Origin: Eledone cirrhosa
Lineage: Eukaryota
Reading direction: 5' to 3'
NCBI GenBank assembly: GCA_964016885.1
Contig: OZ024757.1
Location: 17,918,001 to 17,982,000, forward strand
DNA length: 64,000 nt
Part shown: one piece after another, positions 1-64,000 of the stretch
Layout of the letters: every line of letters begins with the position of its first letter
Position numbering within the stretch: the stretch's first letter is position 1
Made by a program: the position numbers and the translations under genes
The notes under the pieces: model-generated
Seen by the model: the letters and a program-made list of their open reading frames with translations, nothing else
Told to the model about the DNA's origin: nothing
Databases searched by the model: none

Positions 1-492
1 GGATGTGGTCTGGGGGCCAAGAACACATGAAGTCTCCACTGCTGAAGGCTCTACCACAAACCTATCAGTAGGGATGTGGTCTGGGGGCCAAGAATACTGG
101 AAGTCTCCACTGCTGAAGGCTCTACCACAAACCTATCTGTAGGGATGTGGTCTGGGGGCCAAGAATACCGGAAGTCTCCACTGCTGAAGGCTCTACCACA
201 AACCTATCAGTAGGGATGTGGTCTGGGGGCCTAGAATACTGGAAGTTTCCACTGCTGAAGGCTCTACCACAAACCTATCTGTAGGGATGTGGTCTGGGGG
301 CCAAGAATACTGGAAGTCTCCACTGCTGAAGGCTCTACCACAAACCTATCTGTAGGGATGTGGTCTGGGGGCCTAGAATACTGGAAGTTTCCACTGCTGA
401 AGGCTCTACCACAAACCTATCTGTAGGGATGTGGTCTGGGGGCCAAGAACACTGGAAGTCTCCACTGCTGAAGGCTCTACCACAAACCTATC
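1..492. repeat. 71-bp tandem repeat (~7 copies, runs off window start), derived from CRE-like retrotransposon coding sequence
   Basis: GGATGTGGTCTGGGGGCC recurs at 1, 72, 143, 214 and onward (period 71). The minus strand of the unit reads DRFVVEPSAVETSSVLGPQTTSL. Confidence 0.9.
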
Positions 493-745
493 CGAAGTCT
501 TCCCTACTTAAGTCTCTACCACAAGCCTATCCGAAAGCGGCCGATACTTGGAAAGTTTTCCCTCTTCGGTTTGGTGGGCAACAGAGCCTGGGTTGGTAGC
601 CGAACACACCAGGTTGTCACATGTGTAGGGGTCACAGCATGTGGCATCCCAGATGAGGGGCCTAACTCCACAGAACGGGAAGATTGTCATACCGTCTCCC
701 AATCCAGCCATACACGAGCTGGTTCGCGGATATTTGCTCACTCGA
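493..745 (-). mobile_element. Fragment of a CRE/R2-type non-LTR retrotransposon restriction-like endonuclease domain
   Basis: Minus strand GDGMTIFPF..RPLIWDATC.D......SATNPGSVA...EE.KLSKY..L matches the PDG..WD.T..D..AG.AA..AE..K..KY motif of RLE-type LINEs, and continues into 'EPSAVETSSVLGP' in the adjacent repeat. Confidence 0.7.
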
Positions 746-865
746 CTCTGAAACAAAAATATGCTATAGCTTATATACTTTTGGTTTGTAAAATATCTGC
801 TGGAGATGATTCTATGTAAGCATTTAATTAGCGTGTGTGTGTATGTGTGTGTCTGGCTGGCTGTT

Positions 866-915
<50 letters not shown>

Positions 916-1039
916 GACACACACACACATATATATTTGTTTTACAAGATTGTTATACTTCATGAAGGTCATGTTGCCATTAAAAACACACGCACCTGTC
1001 AGTTTTCTCTTCAATTTATAACAAATTTCCCGTTGGTTT

Positions 1040-2400
1040 GTTTAATAACCAGATTATTAGATGAGAATTTTATGACCCTGACTATGTACTCCCGCTATGT
1101 AGATGACATAAATATCGTAGTAAAAACACCCCCACAGGAGAACAGTCAGGATTTAGAGAAGAACACCATGGAAAGCATCCAGCAAATAGCTAACTCCATC
1201 CACCAGAGTATTAAATTTACCATAGACTACCCAAATAAACACCCCAACCATAGATTATCTGTACTAGACACAGAACTCTGGTTGGAAACTATTAGTAATA
1301 GAACGCAAATCCTCCATTCGCATTATGCCAAACTAAAGACCTCCGAATACCTGATCCACTGAAACTCAGCTGTTTCGGACCACATAAAAAAATCAACATA
1401 CTGATTGTGGACTTAGTAAGAGTGGTGAGGAACGTGTCCCGCATGTGGAACCCCAAAGAATTAAAGAGACAACACTTCATCTACCACATGCAGTTCTCTG
1501 GCTACAATCAGAGAGACAAGATCAGGGTATATAAAGGAGCTAGAACCAAATGGGCGAAAATTGTAGAAAATGATGCAAATGGAACTTGCCCCATGTATAG
1601 GAGCAAATTTTGGAATAAGAGAGAAAGAATTAAGATGAAGACTAATAAAGTTAACTCATGCTATGATAGCAATAAATACTAGAGTGTGATGTTCGTCAAT
1701 ACAACCCCTAGAGGCAAACTACAAATTTAGAAGAGCTCTAGATAAACAAATATTAAGATAGCTGAAAGACCAGGTATTCCAATAAAAGACCTTATTAGTT
1801 GAACATATCCTCTAAAAACCCTGTACTAACTTCAAAACTAGGAACGTAGTCTATAGCATGAGATGTAGGGAGGGACAGTGTAGGAATAAGAACACAACTT
1901 ACATAGGTGAAACAGCCCGTAGCATAGGAGAAAGAATAAATGAACACTGGTGAAAAATCCAAAATGGGAAGAACTCATCAGTACTCCACCAACATGCTAA
2001 AAATCATATCCACACACAGGTTACAGAAACGACAAATATAAACGATCTCCAAACAAAATTAAACAGAAAATATGAACGGCATAACAACAACATCACAACT
2101 AGTAACTAAGGAGAAGATAAAGACATACAGAGACACACAAGACCCAAACTAATAAAATAAACCAGACACACACAGATAGATCAAACAATCAACTAGTGAC
2201 TAATGAATAAACATAAATAAATGAATTAATGCAAACACTCACCTGGATATAAGGCATGCGCAAACCAAGTACACAGCACACAGCACACTTTTGATGTAGA
2301 GGAGAAGAAAGGGGGGACACAAAATATAAAAAAGTAGTTACTATGGAGATCGCAGAATATGTGAGGACACAGCCTTGACAACTAGCCGATTATAAACTAA
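1040..2400 (+). mobile_element. Degenerate Penelope-like element (RT C-terminal half plus GIY-YIG endonuclease)
   Basis: YSRYVDDINIV (RT catalytic motif), IKFTIDYP..H..RLSVLD, then RNVVYSMRC..C....TYIGETARSIGERINEH at ~1840-1950. Multiple stops and frameshifts. Confidence 0.9.
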
Positions 2401-2421
2401 CACACACACATATATATGATC

Positions 2422-2607
2422 TTTAATATAGAAATGGCTTCTACAGGTCTAGAACTGTTTCATTCAAAATAAATCATCAAGATGATGATTTATTTTAAAT
2501 GAAACAGTTCTAGTACTGTAGAAGCCATTTCTATATTAAATAAGATATTTAAACTTTACTAATGTATTGAGTACCTTACTAACTGTGGTTTACCCCCGAA
2601 TGAACCC

Positions 2608-2608
<1 letters not shown>
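2422..2608. repeat. ~120-bp fold-back palindrome with a tail ending in (TA)n; related copy at ~22392-22576
   Basis: TTTAATATAGAAATGGCTTCTACAG...CTGTAGAAGCCATTTCTATATTAAA; the right arm has a degenerate TGATGA..GAAAC core; the tail carries GTATTGAGTAC. Confidence 0.75.
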
Positions 2609-2702
<94 letters not shown>

Positions 2703-2969
2703 ATATTAATAAAAATATTCGATTCCGTTGCAATTATGCAAACAAGCCTCAATTTTATAGCCATGTCAGTAGAATGAACCCCTCATTCTTGCCCTTATAT
2801 TGGCATATAAACAGAACTGCAGACACTACTGTTTCTCGGTATCACCCTTCATCAGCACAGCTCACTGTTCACGTGCCAACTGCCAGAGCCAGTCTGCTAA
2901 TATGCTATTATGAAAATCAGGCCGATCAGTCACTGTATATTTTCGAAAATAGCATATATTTTCACTAGC

Positions 2970-3655
2970 TCTGACACAGGAACGATGTACTAGTTCCAAG
3001 CAAACAAACCGAGCATTATAATAAATGTTCGGTAAACCGATACGTGCATATATATATGTGTGCATGTGTATATATATATATATATATATATACACATACT
3101 ACTGTACGTCTGTATACATATATATATGTACGTATACATACATACATACTTACATTTAAGTAAGTGCCGTACTAAGAGTGAGAAATGAAATTTCGTTTCA
3201 TTCTATTCCATTTATCGTTTTCGGTGTGCCCGGCCGACTGAACTCACTCGATATGCAAATTAGGCTGCTCAGCCGTTAATATGCATAAGGAAAGTAAATA
3301 CTTTCAGACGTTCAACCATCTGGCAGGAAGGTATACGATGCTGACGATAGCTAATAAGCTTGAAACTAGTACATCGTTCCTGTGTCAGTGTTGAACAAAA
3401 AGGTGACGTGGTTGCCTAAACACTGTACGGCGTAATTCGAGCTGTTTGTTTGTTTACAAACAAACAAAGCGAGCATTATAATAAATGTTCGGTAAACCGA
3501 TACGTGCATATATATATGTGTGCATGTGTGTATATATATACATACTACTGTACGTCTGTATACATATATGTATGTACGTATACATACATACATACTTACA
3601 TTTAAGTAAGTGCCGTACTAAGAGTGAGAAATGAAATTTCGTTTCATTCTATTCC

Positions 3656-3660
<5 letters not shown>
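2970..3660 (+). mobile_element. Hammerhead-containing A-B-A partial tandem element (unit ~460 bp) with short inverted 5' segment
   Basis: 3001-3213 is repeated at 3461-3660. The hammerhead lies in B. 2971-3001 is the reverse complement of ~3358-3388. The element ends in (TA)n. Confidence 0.75.
3336..3376 (+). ncRNA. Minimal type-I hammerhead ribozyme
   Basis: CGATG-CTGACGA-tAGCT aata AGCTt-GAAAC TA GTA-CATCG: full core, stem I CGATG/CATCG, palindromic stem III ACTAGT. Confidence 0.8.
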
Positions 3661-3697
<37 letters not shown>

Positions 3698-3737
3698 GAT
3701 ATTAACAAATGGAAACTATATTTATAAAACCATATTT

Positions 3738-3800
3738 ATTTCATTATACATATTTCAAGGACACCAAGTTAAATTATGGTGTGCTTTCATCAGATAAAAT
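3738..3800 (-). ncRNA. Type-I hammerhead ribozyme in an inverted pLTR-like segment
   Basis: Minus strand ATTTTAT-CTGATGA-AAGcACACCA..TGGTGTcCTT-GAAAT ATGT ATA-ATGAAAT, followed by AATAAA. Confidence 0.75.
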
Positions 3801-4270
3801 ATAATATAGATCAGTTTTATAAATAAATATTGACATACTCTTAAAGAATGCAACCATTACTGTTGGAAGCTCCCGGAGAGTGGAGTTGTAGCTTTAATTA
3901 TATTATTAGTATTGGATATTTTTAAAATAAGCCGTTGGGTTACGGAGAAAGAGAAAGATAGAGAAGGAAAGAGAGAGAAAGAGCAGAACAACAGAGAGAG
4001 AAAGATAGAGAGAGAGAAAGGAGACAGAGAAAAGGAGATAGAATGAAAAACTCTAAGTCATATCTTGTTGAGTTAACTTAACAATTGAGATGAAATGAAT
4101 AAATAAAATTAGAAATGTTAATAATCATGAATGGAATATACATATATATAATATGAGAAATTTAACCATTGTTTAAATATGATGAGAGGTTTAGTTAATC
4201 AGTTAAATATTGAGATCAATATATTAAAAATTGGGATCTATATATTAAGAAATCCATACATTATTAAAGA

Positions 4271-4465
4271 GGGCGGTGGATTGACAGTATCGGTAGAGGG
4301 TCGGACGCCATGCTTTCCAGCATAGTTACGTCCCTTTACCATCTGAGTTCAAATCCCGCCGAGGTTGACTTTGCCTTTCATCCTTACGGGGTCGATAAAA
4401 TAAAGTACCAGTAATGCACTGGTAATTGCTGGCCTTGTGCCTAAAGTAGAAACAATTATTAAAGA
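4271..4465 (+). mobile_element. tRNA-derived SINE (dominant family of this window)
   Basis: A-box-like head, B-box GAGTTCAAATCCC, core TTTGCCTTTCATCCTTACGGGGTCGATAAAATAAAGTACCAG, (ATT)n tail; target-site duplication TTATTAAAGA on both sides. Confidence 0.9.
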
Positions 4466-5352
4466 TCTAAATATTATATAACACGTATACACACGCAAAA
4501 ATACATACATATAAATATAAATATATATAAATATATATACACACTTATAAAATACATATATATATCTAACTACGTATATAATATATACATACAAAACATA
4601 AAGGATTCTTTAATTTAATTTAAGATATAGGAATCTTATAAACTGTTATAATTGTTAAGATATTAAAGGAAATTTTATGTTATACACACTTCATGTTATT
4701 AAACAAAATTATGTACATGTATGTCAATACACACAAATACATATATACACACATATAGAGAGAAGTATATATAAATACAGTACATAGTATAATTGAGTAC
4801 ATAAAATACAAAAGAATTATATTACGATTTGGAAATATAATTATAAGCAATATAACTTTAAAAACAATATAATTTAAAAATATTATAGAATATCTTAAGT
4901 TATAATTTCAAAATAATAGTATGTTTAATAGATTTAGTATAGAAATTTTCTACTTATATTTAACTTAATTTTATATCCATAAGAGAAATAAACAGAAACT
5001 TTGAAAGGATAAACTTTCGAAAATAGGAGAAGCTATCAGACAATAAAAAATAAAAAATATAAGAAATATTTTCTCCTTTCAAGAGCCCTCAGTATATTTC
5101 TCTAGAATAGTTTATTATATTTAGGAAGAAAAGTTATTTTTATTTGAGTGTATAATCAAATATTTGTTGAGTGCTTTATATCAGTTATAAAAATATTTGC
5201 TTGTTGTATCCCAACAATTTAAATAGAACTTTTACACACACACACACACATATATATATATAGAGTAATAATAATAAATTTGAAGACTAAAATCAATATA
5301 TAAATACTATATATAAATCTATATATAAATACTATATATATATATATATATA

Positions 5353-5556
5353 TAACGAAGGAGATGTGGTAAGGAACCAGATGGACCATAACGCACCAGA
5401 GTACTCAATACTTAGGGTAGTAGAGTGGGTAATATGAAAAAGTATGACCCCGACGGCAGAGCTCAAGCCGTTTCGACGGCTATTTCTGGACGCAAACAGT
5501 CCAGAAATAGCCGTCGAAACGGCCTCAGCTATGCTGTCGGGGTCATACCTTTTCCT

Positions 5557-5557
<1 letters not shown>
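5353..5557. mobile_element. (TA)n-embedded fold-back element, 'TAACGAAGG' family
   Basis: TAACGAAGGA..GTACTCAATACTTAGGGTAG.. followed by hairpin GACCCCGACGGC..TTCTGGAC / GTCCAGAA..GTCGGGGTC. Confidence 0.8.
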
Positions 5558-5650
<93 letters not shown>

Positions 5651-5655
<5 letters not shown>

Positions 5656-6385
5656 GCATACGTCAAGACGGGCGGTCTCAAAAGTGAAACTAATTTTACG
5701 ATTGTGAATTTGTTTGTTTTTTTACAACAGGTCTCAATAGTGAAAGTATAATGCAGACACACGCAATTGTATGGCTTTCTTAATATATATATGTGTGGGT
5801 GTGTATATGTGTGTATATATATGTGTGTGTGTATGTATATATATATATATATATATATGTGTGTTTGTATATATATATATGTGTTTGTATCATCATCATC
5901 GTTTAACGTCTATCTTCCACGCAAGCATGGGTTTAGACGTATATATATGTTTGTGTGTATATATGTGTTTGTGTGTATATATATGTGTGTTTGTGTGTAT
6001 ATATATGTGTCTGTATCTATATATATGTGTATGTGGCCACATATATATACACACAAACACACATATATATACACACAAACACATATATACACACAAACAT
6101 ATATATACGTCTAAACCCATGCTTGCGTGGAAGATAGACGTTAAACGATGATGATGACACAAACACATATATATATATACAAACACACATATATATATAT
6201 ATATACATACACACACACATATATATACACACATATACACACCCGCACATATATATATATTAAGAAATCCATACAATTGCGTGTGTCTGCATTATACTTT
6301 CACCTGTTGTAAAAAAACAAACAAATTCACAATCGTAAAATTAGTTTCTCTTTATTGAGACCGTCCGTCTTGCCGTATGCCACAT
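5651..6385. repeat. ~735-bp imperfect inverted duplication centred on GTGGCCAC (6033-6040)
   Basis: ATGTGGCATACG...ATCATCATCGTTTAACG on the left is mirrored by CGTTAAACGATGATGA...CGTATGCCACAT on the right; the arms differ by a few substitutions and one indel. Confidence 0.9.
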
Positions 6386-6734
6386 ATATATATATATATA
6401 TATATATAAACATGTACAGATACAAAGCGTATACACATGCACACATACAACTAAAAAAAAACACATCCACACATACAATAACATCCACACCTACACACAC
6501 ATGCAGACATATCTACCTAGTTGATGTTGTGTAAATTTCAATGAGAGAGTCTTGTGTCTTTGTTAGAAACCGGTTCTCTCTCTATTGGTAACATTTGTGA
6601 AATTATAAAACCAGAAGAATATACATACTTACAAATATACATATATACATACAAACATACATACATACACACGTACATAAATACATACACAGACATACAT
6701 ACATATATATACATTCTTCTCCCCATTTTTTCAC

Positions 6735-6774
<40 letters not shown>

Positions 6775-7145
6775 ATAAATGCGTACATTTATATACATAC
6801 ATATATATGTATATATTTACATACATATATATACATATATATGTATATATTTACATACATATATATACATATATATGTATATATATACATATATATATGT
6901 ATATATTTACATACATATATATACATATATATGTATATATTTACATACATATATATACATATATATGTATATATATACATATATATACATATATATGTAT
7001 ATATTTACATACATATATATACATATATATACATATATATATACATATATATATGTATATATTTACATACATATATATACATATATATGTATATATTTAC
7101 ATACATATATATACATATATATACACATATATATATGTATATATT

Positions 7146-7195
<50 letters not shown>

Positions 7196-7211
7196 TATAC
7201 ATATATATATA

Positions 7212-7590
7212 TAACAAAGAAGGTGTGGTAAGATACCAGGTGGACTATAACGCACCAGAGTACTCAATACTTAGGGTAGTAGAGTGGGTCCTAGGAAAAG
7301 AGTAGGGACCCCGGCGGCTGTGCTCCGGCTGTTTCGACAGCTAGATCCAAACTAGGGTTCGGATCTAGCTGTCGAAACGGCCACAGCTCAGCCGTGGGGG
7401 TTCTGATTCATTCCCTACACACACACACACACACACGCACCGCACATATATATATGTATTTAAACAGCAGGAGCTCAGCCGTTGGGGTCCTGGATTTTTT
7501 TCACATATATGCATTTATTTATATGTGAAAAAAATCCAGGACCCCAACGGCTGAGCTCCTGCTGTTTCAACAGCTAGATCCGAACTAAAG
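7212..7590. mobile_element. TAACGAAGG-family fold-back element plus a second nested hairpin
   Basis: Hairpin ~7305-7405 (GTTTCGACAGCTAGATCC / GGATCTAGCTGTCGAAAC) and hairpin ~7462-7567. Confidence 0.75.
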
Positions 7591-7764
7591 CTGGTTTAGT
7601 GTTGCTTTACCCCGATAGATGTCTTGAATTATCTAGTTTTATTACACAGATGGCGGCAAGGCATAGGGGATAAGGGGTTAGACAGAAAGCTAGGAGAAAG
7701 TGGGTGACTAGACCTATTGATCTGAAGATAATAAGCTTGTTAGTAGAGCACACACACATTTGCT

Positions 7765-8342
7765 ACTTTATTTTATCGACCCCATAAGGATGAAAGGCAA
7801 AGTTAACCTTAATGGGATTTGGACTCAGACCGTAAAGGGCCGTAACTCTATGCTGCAAAGCATGGCGTTCGACCCTCTTCCGATACTGCCAATAATAATT
7901 GTTTCTACTTTTGGCACAAGGCCAGCAATTACCCAGTGCATTACTGGTACTTTAATTTATCGACCTCGTAAATAATAATTGTTTCTACTTTTGGCACAAG
8001 GCCAGCAATTATCCCAGTGCATTACTGGTACTTTAATTTATCGACCCCGTAAATAATAATTATTTCTACTTTTGGCACAAGGCCAGCAATTATCCCAGTG
8101 CATTACTGGTACTTTATTTTATCGACCCCGTAAGGATGAAAGGCAAAGTTAACCTCGGCGGGATTTGAACTCAGAATGGCAAGGGCCGTAACTCTATGCG
8201 TCAAAGCATGGCGTCCGACCCTCTACCGATACTGCCAATCCACCGCCCAGTAAATAATAATTGTTTCTACATTAGGCACAAGGCCAGCAATCACCCAGTG
8301 CATTACTGGTACTTTATTTTATCGACCCCAGTAAATAATAAT
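7765..8342 (-). mobile_element. Cluster of tRNA-SINE copies with tandemly reiterated 3' ends
   Basis: AATAATTGTTTCTACTTTTGGCACAAGGCCAGCAATT..GGTACTTT occurs four times (~7893, 7973, 8053, 8253), together with two SINE heads. Confidence 0.85.
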
Positions 8343-8658
8343 GAAACCAGATCTTACCTACAGAGACTTTTAACACCCATTTTAAACTCTCCTCTCCTTT
8401 TAGCTGTTCGACAGTTTTGTTTTCTTGTTGGTCCTCTGCTAAAAAATGTCCGTGTTTGGTGTGTGTACATATGTATGTATATACATAGGCATATATATAT
8501 ATTGTCCCAATACCTTTATTTAGCTATTGCTCGCACCAACTGGAGGTATATGATTTTTAAAGCGATGAAATACCAATGAAGGTTGGAAAATCATTGATAA
8601 AGGACTAACTTTATTCATATGTAACCCATTTGCAAACATGCAGTATTCTATTCTCATG

Positions 8659-8715
<57 letters not shown>

Positions 8716-9073
8716 CGTATGTGTGAAAGTATGTTAGGTGTATCGTCGACAAGGTTGTAGAAAAGACTAAATTGATTTTTAGAATTTGTAGTTAATCTGA
8801 AAAAAAAAAAAAAAAAAATACATCATCAACAACAACAACAACAACAACAACAACAACTTTGGGATAAACACCAATAAGTGAACTTTAAACAATGATAGTT
8901 AAGTACTTACATATCTGTATAGCAACAGCCTGCGAATGTTTCAAGACAACAACAGCAACAACAGTAACAGTAACAACAACAACAACAACAGCAACAGTAA
9001 CAACAACAACAACAACAACAACAATATCAACAACCACATGAATAATTCTAATTAAAATAACTTAAATATGTAC

Positions 9074-9109
<36 letters not shown>

Positions 9110-9156
9110 AAATGTATATACGTATGTATGTGTATATGTATATACGTATGTTATGT

Positions 9157-9753
9157 CAGGTCACCAGTTGGTGCTACTGGTAACATGTATCCCAGTACAA
9201 CCTGTCTCATGGTCGGGTCGTTGGCGACTAAACTGGCAACCCCACCAAGGTTTCTTGGTGAGGAGGGTGACTTTGGACAAACCCTTGGACAAACCTGTCA
9301 AAGGGCAAAGGAGCTCTTAAGAGTCAATGGCCATCCAAAATCACTGGGAGAGATGACCCCTTAGCCTTTGTCAAGGCAGAATTCTAGGAGAAGGAAAACT
9401 CTGATATAACACCTGCAACCCTGATGGTATCCAATGATGTTGACTTGTTCTTCTTTTTGGTAAATATCATCTTGGTTAAGAGAGTGGGACTGGCTTTGTG
9501 CAGTGCCTTTGCTCACTATAAAAGCTTAACGGCACAGGCATTGCTTTATATCTGGAGATCTCTCTGCACTTGCCGTCACATGGTACCATGGACCCAGCAC
9601 TGTGTCAATAATTGTCACAAGTGTTGTGTTTGTACCAGAGTTTTCAAGTCGCTGGCTGGACTAAAAATTCACACTCGTTCAGCGCATCGGTAGGGGTTCT
9701 CCTACATGGATATAAAGTAGTGGCCGTACTCGAAAACGAGTTGGCAGCCACCA
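9157..9753 (+). mobile_element. Non-autonomous RTE-related element (5'UTR-like part joined to a zinc-finger-encoding 3' end)
   Basis: CTAGGAGAAGGAAAACTCTGA 5' motif. The 3' part encodes Cxx[15 protein letters not shown]. Related pieces at ~11200-11430, 26630-26730(-), 33430-33655(-), 45745-45847 and 53415-53548. Confidence 0.6.
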
Positions 9754-9891
9754 TATACGTATGTATGTATATATGTATATATGTATATATGTAAGTATAT
9801 ATGTATATATGTATGTATATATGTATGTATGTGTATATGTATGTATATATGTATGTATGTATGTATATATGTGTATATGCATGTATGTATG

Positions 9892-9931
<40 letters not shown>

Positions 9932-9962
9932 TAGATAGTTACATAACGAGGAGCACGCGGAC

Positions 9963-9997
<35 letters not shown>

Positions 9998-10136
9998 GCA
10001 TGTATGTATATATATGTATGTATGTACGTGTATATGCATATATGTATGTATATATGTATATATGTATATATGTATATATATATATATATACATACATACA
10101 TACATATATACATATATACATACATATATGCATATA

Positions 10137-10189
<53 letters not shown>

Positions 10190-10235
10190 TATGGAATACT
10201 GTTGGCTTTTCGCTACAATGTTTTCTATACCTTTC

Positions 10236-10279
<44 letters not shown>

Positions 10280-10478
10280 AGAGAGATCAGAGCAAACAAC
10301 ACGGACACTCTATCTCAAAATTATTTTTGAAAAGCATTTAGAAATGCGCAACCGGTAAAAACTTAAAAACTTAAAACCACAACTGAATACTAACCCATAC
10401 AATCACTAATACTCTTTTATTCCTAATTAAACCATTTTTCAACTGTGAACAATTTGTCAGCATTTTCTATTCCGTTTA

Positions 10479-10561
<83 letters not shown>

Positions 10562-10563
<2 letters not shown>

Positions 10564-11018
10564 GATATTAATAAATGGAAACTATATTTATAAAACCATA
10601 TTTATTTCATTATAAATATTTCAGGGATACCGCATTAAATTATGGTATGCCTTCATCAGACAAAATACAATATATAACAGTTTTACAAATAGGTTTGACG
10701 TACCCTTTAAAATACAACCATTACTTTTGGAGGCTGTCTGGATAGACTATCCAGACAGCCTCCAAAAGTAATGGTTGTATTTTAAAGGGTACGTCAAAGG
10801 TTATTTATAAAACTGTTATATATTGTATTTTGTCTGATGAAGGCATACCATAATTTAATGTGGTATCCCTGAAATATTTATAATGAAATAAATATGGTTT
10901 TATAAATATAGTTTCCATTTATTAATATCGTATATCTACTCCAAAAATTTGTCGAGTGCTTTATATCAGTTATAAAAATATTTACTTGTTGTATCCCAAC
11001 AACTTTAAATAGAACCTT

Positions 11019-11020
<2 letters not shown>
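10562..11020. mobile_element. Fold-back pLTR-like element with two opposite-strand hammerheads and a ~90-nt tail
   Basis: 10562-10745 is inverted at ~10747-10932. HHR(-) at 10604-10666 and HHR(+) at 10827-10889 (ATTTTGT-CTGATGA-AGGcATACCA..TGGTATcCCT-GAAAT ATTT ATA-ATGAAAT). The tail GAGTGCTTTATATCAGTTATAAA also occurs at ~5169, with a variant at ~32530. Flanked by (TA)n. Confidence 0.85.
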
Positions 11021-11102
<82 letters not shown>

Positions 11103-11761
11103 TATATATTCATGTATGTATGTATATGCATGTGTGCATGTGTATGTATATGTGCGGGGACATAGAAATAGTAGGGCTGGACACCCGATCGCGCGGTTAA
11201 ACCACTGGGATGAAGGACCCCTAACCTTTGTCAGGGCATTCTTCTAGGAGAAGGCAACTCAGGAAACTGGGATAACTCCGATATAAAACCTGCGGCTCTG
11301 TAGTTACCGATGATGTTGATCTTTTCTTCTTTTCGGGTTATAGCTACTGTCACTCAGAGAGTGGGATTGGCTCAGTGCACAGTCTTTCCTCACTTTAAAA
11401 AATATCTTCACGCACAGGCATTGCACGATAGAATTAATTGATAATGATTAATAATGGTATATCATGCAATGGCCATACTCGATAACGAGGGGGCAGCCAT
11501 CATGTATGTATATATGTATGTATATATGTATATATGTATACGGCCGCCGTTGATGGGTTAGTTTAAATGTGTGCTGCTTCTGTAGTGGGAGAGCCCCGAC
11601 GACTTCAGAGGTGAAGGGACTGGTGATGATGATGATCATGTATATATATGTATATGAGTATATGTCTGTGTATGTGTGTTTACGTATGTATATATGTATG
11701 AGTGTATGTATGTGTCTATGTATATATGTATATGTGTGTATGTATGTGTGTATATGTATTA

Positions 11762-11958
11762 TTGGTGGATTGGCAGTATCGGTAGAGGGTCGCACGCCAT
11801 CTTTCCATCATAGTTACGTCCCTTTACGATCTGAGTTCAAATCCCGCCGAGGTTGACTTTGCCTTTCATCCTTACGGGCTCGATAAAATAAAGTACCAGT
11901 AATGCACTGGTGAATTGCTGTCCTTGTGCCTAAAGTAGAAACAATTATTATTATTATT
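11762..11958 (+). mobile_element. tRNA-derived SINE
   Basis: Same family as 4271-4465. Confidence 0.85.
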
Positions 11959-12320
11959 GTCGTTATTATGTTTTTTTTTCTTCTTTTTCGTGCAATGGCC
12001 ATCCTCGATAACGAGGGCGCAGCCATTATGTATATGTATGTATATGTATATATGTATATATAGGTGGATGGAATTACTGATAAATAATTCCACATACACT
12101 TATGCACACATACATACATACATATACATACACTCATACATAAAAAGACATACCTACAGACACATACATCCACACACACATACATACACAGCCATACATA
12201 CACACATACATTGGTATATCGTTGGTAAGCCATGGCTACGAAAAATACTTAATACCGCTTATAATTATGAAAGGAAACTAACAGAGAGAAAATACCCATA
12301 CATACATGCACATACACACC

Positions 12321-12372
<52 letters not shown>

Positions 12373-12376
12373 CATA

Positions 12377-12423
<47 letters not shown>

Positions 12424-12426
<3 letters not shown>

Positions 12427-12637
12427 ACGAAGGAGGTGTGGTAAGGAACCAGATGGACCAGAACGCACCAGAGTATTCAATACTTAGGGTAGTAGATGGG
12501 TAATAGGAAAATGTTTAACCCCGACGGCAGAGCTCAAGCCGTTTCGACGGTTATTTCTGGACAGAAATAGCCGTCCAGAAATAACCATCGAAATGGCCTG
12601 AGCTCTGCCGTCGGGGTTAAACATTTTCCTTTATATA

Positions 12638-12728
<91 letters not shown>

Positions 12729-12919
12729 CGAAGGAAATGTGGTAAGGAACCAGGTGGACCATAACACACCAAAGTACTCAATACTTGAGGTAGTAGAGTG
12801 GGTAATAGGAACCAGTAAGACCCCGACAGCTGAGCTCAAGCCGTTTCGACGGCTAATTCTGAGTCCAGAATTAGCCGTCGAAACGGCTTGAGCTCAGCTG
12901 TCGGGGTCTTACTGGTTCC

Positions 12920-12961
<42 letters not shown>

Positions 12962-13060
12962 TATATATAGATATAGGAAAAAGTATGACCCTGACGGCAG
13001 AGCTCAAGCCGTTTCGACGCCTATTTCTGGACTAAAAAGAGGGTAGTAGAGTCGGTAATA
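12424..13060. mobile_element. Three clustered TAACGAAGG-family fold-back elements
   Basis: Copies at ~12424-12632, 12726-12920 and 12972-13060, separated by (TA)n/(TG)n; the first two end in near-perfect hairpins. Confidence 0.8.
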
Positions 13061-13182
13061 TGAACAAGTGTTCTGTTATTAATTCTGGCAATATTATTAC
13101 ACAAATATGACCCTCCCCAAGTATAACAATATTTGTTTCGACACACGATTTCATATAAAAAACCTCGCAAAACTAATTCATC

Positions 13183-13284
13183 GCCGCCGAGGTTAACTTT
13201 GCCTTTCATCCTTACGGGGTCGATAAAATAAAGTACCAGTAATGCACTGGGTATTTGCTGGCCTTGTGCCAAACGTAGAAACAG

Positions 13285-13287
<3 letters not shown>
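13183..13287 (+). mobile_element. 5'-truncated tRNA-SINE
   Basis: Core and tail of the 4271 family. Confidence 0.8.
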
Positions 13288-13333
<46 letters not shown>

Positions 13334-13866
13334 GTGTGTGTGTGTGTGTGTGTGGAGGTAGGGGTGTTGTGTGGATGAGATGAGGATTATATCAGATGTC
13401 ATCGTTTTACTGATCCCCAACTGAATCCTAATCTGACTCGCCGTATCACTAAATCTTATCTGCTAAACTCTGGCTTAGTTAGACGAGTGGTTAAAGCGTT
13501 AGCTCCGCAAACCGTGCGCTTCTCGCTTTCATGAGACTTTTCGTTTCATTTCTCTATTTCTTCCTGTCTCTTCCCTTTAATAGCGTGTTTTGCTTTTATA
13601 AGTTACCGTTCAATTACCTATACCAAAGGTTCTCAACGGGGGGCATATGCACCCCTGGGGGCGTTTCGGAACTCCAGGGGACGTTTGGGAGCAAGGTTGC
13701 GTTAGGGGGGGGGGGCATTTAGAGCTAGGGGAGGGGGGTCAGGCTGGGTGGGGGTGGGGTGGAAGGCTCTTTATTTTGGTAAGTTTTATAAGCCATATTT
13801 GTATGTATTTGAGACAACCAGTGTGAATGCATTTGAATGAGTTTGCATAACTATAGTCCAAGTTCA

Positions 13867-14504
13867 CCAAGTGAAAAAACTTGGTACATCTACATATGTA
13901 TACGTGTGTGTATTCATATACATACTAGTATTTCAGTATACATATATGGATGTACATCTTTAACTTAATTGTTTAAGCGTCAGTCATACAAAAGTGAGTT
14001 ACAAACGAAACGAAATTTAATTTCGTTTCGTTATTTGTTTTTATCGTCTCCGTTGAACCGGTACTTACTCACACTCTATGCAAATTAGTCTGCCCACTAC
14101 TAATTTTCATAGAAAAAGCATATAACGATATGTGCTTTTACGATTCTCTAGAGAGGCCGGAAGATAGGTAAATATTGCTGATGAGTTGTAACAACAACGA
14201 AACTAGTTCAATATTCCTTGTCTGGCTTTCTGGAGAATAGAGGAAAGGTGTTTCCTCAAAAACCAGTATGACTCTAAAAACCGGTTTGTCTGTGTGTTTA
14301 CATACAGAATAGCTGGCCACTCACAGTAAAGTGACCAGTGAAAAAACTTGGTACATCTACATATGTATACGTGTGTGTATTCATATACATACTAGTATTT
14401 CAGTATACATATATGGATGTACATCTTTAACTTAATTGTTTAAGCGTCAGTCATACAAAAGTGAGTTACAAACGAAACGAAATTTAATTTCGTTTCGTTA
14501 TTTG

Positions 14505-14510
<6 letters not shown>
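13867..14510 (+). mobile_element. Second hammerhead-containing A-B-A partial tandem element (unit ~467 bp)
   Basis: 13871-14043 is repeated at 14338-14510. B shares ACTCAC..TATGCAAATTAG with the 2970-3660 element. Ends in (TA)n. Confidence 0.75.
14171..14215 (+). ncRNA. Minimal type-I hammerhead ribozyme
   Basis: AATATTG-CTGATGA-GTTGT aaca ACAAC-GAAAC TA GTT-CAATATT: 7-bp stem I, 5-bp stem II, palindromic AACTAGTT. Confidence 0.85.
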
Positions 14511-14563
<53 letters not shown>

Positions 14564-14605
14564 GAAAGGTATAGGAAACATTGTAGCAAAAGCCAACAGT
14601 ATTCC

Positions 14606-14699
<94 letters not shown>

Positions 14700-14710
14700 G
14701 GAATACTGTT

Positions 14711-15897
14711 GGCTTCAGAGAGGGTAGATCAACCACCAGTCACATCCTGATGCTGAGGAGGATATTAGAGGGAGCTAGAGCAAAGTGCCTTCCTGCGGTC
14801 ATGGTTTTCATTGACTTTAGGAAGGCCTTTGATTCTGTGGACCGTTACTGCCTGATGAAGATCTTACAGGCTTATGGAATCCCCAAGAGGATAGTGGACC
14901 TGATATCACTGCTCTACACCAACACCAAAGCCCAAGTCATTACACCTGATGGGATGACAGAGTTCTTTGAGATACTGGCTGGAGTGCTCCAGGGAGATAC
15001 ATTGGCTCCCTACCTTTTTGTCATCGTAGTGGACTATTGTATGCGCCTTGCACTGGAGAAACACCAGGACTCTGGCTTTACTGTGGCACCGGCTCAGAGC
15101 AGGAGAGTTGGGGCGAAAAAGGTATCGGATGCTGAATTTGCCGACGACATAGTTTTGGTGACAGATACAGTGAAGGAGGCAGAGGATTTGATGCGGGAGG
15201 TTGAGACTGTGTCGATGAGTGTGGGGCTGAGAATGAATGAGACTAAAACAAAATATCTGGTGGAGAATGTTGAGAAGCCAGAGGGGATCACTAATGTAGG
15301 CGGGAAGCCGCTGGAATTGGTTGAGGACTTCCTGTATTTGGGAGCAAAGATTGGGAATACGGAGGATGATGTGGTTGAGAGGAAGAGCAAGGCCTGGGCG
15401 GCGTGCCACAGCTTGAGATCGGTGTGGAAGTCGGACCTTCGTAGAGACCTGAAAATCCGCCTCTTCATTGCTGTAGTGGAGTCTGTGCTGCTGTGTGGGT
15501 CTGAGACTTGGACACTGACCAAGAAACTCACTCAGATGGTGGATGGGTGCTACACGAGAATGCTGAGGATGGCTCTGAACATTAATCAGTATACACTGAG
15601 GATGAAAAACTCAGAGCTGTATGGGAGCATCCCAAAAGTCAGCTCAAAAGTGACACAGAGGAGACTGAGGTTGGCTGGACATGCTCACCGGCATCCAGAG
15701 TTGACATTGCACTCAGTGCTCCTTTGGGAGCCCCTACATGGACACACTGGAAGAGGAAGACCAAGGTTAACATATGTTGATGCCCTAAGGACAGACACTG
15801 GTCTGTTGGAGATGCAGGATATGGCAGCGATAATGAGGGACAGAGACCGCTGGAGAGAACTCGTCCATGGATCTCGGGAATTTTACCCGCCTTAGAT

Positions 15898-15900
<3 letters not shown>
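14711..15900 (+). mobile_element. 5'-truncated RTE-clade LINE with an uninterrupted RT ORF (14750-15895)
   Basis: [54 protein letters not shown] motifs. The stop is followed directly by TAGA/(TA)n. Confidence 0.95.
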
Positions 15901-15933
<33 letters not shown>

Positions 15934-15937
<4 letters not shown>

Positions 15938-16420
15938 TAAAAGAGAAAACACAGGTAAGCATCTACCCCTCCCTCCATCTCAGTTTGTCATTCTACTTCC
16001 TACCTCTTCCCCCTTCCTCTCTCTCTATACTATGCCGTCTGTCACCTCACCTCCTGATTCCTCTCTCTCTATACTAGTAAATACAATTCCAAATAAATGT
16101 TTTTCTCTATATATTAAGAATTATTTCAAGAGTAACTTACTATTTTGAAAATTTGGACTGTGAACAACAATTATAATTGAGTGGCTGCTATTTGCAGTAT
16201 AGCAATATAAGGTTTCACTTACCAATGAAACGGTCGTAAATACCTGGATAAAATCCTTCTCTTAATGCTTACCTGTGTTTTCTCTTTTATACTTTATACT
16301 CCAAGATTGAACGGAATTCTTACAAACTTGTGGAGTTACCCCTAACCGTACGTTGAAACCATCCATGAAACTGGCTTTCTTAACCAAAAACTGGATCACA
16401 ATAAGCAATTTTTTGCTTCT

Positions 16421-16425
<5 letters not shown>
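15934..16425. mobile_element. (TA)n-flanked element with an inverted terminal segment
   Basis: AGTATAAAAGAGAAAACACAGGTAAGCAT (15934) is inverted at ~16265-16293. Confidence 0.55.
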
Positions 16426-16494
<69 letters not shown>

Positions 16495-16496
<2 letters not shown>

Positions 16497-16700
16497 AAAA
16501 ATATTAATAAATGAAAAATATTCTTATAACAAAAATATATATTTTATTATACATATTTCAAAGGTACAATGGTGTTTAAGTATGTTTTCATCAGACAAAA
16601 TATAATATTTGATATGCGACATATCGCTACGGTTTGGATTATTCTATTCCAGTATTGGAATTGAATAATCAAAACCGTAGCGGTATGTCACATATCAAAT
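16495..16700 (-). mobile_element. pLTR-like segment with a degenerate hammerhead (16541-16601) followed by a ~95-bp hairpin
   Basis: Minus strand ATTTTGT-CTGATGA..GAAAT ATGT ATA-ATAAAAT; hairpin ATTTGATATG..CATATCAAAT at 16607-16700. Confidence 0.65.
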
Positions 16701-16759
16701 CTCTCATATATTTATGTGTGTATGTGACTTATAAGGCCTAACGTACGTAACGAACACGT

Positions 16760-16869
<110 letters not shown>

Positions 16870-17172
16870 ATATACAAAATGTGACATCGTCGTCGTCGAA
16901 GTGATGTAAAATGTCGGTTACTTATAGTTGACTATAAAAAGATTATTATAGATAAAATGTTATATTGTTTAAATCCAAATGAAAATAAGAATTACATGTT
17001 AATCCCGGGTTCTAATACTATTACCTTGTATAATTTGATTTGATTTGGTTGAGCCGTTTGAGACAGCATAGGAACAGAGAAAGAGACAGACAGAGAGACA
17101 AAGAATTTTACATAGAGAGAGTTTATCGAGGCAGTGGGACTCCGGTGTAACAAGACTCACTTTTTAGCCTTA

Positions 17173-17359
17173 ATAAAATAATTCTTTCTACGTTAGGCAC
17201 AAGGCCAGCAATTACCCAGTGTATTACTGGTACTTTATTTTATCGACCCCGTAAGGATGAAAGGCAAAGTTAACCTCGGCGGGATTTGAACTCAGAATGG
17301 CAAGGGCCGTAACTCTATACGTCAAAGCATGGCGTCCGACCCTCTACCGATAAAATAAT
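17173..17359 (-). mobile_element. tRNA-derived SINE
   Basis: Same family; flanking duplication ATAAAATAAT. Confidence 0.85.
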
Positions 17360-17426
17360 GTATAAATTCTACTTCGGTAAAGTGTACATTTCTCTCTCTC
17401 TGGCGAGAACTACTTACGGATGTGCG

Positions 17427-17522
<96 letters not shown>

Positions 17523-17754
17523 TGTGTGTCTGTCTGTCTGTCTGTCTGTCTGTGTGCCTGTGTGTAAATAACTAGAAATTTACGTCCATAGAAATTTACA
17601 ATAATATTTTGTTAAGCAAGGGAAATAAGTCTTACAAATATTCTCTTAATCACATAGTTATCTCCCTTTAATACATTGTTTTAGTGATTTGCTCACATCT
17701 GTTGGGTCGATGGTGCAGATATGGAAGGAGGAGTGGTGGAACGCAGAGTAAACG

Positions 17755-18722
17755 TATGGTGGTGGTAGTAGTGGTGGTGGTGGTGGTAGTGGTGGTGGCG
17801 GTGGTGATGGTGGTGGTGATGATGGTGGTTGTGGTAGTGGTAGTGATGGTGGTGGTGGTAGTGGTGGTGGTGCTGGTGGTAGTGGTGGTGTGCTGGTGGT
17901 AGTGGTGTTGGTGATGGTTGTGCTGGTTGTGGTGGTGGTGATGATAGTGGTGGTGGTAGTGGCGGTGGTGGTGGTAGTGTTGGTGGCTGTAGTGGTGATT
18001 GTGGTGTTAGTGGTAGTGGTGGTGGTAGTGGTGGTGGTGATGATGGTGGTGGTGGTAGTGGTGGTTGTGGTGGTTGTGATGGCGGTAGTTGTTGTGGTGA
18101 TGGTGGTGTTGGGAGTGGTGGTAGTGGTTGTTGTGGTGGTAGTGATGGTTGTTGTGGTGGTGGTAGTGGTAGTGGTGATGGTGTTGTGTTAGTGGTAGTG
18201 GTGGTGGTAGTGATGGTTGTGGTGGTATGATGGATAAACACTCACATATATCCACACACATAAACACACACACATACACACACTCAAACATAAACACATA
18301 CACACACACATTCAAACACACACAGGCACACACACATTCAAACACACACACACACATTCAAACACACACACACACACAGACACACAGACACACACTCAAA
18401 CATTAACACTTATTGTCAGTTCATATGTTTATTTCACATGAATTAACGAGATTGTTGTTGTTGTTGTTATTGCTGTTTTGTAGTTGTTGTTGTGGTTGTT
18501 GTTGTTGTTGTGGTTGTTGCTGTTGTTGTGGTTGTTGCTGTTGTTGTTGTGGTTGTGGTTGTTGTGGTTTTTGTGGTTGTTGTCGTTGTTGTTGCTGCTG
18601 TTGTTATTATTATTGTTGTTGTTATTGTTGTTGTTATTATTATTATTGTTGTTGTTGTTGTTGTTTGTTGTTCTGCTTGTGGTTGATGTTGATGTTGATG
18701 TAGTGGTTGTTGTTGTTGTTGA
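17755..18722. repeat. (GTG/GTA)n, (CA)n and (GTT)n simple repeats
   Basis: Direct inspection. Confidence 0.95.
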
Positions 18723-19095
18723 TGATATACGATGGTCGGCTGAAACGTTTATAGTCTGACTCTGAAGGAGTGATGCTAGAGCTGTGAAATCTCATAAATT
18801 TCTGCAGTAATTTCAATTATTCTTATTTATGACTGCATTGTTTCTTTCCAGGTAAAATAACCCCTGACTTTTCAAAGAAGACTTCAAATGAAACTAGTAG
18901 CGACCTCTCTTGGAAAATGGACAAAATGTGGCAACATAGTGTTATCAAGTTACCTGCAGAAAATTAATTTCCAAAGTGTATATTAATTAGGTTTATAATA
19001 TTTAAAGCAGAATTATGTAGTTCATCAGTAGTAGAATATTAATTATAGGTTAACTAAATTAAAAATAGTTTATATATTAATTTCTAAAGTGTATA

Positions 19096-19787
19096 TTAAT
19101 TAGGTTTATAATATTTAAAGGTATTTCTCAGTTTATGATTACACGATATTATTAATTCCTGTCGCTTATTTAATAGGATATCCTTAGATTTCATTATTTC
19201 AAAAAGTTCTTGGGAACATAATCTACATTCATATCTACTATTTTGATAAGGGGTGGCCCTTTTGAGCACACTCCAGGTCAGGTCATAATCTATATTCCTC
19301 TTTCTATAACTATTAATTATTTCAGCTAGAGATGTTGTATTAGCTAGTGCGGCATTTTTAAAACTATGTTTGTGGGTATTAAATCTTACCTTAAATTTGT
19401 TAGAAGTAGCTCCTATATATGAATAAATTGAGTCCTTAGTGTTAACTTTACATTTATATACTATGTTATTAACAAGGCAATTTCCTTTTAATGGACAGTT
19501 TGCCTTGTTTCTACAGTTACAACTTTTCGTGAATCCTGTATCTGAGGAGATATTATGGTTAGTTTGATGTACTGGTGGTATACTCATGGTTTTTTTACAT
19601 TTATATGCATTATAGGCACTTATATTTTGTTTTATGTTTTTGGTTGTTGAGTAGGAGAATTTAACCGTTGATCTATTTAAGATTTGATGGTATTTGTGGT
19701 TTGGCGGGAAGTTTTTCTCTAGGATATTAAAGAATTTTTTAGGTATATTATCCTTAATTTGTAAATTAAATGGAGCATTATACCAAG

Positions 19788-19792
<5 letters not shown>
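19096..19792 (-). mobile_element. Penelope-like (Neptune-type) GIY-YIG endonuclease, 5'-truncated at (TA)n
   Basis: WYNAPF..., CNCRNKANCPLKGNC..IVYKC...YIG...KVRFNTH..SF, CRLC..E, LN.R.E..SCNH; open frame of ~230 codons. Confidence 0.9.
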
Positions 19793-19872
<80 letters not shown>

Positions 19873-19879
19873 TAAATAG

Positions 19880-19910
<31 letters not shown>

Positions 19911-21271
19911 AGGGGAGAGAGAGTTTGAGAAACAAAACAACTAAATTACTAAAACAATGACAGATGTTATTTTTCTGTCAATTGATAAATCTATCTTTCA
20001 ATTATCCGGACATGAAATCTTGTTATCTGGTATCAAAACACTTCAGATATGATATTGAAAGATTTTCTTTTATTAACACCGATAACAAATCCATAACAAA
20101 TCGATTGCTTTTGTTTAAAAATGTATTGGTGTGCATCTGTGAGATAGCAGGAGTTTAATATGAAATATATAATATATTCATGTACTCGAAATTGGTCCTG
20201 CCGTTCGTTAGGAGTGGGCCACTATAGACTTTGCTGGTCTCTGTCATTCGTCACATACAATAGAAAGATCGCTGTGTTGGGACCTCCACAGTCCTTGGTA
20301 TTTTTCAGATCAACTCTTGCAGCCAGCCATCACCAATGTTCTCTCTCATTCAATAGCAAGATCACAATGTTGAGAGCTGTCCTTGATGCTGTCAGAACAG
20401 CTCTTGCAGCCAGCAATCAACAATGATCTGTCCTTCATCACACACAATAGAAAGATCAAAGAGTTGAGGGCTGCCCAATCTTTGATGTTGAATTTGAAAT
20501 ACATGAAGGCAAATTTGAAACAATTTGTTGTCATGTTGAGACATCTTGCAAATATTGCTAGTAATGGCACAGGGATAAGATATGACATGTGACCCACTGG
20601 TTAAAGTATTCAACTCACGATCTTATAAAAAAACACTTCAGTTTACGTTACTCCCGATAACAAAAAACATACGACTCAGCTCGCGAAACATCTATGGACC
20701 CTCAAAAATAATTGTTTCTACGTTAGGCACAAGGCCAGCAATTAGCCAGTGTATTACTGGTACTTTATTTTATCGACCCTCAAAAATAATGGCATAGCGT
20801 TCTCCATTAAATGGAGGATACTGGAGTACCTATACCCTGTGCCAATGGGACGAGGTTTTGCCAGCTGTGTAGTTAGGGGGTGGAATGTACTCTCGTAACA
20901 GACTTCAGGGAAACGCTGCTTAAATATCCGCCTCGACTGCTCAAGTTTCTGTCCTAGGGAAGCAAAATTTGTCCTGAAAATAGTCTAGACTGTATTAACT
21001 GAATTTATTTTCTTCGACATTCCAACTTAACACTTCAGCTCCTTGTATAACACACGTTGCCTCCCTTGTTTTTGTTAATAGCTACCTCCCTTTTCACTTA
21101 AGATTATTCAAGGGATTTATCTATTTATAGATAAAATAGGGATTACCTATTCTTAGTAACTCTCCTATACTTTATAAAATCTCCATGGGGGATGCCAGTC
21201 TTATTTATATGACGGGCTGAATAAATGAACGAAACTTAAGTGCCTGTACATGTCACTGTTGCAACTAATTA

Positions 21272-21272
21272 T

Positions 21273-21327
<55 letters not shown>

Positions 21328-21379
21328 CACACACATATATATATATACATAAAAACGCACACACACTCTCTCTCTCGCT

Positions 21380-21415
<36 letters not shown>

Positions 21416-21469
21416 CACACATATATATATATATATACATAAAAACGCACACACACTCTCTCTCTCGCT

Positions 21470-21519
<50 letters not shown>

Positions 21520-21565
21520 TATATATATATATATACATAAAAACGCACACACTCTCTCTCTCGCT

Positions 21566-21603
<38 letters not shown>

Positions 21604-21653
21604 CACACATATATATATATATACATAAAAACGCACACACTCTCTCTCTCGCT

Positions 21654-21693
<40 letters not shown>

Positions 21694-21745
21694 CACACAC
21701 ATATATATATATACATAAAAACGCACACACACTCTCTCTCTCGCT

Positions 21746-21779
<34 letters not shown>

Positions 21780-21831
21780 CACACACACATATATATATAT
21801 ACATAAAAACGCACACACTCTCTCTCTCGCT

Positions 21832-21871
<40 letters not shown>

Positions 21872-21925
21872 CACACACATATATATATATATACATAAAA
21901 ACGCACACACACTCTCTCTCTCGCT

Positions 21926-21979
<54 letters not shown>

Positions 21980-22107
21980 TATATATACATAAAAACACAC
22001 ACACACTCTCTCTCTCTCTCTCATACACACACACACATATATATATATATATACACACACACATATATATATATACATAAAAACGCACACACACTCTCTC
22101 TCTCGCT

Positions 22108-22145
<38 letters not shown>

Positions 22146-22199
22146 CACACACATATATATATATATACATAAAAACGCACACACACTCTCTCTCTCGCT

Positions 22200-22235
<36 letters not shown>

Positions 22236-22285
22236 CACACAAATATATATATACATAAAAACACACACACACTCTCCCTCTCGCT

Positions 22286-22317
<32 letters not shown>

Positions 22318-22380
22318 CATAAAAACGCACACACACTCTCTCTCTCTCGCTCACACACACACACACATATATATATATAT
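21272..22380. repeat. Compound minisatellite (~90-bp unit built of CA/TA/CT runs anchored by CATAAAAACGC and TCGCTC)
   Basis: About 12 recurrences of CATAAAAAC.CACACACTCTCTCTCGCTC. Confidence 0.9.
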
Positions 22381-22578
22381 GCGTGTGTGTCCCGCGTTCA
22401 ATCGGGTGACCAGAGAAAGTAAGGTACTCAATACATAGTAGAACATATGCAATATTTAATATAGAAATGGCTCGTACAGGACGAGAACTGTTTCATTCGA
22501 AGGAAATCACCAGGAAAGCCCATGCTTTGTTGATGATTTCCTTCGATTGAAAAAGTTTTAATCTTGTAGAAGCTATAT

Positions 22579-22722
<144 letters not shown>

Positions 22723-23275
22723 TAGTTTGTCCGGGTATCTAAAGGTCGACTGATGGTTCAGGAAACGTTCCTTAAACCGGCCCTCCACCACACCTACATA
22801 GGATTTAACCCCTTGTTGTTTATTTGGTCGGTTAGAAGTGACCACATCTTCGTAAATTACGACCGTCTACGAAACTCGCGAGCCACGTATGGTCCCTCAA
22901 TGACTTCATCCAATGGAAAGCTATTACTAAGTCTAAGCCATACGGAAGGGGTAATCCGTCTTGTGGGCTGTGCATTGAAGAAAGGATCAATATCCTGAGA
23001 AGATTACCTAATAACGATTACCTAAATCAAGGATGAACTTTTTTCACGTTGTCCACACGTCTGGAAACACCTATTGCATAATTACAAAGTTCCAGATTGA
23101 CTAACATTAACAATCTATAATATTCTGAATAACTCGAATAATTTATTCCGGACATCCACAGTTTTCTCCCCCTACATCGATCTATTGTGGGTTTACCTCC
23201 CCCAGGGGAAGTGACTGTTTTCTGCACATGCGTATTCGTACGGTTATATTTTCTTTTCCGCACAACTTCATTTAG

Positions 23276-23317
23276 ACCGAGCTGAGGATCCGAATAAGGT
23301 GAAACATTTGTTCCGGT
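23276..23317 (+). ncRNA. Degenerate hammerhead motif near the end of a (TA)n-flanked element (~22720-23372)
   Basis: ACCGAG-CTGAGGA-tCC gaataa GGt-GAAAC ATTT GTT-CCGGT; stems are weak. Confidence 0.5.
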
Positions 23318-23386
23318 ATGGTGAACTAACTGTTATGGAACTATTTCTACCAAACTCCTCCCATGGACTGAGTATATATATATATA

Positions 23387-23914
23387 TAACGAAGGAAATG
23401 TGGTAAGGAACCAGGTGGACCATAACGCACAAAAGTACTCAATACTTAGGGTAGTAGAGTGAATAATAGGAACCAGTAAGACCCCGACGGCTGAGCTCAA
23501 GCCGTTTCGACGGCTAATTCTGGACTAAATGAAAATTTATCCTGGTATTTTTTTTTTTTTAATATATTTTTACCCTTCATTGTTCTACTTACCGTTTCGA
23601 CTTCCTCCCCCTCCCCCTCCCTAGTATCTTCTTTGACCCCACGCCCAGCTGTAGCCGGCACTACCAACGCATGAATGGGTCTACTCCCCCCCCCCCTTTT
23701 TCTCCTACTGGCAGGTTTAGCTACCCCTTCCCCCACTAATTTGCCATCACAGAATTACTACTAACTTGTGACCAATCCTTGTGACAATCACTTTGACCAT
23801 ATATGGAATTACTCCTTGAGAAGCTCGGCTATTTAAATACCAGGATAAATTTTCATTTAGTCCAGAATTAGCCGTCGAAACGGCTTGAGCTCAGCCGTCG
23901 GGGTCTTACTGGTT

Positions 23915-23920
<6 letters not shown>
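23387..23920. mobile_element. Longer TAACGAAGG-family element with inverted arms around a ~290-bp loop
   Basis: TAGGAACCAGTAAGACCCCG..TCCTGGTATTT (23467-23551) is inverted at ~23835-23919. Confidence 0.8.
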
Positions 23921-23957
<37 letters not shown>

Positions 23958-23979
23958 CAAGGTTTTTGATATGAAATAC

Positions 23980-24144
23980 AAATATTGTTATACTTGGGGA
24001 GGGTCATATTTTTGTAATAATATTGCCAGAAATAATAACAGAACACACTCACTGTTTGGTTGGTTTTCGCTTCTGTATCTTTTATATTTCCACAGTTAAT
24101 TTATTTGGCAACAATGTTTATCATTGATTGACCACCGGTTAAAA

Positions 24145-24184
<40 letters not shown>

Positions 24185-24471
24185 TAGTCTATCCTATTGT
24201 ATAGTAATGTATACGACATCACAATACAACATGAGGGAACACAATAGTACCACTGATGATGTTGCAGATGTGCAACGAAAGGACTTTGATAGACTATATA
24301 TATATATTTATATCTGTATTTTTAACCGCTGGTCAATCAATAATAAACATTGATTGCCAAATTAACTATGGAAATATAAAAGATACAGAAGCGAAAACCA
24401 ACCAGACAGTGAGTGTGTTCTGTTAATATTTCTGGCAATAATATTACAACAATATAACCCTCCCCAAGTAT

Positions 24472-24478
<7 letters not shown>
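23980..24478. mobile_element. Fold-back element with a hammerhead motif in the loop (24251-24288, +)
   Basis: Arms at ~23982-24142 and ~24320-24478. Loop contains CA-CTGATGA-tGTTGCA gatg TGCAAC-GAAAG GA CTT-TG. Arm fragments also at ~13065-13132 and 26023-26068. Confidence 0.7.
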
Positions 24479-24512
<34 letters not shown>

Positions 24513-24519
<7 letters not shown>

Positions 24520-24776
24520 AGATCAAAAGATGGTTAAAGGAGTTCCATGTATTTTATTATGCGCATTTCAAAAACAAACATCATCATGCAATAATATTTG
24601 TGTTTTCATCAGATAAAACAGGAGAACATGATATGAAGGCTAAAAAACACTTGTGGATAGTGCAGTTTTAAATCAACATATATATTATGTATACTCCAGT
24701 CCTACAAACTGTAGAGTGCTTCTTATCCGATATCTGCATTGCTTTATTGTACTACAATAAAACTCACCTCCTACAT
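24513..24776. mobile_element. pLTR-like element with minus-strand hammerhead (24552-24618); near-identical to 30611-31083
   Basis: Minus strand TTTTAT-CTGATGA-AAAcACAAAT..GTTTGTTTTT-GAAAT GCGC ATA-ATAAAA. Confidence 0.8.
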
Positions 24777-25146
24777 TATATATATATATATATACACACA
24801 TTCCATGAATATATCTTTGTTACAATTTGTTGAAGAAATCTAAAATCAACTTATTACCTATCGTTCCGTCTGTAGATCGATATACGGTTATACACTTAAG
24901 GAACTGTTACGTCACCCACCAGTGTTATTTTTGGTATTTACCTGTGTCTACCTTTAATTAATAAACTATTTAAGCAGGGAGTAGAAAGTAGGTTGACAAT
25001 GAACCCTTATCTCATATACAGTTTTCAGGTAGGTGTATTAAAAATCGCAACGTTTGTGCAGCCCGTTGATATGAGGCAGCTGTTATCTCTCAAACTTTCG
25101 ATAGAGGGGGCGAACATATTTAGAAGCAACCATTTTCTGTATATCC

Positions 25147-25200
25147 TTATATATATACATATATATATATTGGTGTGAGCAGAGAGGAAAGCATCAGTAA
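25147..25200 (+). promoter_or_regulatory. Possible core promoter of the protease gene (TATA-like run plus Inr-like TCAGT)
   Basis: TATATA run ~30 bp upstream of ATCAGTA (25193-25199), which is ~20 nt before the ATG. Confidence 0.35.
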
Positions 25201-25217
25201 CGATCCACAACTACAAG

Positions 25218-25274
25218 ATGTTGTTAGTTCTCCTTCTTGCCGCATTAGCTTATAGCTTTCCCCTAGAAGAGCCA
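25218..25274 (+). CDS. S1A serine protease exon 1 (signal peptide)
   Basis: MLLVLLLAALAYSFPLEEP, then donor GTAAGT (phase 0). Confidence 0.8.
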
Positions 25275-25398
25275 GTAAGTTCCACATTCTCTTTTTACTT
25301 TCAATTCTGTTAGCATGCATGGACATAATAGTTTTCTTGAATAACCAAGTGGTACGCAGAATTTATTCACATCTCCCCTGTCTCTTTCCTTGTTTCGT

Positions 25399-25434
<36 letters not shown>

Positions 25435-25483
25435 TCACAAAAGAGCTGACATTGTGCATATGTCAGAAACAATTATTAGAGTA

Positions 25484-25975
25484 CTAGCTGACGTGCCCAG
25501 CTTCGCCCGGGTAAGCAGATGATAAGAGAAGAGAGGTAGGAGAGAAAATGACTATTGGATGTTTGACTGGTTTACAATATGATGCGAGACCATGGTTACT
25601 AAAAAAAAAAAAAAAAAAAGCAGTAAAGAGATCTTCCAGATACACCAGATTCTTCGTTTTACTGTTCGTGCATAGTATATGAAGATTTCTAGGTGTTTCC
25701 ACTTGTAAACAACCTAGATATAACTGTCCTTGGGTAAAAAGTGTTTCTCTTGTATTCAATTCTACAACTTTGAAACTCTGAGCCTGAGCTTTATGTATGG
25801 TCATAACAAAACTGGTTCTAACTGGGAACTGAAGTCTTGAGAATTTGAATAGCAGTTCGTTTTCTCCTTGATGATTGCCTCCAAGAATAGTGACCTCTAG
25901 GAGATGGTTTATCATACTCCTGACTGTAAAGTGTGTACCATTGCATAGAACTAGCGGATACACGTTTCTCAAAAG
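25484..25975 (-). mobile_element. Helitron 3' fragment (PIF1-like helicase C-terminus and terminus) in intron 1
   Basis: LCNGT, RLQFPVR.SFVMTIHKAQAQS, F.QGQLY, TKNLVY.E; subterminal hairpin CCCGGGCGAAGCTGGG followed by CTAG|T. Confidence 0.9.
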
Positions 25976-26973
25976 GATGAGGGCAGTTCAAATATTTTAT
26001 ATCATATGTAGATATAGATATAGTTATATTTGGGGAGGGTCATGTTGTTATAATATTGCCAGAAATATATAATTGTTTCTACTTTTGGCACAAGGCCAGC
26101 AATTATCCCAGTGTATTACTGGTACTTTTAATAATTCATCGCTGATATAGATGTAGATATATAGATATAGATAATTGTATATAAATGTGTGTGTGATTGT
26201 GTGTGTGTATGCAATAAAACTTTGGGTAGAAAGCTTTGTTGTATTTCTCTCGGTTCCAATATCTCAGAGTTCAAATCCTGACGGGGTCCACTTTGCCTTT
26301 CAAACTTTCGGGGTCGATAAAAAAATAACAAGTACTGGGGTTGATATTTTCTCCGAAACTCTTTCGCGCTTTCCTCCCTCTTTCCTCTCTGTCTCCCTAT
26401 CTGTTTGTCTCTCTCATTTGTTAGAAAGAATTGGATGTTTTCAGAGCTGAAAAAGGGAGGGAGGGACTCCGAAAGTTGTAATGGACCTAAGACAAAGAAT
26501 GGCATGACAACGCCATTAGTTGTTACGACTTTATACATACATATAAATGTAGATACATATGTATATACTTATATACGTATATATGTATACGATGCATTGG
26601 AAAAAATGTCACATATCAAGCGATGCCTGTACTTAAAGCTTTTTTAAGTGAGGAAAGGCTTTGCACTGGGCCAATCCCACTCTCTAACATGCATTTACCC
26701 AAAAAGAAGAACTGGTCTACATCATTGGATGTAATTTTATTTTGAACCGTTTCTGTTTCACATTTGAAAATAGGATATTATCCCTGAAATATTATGTGGA
26801 AATATTCTGGGTAAAACATTATTTTATTTTGTTTTATTTGTCATCCTTACCCTTTATATATTTCTACCTCATTGTACCGGCTTCTGAAACTTATCAGTAT
26901 TTTATTACATATCTCCCAATGCTTGTTATTAACAATATATATTTGTTTTTTTTCCTCCTCTCTCTTTCTCTAG

Positions 26974-26989
26974 ACCGAATATGAAATAG
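26974..26989 (+). CDS. S1A serine protease exon 2 (16-nt microexon, propeptide TEYEI)
   Basis: Long pyrimidine tract plus TAG acceptor, donor GTATGT. Converts phase 0 to phase 1, exactly as needed to join exons 1 and 3. Confidence 0.7.
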
Positions 26990-27099
26990 GTATGTATGCA
27001 CTTCTACTATTTATTTACTCTCCGGTCATTTGGTTCAATTCTTGGGCTGGGTTGTGTGTTTTGTTCTTGAGAAAACAATTTATTTTAAGCTGGTCAAGT

Positions 27100-27252
27100 A
27101 TACTCAGCTGAAAATGAGTACTAGCAATAGCTGGGGGTTTAACCCTGCGAAGGATTGGCGTCATTTCCAGGGGTGTTTTGTATTCTCAGTCGCTTAACGC
27201 CAGGAAAACCAGGATAAGCATCGGACTGAAGAGCATCGTGACGTTTACTTTG
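27100..27252 (+). mobile_element. SINE fragment with V-domain-like core
   Basis: AACCCTGCGAAGGATTGGCGTC..TCCAGGGG..CAGTCGCTT..GAAAACC.GGATAAGC. Confidence 0.5.
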
Positions 27253-27335
27253 CTAGAAATTTAGTGAATAGAAGCATAAACAGTATTTAAGTATTTGAAT
27301 GGTCACAATAACTTATTTATTAAATATAATATATT

Positions 27336-29142
27336 TACAGTAACTGTTATTTATGATATAACTACATATTAAATCTAATGGTTAGAGTAACTGTTATTTA
27401 TGATATAACTACATATTAAATCTAATAGTTAGAGTAACTGTTATTTATGATATAACTACATATTAGATATAATAGTTAGAGTAACTGTTATTTATGATAT
27501 AACTACATATTAAATCTAATAGTTAGAGTAACTGTTATTTATGATATAACTACATATTAAATCTAATAGCTAGAGTAACTGTTATTTATGATATAACTAC
27601 ATATTAAATCTAATAGTTAGAGTAACTGTTATGATATAACTACATATTAGATATAATAGTTAGAGTAACTGTTATTTATGATATAACTACATATTAAATC
27701 TAATAGTTAGAGTAACTGTTATTTATGATATAACTACATATTAAATCTAATAGTTAGAGTAACTGTTATTTATGATATAACTACATATTAAATCTAATAG
27801 TTAGAGTAACTGTTATGATATAACTACATATTAGATATAATAGTTAGAGTAACTGTTATTTATGATATAACTACATATTAAATCTAATAGTTAGAGTAAC
27901 TGTTATGATATAACTACATATTAGATATAATAGTTAGAGTAACTGTTATTTATGATATAACTACATATTAGATATAATAGTTAGAGTAACTGTTATTTAT
28001 GATATAACTACATATTAAATCTAATAGTTAGAGTAACTGTTATTTATGATATAACTACATATTAAATCTAATAGTTAGAGTAACTGTTATGATATAACTA
28101 CATATTAGATATAATAATTAGAATAACTGTTATTTATGATATAACTACATATTAGATATAATAGTTACAGTAACTGTTATGATGTAACTACATACTAAAT
28201 ATAATAGTTACAGTAACTGTTATGATGTAACTACATACTAAATATAATAATTACAGTAACTGTTATGATGTAACTACATACTAAATATAATAGTTACAGT
28301 AACTGTTATGATGTAACTACATACTAAATATAATAGTTACAGTAACTGTTATGATGTAACTACATACTAAATATAATAGTTACAGTAACTGTTATGATAT
28401 AACTACATACTAAATATAATAGTTAGAGTAACTGTTATGATGTAACTACATACTAAATCTAATAGTTACAGTAACTGTTATGATGTAACTACATACTAAA
28501 TATAATAGTTACAGTAATTGTTATGATGTAACTACATACTAAATCTAATAGTTACAGTAACTGTTATGATATAACTACATACTAAATATAATAATTACAG
28601 TAACTGTTATGATGTAACTACATACTAAATATAATAGTTACAGTAACTGTTATGATGTAACTACATACTAAATATAATAGTTACAGTAACTGTTATGATG
28701 TAACTACATACTAAATATAATAGTTACAGTAACTGTTATGATATAACTACATACTAAATATAATAGTTAGAGTAACTGTTATGATGTAACTACATACTAA
28801 ATCTAATAGTTACAGTAACTGTTATGATGTAACTACATACTAAATATAATAGTTACAGTAATTGTTATGATGTAACTACATACTAAATATAATAGTTACA
28901 GTAACTGTTATGATGTAACTACATACTAAATATAATAGTTACAGTAATTGTTATGATGTAACTACATACTAAATATAATAGTTAGAGTAACTGTTATGAT
29001 GTAACTACATACTAAATATAATAGTTACAGTAATTGTTATGATGTAACTACATACTAAATATAATAGTTACAGTAACTGTTATGATGTAACTACATACTA
29101 AATATAATAGTTACAGTAACTGTTATGATGTAACTACATATG
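27336..29142. repeat. 47/43-bp AT-rich satellite in intron 2
   Basis: AGTAACTGTTATTTATGATATAACTACATATTAAATCTAATAGTTAG, grading into a 43-bp variant. Confidence 0.95.
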
Positions 29143-29226
29143 AAACCTAAACGCCAGAATGATGTATGTTTATGATGACGTAAATACTTATTTAATCTAA
29201 TTCTTCTTCCTTTCCCTCCATTGCAG

Positions 29227-29392
29227 ATCCGTCCCTATTCATTAACAGTTCCTACATTGTTGCTGGTCAAGCGGCCCAAAGCTGTGAATTTAAATCGATT
29301 GTTTTTTTACAAATCAAAAAAGCTGGCAAAACGTTTCTCTGTGGAGGCACCATCATTGATTCCAACCATGTGATCACCGCTGCACATTGTGT
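29227..29392 (+). CDS. S1A serine protease exon 3 (activation site, catalytic His)
   Basis: PSLFINSSY|IVAGQ..CGGTIIDSNHVITAAHC; CAG acceptor, GTACGT donor. Confidence 0.95.
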
Positions 29393-29432
29393 GTACGTAA
29401 CAATTTTTTCCGAATCATAATTAATTAGGTTT

Positions 29433-29720
29433 ATGGCCGTGTGGTTAAGGAGCTCACTTCGCAATCATATGGTCCCTAGATCGATCCCACCGCATGGCAT
29501 CTTGGGGGCAATTGACTTGGGTTCACCCGTGTCTTTTGTGTGAAACTGAGTCGAGGGGAAACTGTTTGGAAGCACGTTGGAAGGCCTTTATCTCTAATTT
29601 CAAAAGCCATCCTTGTCACGCAATCTATCACGCTGAATTTCCCGGAGAATTATGTGGGACACTGTTAATTTTATGAGCAACTGGATCATACATCGTCGAA
29701 ATCGACGAAGGCTTATTTCC
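29433..29720 (+). mobile_element. tRNA-derived SINE, second family
   Basis: TGGCCGTGTGGTTAAG A-box and GATCGATCCC B-box-like head. Confidence 0.6.
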
Positions 29721-30399
29721 TAATTAAGCGCAGGTATGTCTATGTGGTTAAATAGTTTACATTGCACCCATGTGGGTCTAGATTTGAGTTCTGTCTAGGT
29801 GGTTATGGATGACTGAGGACTGCACACCCAAGGTACTGTTATACAGTTAGCTCCATAATGGTGGACGTAATGTAGGTAGATCATTACTCAGATGTAAAGA
29901 CAAACTGAGGTAGAATCTTAAATCTGTGAATATAAGGCTCACTTCTTTTGAAGCTTAGCTGTTGACCGTAGAAAATGGAGAGCTGTTTGTTACGAAGGTA
30001 TAAAGAACTATGCAAACATATGGCCGGGTCAATCTTCGTGATCTAAGATCTAACACTAGGATCATATCAAACGTCCAGTACGTTCAGCAGATGAAATATT
30101 TATAAATATTTCATCTTATGAGCGTACTGGACGTTTCTGTGAAGATCGTCTAGTTTCAGGAAACCGTTGGTAATGGAATAATTATAGTATTTTGTTTAAA
30201 ATATATATATATATACATTCATACATACATACATATATATATATATATATTTATTTACGTATAGCACGGAGCATATGTGCATAAATACACATGCACCGTG
30301 TTGTATTATGACAGTATTTTGTTAGCTCAATGTACAGGAACAGAGCCGTTATATGCAAAAGAAACCAAAGAACGCTTACATACTCAAACAGTTTTTATT

Positions 30400-30445
30400 T
30401 TCTTACAATGTTTCATCCATACCGTTTGGTAGGGATCCTCAGAGC
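30400..30445 (-). ncRNA. Type-I hammerhead motif (same family as 55452-55489)
   Basis: Minus strand CT-CTGAGGA-TCCcTACC aaac GGTAtGGAt-GAAAC ATT GTA-AG then AATAAA; the flank AACAGAGCCG is shared with the 55390 region. Confidence 0.6.
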
Positions 30446-30568
30446 TTAATAAACACAATGCTGAGTATAACGAAACTGTGTCCGATGAAGGACAACTGAT
30501 GACCAGATTCTCTTTGTTATTTCCTTGTTTTTATTATCGGTTCGCTCATGCCTCACAGTTTTTGTCTC

Positions 30569-31213
<645 letters not shown>

Positions 31214-31346
31214 TAGATATATCCACTTTAAATAGAATTTCATTCTGATGAGCGATTTCAGACGTCTGTGTTGAGCTCGTCTGTCTTCGTGAGACCTTTG
31301 GTAAATGGAATAATTGTCTTATGTTGTTTATTACATAACTAAATAA

Positions 31347-32353
<1,007 letters not shown>

Positions 32354-32357
32354 CAAT

Positions 32358-32600
32358 GATATTAAATTAATGGAAACTATATTTATAAAACCATATTTAT
32401 TCTATTATATATATTTCAAGGGTACCAATATTTCGGTACGCTATCATCAGATAAAATACGAAGTGTGTTTCATAAATTTTGACATAACCAAGAAACATAC
32501 CTTAACGGTTCAAGTTTCCTTGGATAGTCGAGTGCTCTGAATCAGTTATAAACATTTATATTTGTTGAATTACCAACAAATTGAATATCCCTTCTGCTTA
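32358..32600. mobile_element. pLTR-like segment with minus-strand hammerhead (32399-32457) and tail
   Basis: Minus strand ATTTTAT-CTGATGA-tAGcGTACCG aaatat TGGTACcCTt-GAAAT ATAT ATA-ATAGAAT. Confidence 0.7.
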
Positions 32601-32647
32601 GGTATATATATATATATATATATATATAAATCTTGTCTTCCTTCTAG

Positions 32648-32769
32648 CGCTACTGGTGTAACTAGTGTTGCAGTGTTCTACGGTGCTACCTCACCAACAT
32701 CCGCCAAAGTTACTTATGTCAATATAATCAGGCCCCATCCTGGATTCTACACGACCAGACGTGCTCTCC
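32648..32769 (+). CDS. S1A serine protease exon 4
   Basis: ATGVTSVAVFYGATSPTSAKVTYVNIIRPHPGFYTTRRAL; TAG acceptor, GTATGT donor, phases 2 and 1 fit the neighbouring exons. Confidence 0.9.
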
Positions 32770-32957
32770 GTATGTACTAGTTCTACACTTTTTTAAACAT
32801 GTACACACAAATAATTAGATTGAACTATTTTGAAGCGTTTCTAGTACATGGCACAAAACCTATACATTTGAAACCATCTACGCATTTATGAACAAAAAAC
32901 CTTCATTCGCAATCTTCCATATATATATATTATTAACTTCTTTAGATCCGACGAGAT

Positions 32958-33178
32958 CTCATATATGAAATAACTGTTTTTACTTTTGGCACAAGGCCAG
33001 CAATTATCCCAGTACATTACTGCTACTCTATTTTATTGACCCTGTAAGGATGAAAAGCAAAGTTAACCTCGGCGGGATTTGAACTCAGACCGTAAAGGGC
33101 CGTAACTCTATGCTGCAAAGCATGGCGTCCGACTCTCTACCGATACTGCGAATCCACCGCCCTCATATATGAAATAAC
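32958..33178 (-). mobile_element. Full-length tRNA-SINE with 17-bp TSD
   Basis: CTCATATATGAAATAAC at 32958 and at 33162. Confidence 0.9.
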
Positions 33179-34420
33179 GTTCAGCCATCTTGGTTTTACC
33201 CGATGATAACTAAACTAGTAGATATAGAATGATTATGTCTTATGCTGGTTGATCTTTGAAACCTTAGGTATCAGTGTTGAGATGTTATTCATATAATATA
33301 ATTTGGCTCTCTACATTACATAGAACACCCTTTTTCCTTGTTCTACTTCGGAAACTCTTGTCACTATGTACACACACACACACACATGCACATACACACA
33401 CATATACCCATACACACTTACACACATACATGGTGGCTGCCAACTCGTTTTCGAGTACGGCCACTACCTTATATGCATGTAGGAGAACCCCTACCGATGC
33501 GCTGAACGAGTGTGACTTTTTAGTCCAGCCAGCGACTTGAAAACTCTGGTACAAACACTACACTTGTGACAATTATTGACACATAGTGCTGGGCCCATGG
33601 TACCATGTGATGACAAGTGCAGAGAGATCTCCAGATAGAAAGCAATGCCTGTGCCGTATGTGTATGTATGTGTGGGGCATATTTTCTGTGAAGAGAGGGA
33701 CCAGTTTGTTAGATACAGTTTATTATGTGCCTACGACACGTGACATCCTAAATGTGAAGCCTAACGTTTGGAGCGAATCAGTGGACCTCATAAGATATGT
33801 AATAAAAAATCTGATAATTTTCAACAAGCCAGGAAAATTGAACTAAATAACTGGAGGGTAAATAAATAGTAGAAGTGCATACATACTTATTTCATATTCG
33901 GTCTAGAGAAAGAGAGAGGGGGAAAATACAAATATATATTGTTAATAAGAAGCATTGAGATATGTAATAAAATACTGATAAGTTTCAGAAGCGGGAACAA
34001 TGAGCTAGAAATATATAAAGAGCAATGGATGACAAATAAAACAAAAAGTAATATTTTACCCAGAACATTTCAACATGATATTTCAGGGTTATAACCCTCT
34101 TTTCAAATCTGGAGCTGAAACAGTTCAATCTATAAAGTATACGGCTACGGCCCTTTATATTCTCAGTTCAAATGCCGCCGAGGTTAGTTTTGCCTTTCAT
34201 CCTTACGAGATCGATAAAATAAAGTACCAGTAACACACTGAGGTCGATTCAGTCGGCTTTCTCCTACCCCGTTCAAATTGCTAGCCGTATGACGAAACAA
34301 TTATTTTTCCACCGAGTCATTTCTTAACCGTGCAACGTCGGGTACTTCTACTTATATATGAAATTGCTACACATTTCATATGTTCTTCCTAATTACGATA
34401 ATTCTTTTTTCAATTTTCAG

Positions 34421-34555
34421 ATAATGACGTAGCCCTTTTGAAACTTCACAAACCAATACAAATGTCACGATGTGTACAACCAATGAAATTAGCAGCGAAA
34501 GCCAGTAACTTCGGCGGTAAAACTTGTCTAACTGCAGGCTGGGGAAAAACCTCAT
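34421..34555 (+). CDS. S1A serine protease exon 5 (catalytic Asp)
   Basis: NDVALLKLHKPI....VQP..LA.....GKTCLTAGWGKTS; CAG acceptor, GTAAG donor. Confidence 0.95.
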
Positions 34556-34564
34556 GTAAGATGA

Positions 34565-34845
34565 ATATATAATATATGATATAATGATATATAATGACAT
34601 ATAATATAATATAATATAATATAATATAATATAATATAATATAATATGATATAATATAATATAATATAATATAATATGATATAATATAATATAATATAAT
34701 ATAATATAATATAATATAATATAATATAATATGATATAATATAATATAATATAATATAATATAATATAATATAATATAATATGATATAATATAATATAAT
34801 ATAATATGATATAATATAATATAATATAATATAATATAATGTAAT
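34565..34845. repeat. (ATAAT)n pentanucleotide repeat
   Basis: Direct inspection. Confidence 0.95.
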
Positions 34846-35345
34846 GTAAGTTGAATGTAGTGAGCTTCTATTTCAGTAGATTTAGAAATGGTCCCGTGTT
34901 CCCTGTTGAATATAGTGAGCTTCTATTTCAGTAGATTTAGTAGGTGTTCCATGTTGAATGTGGTGGTGAGCTAACACCACAGTTGCTATTATTCACTCAA
35001 AATATATTTGGTTAATCCATTAATTAATTGTCAAAGCCCTTTCGTTACGGTCTGAAACCTTATCGATCACATTTACTTTTTTCTCTTTTGTCAGTCTGCC
35101 TTTTATCGGGGCCGCAATTAACTAATTATCGAAGTAATTTCGTTACACTCTGTGATCTTATCGATGACTTTTCTCCTTCGTGTCTCCTATTTCATTCATT
35201 TTTACTCCATTATTATGCCATCTCATCAGTCAGAAGAGATAGGATAATAGTAAATTACGTGTGGATGAAAGATGAAGTATTGTAGACGAAAGGAGCGAAA
35301 CGGAGGGCAAGAGTTTGCTTAAATCCTCAATGATTTATTTTGCAG

Positions 35346-35488
35346 GGACAACCCAACCAGTAAAGAATCTTCGTAAAGTCAACCTTCCAATAATGTCTTA
35401 CACAGAATGTCACGGCAAATGGGATTACATCGGCCATGAACACATTTGTGCTGGGGACTGGATTCCTGGCGGTCCTTCCCCCTGTCAG
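35346..35488 (+). CDS. S1A serine protease exon 6
   Basis: LRKVNLPIMSYTEC....IGHEHICAG...GGPSPCQ; CAG acceptor, GTAAG donor. Confidence 0.95.
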
Positions 35489-35559
35489 GTAAGATTATTT
35501 CATACGTGTTTTACTGAGAGAGATATATCCTTAACTTATTGCTGGAATAATCCCATTAA

Positions 35560-36421
35560 ACTGTCTACCCTGTCTGGCAACTGTCTGGCAACTGTCTACC
35601 CTGTCTGGCAACTGTCTGGCAACTGTCTACCCTGTCTGGCAACTGCCTGGCAACTGTCTACCCTGTCTGGCAACTGTCTGGCAACTGTCTGGCAACTGTC
35701 TGGCAACTGCCTACCCTGTCTGGCAACTGTCTACCCTGTTTGGCAACTGTCTGGCAACTGCCTACCCTGTCTGGCAACTGTCTGGCAACTGTCTGGCAAC
35801 TGTCTGGCAACTGCCTACCCTGTCTAGCAACTGTCTGGCAACTGTCTGGAAACTGCCTACCCTGTCTACCCTGTCTGGCAACTATCTGGCAACTGTCTGG
35901 CAACTGTCTACCCTGTCTGGCAACTGTCTGGCAACTGTCTGGCAACTGCCTACCCTGTCTGGCAACTGTCTGGCAACTGTCTGGCAACTGCCTACCCTGT
36001 CTGGCAACTGTCTGGCAACTGCCTACCCTGTCTGGCAACTGTCTGGCAACTGTCTACCCTGTCTGGCAACTATCTGGCAACTGCCTACCCTGTCTGGCAA
36101 CTGTCTGGCAACTGTCTGGCAACTGGCTACCCTGTCTGGAAACAGCCTACCCTGTCTGGCAACTGTCTGGCAACTGTCTACCCTGATGGAAACTGTCTAC
36201 CATGTCTGGCAACTGTCTGGCAACTATCTACTCTGTCTGGAAACTGTCTACCCTGTCTACCCTGTCTACCCTGTCTACCCTGTCTACTCTGTCTACCCTG
36301 TCTGGCAACTGTCTACCCTGTCTACCCTGTCTGGCAACTGTCTACCCTGTCTACCCTGTCTGGCAACTATCTGGCAACTGTCTGGCAACTGTCTACCCTG
36401 TCTACCCTGTCTACCCTGTCT
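35560..36421. repeat. Two-unit minisatellite (CTGTCTGGCAA 11-mer / CTGTCTACC 9-mer)
   Basis: Direct inspection. Confidence 0.95.
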
Positions 36422-36510
36422 TACAAGGAATATTGGCCTTTCTTCCTCGCCAGATCCATAAAAAAGCACTGGGTCGATTCTATCTTCTATAGTTTTACAC
36501 TTCCTCTCTA

Positions 36511-36581
<71 letters not shown>

Positions 36582-36770
36582 ACACACACACACTCACACA
36601 CGCAACCAGTCACACACTCACACACACATACACACACACACAACCACTCACACATTCACACACTCACACACACACACTCACACACTCACACACATACTCA
36701 CTCTCTCTCTCACACACACACACACAGACACAACCACCCACACACGCACACACTCTCTCTCACTCTCTCT

Positions 36771-39700
36771 GAATGTCATAGTCGTAAGAACGTCAGATAG
36801 AATGCCATAGTCGTAAGAACCTCAGATAGAATGTCATAGTCGTAAGAACGTCAGATAGAATGTCATAGTCGTAAGAACGTCAGATAGAATGTCATAGTCA
36901 TAAGAACCTCAGATAGAATGTCATAGTCTTAAGAACGTCAGATAGAATGCCATAGTCGTAAGAACGTCAGATAGAATGTCATAGTCATAAGAACCTCAGA
37001 TAGAATGTCATAGTCGTAAGAACGTCAGATAGAATGCCATAGTCGTAAGAACGTCAGATAGAATGCCATAGTCGTAAGAACCTCAGAGAGAATGTCATAG
37101 TCGTAAGAACGTCAGATAGAATGCCATAGTCGTAAGAACGTCAGATAGAATGCCATAGTCGTAAGAACCTCAGATAGAATGCCATAGTCGTAAGAACCTC
37201 AGAGAGAATGTCATAGTCGTAAGAACCTCAGATAGAATGCCATAGTCGTAAGAACGTCAAATAGAATGCCATAGTCGTAAGAACGTCAGATAGAATGTCA
37301 TAGTCGTAAGAACGTCAGATAGAATGTCATAGTCGTAAGAACCTCAGATAGAATGCCATAGTCGTAAGAACGTCAGAGAGAATGTCATAGTCGTAAGAAC
37401 GTCAGATAGAATGCCATAGTCGAAAGAACCTCAGATAGAATGCCATAGTCGTAAGAACCTCAGAGAGAATGTCATAGTCGTAAGAACGTCAGATAGAATG
37501 CCATAGTCGTAAGAACGTCAGATAGAATGTCATAGTCGTAAGAACCTCAGATAGAATGTCATAGTCGTAAGAACCTCAGATAGAATGCCATAGTCGTAAG
37601 AACCTCAGAGAGAATGTCATAGTCGTAAGAACCTCAGAGAGAATGTCATAGTCGTAAGAACCTCAGAGAGAATGCCATAGTCGTAAGAACCTCAGATAGA
37701 ATGTCATAGTCGTAAGAACGTCAGATAGAATGTCATAGTCGTAAGAACGTCAGATAGAATGCCATAGTCGTAAGACGTCAGATAGAATGCCATAGTCGTA
37801 AGAACGTCAGATAGAATGCCATAGTCGTAAGAACGTCAGATAGAATGTCATAGTCGTAAGACGTCAGATAGAATGCCATAGTCGTAAGAACCTCAGAGAG
37901 AATGTCATAGTCGTAAGAACGTCAGATAGAATGTCATAGTCGTAAGAACGTCAGATAGAATGCCATAGTCGTAAGAACCTCAGAGAGAATGTCATAGTCG
38001 TAAGAACATCAGATAGAATGCCATAGTCGTAAGAACGTCAGATAGAATGTCATAGTCGTAAGAACGTCAGATAGAATGCCATAGTCGTAAGAACCTCAGA
38101 TAGAATGCCATAGTCGTAAGAACCTCAGAGAGAATGCCATAGTCGTAAGAACCTCAGAGAGAATGCCATAGTCGTAAGAACCTCAGATAGAATGTCATAG
38201 TCGTAAGAACCTCAGATAGAATGTCATAGTCGTAAGAACGTCAGAGAGAATGTCATAGTCGTAAGAACGTCAGATAGAATGTCATAGTCGTAAGAACGTC
38301 AGATAGAATGTCACAGTCGTAAGTAAGAACGTAAGATAGAATGTCGTAGTCGTAAGAACGTCAGATAGAATATCATAGTCGTAAGTAAGAACGTCAGATA
38401 GAATGTCATAGTCGTAAGAACGTCAGATAGAATGCCATAGTCGTAAGAACGTCAGATAGAATGTCATAGTCGTAAGAACGTCAGATAGAATGTCACAGTC
38501 GTAAGTAAGAACGTCAGATAGAACATCATAGTCGTAAGTAAGAACGTCAGATAGAATGTCATAGTCGTAAGAACGTCAGATAGAATATCATAGTCGTAAG
38601 AACGTCAGATAGAATGTCATAGTCGTAAGAACGTCAGATAGAATGTCACAGTCGTAAGTAAGAACATCAGATAGAATATCATAGTCGTAAGTAAGAACAT
38701 CAGATAGAATGTCGTAGTCGTAAGAACGTCAGATAGAATATCATAGTCGTAAGTAAGAACGTCAGATAGAATATCATAGTCGTAAGTAAGAACGTCAGAT
38801 AGAATATCATAGTCGTAAGTAAGAACGTCAGATAGAATATCATAGTCGTAAGAACCTCAGAGAGAATGCCATAGTCGTAAGAACGTCAGATAGAATACCA
38901 TAGTCGTAAGAACCTCAGAGAGAATGTCATAGTCGTAAGAACGTCAGATAGAATGCCATAGTCGTAAGAACGTCAGATAGAATGTCACAGTCGTAAGTAA
39001 GAACGTAAGATAGAATGTCGTAGTCGTAAGAACGTCAGATAGAATGTCATAGTCGTAAGTAAGAACGTCAGATAGAATGCCGTAGTCGTAAGAACGTCAG
39101 ATAGAATATCATAGTCGTAAGTAAGAACGTCAGATAGAATGTCGTAGTCGTAAGAACGTCAGATAGAATGTCATAGTCGTAAGTAAGAACGTCAGATAGA
39201 ATGTCATAGTCGTAAGAACGTCAGATAGAATGTCATAGTCGTAAGAACGTCAGATAGAATGTCATAGTCGTAAGAACGTCAGATAGAATGTCATAGTCGT
39301 AATAACGTCAGATAGAATATTATAGTCGTAAGAACGTCAGATAGAATGTCACAGTCGTAAGTAAGAACATCAGATAGAATATCATAGTCGTAAGTAAGAA
39401 CATCAGATAGAATGTCGTAGTCGTAAGAACGTCAGATAGAATGTCATAGTCGTAAGAACGTCAGATAGAATGTCACAGTCGTAAGTAAGAACATCAGATA
39501 GAATATCATAGTCGTAAGTAAGAACATCAGATAGAATGTCGTAGTCGTAAGAACGTCAGATAGAATGTCATAGTCGTAAGAACGTCAGATAGAATGTCAC
39601 AGTCGTAAGTAAGAACATCAGATAGAATATCATAGTCGTAAGTAAGAACATCAGATAGAATGTCGTAGTCGTAAGAACGTCAGATAGAATGTCATAGTCG

Positions 39701-42176
39701 TAAGAACGTCAGATAGAATGTCACAGTCGTAAGTAAGAACATCAGATAGAATATCATAGTCGTAAGTAAGAACATCAGATAGAATGTCGTAGTCGTAAGA
39801 ACGTCAGATAGAATGTCATAGTCGTAAGAACGTCAGATAGAATGTCACAGTCGTAAGTAAGAACATCAGATAGAATATCATAGTCGTAAGTAAGAACATC
39901 AGATAGAATGTCGTAGTCGTAAGAACGTCAGATAGAATGTCATAGTCGTAAGTAAGAACATCAGATAGAATGTCGTAGTCGTAAGAACGTCAGATAGAAT
40001 GTCATAGTCGTAAGAACGTCAGATAGAATGTCACAGTCGTAAGTAAGAACATCAGATAGAATATCATAGTCGTAAGTAAGAACGTCAGATAGAATGTCAT
40101 AGTCGTAAGAACGTCAGATAGAATGCCATAGTCGTAAGAACCTCAGATAGAATGCCATAGTCGTAAGAACCTCAGAGAGAATGCCATAGTCGTAAGAACC
40201 TCAGAGAGAATGCCATAGTCGTAAGAACCTCAGATAGAATGTCATAGTCGTAAGAACCTCAGATAGAATGTCATAGTCGTAAGAACGTCAGAGAGAATGT
40301 CATAGTCGTAAGAACGTCAGATAGAATGTCATAGTCGTAAGAACGTCAGATAGAATGTCACAGTCGTAAGTAAGAACGTAAGATAGAATGTCGTAGTCGT
40401 AAGAACGTCAGATAGAATATCATAGTCGTAAGTAAGAACGTCAGATAGAATGTCATAGTCGTAAGAACGTCAGATAGAATGCCATAGTCGTAAGAACGTC
40501 AGATAGAATGTCATAGTCGTAAGAACGTCAGATAGAATGTCACAGTCGTAAGTAAGAACGTCAGATAGAATATCATAGTCGTAAGTAAGAACGTCAGATA
40601 GAATGTCATAGTCGTAAGAACGTCAGATAGAATATCATAGTCGTAAGAACGTCAGATAGAATGTCATAGTCGTAAGAACGTCAGATAGAATGTCACAGTC
40701 GTAAGTAAGAACATCAGATAGAATATCATAGTCGTAAGTAAGAACATCAGATAGAATGTCGTAGTCGTAAGAACGTCAGATAGAATATCATAGTCGTAAG
40801 TAAGAACGTCAGATAGAATATCATAGTCGTAAGTAAGAACGTCAGATAGAATATCATAGTCGTAAGTAAGAACGTCAGATAGAATATCATAGTCGTAAGA
40901 ACCTCAGAGAGAATGCCATAGTCGTAAGAACGTCAGATAGAATACCATAGTCGTAAGAACCTCAGAGAGAATGTCATAGTCGTAAGAACGTCAGATAGAA
41001 TGCTATAGTCGTAAGAACGTCAGATAGAATGTCACAGTCGTAAGTAAGAACGTAAGATAGAATGTCGTAGTCGTAAGAACGTCAGATAGAATGTCATAGT
41101 CGTAAGTAAGAACGTCAGATAGAATGCCGTAGTCGTAAGAACGTCAGATAGAATATCATAGTCGTAAGTAAGAACGTCAGATAGAATGTCGTAGTCGTAA
41201 GAACGTCAGATAGAATGTCATAGTCGTAAGTAAGAACGTCAGATAGAATGTCATAGTCGTAAGAACGTCAGATAGAATGTCATAGTCGTAAGAACGTCAG
41301 ATAGAATGTCATAGTCGTAAGAACGTCAGATAGAATGTCATAGTCGTAATAACGTCAGATAGAATATTATAGTCGTAAGAACGTCAGATAGAATGTCACA
41401 GTCGTAAGTAAGAACATCAGATAGAATATCATAGTCGTAAGTAAGAACATCAGATAGAATGTCGTAGTCGTAAGAACGTCAGATAGAATGTCATAGTCGT
41501 AAGAACGTCAGATAGAATGTCACAGTCGTAAGTAAGAACATCAGATAGAATATCATAGTCGTAAGTAAGAACATCAGATAGAATGTCGTAGTCGTAAGAA
41601 CGTCAGATAGAATGTCATAGTCGTAAGTAAGAACGTCAGATAGAATGTCACAGTCGTAAGTAAGAACATCAGATAGAATATCATAGTCGTAAGTAAGAAC
41701 ATCAGATAGAATGTCGTAGTCGTAAGAACGTCAGATAGAATGTCATAGTCGTAAGAACGTCAGATAGAATGTCACAGTCGTAAGTAAGAACATCAGATAG
41801 AATATCATAGTCGTAAGTAAGAACATCAGATAGAATGTCGTAGTCGTAAGAACGTCAGATAGAATGTCATAGTCGTAAGAACGTCAGATAGAATGTCACA
41901 GTCGTAAGTAAGAACATCAGATAGAATATCATAGTCGTAAGTAAGAACATCAGATAGAATGTCGTAGTCGTAAGAACGTCAGATAGAATGTCATAGTCGT
42001 AAGTAAGAACATCAGATAGAATGTCGTAGTCGTAAGAACGTCAGATAGAATGTCATAGTCGTAAGAACGTCAGATAGAATGTCACAGTCGTAAGTAAGAA
42101 CATCAGATAGAATATCATAGTCGTAAGTAAGAACGTCAGATAGAATGTCATAGTCGTAAGAACGTCAGATAGAATG
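36771..42176. repeat. 29/33-bp satellite (~5.4 kb) in intron 6
   Basis: Unit GAATGTCATAGTCGTAAGAACGTCAGATA, with a +TAAG variant; runs directly into a SINE body at 42176-42290. Confidence 0.95.
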
Positions 42177-43084
42177 CTTTGTAGTTTTCATTTCTCCTCT
42201 CTGCTCTGTGTTCAAACGCCGCCGAGGTCAACGTTACCTTTCATCATTTCGAGGTCTATAAAAGAGGTACCAGTCATGTATTGGGGGTCACTTTTTCCTC
42301 TATGTCAACTTTCTCATTTCCCCTTTCTCACTTTCTATCCTTCTCTGGAAGAAATCTGTTATGTCCAGACCTGGAGAGGAGATGGGTTTCGCCAGGTTAA
42401 AAAAAATGTCCTAGAAACGATGTATATCAATACGGCGTCCCTACGACTCCACCATGAGTTACGGGGTTACATGAATGCATGCAAAGAGGATTTATATTAA
42501 CATATTTACTTTATGAGAAAGTCCTATACGAGGACATCCTTTCCACATCCTATCTGAGATTTTGCCGTTCTTTCTAGCACGTTTAATCAGTAAGCTAGAC
42601 TAGACACCTGGAAGGCTGGACATTTATTTCACGAGCAGGCAGTTCCGATGATCGAGTGTACATTTGGAAGACTCATCGTCGAAACCGATGGAGATCCTTC
42701 CCCATTCCAATCAGTAAAGCAGGCATTTGGAAGGCTGTAGATCTCATCCTAAAAAGATATTTAGCTTCGAAGAATCAAACGAGGAAATTAGAACGATTGT
42801 TAATATCATAAAATATCATGGAAGATGCAAAAATTAAAAAACGACAGCAACAACAACATCAATAATACACGTGAAAGAGTTCCATACTAAACAACATTGG
42901 TACTATGTCCTGTCAAATTCAAATGGTTTTTCTATCTCCCCAAGGGTCGATAAAATAACGAAGACTTATTGATTCTGTTATATAAGAATATACACCTCTG
43001 CATTCTCACAAAACTCATCACCCTGCCGCGTTTTTACTAATTCTTGTTACATATTACTATCAAAAGTTGCTAGCAAATCTGGCG

Positions 43085-43170
<86 letters not shown>

Positions 43171-43339
43171 GGATTAACAAATAATAGTTAAATGCAGTTC
43201 ACTTAGGTGAAGTCCAGTTATGGTATTCCAGGTAGTGGATGATATTAACGCTTGGCTTGGTTTGACTCAACAAGGCGTTTTCATAGTGATGCTGCGGGTA
43301 TGCTGTAATTCCTATGTTGTAAACACTTGGAGTAATAAT

Positions 43340-43660
43340 AAATCAGGAAAGAAGGTTTACATGGTTTGCTATACAAAAAAGTTTTTAATCACATAGCTTA
43401 CATTTGTTTCACTGAGCTGGTATGTCTAGAGATCGCTATCCGCCTAATTTTGCGTCACTCGATCGCCAATACAGAATTATAACCAGTCAGAATCTTCTCG
43501 CATGCTCCGAAGATCTGACTGGTTATAATTCTGTATTGGCGATCGAGTGACGCAAAATTAGGCGGATAGCGATCTCTAGACATACGAGCTCAGTGAAACA
43601 AATGTAAGCTATGTGATTAAAAACTTTTTGTATAGCAAACCATGTAAACCTTCTTTCCTG

Positions 43661-43664
<4 letters not shown>
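43340..43664. repeat. ~150-bp-arm fold-back element in (TA)n with a partial hammerhead 3' half
   Basis: AAATCAGGAAAGAAGG..CCAGTCAGA / TCTGACTGG..CCTTCTTTCCTGATTT; GAAACAAATGTA in the right arm. Confidence 0.85.
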
Positions 43665-43715
<51 letters not shown>

Positions 43716-43749
43716 TGTATATATATATATATATATATATATATCAACA

Positions 43750-43900
43750 AATCTAGATCGGATCTAGCTGTCGAAACGGCCTGAGCTCAGCCGTCGGGGT
43801 CCTGACTCTTTTCCTATTATCCACTCTAATACCCTAAGTATTGAGTGCTCTGGTGCGTTATGATCCACCTGGTATCTTACCACACCCTTTTTGTTTCTGA
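43750..43900 (-). mobile_element. TAACGAAGG-family element
   Basis: GGATCTAGCTGTCGAAACGG..CCCTAAGTATTGAGTGCTCTGGTGCG. Confidence 0.75.
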
Positions 43901-43974
43901 TATGTTATATATATATATATGTGTATATATATAAGAGATGTCAACATAAATGGACTTGTTATTTTTATCTAAAG

Positions 43975-44535
43975 ACATTTTTTCCAGTTCCTACCCGCCC
44001 GTCCATTCAATCGATCATATTTCTTATTCTTTCCTCTGTATAGTGGCTATGGTGAAAGAGGTTATATGGTGGATGAGATTGAGAGGACTGAGGACAGATG
44101 CCTTTCTCTCCGGACAACAACTCATTCCCTTCTTTAAGTATCACTTTAGAAGGAGAATCAGAGTGGGGAGAGAGGCACTGCACCCCAGTAAATTTACTGA
44201 AAGGTGGGTGAATGAAGCGAAAATGGCCCGAGTGATTGGGCCTTCTCTGTTTATAAACCTGTAGGTTAAAGAAGAGAGCAAAAGGAAGAAGGGAGCACTT
44301 GCACAACACGCTCCTGAAGTTGAGGGTTGTTCTATCGACGGGGTATGAAACAACCCGTTTGTGGCGCCTCCCCCCTATTGGGGATTTCGATTGTTATAAT
44401 TGTTTGTTTCAATATTTTTACACGACTGTATGTAAAATCCCCGGCATGTCTTTGTATTGTCCTCTTTTCTTGTGCGCCCTTGTGGCAAATAAAGAAATCT
44501 ATCTATCTCTTCATCTATCTATCTATCTGTCTATT

Positions 44536-44568
<33 letters not shown>

Positions 44569-44788
44569 AAATCTGTCTGTCTATTTATCTATCCATCTAT
44601 CTATCTATTTATGAATCTATCTATCTATTTACCTATCTATGTATCTATTTATCTGTCTATCTATCTATCTATCTATCTAACTTTTTAAATTGCATTTGTG
44701 ATAACATTTTACACGTTTTTATTGTATGTAAACTTCCCCCTTTGTATTTGTCCCCTTCTTTTGTGCCCCTGTGGCTAATAAAGAAACA

Positions 44789-44829
<41 letters not shown>

Positions 44830-45250
44830 CTCTCCGGCCAACAACTGATTCTTTTTTTCAAATACCACTTTGGAAGAAGAATCAGGATGGAGAGAGAGGT
44901 GCTGTACCCCAGCAAGTTTTATGAAAGGTGGGTGAAAGTGGCGAGAATGGCCCGAGTGAATGGGCCTTCTCTCTATATCAGCCTGTAGATTGAGGAAAAG
45001 GAGGAGGAGAGGAAAGGAGTACAAGCTCTTCGTACTCCTGGAGATGAGGGTTGCACATTTTTTTCGGGGGTATGTGTTACCCATATAAACTGTCTCCCTC
45101 TATTGGGGAAAATCGACTAACTTTTAAATTCCATCTGTGATAACATTTTACACGTTTTTATTGTATGTAAACTTCCCCCTTTGTATTTGTCCCCTTCTTT
45201 TGTGCCCCTGTGGCTAATAAAGAAATATATCTATCTATCTATCTATCAAT
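43975..45250 (+). mobile_element. Two 3'-end fragments of an L1/Tx1-like LINE ending in (TATC)n
   Basis: VAMVKEVIWW.R..GL...FFKYH..RRIRV..E.L....F..RWV at ~44040-44260, repeated in degenerate form at ~44830-44990. Each ends TGTGGC.AATAAAGAAA plus (TATC)n. Confidence 0.6.
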
Positions 45251-45357
45251 ATCTCTCTATCCATCTCTCATTATATTTAACCTAAATATATTACATAGAG
45301 AATCTGTGATTATGTGACTCTGCCAATGAAAACCTGCCAATGTTTTTAATATTTCAG

Positions 45358-45510
45358 GGAGATTCAGGCGGACCCCTTTACTGTCCCTCAGGGAGCGGCT
45401 ACGTTCTGGCTGGAATTGTCTCTTTTGGTATGAAATGTGAGTACGGTCCCGCACTTTACACGAATGTCGGCTACTTCAGAAGCTGGATTGATGTTAACAG
45501 AAGAAACTAA
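45358..45510 (+). CDS. S1A serine protease exon 7 (catalytic Ser, stop)
   Basis: GDSGGPLYC....VLAGIVSFGMKC..GPALYTNVGYFRSWI..; CAG acceptor; AATAAA at 45611. Confidence 0.95.
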   Translation, partial: GDSGGPLYCPSGSGYVLAGIVSFGMKCEYGPALYTNVGYFRSWIDVNRRN

Positions 45511-45864
45511 AGCAACTCATGTGAAATTGCAAGATGGATGAGTTCATTGTGAATGTAGATATCAAGATAGAAGAGTTCATTGTGAAAATAGGGGTGGAAA
45601 AGAAGGAAATAATAAAGTGAAAATATATTTAAAAAAATAAACACCTGCGGCTTTTTCTTTATGGGGTGGGGATAAGTGTGACCGTATGTATGTATATATG
45701 TGTGTATGTATGTATGGCTCAAACGACATGCAAAAGTACATGAACTCCAACCACTGCTGGCTATTCCCAGTGAATATTTTGGTTGCCAACTCTGTGCAAG
45801 ACATTTTAGATCATTGGCTGGGCTAAAAAGCCACATTCGTTCGCAGTACTGTTAATTGTTATCG

Positions 45865-45895
<31 letters not shown>

Positions 45896-45911
45896 TTATT
45901 ATCATTCAAAT

Positions 45912-46112
45912 CGGGGCGGTGAATTGGCAGTATCAGTAGAGGGTCAGACGCCATGCTTTGACGCATAGAGTTACGGCCCTTGCCATTCTGAGTTCAAATC
46001 CCGCCGAGGTTAACTTTACCTTTCATCCTTGCGGGGTCGATAAAATAAAGTACCAGTAAAGCACTGGGTAATTGCTGGCCTTGTGCCAAAAGAAGAAACA
46101 ATTATTATTATT
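45912..46112 (+). mobile_element. Full-length tRNA-SINE
   Basis: Same family as 4271-4465. Confidence 0.9.
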
Positions 46113-46369
46113 ATTTTTCTTCTTTCTTTTTCGCCAAAAGATCGATATTATTATTATTATTATTGAGTCTGAACGGACGTCTTTTGTCTCGCTCCCGTAA
46201 GTTCACTTATTTACCTATCAAAACTGATTTTTTTGAATTTTTGTTGTTGTGTAAGGCATACAAGCCCTTGGACTTTGCCCTGTGAAGGGGAAAGAATAAT
46301 ATTTGGGCCTTTTGGCCCAAATATTTGAACTTTTTTACATTTAAAAAAATTTACGAAGAAAAAAAACAA

Positions 46370-48783
46370 AAACATGGCTGAGCCACGCCCCCCAGCGATA
46401 TGTCTGCTGTCGTGCGACAACGACGTAGAAGCTGAGAGGAGCGCTACGGCGAAATTAACACAAATTGATAACACAAACACCACCACAAACAAGGTAAACA
46501 AAGACACCAATGATACCAATAAGAACTCTAATTTTGAAAAAATATGACAGTAAGAGCGACAACGAAAATACAGATAACAAAAAAAAAATGACAAATGCAA
46601 CAACAATATCAACACCACTAACATGAAAACAAATAGCGACAACACCAACAGCAGCAATACCAACAGCACCGAGAACAACGGTGGCAACAAAGACAACAAT
46701 GATAACAGCGACAGTGCTAACAACAACAACAACCCCCAACGAAAACAAGACCACTTTCGCTGCTTCAACATGGACCTCTCAAACAAAGATGAAAAGTTGG
46801 CCCAGGCATGGAAGCTCATCAAGCAAGAGCAAACCTGGGCTAACTTAACTGTCCCGGTAGAAGCTATTGAGGCAGTGGAGCGCAGAATGGTGCATTATAG
46901 ATGCATCTCAGCACAAACCAAAAGGGCAGCCTTAATTACACAAGAAGATGTCGAAGTCGCGCTGAGGTGCATCAGAGAAGATACCGATTACATAGCGAGG
47001 GGCAGACAGTACGGCACCATTTCGGTGCTGTTCAAGTCAGAACCCCCTCACTATGAAACACGCTATGACTCCTTGCAAAGCCAGCAAGGTCATAATGTAC
47101 CCCTCCCTCATGGGAAAAAGAACGGCCCGTCTCCGCATTCCCAGAATCCCACCAGGACTTGACATGTGGTGGCTTCTGGGATGGAAACCGTCCCGATAGA
47201 AGTGACAAGAACGGCCAGAGAGGACTGGTCCGGGGTTGACCTGGAGATACTTCTCCACATCAGGCCCGAGAATGTGAAGACAATCCCGGACCACATCCGC
47301 CTTTAGAAGGGGACGGTCATTCATATTATGACCGTGGGCAAAAGGCCGCATTATTTTTTTGTGGAGGAAAAACCCATTTGCGAGCCTTCTGCCCTCAACT
47401 GCTGAAAGATGCAAGGGGTCGAAGGGCTCTACTGCTGCCGACGTTGGGGCGAGGACCACAACCAATACCAGAACCGGCAAAACCACCAACAACAACACCA
47501 ATAGAAAGACCACCACCAACTTTGACCACGCAGGGGGGAAACGAGGAAAGCGAGGAAAGCTGTCAAATTCCCCCCCCAAAAAAAATACACACACCAATAA
47601 AACCATAAACACACAGAGACACACTTACAGACACAGACCCCTCATCTACCAGTAGTGAAGATGAGGGAAAACCAAAATCACCCAAAATACAAAAAAGGAA
47701 ACACAAAAAGGAAAAAAAACTCAAAGGACAAAATCACCCACAATAAAAAAATGCAGACACCACCCACGCAAACATCTCTCCAATAACACCAACATCAACA
47801 CCACCATCACCCTCCAAACGCAAACAACCAAAACAGACGCAAGAACAAATACACACACAAACATCTGAAACCACAGACACCGCACTCACAACAAACACAG
47901 ACACAACCGAAACACCACCAGCCAAACCATCACCACCACAGCCACGCAAACAAATAAAATCACACCAACAAAACATACTAAACTTCGTGCTCGTCTGGAG
48001 GGCCAACAAGGAACTGATGGCCTTCGTAGGACGAAGTGAAAATATACAAACAAAAGTGGGGGGATTTTTAAATCGAGCACATTTCGCGTGCCGGAAGATT
48101 TGTTTCTCGTGCGGATGTCGCTCGATTTATACAAAGAGATACGAGACAGCTTTCCTCGGGACGTGGGAATCCCGAACGTAAAACCCACTTCAAGACTTTT
48201 AAAGGGGTTCCCAAAAGAAACCCCACCAACTATGGAGGTCGAACCACCCGACCTTCACAAGAGATCGGAAGGTAAGTAAACCTTTCTTCTCTCTCTTTTA
48301 ACCTGCCAACATGGCTGTATTAAGAGTAGGAAGTTTAAATGTTCGAGGCCTGGGATCGTCCTGGAAGCAGGGTCATCTGCTCAACAACCTCAGGTCTCTA
48401 GAAATGGATGTAATTGCCGCCAGCGAGACCAGGATTTCCGACACGCTCGCACTAGCCCCCATTTTCGACGACTATCAGATCTTTGCATCTGTTAGTCGGC
48501 CGGGAATGGGAGGTGGGGGTGGCAGTGGCAGTTTAGGAAAGGCCTGGATCTCGAGGTAAGGTCGATCTTCCGAGACCCGGACAGGAAGTTGGTGGTCCTG
48601 GACGTGAACAATAACGAAGGTGGTGCCTTTAGACTGGTGGCCGTCTACGCCCCTACTGGGGCAGGGCGGCCGGACTTCTTTAGACGCCTGGAAGCCTTTC
48701 TGGGTACGTCTCGCCCTTTACTGTTAGCGGGGGACTGGAACGGCATCTTAGACGCACGCTGGGACTGTGTGGGAGTAATTTGA
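46370..48783 (+). mobile_element. 5' part of an L1/Tx1-like LINE (broken ORF1 plus APE endonuclease), 3'-truncated
   Basis: 48311: LRVGSLNVRGL..DV...ETR; 48589: FRLVAVYAP...FF..L...LL.GDWN. The upstream A/C-rich ORF1 is in fragments. Confidence 0.85.
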
Positions 48784-49054
48784 GGGAGGGGGAAGTCGAT
48801 TAAATCGGGTTTTGAACTCAGAAGGTAAAGGGGCGCAACTCTGTGTCTACTGAATTGTTTTGTTATTAATCGAAAAGTGGGGTTTACAACAACAGGACAC
48901 GACCAACGGGGGACTCTGGACATATACATATAACTACAACAACTTTGGGGTAAGTCGATTAAATAGGGATCAGTGTATTCCTGGTACTTTATGATATACA
49001 CATAAAGATGAATGGCAAAGCTAACCTCGGCAGGGACGTAACTTTGTGCTGCAA

Positions 49055-49087
<33 letters not shown>

Positions 49088-49919
49088 GTTTGTAGTGGTA
49101 GTAGTAGTAGTAGTGGTGGTGGTAGTGTTTGTAGTGGTGGTGGTAGTGTTTGTAGTAGTAGTAGTGGTGGTAGTGTTTGTAGTAGTTGTAGTGGTGGTGG
49201 TGGTAGTGTTTGTAGTGGTAGTAGTGGTGGTGGTAGTGTTTGTAGTAGTAGTAGTAGTAGTGGTGGTAGTGGTGTTTGTAGTAGTAGTGGTGGTGGTGGT
49301 AGTGTTTGTAGTAGTGGTGGTGGTAGTGTTTGTAGTAGTAGTAGTTGTGGTGGTAGTGTTTGTAGTGGTAGTAGTGGTGGTTGTAGTATTTGTAGTAGTA
49401 GTGGTGGTGGTGGTAGTGTTTGTAGTAGTGGTGGTGGTAGTGTTTGTAGTAGTAGTAGAGGTGGTTGTAGTATTTGTAGTAGTAGTAGTGGTGGTTGTAG
49501 TATTTGTAGTAGTAGTAGTGGTGGTGGTAGTGTTTGTAGTAGTAGTAGAGGTGGTTGTAGTATTTGTAGTAGTAGTAGTTGTGGTGGTAGTGTTTGTAGT
49601 GGTAGTAGTGGTGGTTGTAGTATTTGTAGTAGTAGTGGTGGTGGTGGTAGTGTTTGTAGTAGTGGTGGTGGTAGTGTTTGTAGTAGTAGTAGAGGTGGTT
49701 GTAGTATTTGTAGTAGTAGTAGTGGTGGTGGTAGTGTTTGTAGTGGTAGTAGTGGTGGTTGTGTTATTTGTAGTAGTAGTAGTGGTGGTGGTAGTGTTTG
49801 TAGTGGTAGTAGTAGTGGTTGTAGTATTTGTAGTAGTAGTAGTGGTGGTGGTAGTGTTTGTAGTAGTAGTAGTGGTGGTGGTGGTAGTGTTTGTAGTAGT
49901 AGTGGTGGTGGTAGTGTTT

Positions 49920-49951
<32 letters not shown>

Positions 49952-51020
49952 GTTTGTGGTAGTAGTAGTGGTGGTGGTAGTGGTGGTGGTAGTGTTTGTA
50001 GTGGTGGTGGTAGTGTTTGTAGTAGTAGTGGTGGTGGTAGTGTTTGTAGTAGTAGTGGTGGTGGTGGTGGTAGTGTTTGTAGTAGTAGTAGTAGTGGTGG
50101 TGGTAGTGTTTGTAGTAGTAGTGGTGGTGGTAGTGTTTGTATTAGTAGTAGTAGTGGTGGTAGTGTTTGTAGTAGTAGTAGTGGTGGTGGTAGTGTTTGT
50201 AGTAGTGGTGGTGGTAGTGTTTGTAGTAGTAGTAGTGGTGGTGGTAGTGTTTGTAGTAGTAGTAGTAGTGGTGGTAGAGTTTGTAGTAGTAGTAGTGGTG
50301 GTGGTGGTGGTAGTGTTTGTAGTAGTGGTGGTGGTAGTGTTTGTAGTAGTAGTAGTGGTGTTTGTGTTTGTAGTAGTAGTAGTAGCGGTTGTGGTAGTGT
50401 TTTGGTGGTGGTGTTAGTGTTTTAGTAGTAGTAGTGGTGGTGATAGTGTTTGTAGTAGTAGTAGTAGTAGTGGTGGTAGTGTTTGTAGAAGTAGTAGTAG
50501 TAGTGGTGCTGGTGGTAGTGTTTGTAGTAGTAGTAGAGGTGGTTGTAGTATTTGTAGTAGTAGTAGTGGTGGTGGTAGTGTTTGTAGTGGTAGTAGTGGT
50601 GGTGGTAGTGTTTGTAGTAGTAGTAGTAGTAGTGGTGGTAGTGTTTGTAGTAGTAGTAGTGGTGGTGGTGGTAGTGTTTGTAGTAGTAGTGGTGGTGGTG
50701 GTAGTATTTGTAGTAGTGGTGGTGGTAGTGTTTGTAGTAGTAGTAGTGGTGGTAGTGTTTGTAGTAGTAGTAGTAGTGGTGGTGGTAGTGTTTTAGTAGT
50801 AGTAGTGGTGGTGGTAGTGTTTGTAGTAGCAGTAGTAGTGGAGGTGGTAGTGTTTGTAGCAGTAGTAGTAGTAGTAGTGGTGGTAGTGTTTGTAGTAGTA
50901 GTGGTGGTGGTAGTGTTTGTAGCAGTAGTAGTAGTGGTGCTGGTGGTGGTGGTAGTGTTTTGTAGTAGTAGTAGTGGTGGTGGTAGTGGTAGTGTTTGTA
51001 GTAGTAGTAGTGGTAGCAGA

Positions 51021-51065
<45 letters not shown>

Positions 51066-51203
51066 GTTTGTAGTAGTAGTCGTAGTAGAAGTAGTAGTAG
51101 AAGTAGTAGTATAAGTAGTAGTGGTAGTAGTAATAGTAGTAGTGGTGGTGGTAGTAGTAATAGTAGTGGTGGTGATAATGGTGGTAGTAGTAGTAGTGGC
51201 AGT

Positions 51204-51260
<57 letters not shown>

Positions 51261-51603
51261 GGTAGTAGTAGTAGTGATAGTAGAAGTAGTAGTAGTAGTA
51301 GTGCTAGTAGTAGCAGCAGCAGCAGTAGTAGTAGTGATGGTGGTAGTAGTAGTAGCAGTAGAAGTGGTAGTAGAAGCAGCAGCAGCAGAGCAGCAGTAGT
51401 AGTAGTAGTGATGGTGATAGTAGTAGTAGTAGTAGCAGCAACAGTAGTAGTAGTAGTAGTAGTAGTGATGCCGGGGTAGTAGTAGTAGCAACAGTAGTAG
51501 TAGTGATAGTGGTAGTAGTAGTAGTAGCAGCAGCAGTAGCAGTAGTGGTAGCAGTAGTAGCAGTAGTAGTAGTGGTGGTAGCAGTAGTAGTAGTAGTGGT
51601 GGT
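49055..51603. repeat. (GTA/GTG)n repeat punctuated by GTGTTT
   Basis: Direct inspection. Confidence 0.95.
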
Positions 51604-51867
51604 ACATTTATTATTTCGTAGTTTGAGAAGAAAGCAATGTGGCTGCCGTACGACAATAAGACATGGGATAGTATTTGACATAGTTCCACTAATTAATCTA
51701 GGATTTCTAATAAGGTGGGAATTTCCCCGGAGAATCGTCCAATGACGGATTGGAAATTATTAAGAAAAAAACCAACAAACAAAAACAAAACAATACAACC
51801 AAAAACTAAAGAAAAAAACAAAACAAAATAACGGTAATGTGGTAAAAACATGAAAAGAAATATATAA

Positions 51868-55304
<3,437 letters not shown>

Positions 55305-55451
55305 ATTAAAATACTGGAGCGTGTTGGAGTTAAACACCCTCTTCGTATTATAGAAATGACAGTAAAAGGTATAGCTCAATGTAATTAAACAGAGCCGAAG
55401 AATTATGTAAGTAAAACAAAGAAGCCTTCAATACATCAAAAGTCTTTATTA

Positions 55452-55489
55452 GCCAACAATGTTTCGTCCTATTAAGGACTCATCAGGGC
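55452..55489 (-). ncRNA. Minimal type-I hammerhead ribozyme
   Basis: Minus strand GCC-CTGATGA-GTCCT taat AGGAC-GAAAC ATT GTT-GGC, then TAATAAA. Confidence 0.85.
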
Positions 55490-55551
55490 AATTAAAACAG
55501 CAAGAAGTATTATCGGCCAATACAAGTCGAAAACTCCGAAGAATATGGAGT

Positions 55552-56163
55552 GTACATACACTAAAGTATTGGAAGATTATGGGTAAAAATATATAATAAA
55601 AATCACTAAGGAGGGGGATAACATTTAGAACCATATTACAAACATAGTCCAATGCAAAAAAAAACTAGAGCTAAACAAAGGTGGTTATATAGAGCGGGAA
55701 TTATATATAATACTATATAATATAATATATTATACTTGTAACAATATTAAAATTACAATAAAAATTAAAAGGTACAATATACATATGTATATATGTACGC
55801 ACACGTACGCACATATACACATACATCAATACACATATCCATCTTCAACAGCACAGATTAAACCTTATTAAGAGTTTAAATGATGGATATGTGTATTGAT
55901 GTATGTGTATATGTGCGTACGTGTGCGTACATATGTATATTGTACCTTTTAAATTTTATTGTAATTTTAATATTGTTACAAGTATAATATATTATATTAT
56001 ATAGTATTATATATAATTCCCGCTCTATATAACCACCTTTGTTTAGCTCAAGTTTTTTTGCTTTGGAATATGTTTGTAATATGGTTCAAAATGTTATCCC
56101 CCTCCTTAGTGATTTTTATTATATATTTTTACCCATAATCTTGCAATACTTTAGTGTATGTAC
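55552..56163. repeat. ~290-bp-arm inverted repeat running into the assembly gap
   Basis: GTACATACACTAAAGTATTG..CACATATCCAT is mirrored by ATGGATATGTG..CAATACTTTAGTGTATGTAC. Confidence 0.9.
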
Positions 56164-56363
56164 NNNNNNNNNNNNNNNNNNNNNNNNNNNNNNNNNNNNN
56201 NNNNNNNNNNNNNNNNNNNNNNNNNNNNNNNNNNNNNNNNNNNNNNNNNNNNNNNNNNNNNNNNNNNNNNNNNNNNNNNNNNNNNNNNNNNNNNNNNNNN
56301 NNNNNNNNNNNNNNNNNNNNNNNNNNNNNNNNNNNNNNNNNNNNNNNNNNNNNNNNNNNNNNN
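56164..56363. other. Assembly gap (200 N)
   Basis: Run of N. Confidence 1.
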
Positions 56364-56436
56364 TACGAATACACAGTCACAATATGTGTGTGTTTATATA
56401 TATATATATTATATATATATATACATATATATATAC

Positions 56437-56487
<51 letters not shown>

Positions 56488-56724
56488 CATATATATATAA
56501 TATATATATACATATATATATATACATATATATATACATATATATATATTATACATATATATATATATACATATATACATATATATATATATACATATAT
56601 ACATATATACATATATATATATATACATATATATATATACATATATATATATACATATATATATATACATATATATATATACATATATATATATACATAT
56701 ATATATATATACGTATATATATAA

Positions 56725-56763
<39 letters not shown>

Positions 56764-56856
56764 CGTATATATATAAGTATATATATATATAAATATATAT
56801 ATACGTATATATATAAGTATATATATAAATATATATATAAATATATATATATATAT

Positions 56857-57188
56857 ACGGTCCCGTCTTCCACATCTAGAATAAGGAGCAGGTATTGCAA
56901 TAGCCTGGGATTCAAGGGCCCTCAACTCTTCAACAGGCTGCCGAGGCATCTGCGAGACTTGCATGACGTGGAGGTGGATGTCTTTAAGAAACATCTCGAC
57001 ACCATGTTATCCAGGATCCCGGATGAGCCCACAGCAAGACACGAAGGAACCTAAGGGCAGCAGCAACAAACTCCCTCCTACACCAGTGGCCAACCTATAC
57101 AGGCTGGAGATAAAATGTGTAGCAACAAGGGCGGTGCCCAGCATGGCCTCAGCCGGATGGCTGAAACAGGTAAAGAGTAAAAGAGTAT
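56857..57188 (+). mobile_element. 3' end of a CR1-like LINE
   Basis: [40 protein letters not shown]; tail GGTGCCCAGCATGGCC..GCTGAAAC..(AAGAGTA)2. Confidence 0.75.
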
Positions 57189-57313
57189 ACGTATATATAT
57201 AAGTATATATATATATAAATATATATATATACGTATATATATAAGTATATATATTAAATATATATATATAAATATATATATAAGTATATATATATATATA
57301 AATATATATATAA

Positions 57314-57361
<48 letters not shown>

Positions 57362-57412
57362 TTATATATATACGTATATATAAATATATATATATATACT
57401 TATATATATACG

Positions 57413-57444
<32 letters not shown>

Positions 57445-57445
57445 C

Positions 57446-57479
<34 letters not shown>

Positions 57480-57510
57480 GTATATATATATAAATATATA
57501 TATATATACG

Positions 57511-57552
<42 letters not shown>

Positions 57553-57815
57553 CGTATATATATAAGTATATATATAAATATATATATATATAAATATACA
57601 TATATATATAAATAAATATAATATATATATAAATAAATATATATATATATATATACATGCATATGTAAATATATACACACCTATATATATATATATACAA
57701 ATAAATATATATATATATATATATACATGCATATGTATATATATACACACCTATATATATATATATACATGCATATGTATGTATATATATATAAACATGC
57801 ATATGTATATATTTA

Positions 57816-57854
<39 letters not shown>

Positions 57855-57887
57855 GCATATGTATGTATATATATATATATATGTATA

Positions 57888-58050
57888 TAACAAAGGAATT
57901 GTGGTAAGGGACCAGATGGACCCATAACGCACCAGAGTACTCAATACTTAGGGTAGTAGAGTGGGAAATAGGAAAAAGTAGGACCCTGACGGCAGAAATA
58001 GCCGTCGAAACTGCTTGAGCTCTGCCGTCGGGGTCATACTTTTTCCTATA
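57888..58050. mobile_element. TAACGAAGG-family fold-back element
   Basis: Same body; terminal hairpin TAGGAAAAAGTA..TACTTTTTCCTA. Confidence 0.8.
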
Positions 58051-58240
58051 TATATATATATATATATTTACACTAAATATTGTGGGGTAAGATTCATACA
58101 TTCTTTTGTCAGATAAACTACTAAATCTCTTGAATACGATGCTCCAGTATGACCTTAGTCAAATGACTGAAACATTTAATTACTGATGACACTTTGATAA
58201 ACAGGTGAAACTCGAGTGACAAGACTCACTTTTTCACCTC

Positions 58241-58408
58241 AATAATAACTGTTTCTACTTTTAGTAAAAACCGGCTATTACGTCAGTGCATTACTGGTAC
58301 TTTATTTTATCGTCCCCGTAAGGATGAAAGGCAAAGTTAACCTCGGCGGGATTTGAACTCAGAACACAAATGGTCGTAACTCGATGCTGCAAATCATGGC
58401 GTCCGACG
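58241..58408 (-). mobile_element. tRNA-SINE
   Basis: Same family as 4271-4465. Confidence 0.8.
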
Positions 58409-58459
58409 AATCGTCTCTGCTTCCTCTTTTATTGATAGGAAATATTATGCCTTCTTTTA

Positions 58460-58600
58460 GTTTTTCCGGGTAGTTTACCACTTACAGAGGATCTTTCGAA
58501 GGGATCTGCAGTAGTTTTGCTAATGTTCTCTAGGAGGATTGCTGGGAATCCATCAGGGCCATTGCCAAATATGGTCTCATATCTCTACCACATTTCTCAT
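58460..58600 (-). mobile_element. Degenerate CR1/L2-like RT N-terminal fragment
   Basis: Minus strand GPDGFPAILL..ISKT.ADP...SS.SGKLP. Confidence 0.45.
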
Positions 58601-59429
58601 ATGATATATTTCTGAAACATGTTTAAACACATTGTAAATAATTTATTCTAAATTTCATACATCGTGATGAACTTTAAATACCGGCTAAATAATATATTTT
58701 ATTTCTATCATATTTTATACCGGGGTAAATGATATATTTCTATTTTATTTCCATCATATTTTATACCGGGTAAATAATATATTTCTATTTTATTTCTATC
58801 ATATTTTATACCGGGTAAATAATATATTTCTATTTTATTTCTATCATATTTTATTTGTCTTTCATTATTTTTAATAATTTTAGAGTCTGAAAGACACCAT
58901 GACAACCTATTGCTTTTGTTGTTGTTTTTCATATATTTTAGTTTTTAATTTTATCTCAGGAAAAATAACATTAACAATGTTGTTATTTACGTATTGTTAT
59001 TTTCAGAATATCACTAAAATATATCATTTATTGAAATAGTGATTTTAACTAATTGTAAGTACTTCGTTATATTTATTGAAATATTAAAAATAATATTCTA
59101 TTTTATTATTTTAATTAGTATTTAGCTATTTAAATACAATTAATGAAATATTTGAGGTTGGTATTTTTATATAAATCTTGAATTAATTATTGCAGCGAAT
59201 ATATTTTTTCATTTTTCATTTGTTTCTTGTGAAACCCCAACTAAATATACGACAATACGAACATTGGTGATGAAAATGAAAACAAAATTCAACACACCTG
59301 GAAATTGACAGAATTAGAGACAATGCTCAGTGGAGCTTGGCCGGGGGCTGACTATCAACAAACTAATTAAGGAGACCTGAAAAGCTGTGGCTTTCTCAGA
59401 TAGGAACGTAGAATATAGCATAAGACATT

Positions 59430-59970
59430 CGGAGGGAGAATTTAGGAATAGGAACACAACTTACATAGGTGAGCCCGTAGCATAGGTGAAGAGATAAATG
59501 AACACTGGCATGAAGTCTAAGTTAGGAAAAACTCATCAGCACTCCACCAAAATACCAAAATGGGACATGGGAGCACACTAGAAAACGTAGAGATAAAAAT
59601 CATACCCATACACAGAAAAGACACAATGCTCTGACATATTACAGAAGCGACAAACAAAATCAAACTCTAATCAAAATTAAACAGAAAATATGAGTGCAAT
59701 AACATTACAACTAGTAATTAAAGACAATATACAGTCATTACAACACAAACCAGACACCCACAGATAGCATAATACAATCAAGTAAATAAACACATAGATG
59801 AATAAAACAACCCCACACACACACCCCGATATAACGCATATGCAACCCAAATACACAGCACTCAAACACACAAAAACAAGATGGTGTAAGATAAAGCAAA
59901 TACGACACACATAATAACAAATTAGTCACTGATGAGGTCATAGAATGTGTGAGAAAGCACTTTGGTAATA
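59430..59970 (+). mobile_element. Penelope-like 3' fragment (same family as 1040-2400) ending in a degenerate hammerhead
   Basis: AACACAACTTACATAGGTGA..ATAAATGAACACTGG matches ~1891-1950; CA-CTGATGA-GGTCA..GAAAG CA CTT-TG at ~59927-59963. Confidence 0.7.
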
Positions 59971-60159
59971 GACAAATAAACAACAATACCAACCATACGG
60001 TTATTAAACTGACCAACTGGAAATTTATAATAATTGAAGTGAAAACCAAAAGGTGCGTGTGTTTTTATTAACATGACCCTACCCAAAATATAGCAAAATC
60101 TGTTTCAACACACGTTTTCAGATAAGAAATCATGCAAACAAATTCAAAAACGATATGGT

Positions 60160-61112
60160 CGTCATCATGAGGGATGAGGGTATAGAGAGAGGTGATGTCT
60201 AGGGTGAAGATAGGGTGAGAGGGACCAGGAGGGAAGGTGAAGACAAGGTGAGAGGGACCAGGAGGGAAGGTGGAGGGAAGGTGAAGAGAAGGTGAGAGGG
60301 ACCAGGAGGGAAGGTGAAGGGAAGGTGAGAGGGACCAGGAGGGAAGGTGAAGGGAAGGTGAGAGGGACCAGGAGGGAAGGTGAAGGGAAGGTGGAGGGTA
60401 GGTGAAGGGAAGGTGAAGAGAAGGTGAGAGGGACCAGGAGGGAAAGTGAAGGGAAGGTGAGAGGGACCATAAGGGAAGGTGGAGGGAAGGTGAAGGGAAG
60501 CTGAAGAGAAGGTGAGAGGGACCAGGAGGAAGGTGGAGGGAAGGTGAGAGGGACCAGGAGGGAAGGTGGAGGGAAGGTGAGAGGGACCAGGACGGAAGGT
60601 GAAGGGAAGGTGAAGGGAAGGTGGAGGGAAGGTGAAGGGAAGGTGAAGAGAAGGTGAGAGGGACCAGGAGGGAAAGTGAAGGGAAGGTGAGAGGGACCAT
60701 AAGGGAAGGTGGAGGGAAGGTGAAGAGAAGGTGAGAGGGACCAGGAGGGAAGGTGGAGAGAAGGTGAGAGGGACCAGGAGGGAAGGTGAAGGGAAGGTGA
60801 GAGGGACCAGGAGGGAAGGTGAAGGGAAGGTGAGAGGGACCAGGAGAGAAGGTGAAGGGAAGGTGAAGAGAAGGTGAGAGGGACCAGGAGGGAAGGTGAA
60901 AGGAAGGTGAGAGGGACCAGGAGGGAAAGTGAAGGGAAGGTGAGAGGGACCAGGAGGGAAGGTGGAGAAAAGGTGAGAGGGACCAGGAGGGAAGGTGGAG
61001 AGAAGGTGAGAGGGACCAGGAGGGAAAGTGAAGGGAAGGTGAGAGGGACCAGGAGGGAAGGTGAGAGGGACCAGGAGGGAAGGTGAGAGGGACCAGGAGG
61101 GAAGGTGGAGAG
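60160..61112 (-). repeat. Purine-rich minisatellite grown from a Penelope RT motif fragment
   Basis: Minus strand FTFPPGPSHPIFTLDITSLYTLIPHDD; units GGTGAGAGGGACCAGGAGGGAA / GGTGAAGGGAA. Confidence 0.75.
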
Positions 61113-61548
61113 AGTTAGATAGAGTTAGATAGAGTTAAATAGAGAGATAGAGATAGAGAGAGAGAGAGTGATAGAGATTGAGACATAGAGAGGTATAGAG
61201 AGAGATATAGAGAGAGATAGAGATTGAGACATGGAGAGGTATAGAGAGATATATAGAGAGAGATAGAGATTGAGAGATATATATATAGAGAGTGATAGAG
61301 ATAGATATAGAGAGAGTGATAGAGATTGAGACAGAGATTGAGACAGAGATATAGAGAGAGGTAGAGAGAGATATAGAGAGTGATAGAGATAGATATATAT
61401 AGAGAGAGAGAGATTGAGACAGAGAGGTAGAGAGAGATATATATATATATATAGAGAGAGAGAGATTGAGACAGAGAGGTAGAGAGAAAGAGATATATAT
61501 ATAGAGAGATATATAGAGAGAGATAGAGATTGAGACATAGAGAGGTAG

Positions 61549-61680
<132 letters not shown>

Positions 61681-61743
61681 GAGCGGATTAAATGGTTTAG
61701 TTAGAGAGTAAGTTATAAAATGAGTGAGTGAAGACTTGTAGCT

Positions 61744-61846
61744 ATGTCTGTGTGTTCGACTGGTACAACATCTACAGCTTTCAGCTGTCATGTGTGTACA
61801 GATGATGGTGGGTTTATGTCACTGTGTGTGTGTGTTACAGTGTGTG

Positions 61847-61906
<60 letters not shown>

Positions 61907-62052
61907 AGTGTATGTCAGTGTGTGTTCGACTGGTACAAACACGTACAGCTTTCAGCTGTCATGTGTGTACAAATGATGGTGGGTTTATGTCACTGTGTGT
62001 GTGTGTTACAGTGTGTGGCAGTGTGTGTGTGTGTGTGTGTGTGTGTCTGTGT

Positions 62053-62089
<37 letters not shown>

Positions 62090-62778
62090 AGTGTGTGTGT
62101 CAGTGTATGTCAGTGTGTGTTCGACTGGTACAACACATTCAGCTCTCAGCTGTCATGTGTGTACAAATGATGGTGGGTTTATGTCACTGTGTGTGTGTGT
62201 TACAGTGTGTGTGTGTGTGTGTGTGTGTGTTACAGTGTGTGTGTGTGTTACAGTGTGTGTGTGTGTGAGTTACAGTGTGTGTGTATGTCAGTGTGTGTTC
62301 GACTGGTACAACACCTCCAGCTTTCAGCTGTCATGTGTGTACAAATGATTGTGGGTTTATGTCACTGTGTGTCAGTGTGTATGTGTGTCTCAGTGTGTGT
62401 GAGTGTGTGTGTGTGTTACAGTGTGTGTGTGTGTGAGTTACAGTGTGTGTGTATGTCAGTGTGTGTTCGACTGGTACAACACGTACAGCTTTCAGCTGTC
62501 ATGTGTGTACAAATGATGGTGGGTTTATGTCACTGTGTGTGTGTGTTACAGTGTGTGGCAGTGTGTGTGTGTGTGTGTGTGTTACAGTGTGTGTCTGTGT
62601 GTATGTGTTACAGTGTGTCAGTGTGTGTGTGTGTGTGTGTGTGTATGTCAGTGTGTGTTCGACTGGTACAACACATACAGCTTTCAGCTGTCATGTGTGT
62701 ACAAATGATGGTGGGTTTATGTCACTGTGTGTGTGTGTCACAGTGTGCGTCAGTGTGTGTGTGTGTCACTGTGTGCGT

Positions 62779-62817
<39 letters not shown>

Positions 62818-62932
62818 AGTGTGTGTGTATGTCAGTGTGTGTTCGACTGGTACAACACTCCAGCTTTCAGCTGTCATGTGTGTACAAATGATGGTGGGTT
62901 TATGTCACTGTGTGTGTGTGTTACAGTGTGTG

Positions 62933-62972
<40 letters not shown>

Positions 62973-63127
62973 AGTGTATGTCAGTGTGTGTTCGACTGGT
63001 ACAACACATTCAGCTTTCAGCTGTCATGTGTGTACAAATGATGGTGGGTTTATGTCACTGTGTGTGTGTGTCACTGTGTGCGTCAGTGTGTGTGTGTGTG
63101 TGTGTGTCACTGTGCGTCAGTGTGTGT

Positions 63128-63164
<37 letters not shown>

Positions 63165-63315
63165 AGTGTGTGTGTATGTCAGTGTGTGTTCGACTGGTAC
63201 AACATCTACAGCTTTCAGCTGTCATGTGTGTACAGATGATGGTGGGTTTATGTCACTGTGGTGTGTGTGTCACTGTGTGCGTCAGGTGTGTGTGTGTGTG
63301 TGTCACTGTGTGCGT

Positions 63316-63358
<43 letters not shown>

Positions 63359-63465
63359 AGTGTGTGTGTATGTCAGTGTGTGTTCGACTGGTACAACACG
63401 TACAGCTTTCAGCTGTCATGTGTGTACAAATGATGGTGGGTTTATGTCACTGTGTGTGTGTGTTA

Positions 63466-63520
<55 letters not shown>

Positions 63521-63621
63521 AGTGTATGTCAGTGTGTGTTCGACTGGTACAACACGTACAGCTTTCAGCTGTCATGTGTGTACAAATGATGGTGGGTTTA
63601 TGTCACTGTGTGTGTGTGTTA

Positions 63622-63656
<35 letters not shown>

Positions 63657-64000
63657 AGTGTGTGTGTGTGTGAGTTACAGTGTGTGTGTATGTCAGTGTG
63701 TGTTCGACTGGTACAACACCTCCAGCTTTCAGCTGTCATGTGTGTACAAATGATGGTGGGTTTATGTCACTGTGTGTGTGTGTTACAGTGTGTCAGTGCG
63801 TGTGTGTGTGTGTATGTGTGTGTGTGTGTGTGTCAGTGTGTCTCAGTGTGTGTGTGTGTGGATGTATGTCCCTTGTGTGTATCAGTGTGTGTATGTCAGT
63901 GTGTGTTCGACTGGTACAACACCTACAGCTTTCAGCTGTCATGTGTGTACAAATGGTGGTGGGTTTATGTCAGTGTGTGTGTGTGTCACTGTGTGTGTGT
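61744..64000. repeat. Array of a conserved ~75-bp core separated by variable (TG)n-rich spacers (~13 units)
   Basis: GTGTTCGACTGGTACAACA...CAGCTTTCAGCTGTCATGTGTGTACAAATGATGGTGGGTTTATGTCAC. Confidence 0.95.

Follow-up and report, generated by a model that had tools for sequence, protein, structure and literature searches.

Two sister families of hammerhead retrozymes in Eledone cirrhosa: putative RNA circles, probably ADAR-edited and probably copied into (TA)n by a Penelope-like enzyme

The described systems closest to the elements reported here, E1 and E2, are the metazoan non-LTR retrozymes (PMC7229834, on coral, mussel, and axolotl; bioRxiv 10.64898/2026.07.22.740005). Like E1 and E2, these are built from non-coding units that are repeated in tandem and bear a single type I hammerhead apiece, have low GC and a highly self-paired predicted circle, and co-occur with Penelope-like elements (PLEs). 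Their units span 150–450 bp in one account (PMC7229834) and 51–972 in the other (bioRxiv 10.64898/2026.07.22.740005). Mobilisation by PLEs and rolling-circle reverse transcription have only been proposed in this literature, which mentions editing a single time, as something that might make the RNA heterogeneous, and which has no cephalopod terms in the main texts of the two papers (PMC7229834; bioRxiv 10.64898/2026.07.22.740005). One of nine predicted Xenopus elements cleaved (bioRxiv 10.64898/2026.07.22.740005); the axolotl retrozyme hammerhead HHR_Amex2, in which helix II has the same basal U.U as in E1, still cleaves, the dimer performing better. A literature search, mainly of openly accessible papers, returned nothing on octopus hammerhead retroelements.

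EN+ PLEs (Neptune clade; PAc/Poseidon) share with E1 and E2 partial tandems, an inverted 5′ arm, a tail at one end, two priming sites, microsatellite targets, and a hammerhead in the repeat (PMC11167929; PMC8557442). In contrast, E1 and E2 have no RT or endonuclease, the whole element is the repeat, and the tail is 57–70 nt long rather than 30–40. Chlamys MRC1 resembles E1 and E2 as a non-autonomous PLE passenger with multicopy head-to-tail insertions (PMC8557442). Unlike E1 and E2, elements of the MRC1 type resemble the 3′ ends of autonomous partners and belong to a clade without canonical hammerheads, and the portions of that paper drawn on here describe no editing record (PMC8557442).

We analysed a 64,000-nt window of the E. 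cirrhosa genome (contig OZ024757.1, positions 17,918,001 to 17,982,000), which contains a copy of each element. At a probability of roughly 0.7, and from sequence comparison, we propose that E1 and E2 are retrozymes whose putative self-cleaved RNA circles would be edited by ADAR and copied into (TA)n by a Penelope-like RT/GIY-YIG enzyme. The features of the two window copies are as follows:

2971..3001, minus strand: E1 remnant inverted arm, 31 nt across the cleavage site
2994..3661, plus strand: E1 main arm, 1.5 units of the 446-nt monomer (A 2994-3215, B 3216-3453, A′ 3454-3661)
3252..3287, plus strand: E1 hairpin, with octamer ATGCAAAT in its 5′ arm (3253-3260)
3330..3380, plus strand: E1 type I hammerhead, with core CTGACGA (3341-3347) and palindromic ACTAGT (3365-3370)
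3604..3661, plus strand: E1 "tail" hairpin module, from site 1 (about 3604) to site 2 (3661), as given by the arm ends of 71 loci
3659..3696, no strand: (TA)n target at the E1 3′ end
13870..14511, plus strand: E2 single arm, 1.4 units of the 467-nt monomer
14077..14111, plus strand: E2 hairpin, with octamer ATGCAAAT (14078-14085)
14164..14218, plus strand: E2 type I hammerhead, with core CTGATGA (14178-14184) and ACTAGT (14202-14207)
14437..14511, plus strand: E2 "tail" hairpin module, from site 1 (14437-14442) to site 2 (14511), as given by 86 insertions
14509..14560, no strand: (TA)n target at the E2 3′ end

The common architecture described in an earlier note on this DNA is present in both copies: a repeat, a TTTCGTTTC junction (at 3191 and 3637 in E1, and at 14021 and 14488 in E2), the octamer, and a hammerhead. 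In particular, the hammerhead core lies 88 nt (E1) and 100 nt (E2) past the octamer, close to the ~90 nt given there; the palindromic ACTAGT is found in both hammerheads, at 3365 and 14202; both elements end at an equivalent site on (TA)n; and neither encodes a protein, the longest ATG frames being 75 aa (E1) and 30 aa (E2), with no RT/GIY-YIG ORF. Two of the note's coordinates hold in part. Its period of 467 is exact for E2, in which 13870-14044 and 14337-14511 are 100% identical, whereas the E1 unit is 446 nt and not 460, the longer apparent period arising because the first A copy (2994-3215, 91% identical to 3454-3661) holds 14 extra nt of (TA). Likewise, E1 had been placed from 2970; its direct repeat starts at 2994, and 2971-3001 is an inverted arm outside the repeat, being the reverse complement of 3358-3388 (96.8%). 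Comparison with copies of F3, a third hammerhead family, reveals that this remnant arm is joined to an F3 copy via a 6-nt CTGACA microhomology, and the arm was likely left behind by a later deletion.

The predicted hammerhead cut lies after 3371 in E1 and after 14208 in E2, in which stem I is formed by 14171-14177/14209-14215 and stem II by 14185-14189/14194-14198. The window E2 monomer is identical to the major unit of another locus (L145). A nearby RT frame (14699-15892), considered as an autonomous partner, is a separate LINE fragment without GIY-YIG, and Rfam miRNA and snoRNA matches reflect microsatellite or chance.

The two elements are not one family, as had been supposed, but two sister families, with 295 of 478 aligned columns identical (62%). 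Both are non-LTR retrozymes, a class already described (PMC7229834; bioRxiv 10.64898/2026.07.22.740005). Their units (446 nt in E1, 465–470 nt in E2) lie at or just above the 150–450 bp range (PMC7229834), their GC is 38% (E1) and 35% (E2), and their predicted circular folds are highly paired overall, with z-scores of −7.4 (E1) and −12.3 (E2) against 40 dinucleotide shuffles each. The earlier note had also called for a genome-wide search. In the 3.0-Gb genome, whose hemocyanin is that of a coleoid, pattern searches identified 1,723 exact copies of the 41-nt E1 hammerhead and 4,843 of the 45-nt E2 hammerhead, with 0 matches to reversed-pattern controls. E2 sequence is also present in contig runs of four organisms, with one tandem joint.

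E1 has no Rfam hammerhead match, and E2 matches Hammerhead_HH9 with an E-value of 2.9e-8 and 37.7 bits, under the 52-bit cut-off. The proposal that the diverged stems still pair is borne out for stems I and II, in which seven pairs are altered on both sides, although most of this covariation reflects the divergence of E1 from E2, and 273 of 500 shuffles equal that number of doubly changed pairs; it does not extend to the base of E1 stem II, which is T.T in all 42 E1 hammerheads listed for loci L001–L030 except one G.T. The hammerhead core and stems are conserved across subfamilies.

The octamer hairpin has 0 of 12 pairs altered on both sides, and its octamer arm is nearly fixed. The conserved octamer is present in three families of this genome; the retrozyme papers cited above report no promoter. 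Newt satellite 2, a tandem hammerhead repeat like E1 and E2, carries an snRNA-type octamer promoter. Here, in contrast to newt satellite 2, octamer-less lineages still spread: a lineage lacking a perfect octamer has reached 7 loci, which weakens the case for the octamer as an essential promoter and leaves a helper role.

To define how insertions end, we examined 71 E1 loci and 86 E2 insertions. Before counting, two loci without an arm that reached 85%/45 nt (L201 and L177) were removed, as was L218, which duplicates L217; L143 was merged into L142, and L208 was treated as two. Masking was applied to the microsatellite-like hairpin, the ends of arms, and the flanks of indels; the variant spectrum omits 2 of the 86 E2 insertions (too few neighbours) and the tree omits 12 (too short). 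Of the arm ends, 135 of 142 in E2 and 102 of 122 in E1 lie at one of two fixed sites, one on each side of the tail hairpin. In two-armed inverted E2 insertions, each arm uses a different site in 50 of 55, site 1 is used twice in 1, and site 2 is used twice in 0; when E2 loci were chosen solely by a site-2 end, the partner arm ended at site 1 in 35 of 38 and at site 2 in none. E1 pairs have one site each in 24 of 38 cases, the same site twice in 2, and an end elsewhere in 12. The tail is at one end only, partial tandems and an inverted 5′ arm are present, and the target is a (TA)n microsatellite, with 1,908 exact E2 site-2/(TA) junctions genome-wide. Since the ends sit in (TA)n, the target-site duplications of more than 4 bp that non-LTR retrozymes may carry are not readable there. 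The pattern of one site per arm fits the properties of a purified PLE, which has two internal priming sites, two-strand cleavage, and a predicted dimer (PMC11167929). Tail ends, one-site-per-arm inverted insertions, and DNA-fixed edits are not described for published retrozymes (PMC7229834; bioRxiv 10.64898/2026.07.22.740005).

The genome holds PLEs (RT with C-terminal GIY-YIG) that likewise end on (TA)n, and one locus (L091) carries a 938-aa frame with RT and C-terminal GIY-YIG. The units could be only the pLTRs of a 5′-truncated autonomous PLE, since autonomous PLEs of this genome have the same tail, arms in inverted orientation, (TA)n as their target, and hammerheads with a palindromic stem. 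GIY-YIG candidates in the genome number 10,597, of which 150 were scored and 50, a small part of the total, were inspected. In those 50 loci, blastn and nhmmer found neither an autonomous element with an E1/E2-like terminal repeat nor a sequence link to an autonomous PLE family, E-like sequence near GIY-YIG loci consisted of separate insertions only, and a partner search in long-ORF loci found none. A variant-hammerhead pattern gave 308 matches; 30 were fetched, comprising 26 E1/E2 variants and 4 unrelated sequences, and none of these 30 loci matched a PLE protein. Moreover, head-to-tail units without an ORF occur in arrays of more than 20 units. On the loci and arrays covered, we regard a pLTR origin as very improbable. 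One candidate pair of pLTRs 4.2 kb apart (L118/L119) is actually a 9-unit higher-order repeat.

Arrays contain up to 13+7 letter-identical units. At L141, 18 of 18 full monomers over both arms are identical; this variant is found at 7 loci, and therefore L141 alone is no proof of a monomer template. At L223, a five-change variant occurs in only 4 units genome-wide, all within L223 and on both arms, and at L224 the 3 units have 7 A>G changes in common. These two loci bear on the possibility that the same Penelope enzyme instead copies linear RNA spanning several units, made by read-through transcription of an array already in place, with the hammerhead and circles playing a minor part in copying. 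Uncleaved RNA is the main in vitro substrate of the purified PLE, and the PAc hammerhead is dispensable in vitro, which counts against our preferred explanation (PMC11167929); the T.T in E1 stem II is weakening, two unit types alternate at L147, and the other arrays with the L141 variant are possible sources. On a linear template, though, edits should vary by unit, yet those of L223 and L224 are common to all units of each insertion, and the conservation of the hammerhead core and stems also argues against it. We consider a linear template unlikely.

A different account, in which single units are retrotransposed and arrays then grow at the DNA level in a satellite-like manner, is a route proposed in bioRxiv 10.64898/2026.07.22.740005 and would suit the 9-unit higher-order repeat at L158 and three long arrays (L202, L230, and L256) in which some variants occur in only part of the units. 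L147, L158, and L142, where an A>G is carried by 6 of the 10 units in a single arm, also count against our preferred explanation. As the origin of the arrays, DNA-level growth is very unlikely, given that opposite arms have the same private variants and length type, each with an exact tail end, and that units do not differ by a single letter in the youngest arrays; some arrays probably undergo turnover at the DNA level afterwards. Copying of a circle into both arms remains our preferred reading of the arrays.

E2 variants common to all copies of one insertion comprise 43 A>G versus 11 T>C (p 1.5e-5), whereas single-unit (later) variants comprise 27 A>G versus 24 T>C (p 0.45). A 5′ G precedes 0 of the 43 shared A>G variants and 9 of the 27 single-unit ones, and 25 of the shared A>G variants are present in both arms. 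The shared A>G changes are not all independent, occupying 28 distinct positions; the 25 variants unique to one insertion include only 9 A>G and 3 T>C. The A>G changes form clusters of 7, 7, and 3 (p about 1e-4), with up to 7 per unit, and 17 of 25 changed adenosines are in predicted pairs, no clear enrichment over a background of 73 of 123. A tree of 74 insertions, 8 of them with the change, indicates at least 7 independent changes at a TAG hot spot in the E2 hairpin (unit position 346; 14087 in the window, where it is still A). Genome-wide, the 35-nt E2 hairpin has 5,043 exact matches, 6,938 allowing A or G, and 5,083 allowing T or C, corresponding to 1,895 A>G-only versus 40 T>C-only units, or 412 versus 40 with the hot spot excluded. 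For the E1 hairpin, whose TAG adenosine (3262) is G in some copies, the same comparison gives 4,905 on the A>G side versus 4,555, an excess; the 71-locus E1 sample has no skew (4 A>G versus 5 T>C).

The clustered, one-strand A-to-G changes likely began as edits of RNA that then became permanent in DNA. Genes for A-deaminases are present in the genome, and ADAR favours a T before and a G after the edited adenosine while avoiding a preceding G (PMC3091650). E2 resembles the HDV amber/W site and Alu editing by ADAR in having a UAG hot spot in a hairpin and avoiding 5′ G (PMC3091650), with the difference that HDV and Alu edits are confined to RNA or to the RNA genome of a virus, whereas E2 edits would be fixed in host chromosomes. 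Our search, mainly of openly accessible papers, found no description of retrozymes or PLEs fixing ADAR edits as they retrotranspose. The skew could also have arisen in retrozymes through a small number of founding lineages, DNA damage linked to transcription of source copies, or polymerase error: one site accounts for 1,483 of the 1,895 E2 A>G units, lineages with period-469 and period-468 unit types share A>G changes, and the E1 sample lacks the skew. Against these sources stand the repeated origins of the hot-spot change, together with the absent 5′ G and the clusters of 7; single-strand DNA damage would be expected to give a C>T over G>A excess, and the shared variants show 7 versus 6; and errors of reverse transcription would not be common to separately primed arms, in contrast to the changes in the 25 both-arm cases. 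We judge a source other than ADAR quite unlikely, and return to edited circles as the preferred reading.

The observed units, arrays, two fixed 3′ ends, single end per arm, both-arm variants, and A>G skew would be joined by the following mechanism. E1 and E2 RNA likely self-cleaves and closes into circles of 446 and 467 nt, which are likely A-to-I edited by ADAR; a Penelope-like, probably Neptune-clade, RT/GIY-YIG then likely reverse-transcribes each circle over repeated turns into (TA)n microsatellites. The enzyme would bind the tail hairpin and cut both (TA)n strands; two priming events on a single RNA molecule, one on either side of the tail, would yield two outward-facing arms, which would join at random 5′ points. 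Inosine would be copied as G, which would carry the edits into the germline genome, where new lineages would be founded by some of the edited copies. The full chain, in which an edited monomer circle is primed twice by a Penelope dimer, leaves heritable G in two arms, and gives rise to new lineages, so that the families evolve largely by editing, seems to us somewhat more probable than otherwise. The window copies are best explained as short, unedited products of the proposed process.

The earlier note's idea of a non-autonomous family with more-than-unit-length copies, mobilised by a Penelope RT/GIY-YIG, thus gains support from the arrays, inverted arms, two tail ends, stem covariation, and lack of an ORF. 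The single tail site per arm, the clonal arrays, and the A-to-G signature lay beyond its reach and are the stronger results.

The spread of animal retrozymes by a circle and a PLE enzyme has been proposed previously and not demonstrated in the retrozyme literature cited. In E. cirrhosa, each insertion keeps a footprint of that process: a tail of the PLE type in which each arm has its own priming site, units that are identical in both arms, and insertion-private marks in every unit. The footprint names a substrate (the tail hairpin and a 446/467-nt circle), a target, (TA)n, and candidate enzymes (Neptune-type ORFs). Cephalopods are a lineage known for heavy RNA editing, and the A>G signature suggests that such editing feeds back to the germline genome, offering a sequence-only readout of germline ADAR activity. 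If this is true, thousands of insertions would constitute a single-molecule record of germline editing and rolling-circle reverse transcription.

The two elements of the window, E1 (2994-3661) and E2 (13870-14511), had been described in the earlier note as A-B-A repeats with periods of about 460 and 467. Both are present and E2 is an exact A-B-A of period 467, but the E1 unit is 446 nt: one copy with extra TA sequence produces the apparent period of 460, and the E1 5' start is a 31-nt inverted piece (2971-3001) mirroring 3358-3388. The architecture claimed for both is found in both, namely a TTTCGTTTC hairpin, an octamer hairpin, a type I hammerhead that contains ACTAGT, and termination at the equivalent point on (TA)n. 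The monomers, cut at the predicted cleavage site, are indeed of low identity (62%; 295/478 columns), with GC contents of 38% (E1) and 35% (E2), and, as the note had held, they encode no protein (longest frame at most 75 aa). Circular folds have z-scores of -7.4 (E1) and -12.3 (E2), and the predicted circles form similar hairpin series. An Rfam search gave a sub-threshold HH9 match for E2 and no hammerhead match for E1.

Neighbouring repeats in the window include the following features:
3697-3940, minus strand: fourth hammerhead repeat family, with long stem II and AT-rich stem III, on (TA)n
10563-11020: fourth hammerhead repeat family, two-armed, with long stem II and AT-rich stem III, on (TA)n
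16460-16760, minus strand: fourth hammerhead repeat family, with long stem II and AT-rich stem III, on (TA)n
14590-15895, plus strand: 5'-truncated LINE fragment adjoining E2, with an open RVT_1 frame at 14699-15892

A short inverted duplication flanks (TA)n at the 5' end of the LINE fragment. A third hammerhead family, F3 (2706-2976; 1,308 candidates, 40 of them scored), adjoins E1; like E1 and E2 it has inverted arms whose tails end on (TA)n, and it carries tandem ATGCAAAT octamers upstream of the hammerhead (more than 15 at locus L276). At 12510-12625 and 12887-13008, 27351-29140, 36771-42176 and 7891-8133 the window carries MITE-like hairpins, satellites of 43 bp and 29 bp and, as an 81-bp repeat, an abundant SINE-like sequence.

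Exact hammerhead matches in the 3.0-Gb assembly number 1,723 for E1 and 4,843 for E2 (reversed-pattern controls, 0 matches), and subfamilies show identities as low as 80-88%. Stem pairing is kept despite sequence change, as had been proposed: among 20 representatives, seven pairs of stems I and II are changed on both sides, a count that stems in large part from the E1/E2 split, and 89.5% of cells are paired versus 31-41% in slid controls. The octamer hairpin has zero doubly changed pairs, and its octamer arm is nearly fixed. E2 sequence is also present, at very different depths, in sequencing runs X1, X4, X5 and X6, representing four organism codes (A-D), and one contig from these runs spans an E2 tandem joint. 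The molluscan hemocyanin genes of the assembly have seven units in a row, which we take to be an octopod mark; one of these units reaches 600-606 bits with 4yd9_C, 6r83 and 1js8, presumably squid and octopus proteins, and no more than 461 bits with any other entry.

Mapping of arms, each being one orientation of an insertion, covered 86 E2 insertions (the first matches on contig C1 from two genome-wide pattern searches) and 71 E1 loci (the 30 best matches of one search plus the first C1 matches of the hammerhead search). The arms end 3' at two sites flanking a hairpin, mostly on (TA)n, with scattered 5' ends. Specifically, 135/142 E2 ends lie at unit positions 228-234 (site 1) and 302-304 (site 2), and 102/122 E1 ends at about 221-240 and 283-290. 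Among 55 two-armed E2 insertions, 50 have one site per arm, one has site 1 twice, none has site 2 twice, and four have an end elsewhere or beyond the stretch analysed; for E2 loci picked solely by a site-2 end, the partner arm is at site 1 in 35/38. The 38 E1 pairs comprise 24 with one site per arm, 2 with the same site and 12 with an end elsewhere. The two-site hairpin is a Penelope-like element (PLE) tail, confined to one end as in the PLE insertions described in PMC8557442. PMC11167929 reports that a purified PLE, predicted to be a dimer, primes at two tail-bounding sites and extends both DNA strands. Mobilisation by a Penelope enzyme as more-than-unit-length copies, which the note had proposed, is supported genome-wide by arrays, tail ends and one site per arm.

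The genome holds 10,597 GIY-YIG candidates, including several PLE families with a reverse transcriptase (RT), a C-terminal GIY-YIG and a Neptune-type cysteine linker, the clade being assigned by that linker motif (PMC8557442). These families end on (TA)n and carry palindromic-stem hammerhead variants; none of the 50 GIY-YIG loci examined, of the 10,597, carries an E-like terminal repeat. At least six Neptune-type families with RT, C-terminal GIY-YIG and (TA)n ends were seen (L091, L093, L094, L097, L107, L109), several with atypical hammerheads having palindromic ACCGGT or AGTACT; copies of the L091 family share 96-97% protein identity.

Several arrays are clonal. In particular, all 18 full monomers across both arms of insertion L141 are identical, with four differences from the window E2 unit, and L142/143, L144 and L146 are likewise clonal, each with its own variants. 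Exceptions are L147, with two alternating unit types; L158 (G000:C1:95.64-95.65 Mb), a long older array of E2 type in which nine units form a higher-order repeat; and L142, with one A>G (unit position 111) in 6/10 minus-arm units in a 3-unit rhythm and in none of the other arm. At G000:C3:12.272-12.294 Mb lies another long, older array, of E1 type, with over 35 units and a variable period.

Variants common to all copies of one insertion, and so present in its template, were separated from single-unit variants, which reflect later mutation. Of the 87 shared E2 variants, A>G accounts for 43, T>C for 11, G>A for 6 and C>T for 7; the same four classes number 27, 24, 53 and 33 among 253 single-unit variants. 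A 5' G precedes 0/43 shared A>G (background 18%; p = 1.6e-4, or 0.003 over 28 distinct positions) and 9/27 single-unit A>G. At least one shared A>G occurs in 25/84 E2 insertions, two insertions having seven each, and 25 of the 43 are on both arms. At unit position 346 (14087 in the window), 8/74 insertions have G in place of the TAG adenosine of the octamer hairpin, a change with at least seven separate origins on their tree, and A>G changes are the sole or main difference of L252, L223/L232 and L141 from otherwise identical relatives. Genome-wide, the 35-nt E2 hairpin has 5,043 exact matches, 6,938 with A>G allowed and 5,083 with T>C allowed, that is, 1,895 A>G versus 40 T>C units (units, not independent events), with position 346 among the changes in 1,483 of the 1,895. 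The corresponding E1 hairpin totals are 4,905 (A>G) versus 4,555 (T>C), and four of the first 100 matches listed carry a change at its homologous TAG; the 71-locus E1 sample has no A>G skew (4 A>G versus 5 T>C). The E2 context fits ADAR as described in PMC3091650, and A-deaminase genes are present in the genome; judged from sequence, an ADAR origin of the changes is highly probable.

The five-change L223 hairpin occurs in four units genome-wide, all inside that insertion and on both strands, as expected if two enzymes repeatedly read one edited monomer. The three-change L141 hairpin occurs in 71 units at seven loci, spaced by about 468 at every multi-unit locus; edited forms are therefore able to spread further, a perfect octamer is non-essential, and L141 by itself is no proof of a circle. 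This E2 lineage, whose three A>G destroy the octamer, is seen at G000:C1:30.83 Mb, 85.3 Mb and 322.55 Mb, C6:54.09 Mb, C18:30.95 Mb, C410 and C744, and could originate from a source copy or a single long-lived RNA circle. A monomer circle is the probable template.

We infer a candidate pathway from what is observed directly: the units and their arrays, the ends at the tail with one site used per arm, the variants shared within insertions, and the A>G skew with its context. Retrozyme transcripts would be cleaved by the hammerhead, perhaps as dimers through ACTAGT (predicted folds of the dimer are favourable), and the monomers ligated into circles; ADAR would edit the RNA; and a PLE dimer would prime twice on one circle at cut (TA)n, with rolling-circle reverse transcription followed by joining of the two cDNA ends. 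That E1 and E2 are retrozymes and PLE passengers is very likely, and we give the joint reading, with ADAR editing and a monomer-circle template, a probability of about 0.72.

Non-LTR retrozymes were defined, and their PLE mobilisation from circles proposed, in PMC7229834; every retrozyme feature that can be read from sequence is present in E1 and E2. Other sources state that such retrozymes seem to lack promoters (PMC7761336) and link retrozymes to pLTRs in Xenopus, with no mollusc in the sample (bioRxiv 10.64898/2026.07.22.740005); PMC5558901 adds nothing specific. Repeat catalogues may already include E1 and E2, and cephalopod families could be in published supplements; our literature search found no report of edits fixed by retrozymes or PLEs. 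The E1/E2 finding is real and, because the class is already described, modest as first framed. It gains weight from the insertion anatomy across the genome and from the record of edits, which make retrozyme mobilisation directly testable and suggest a flow of RNA edits into germline DNA.
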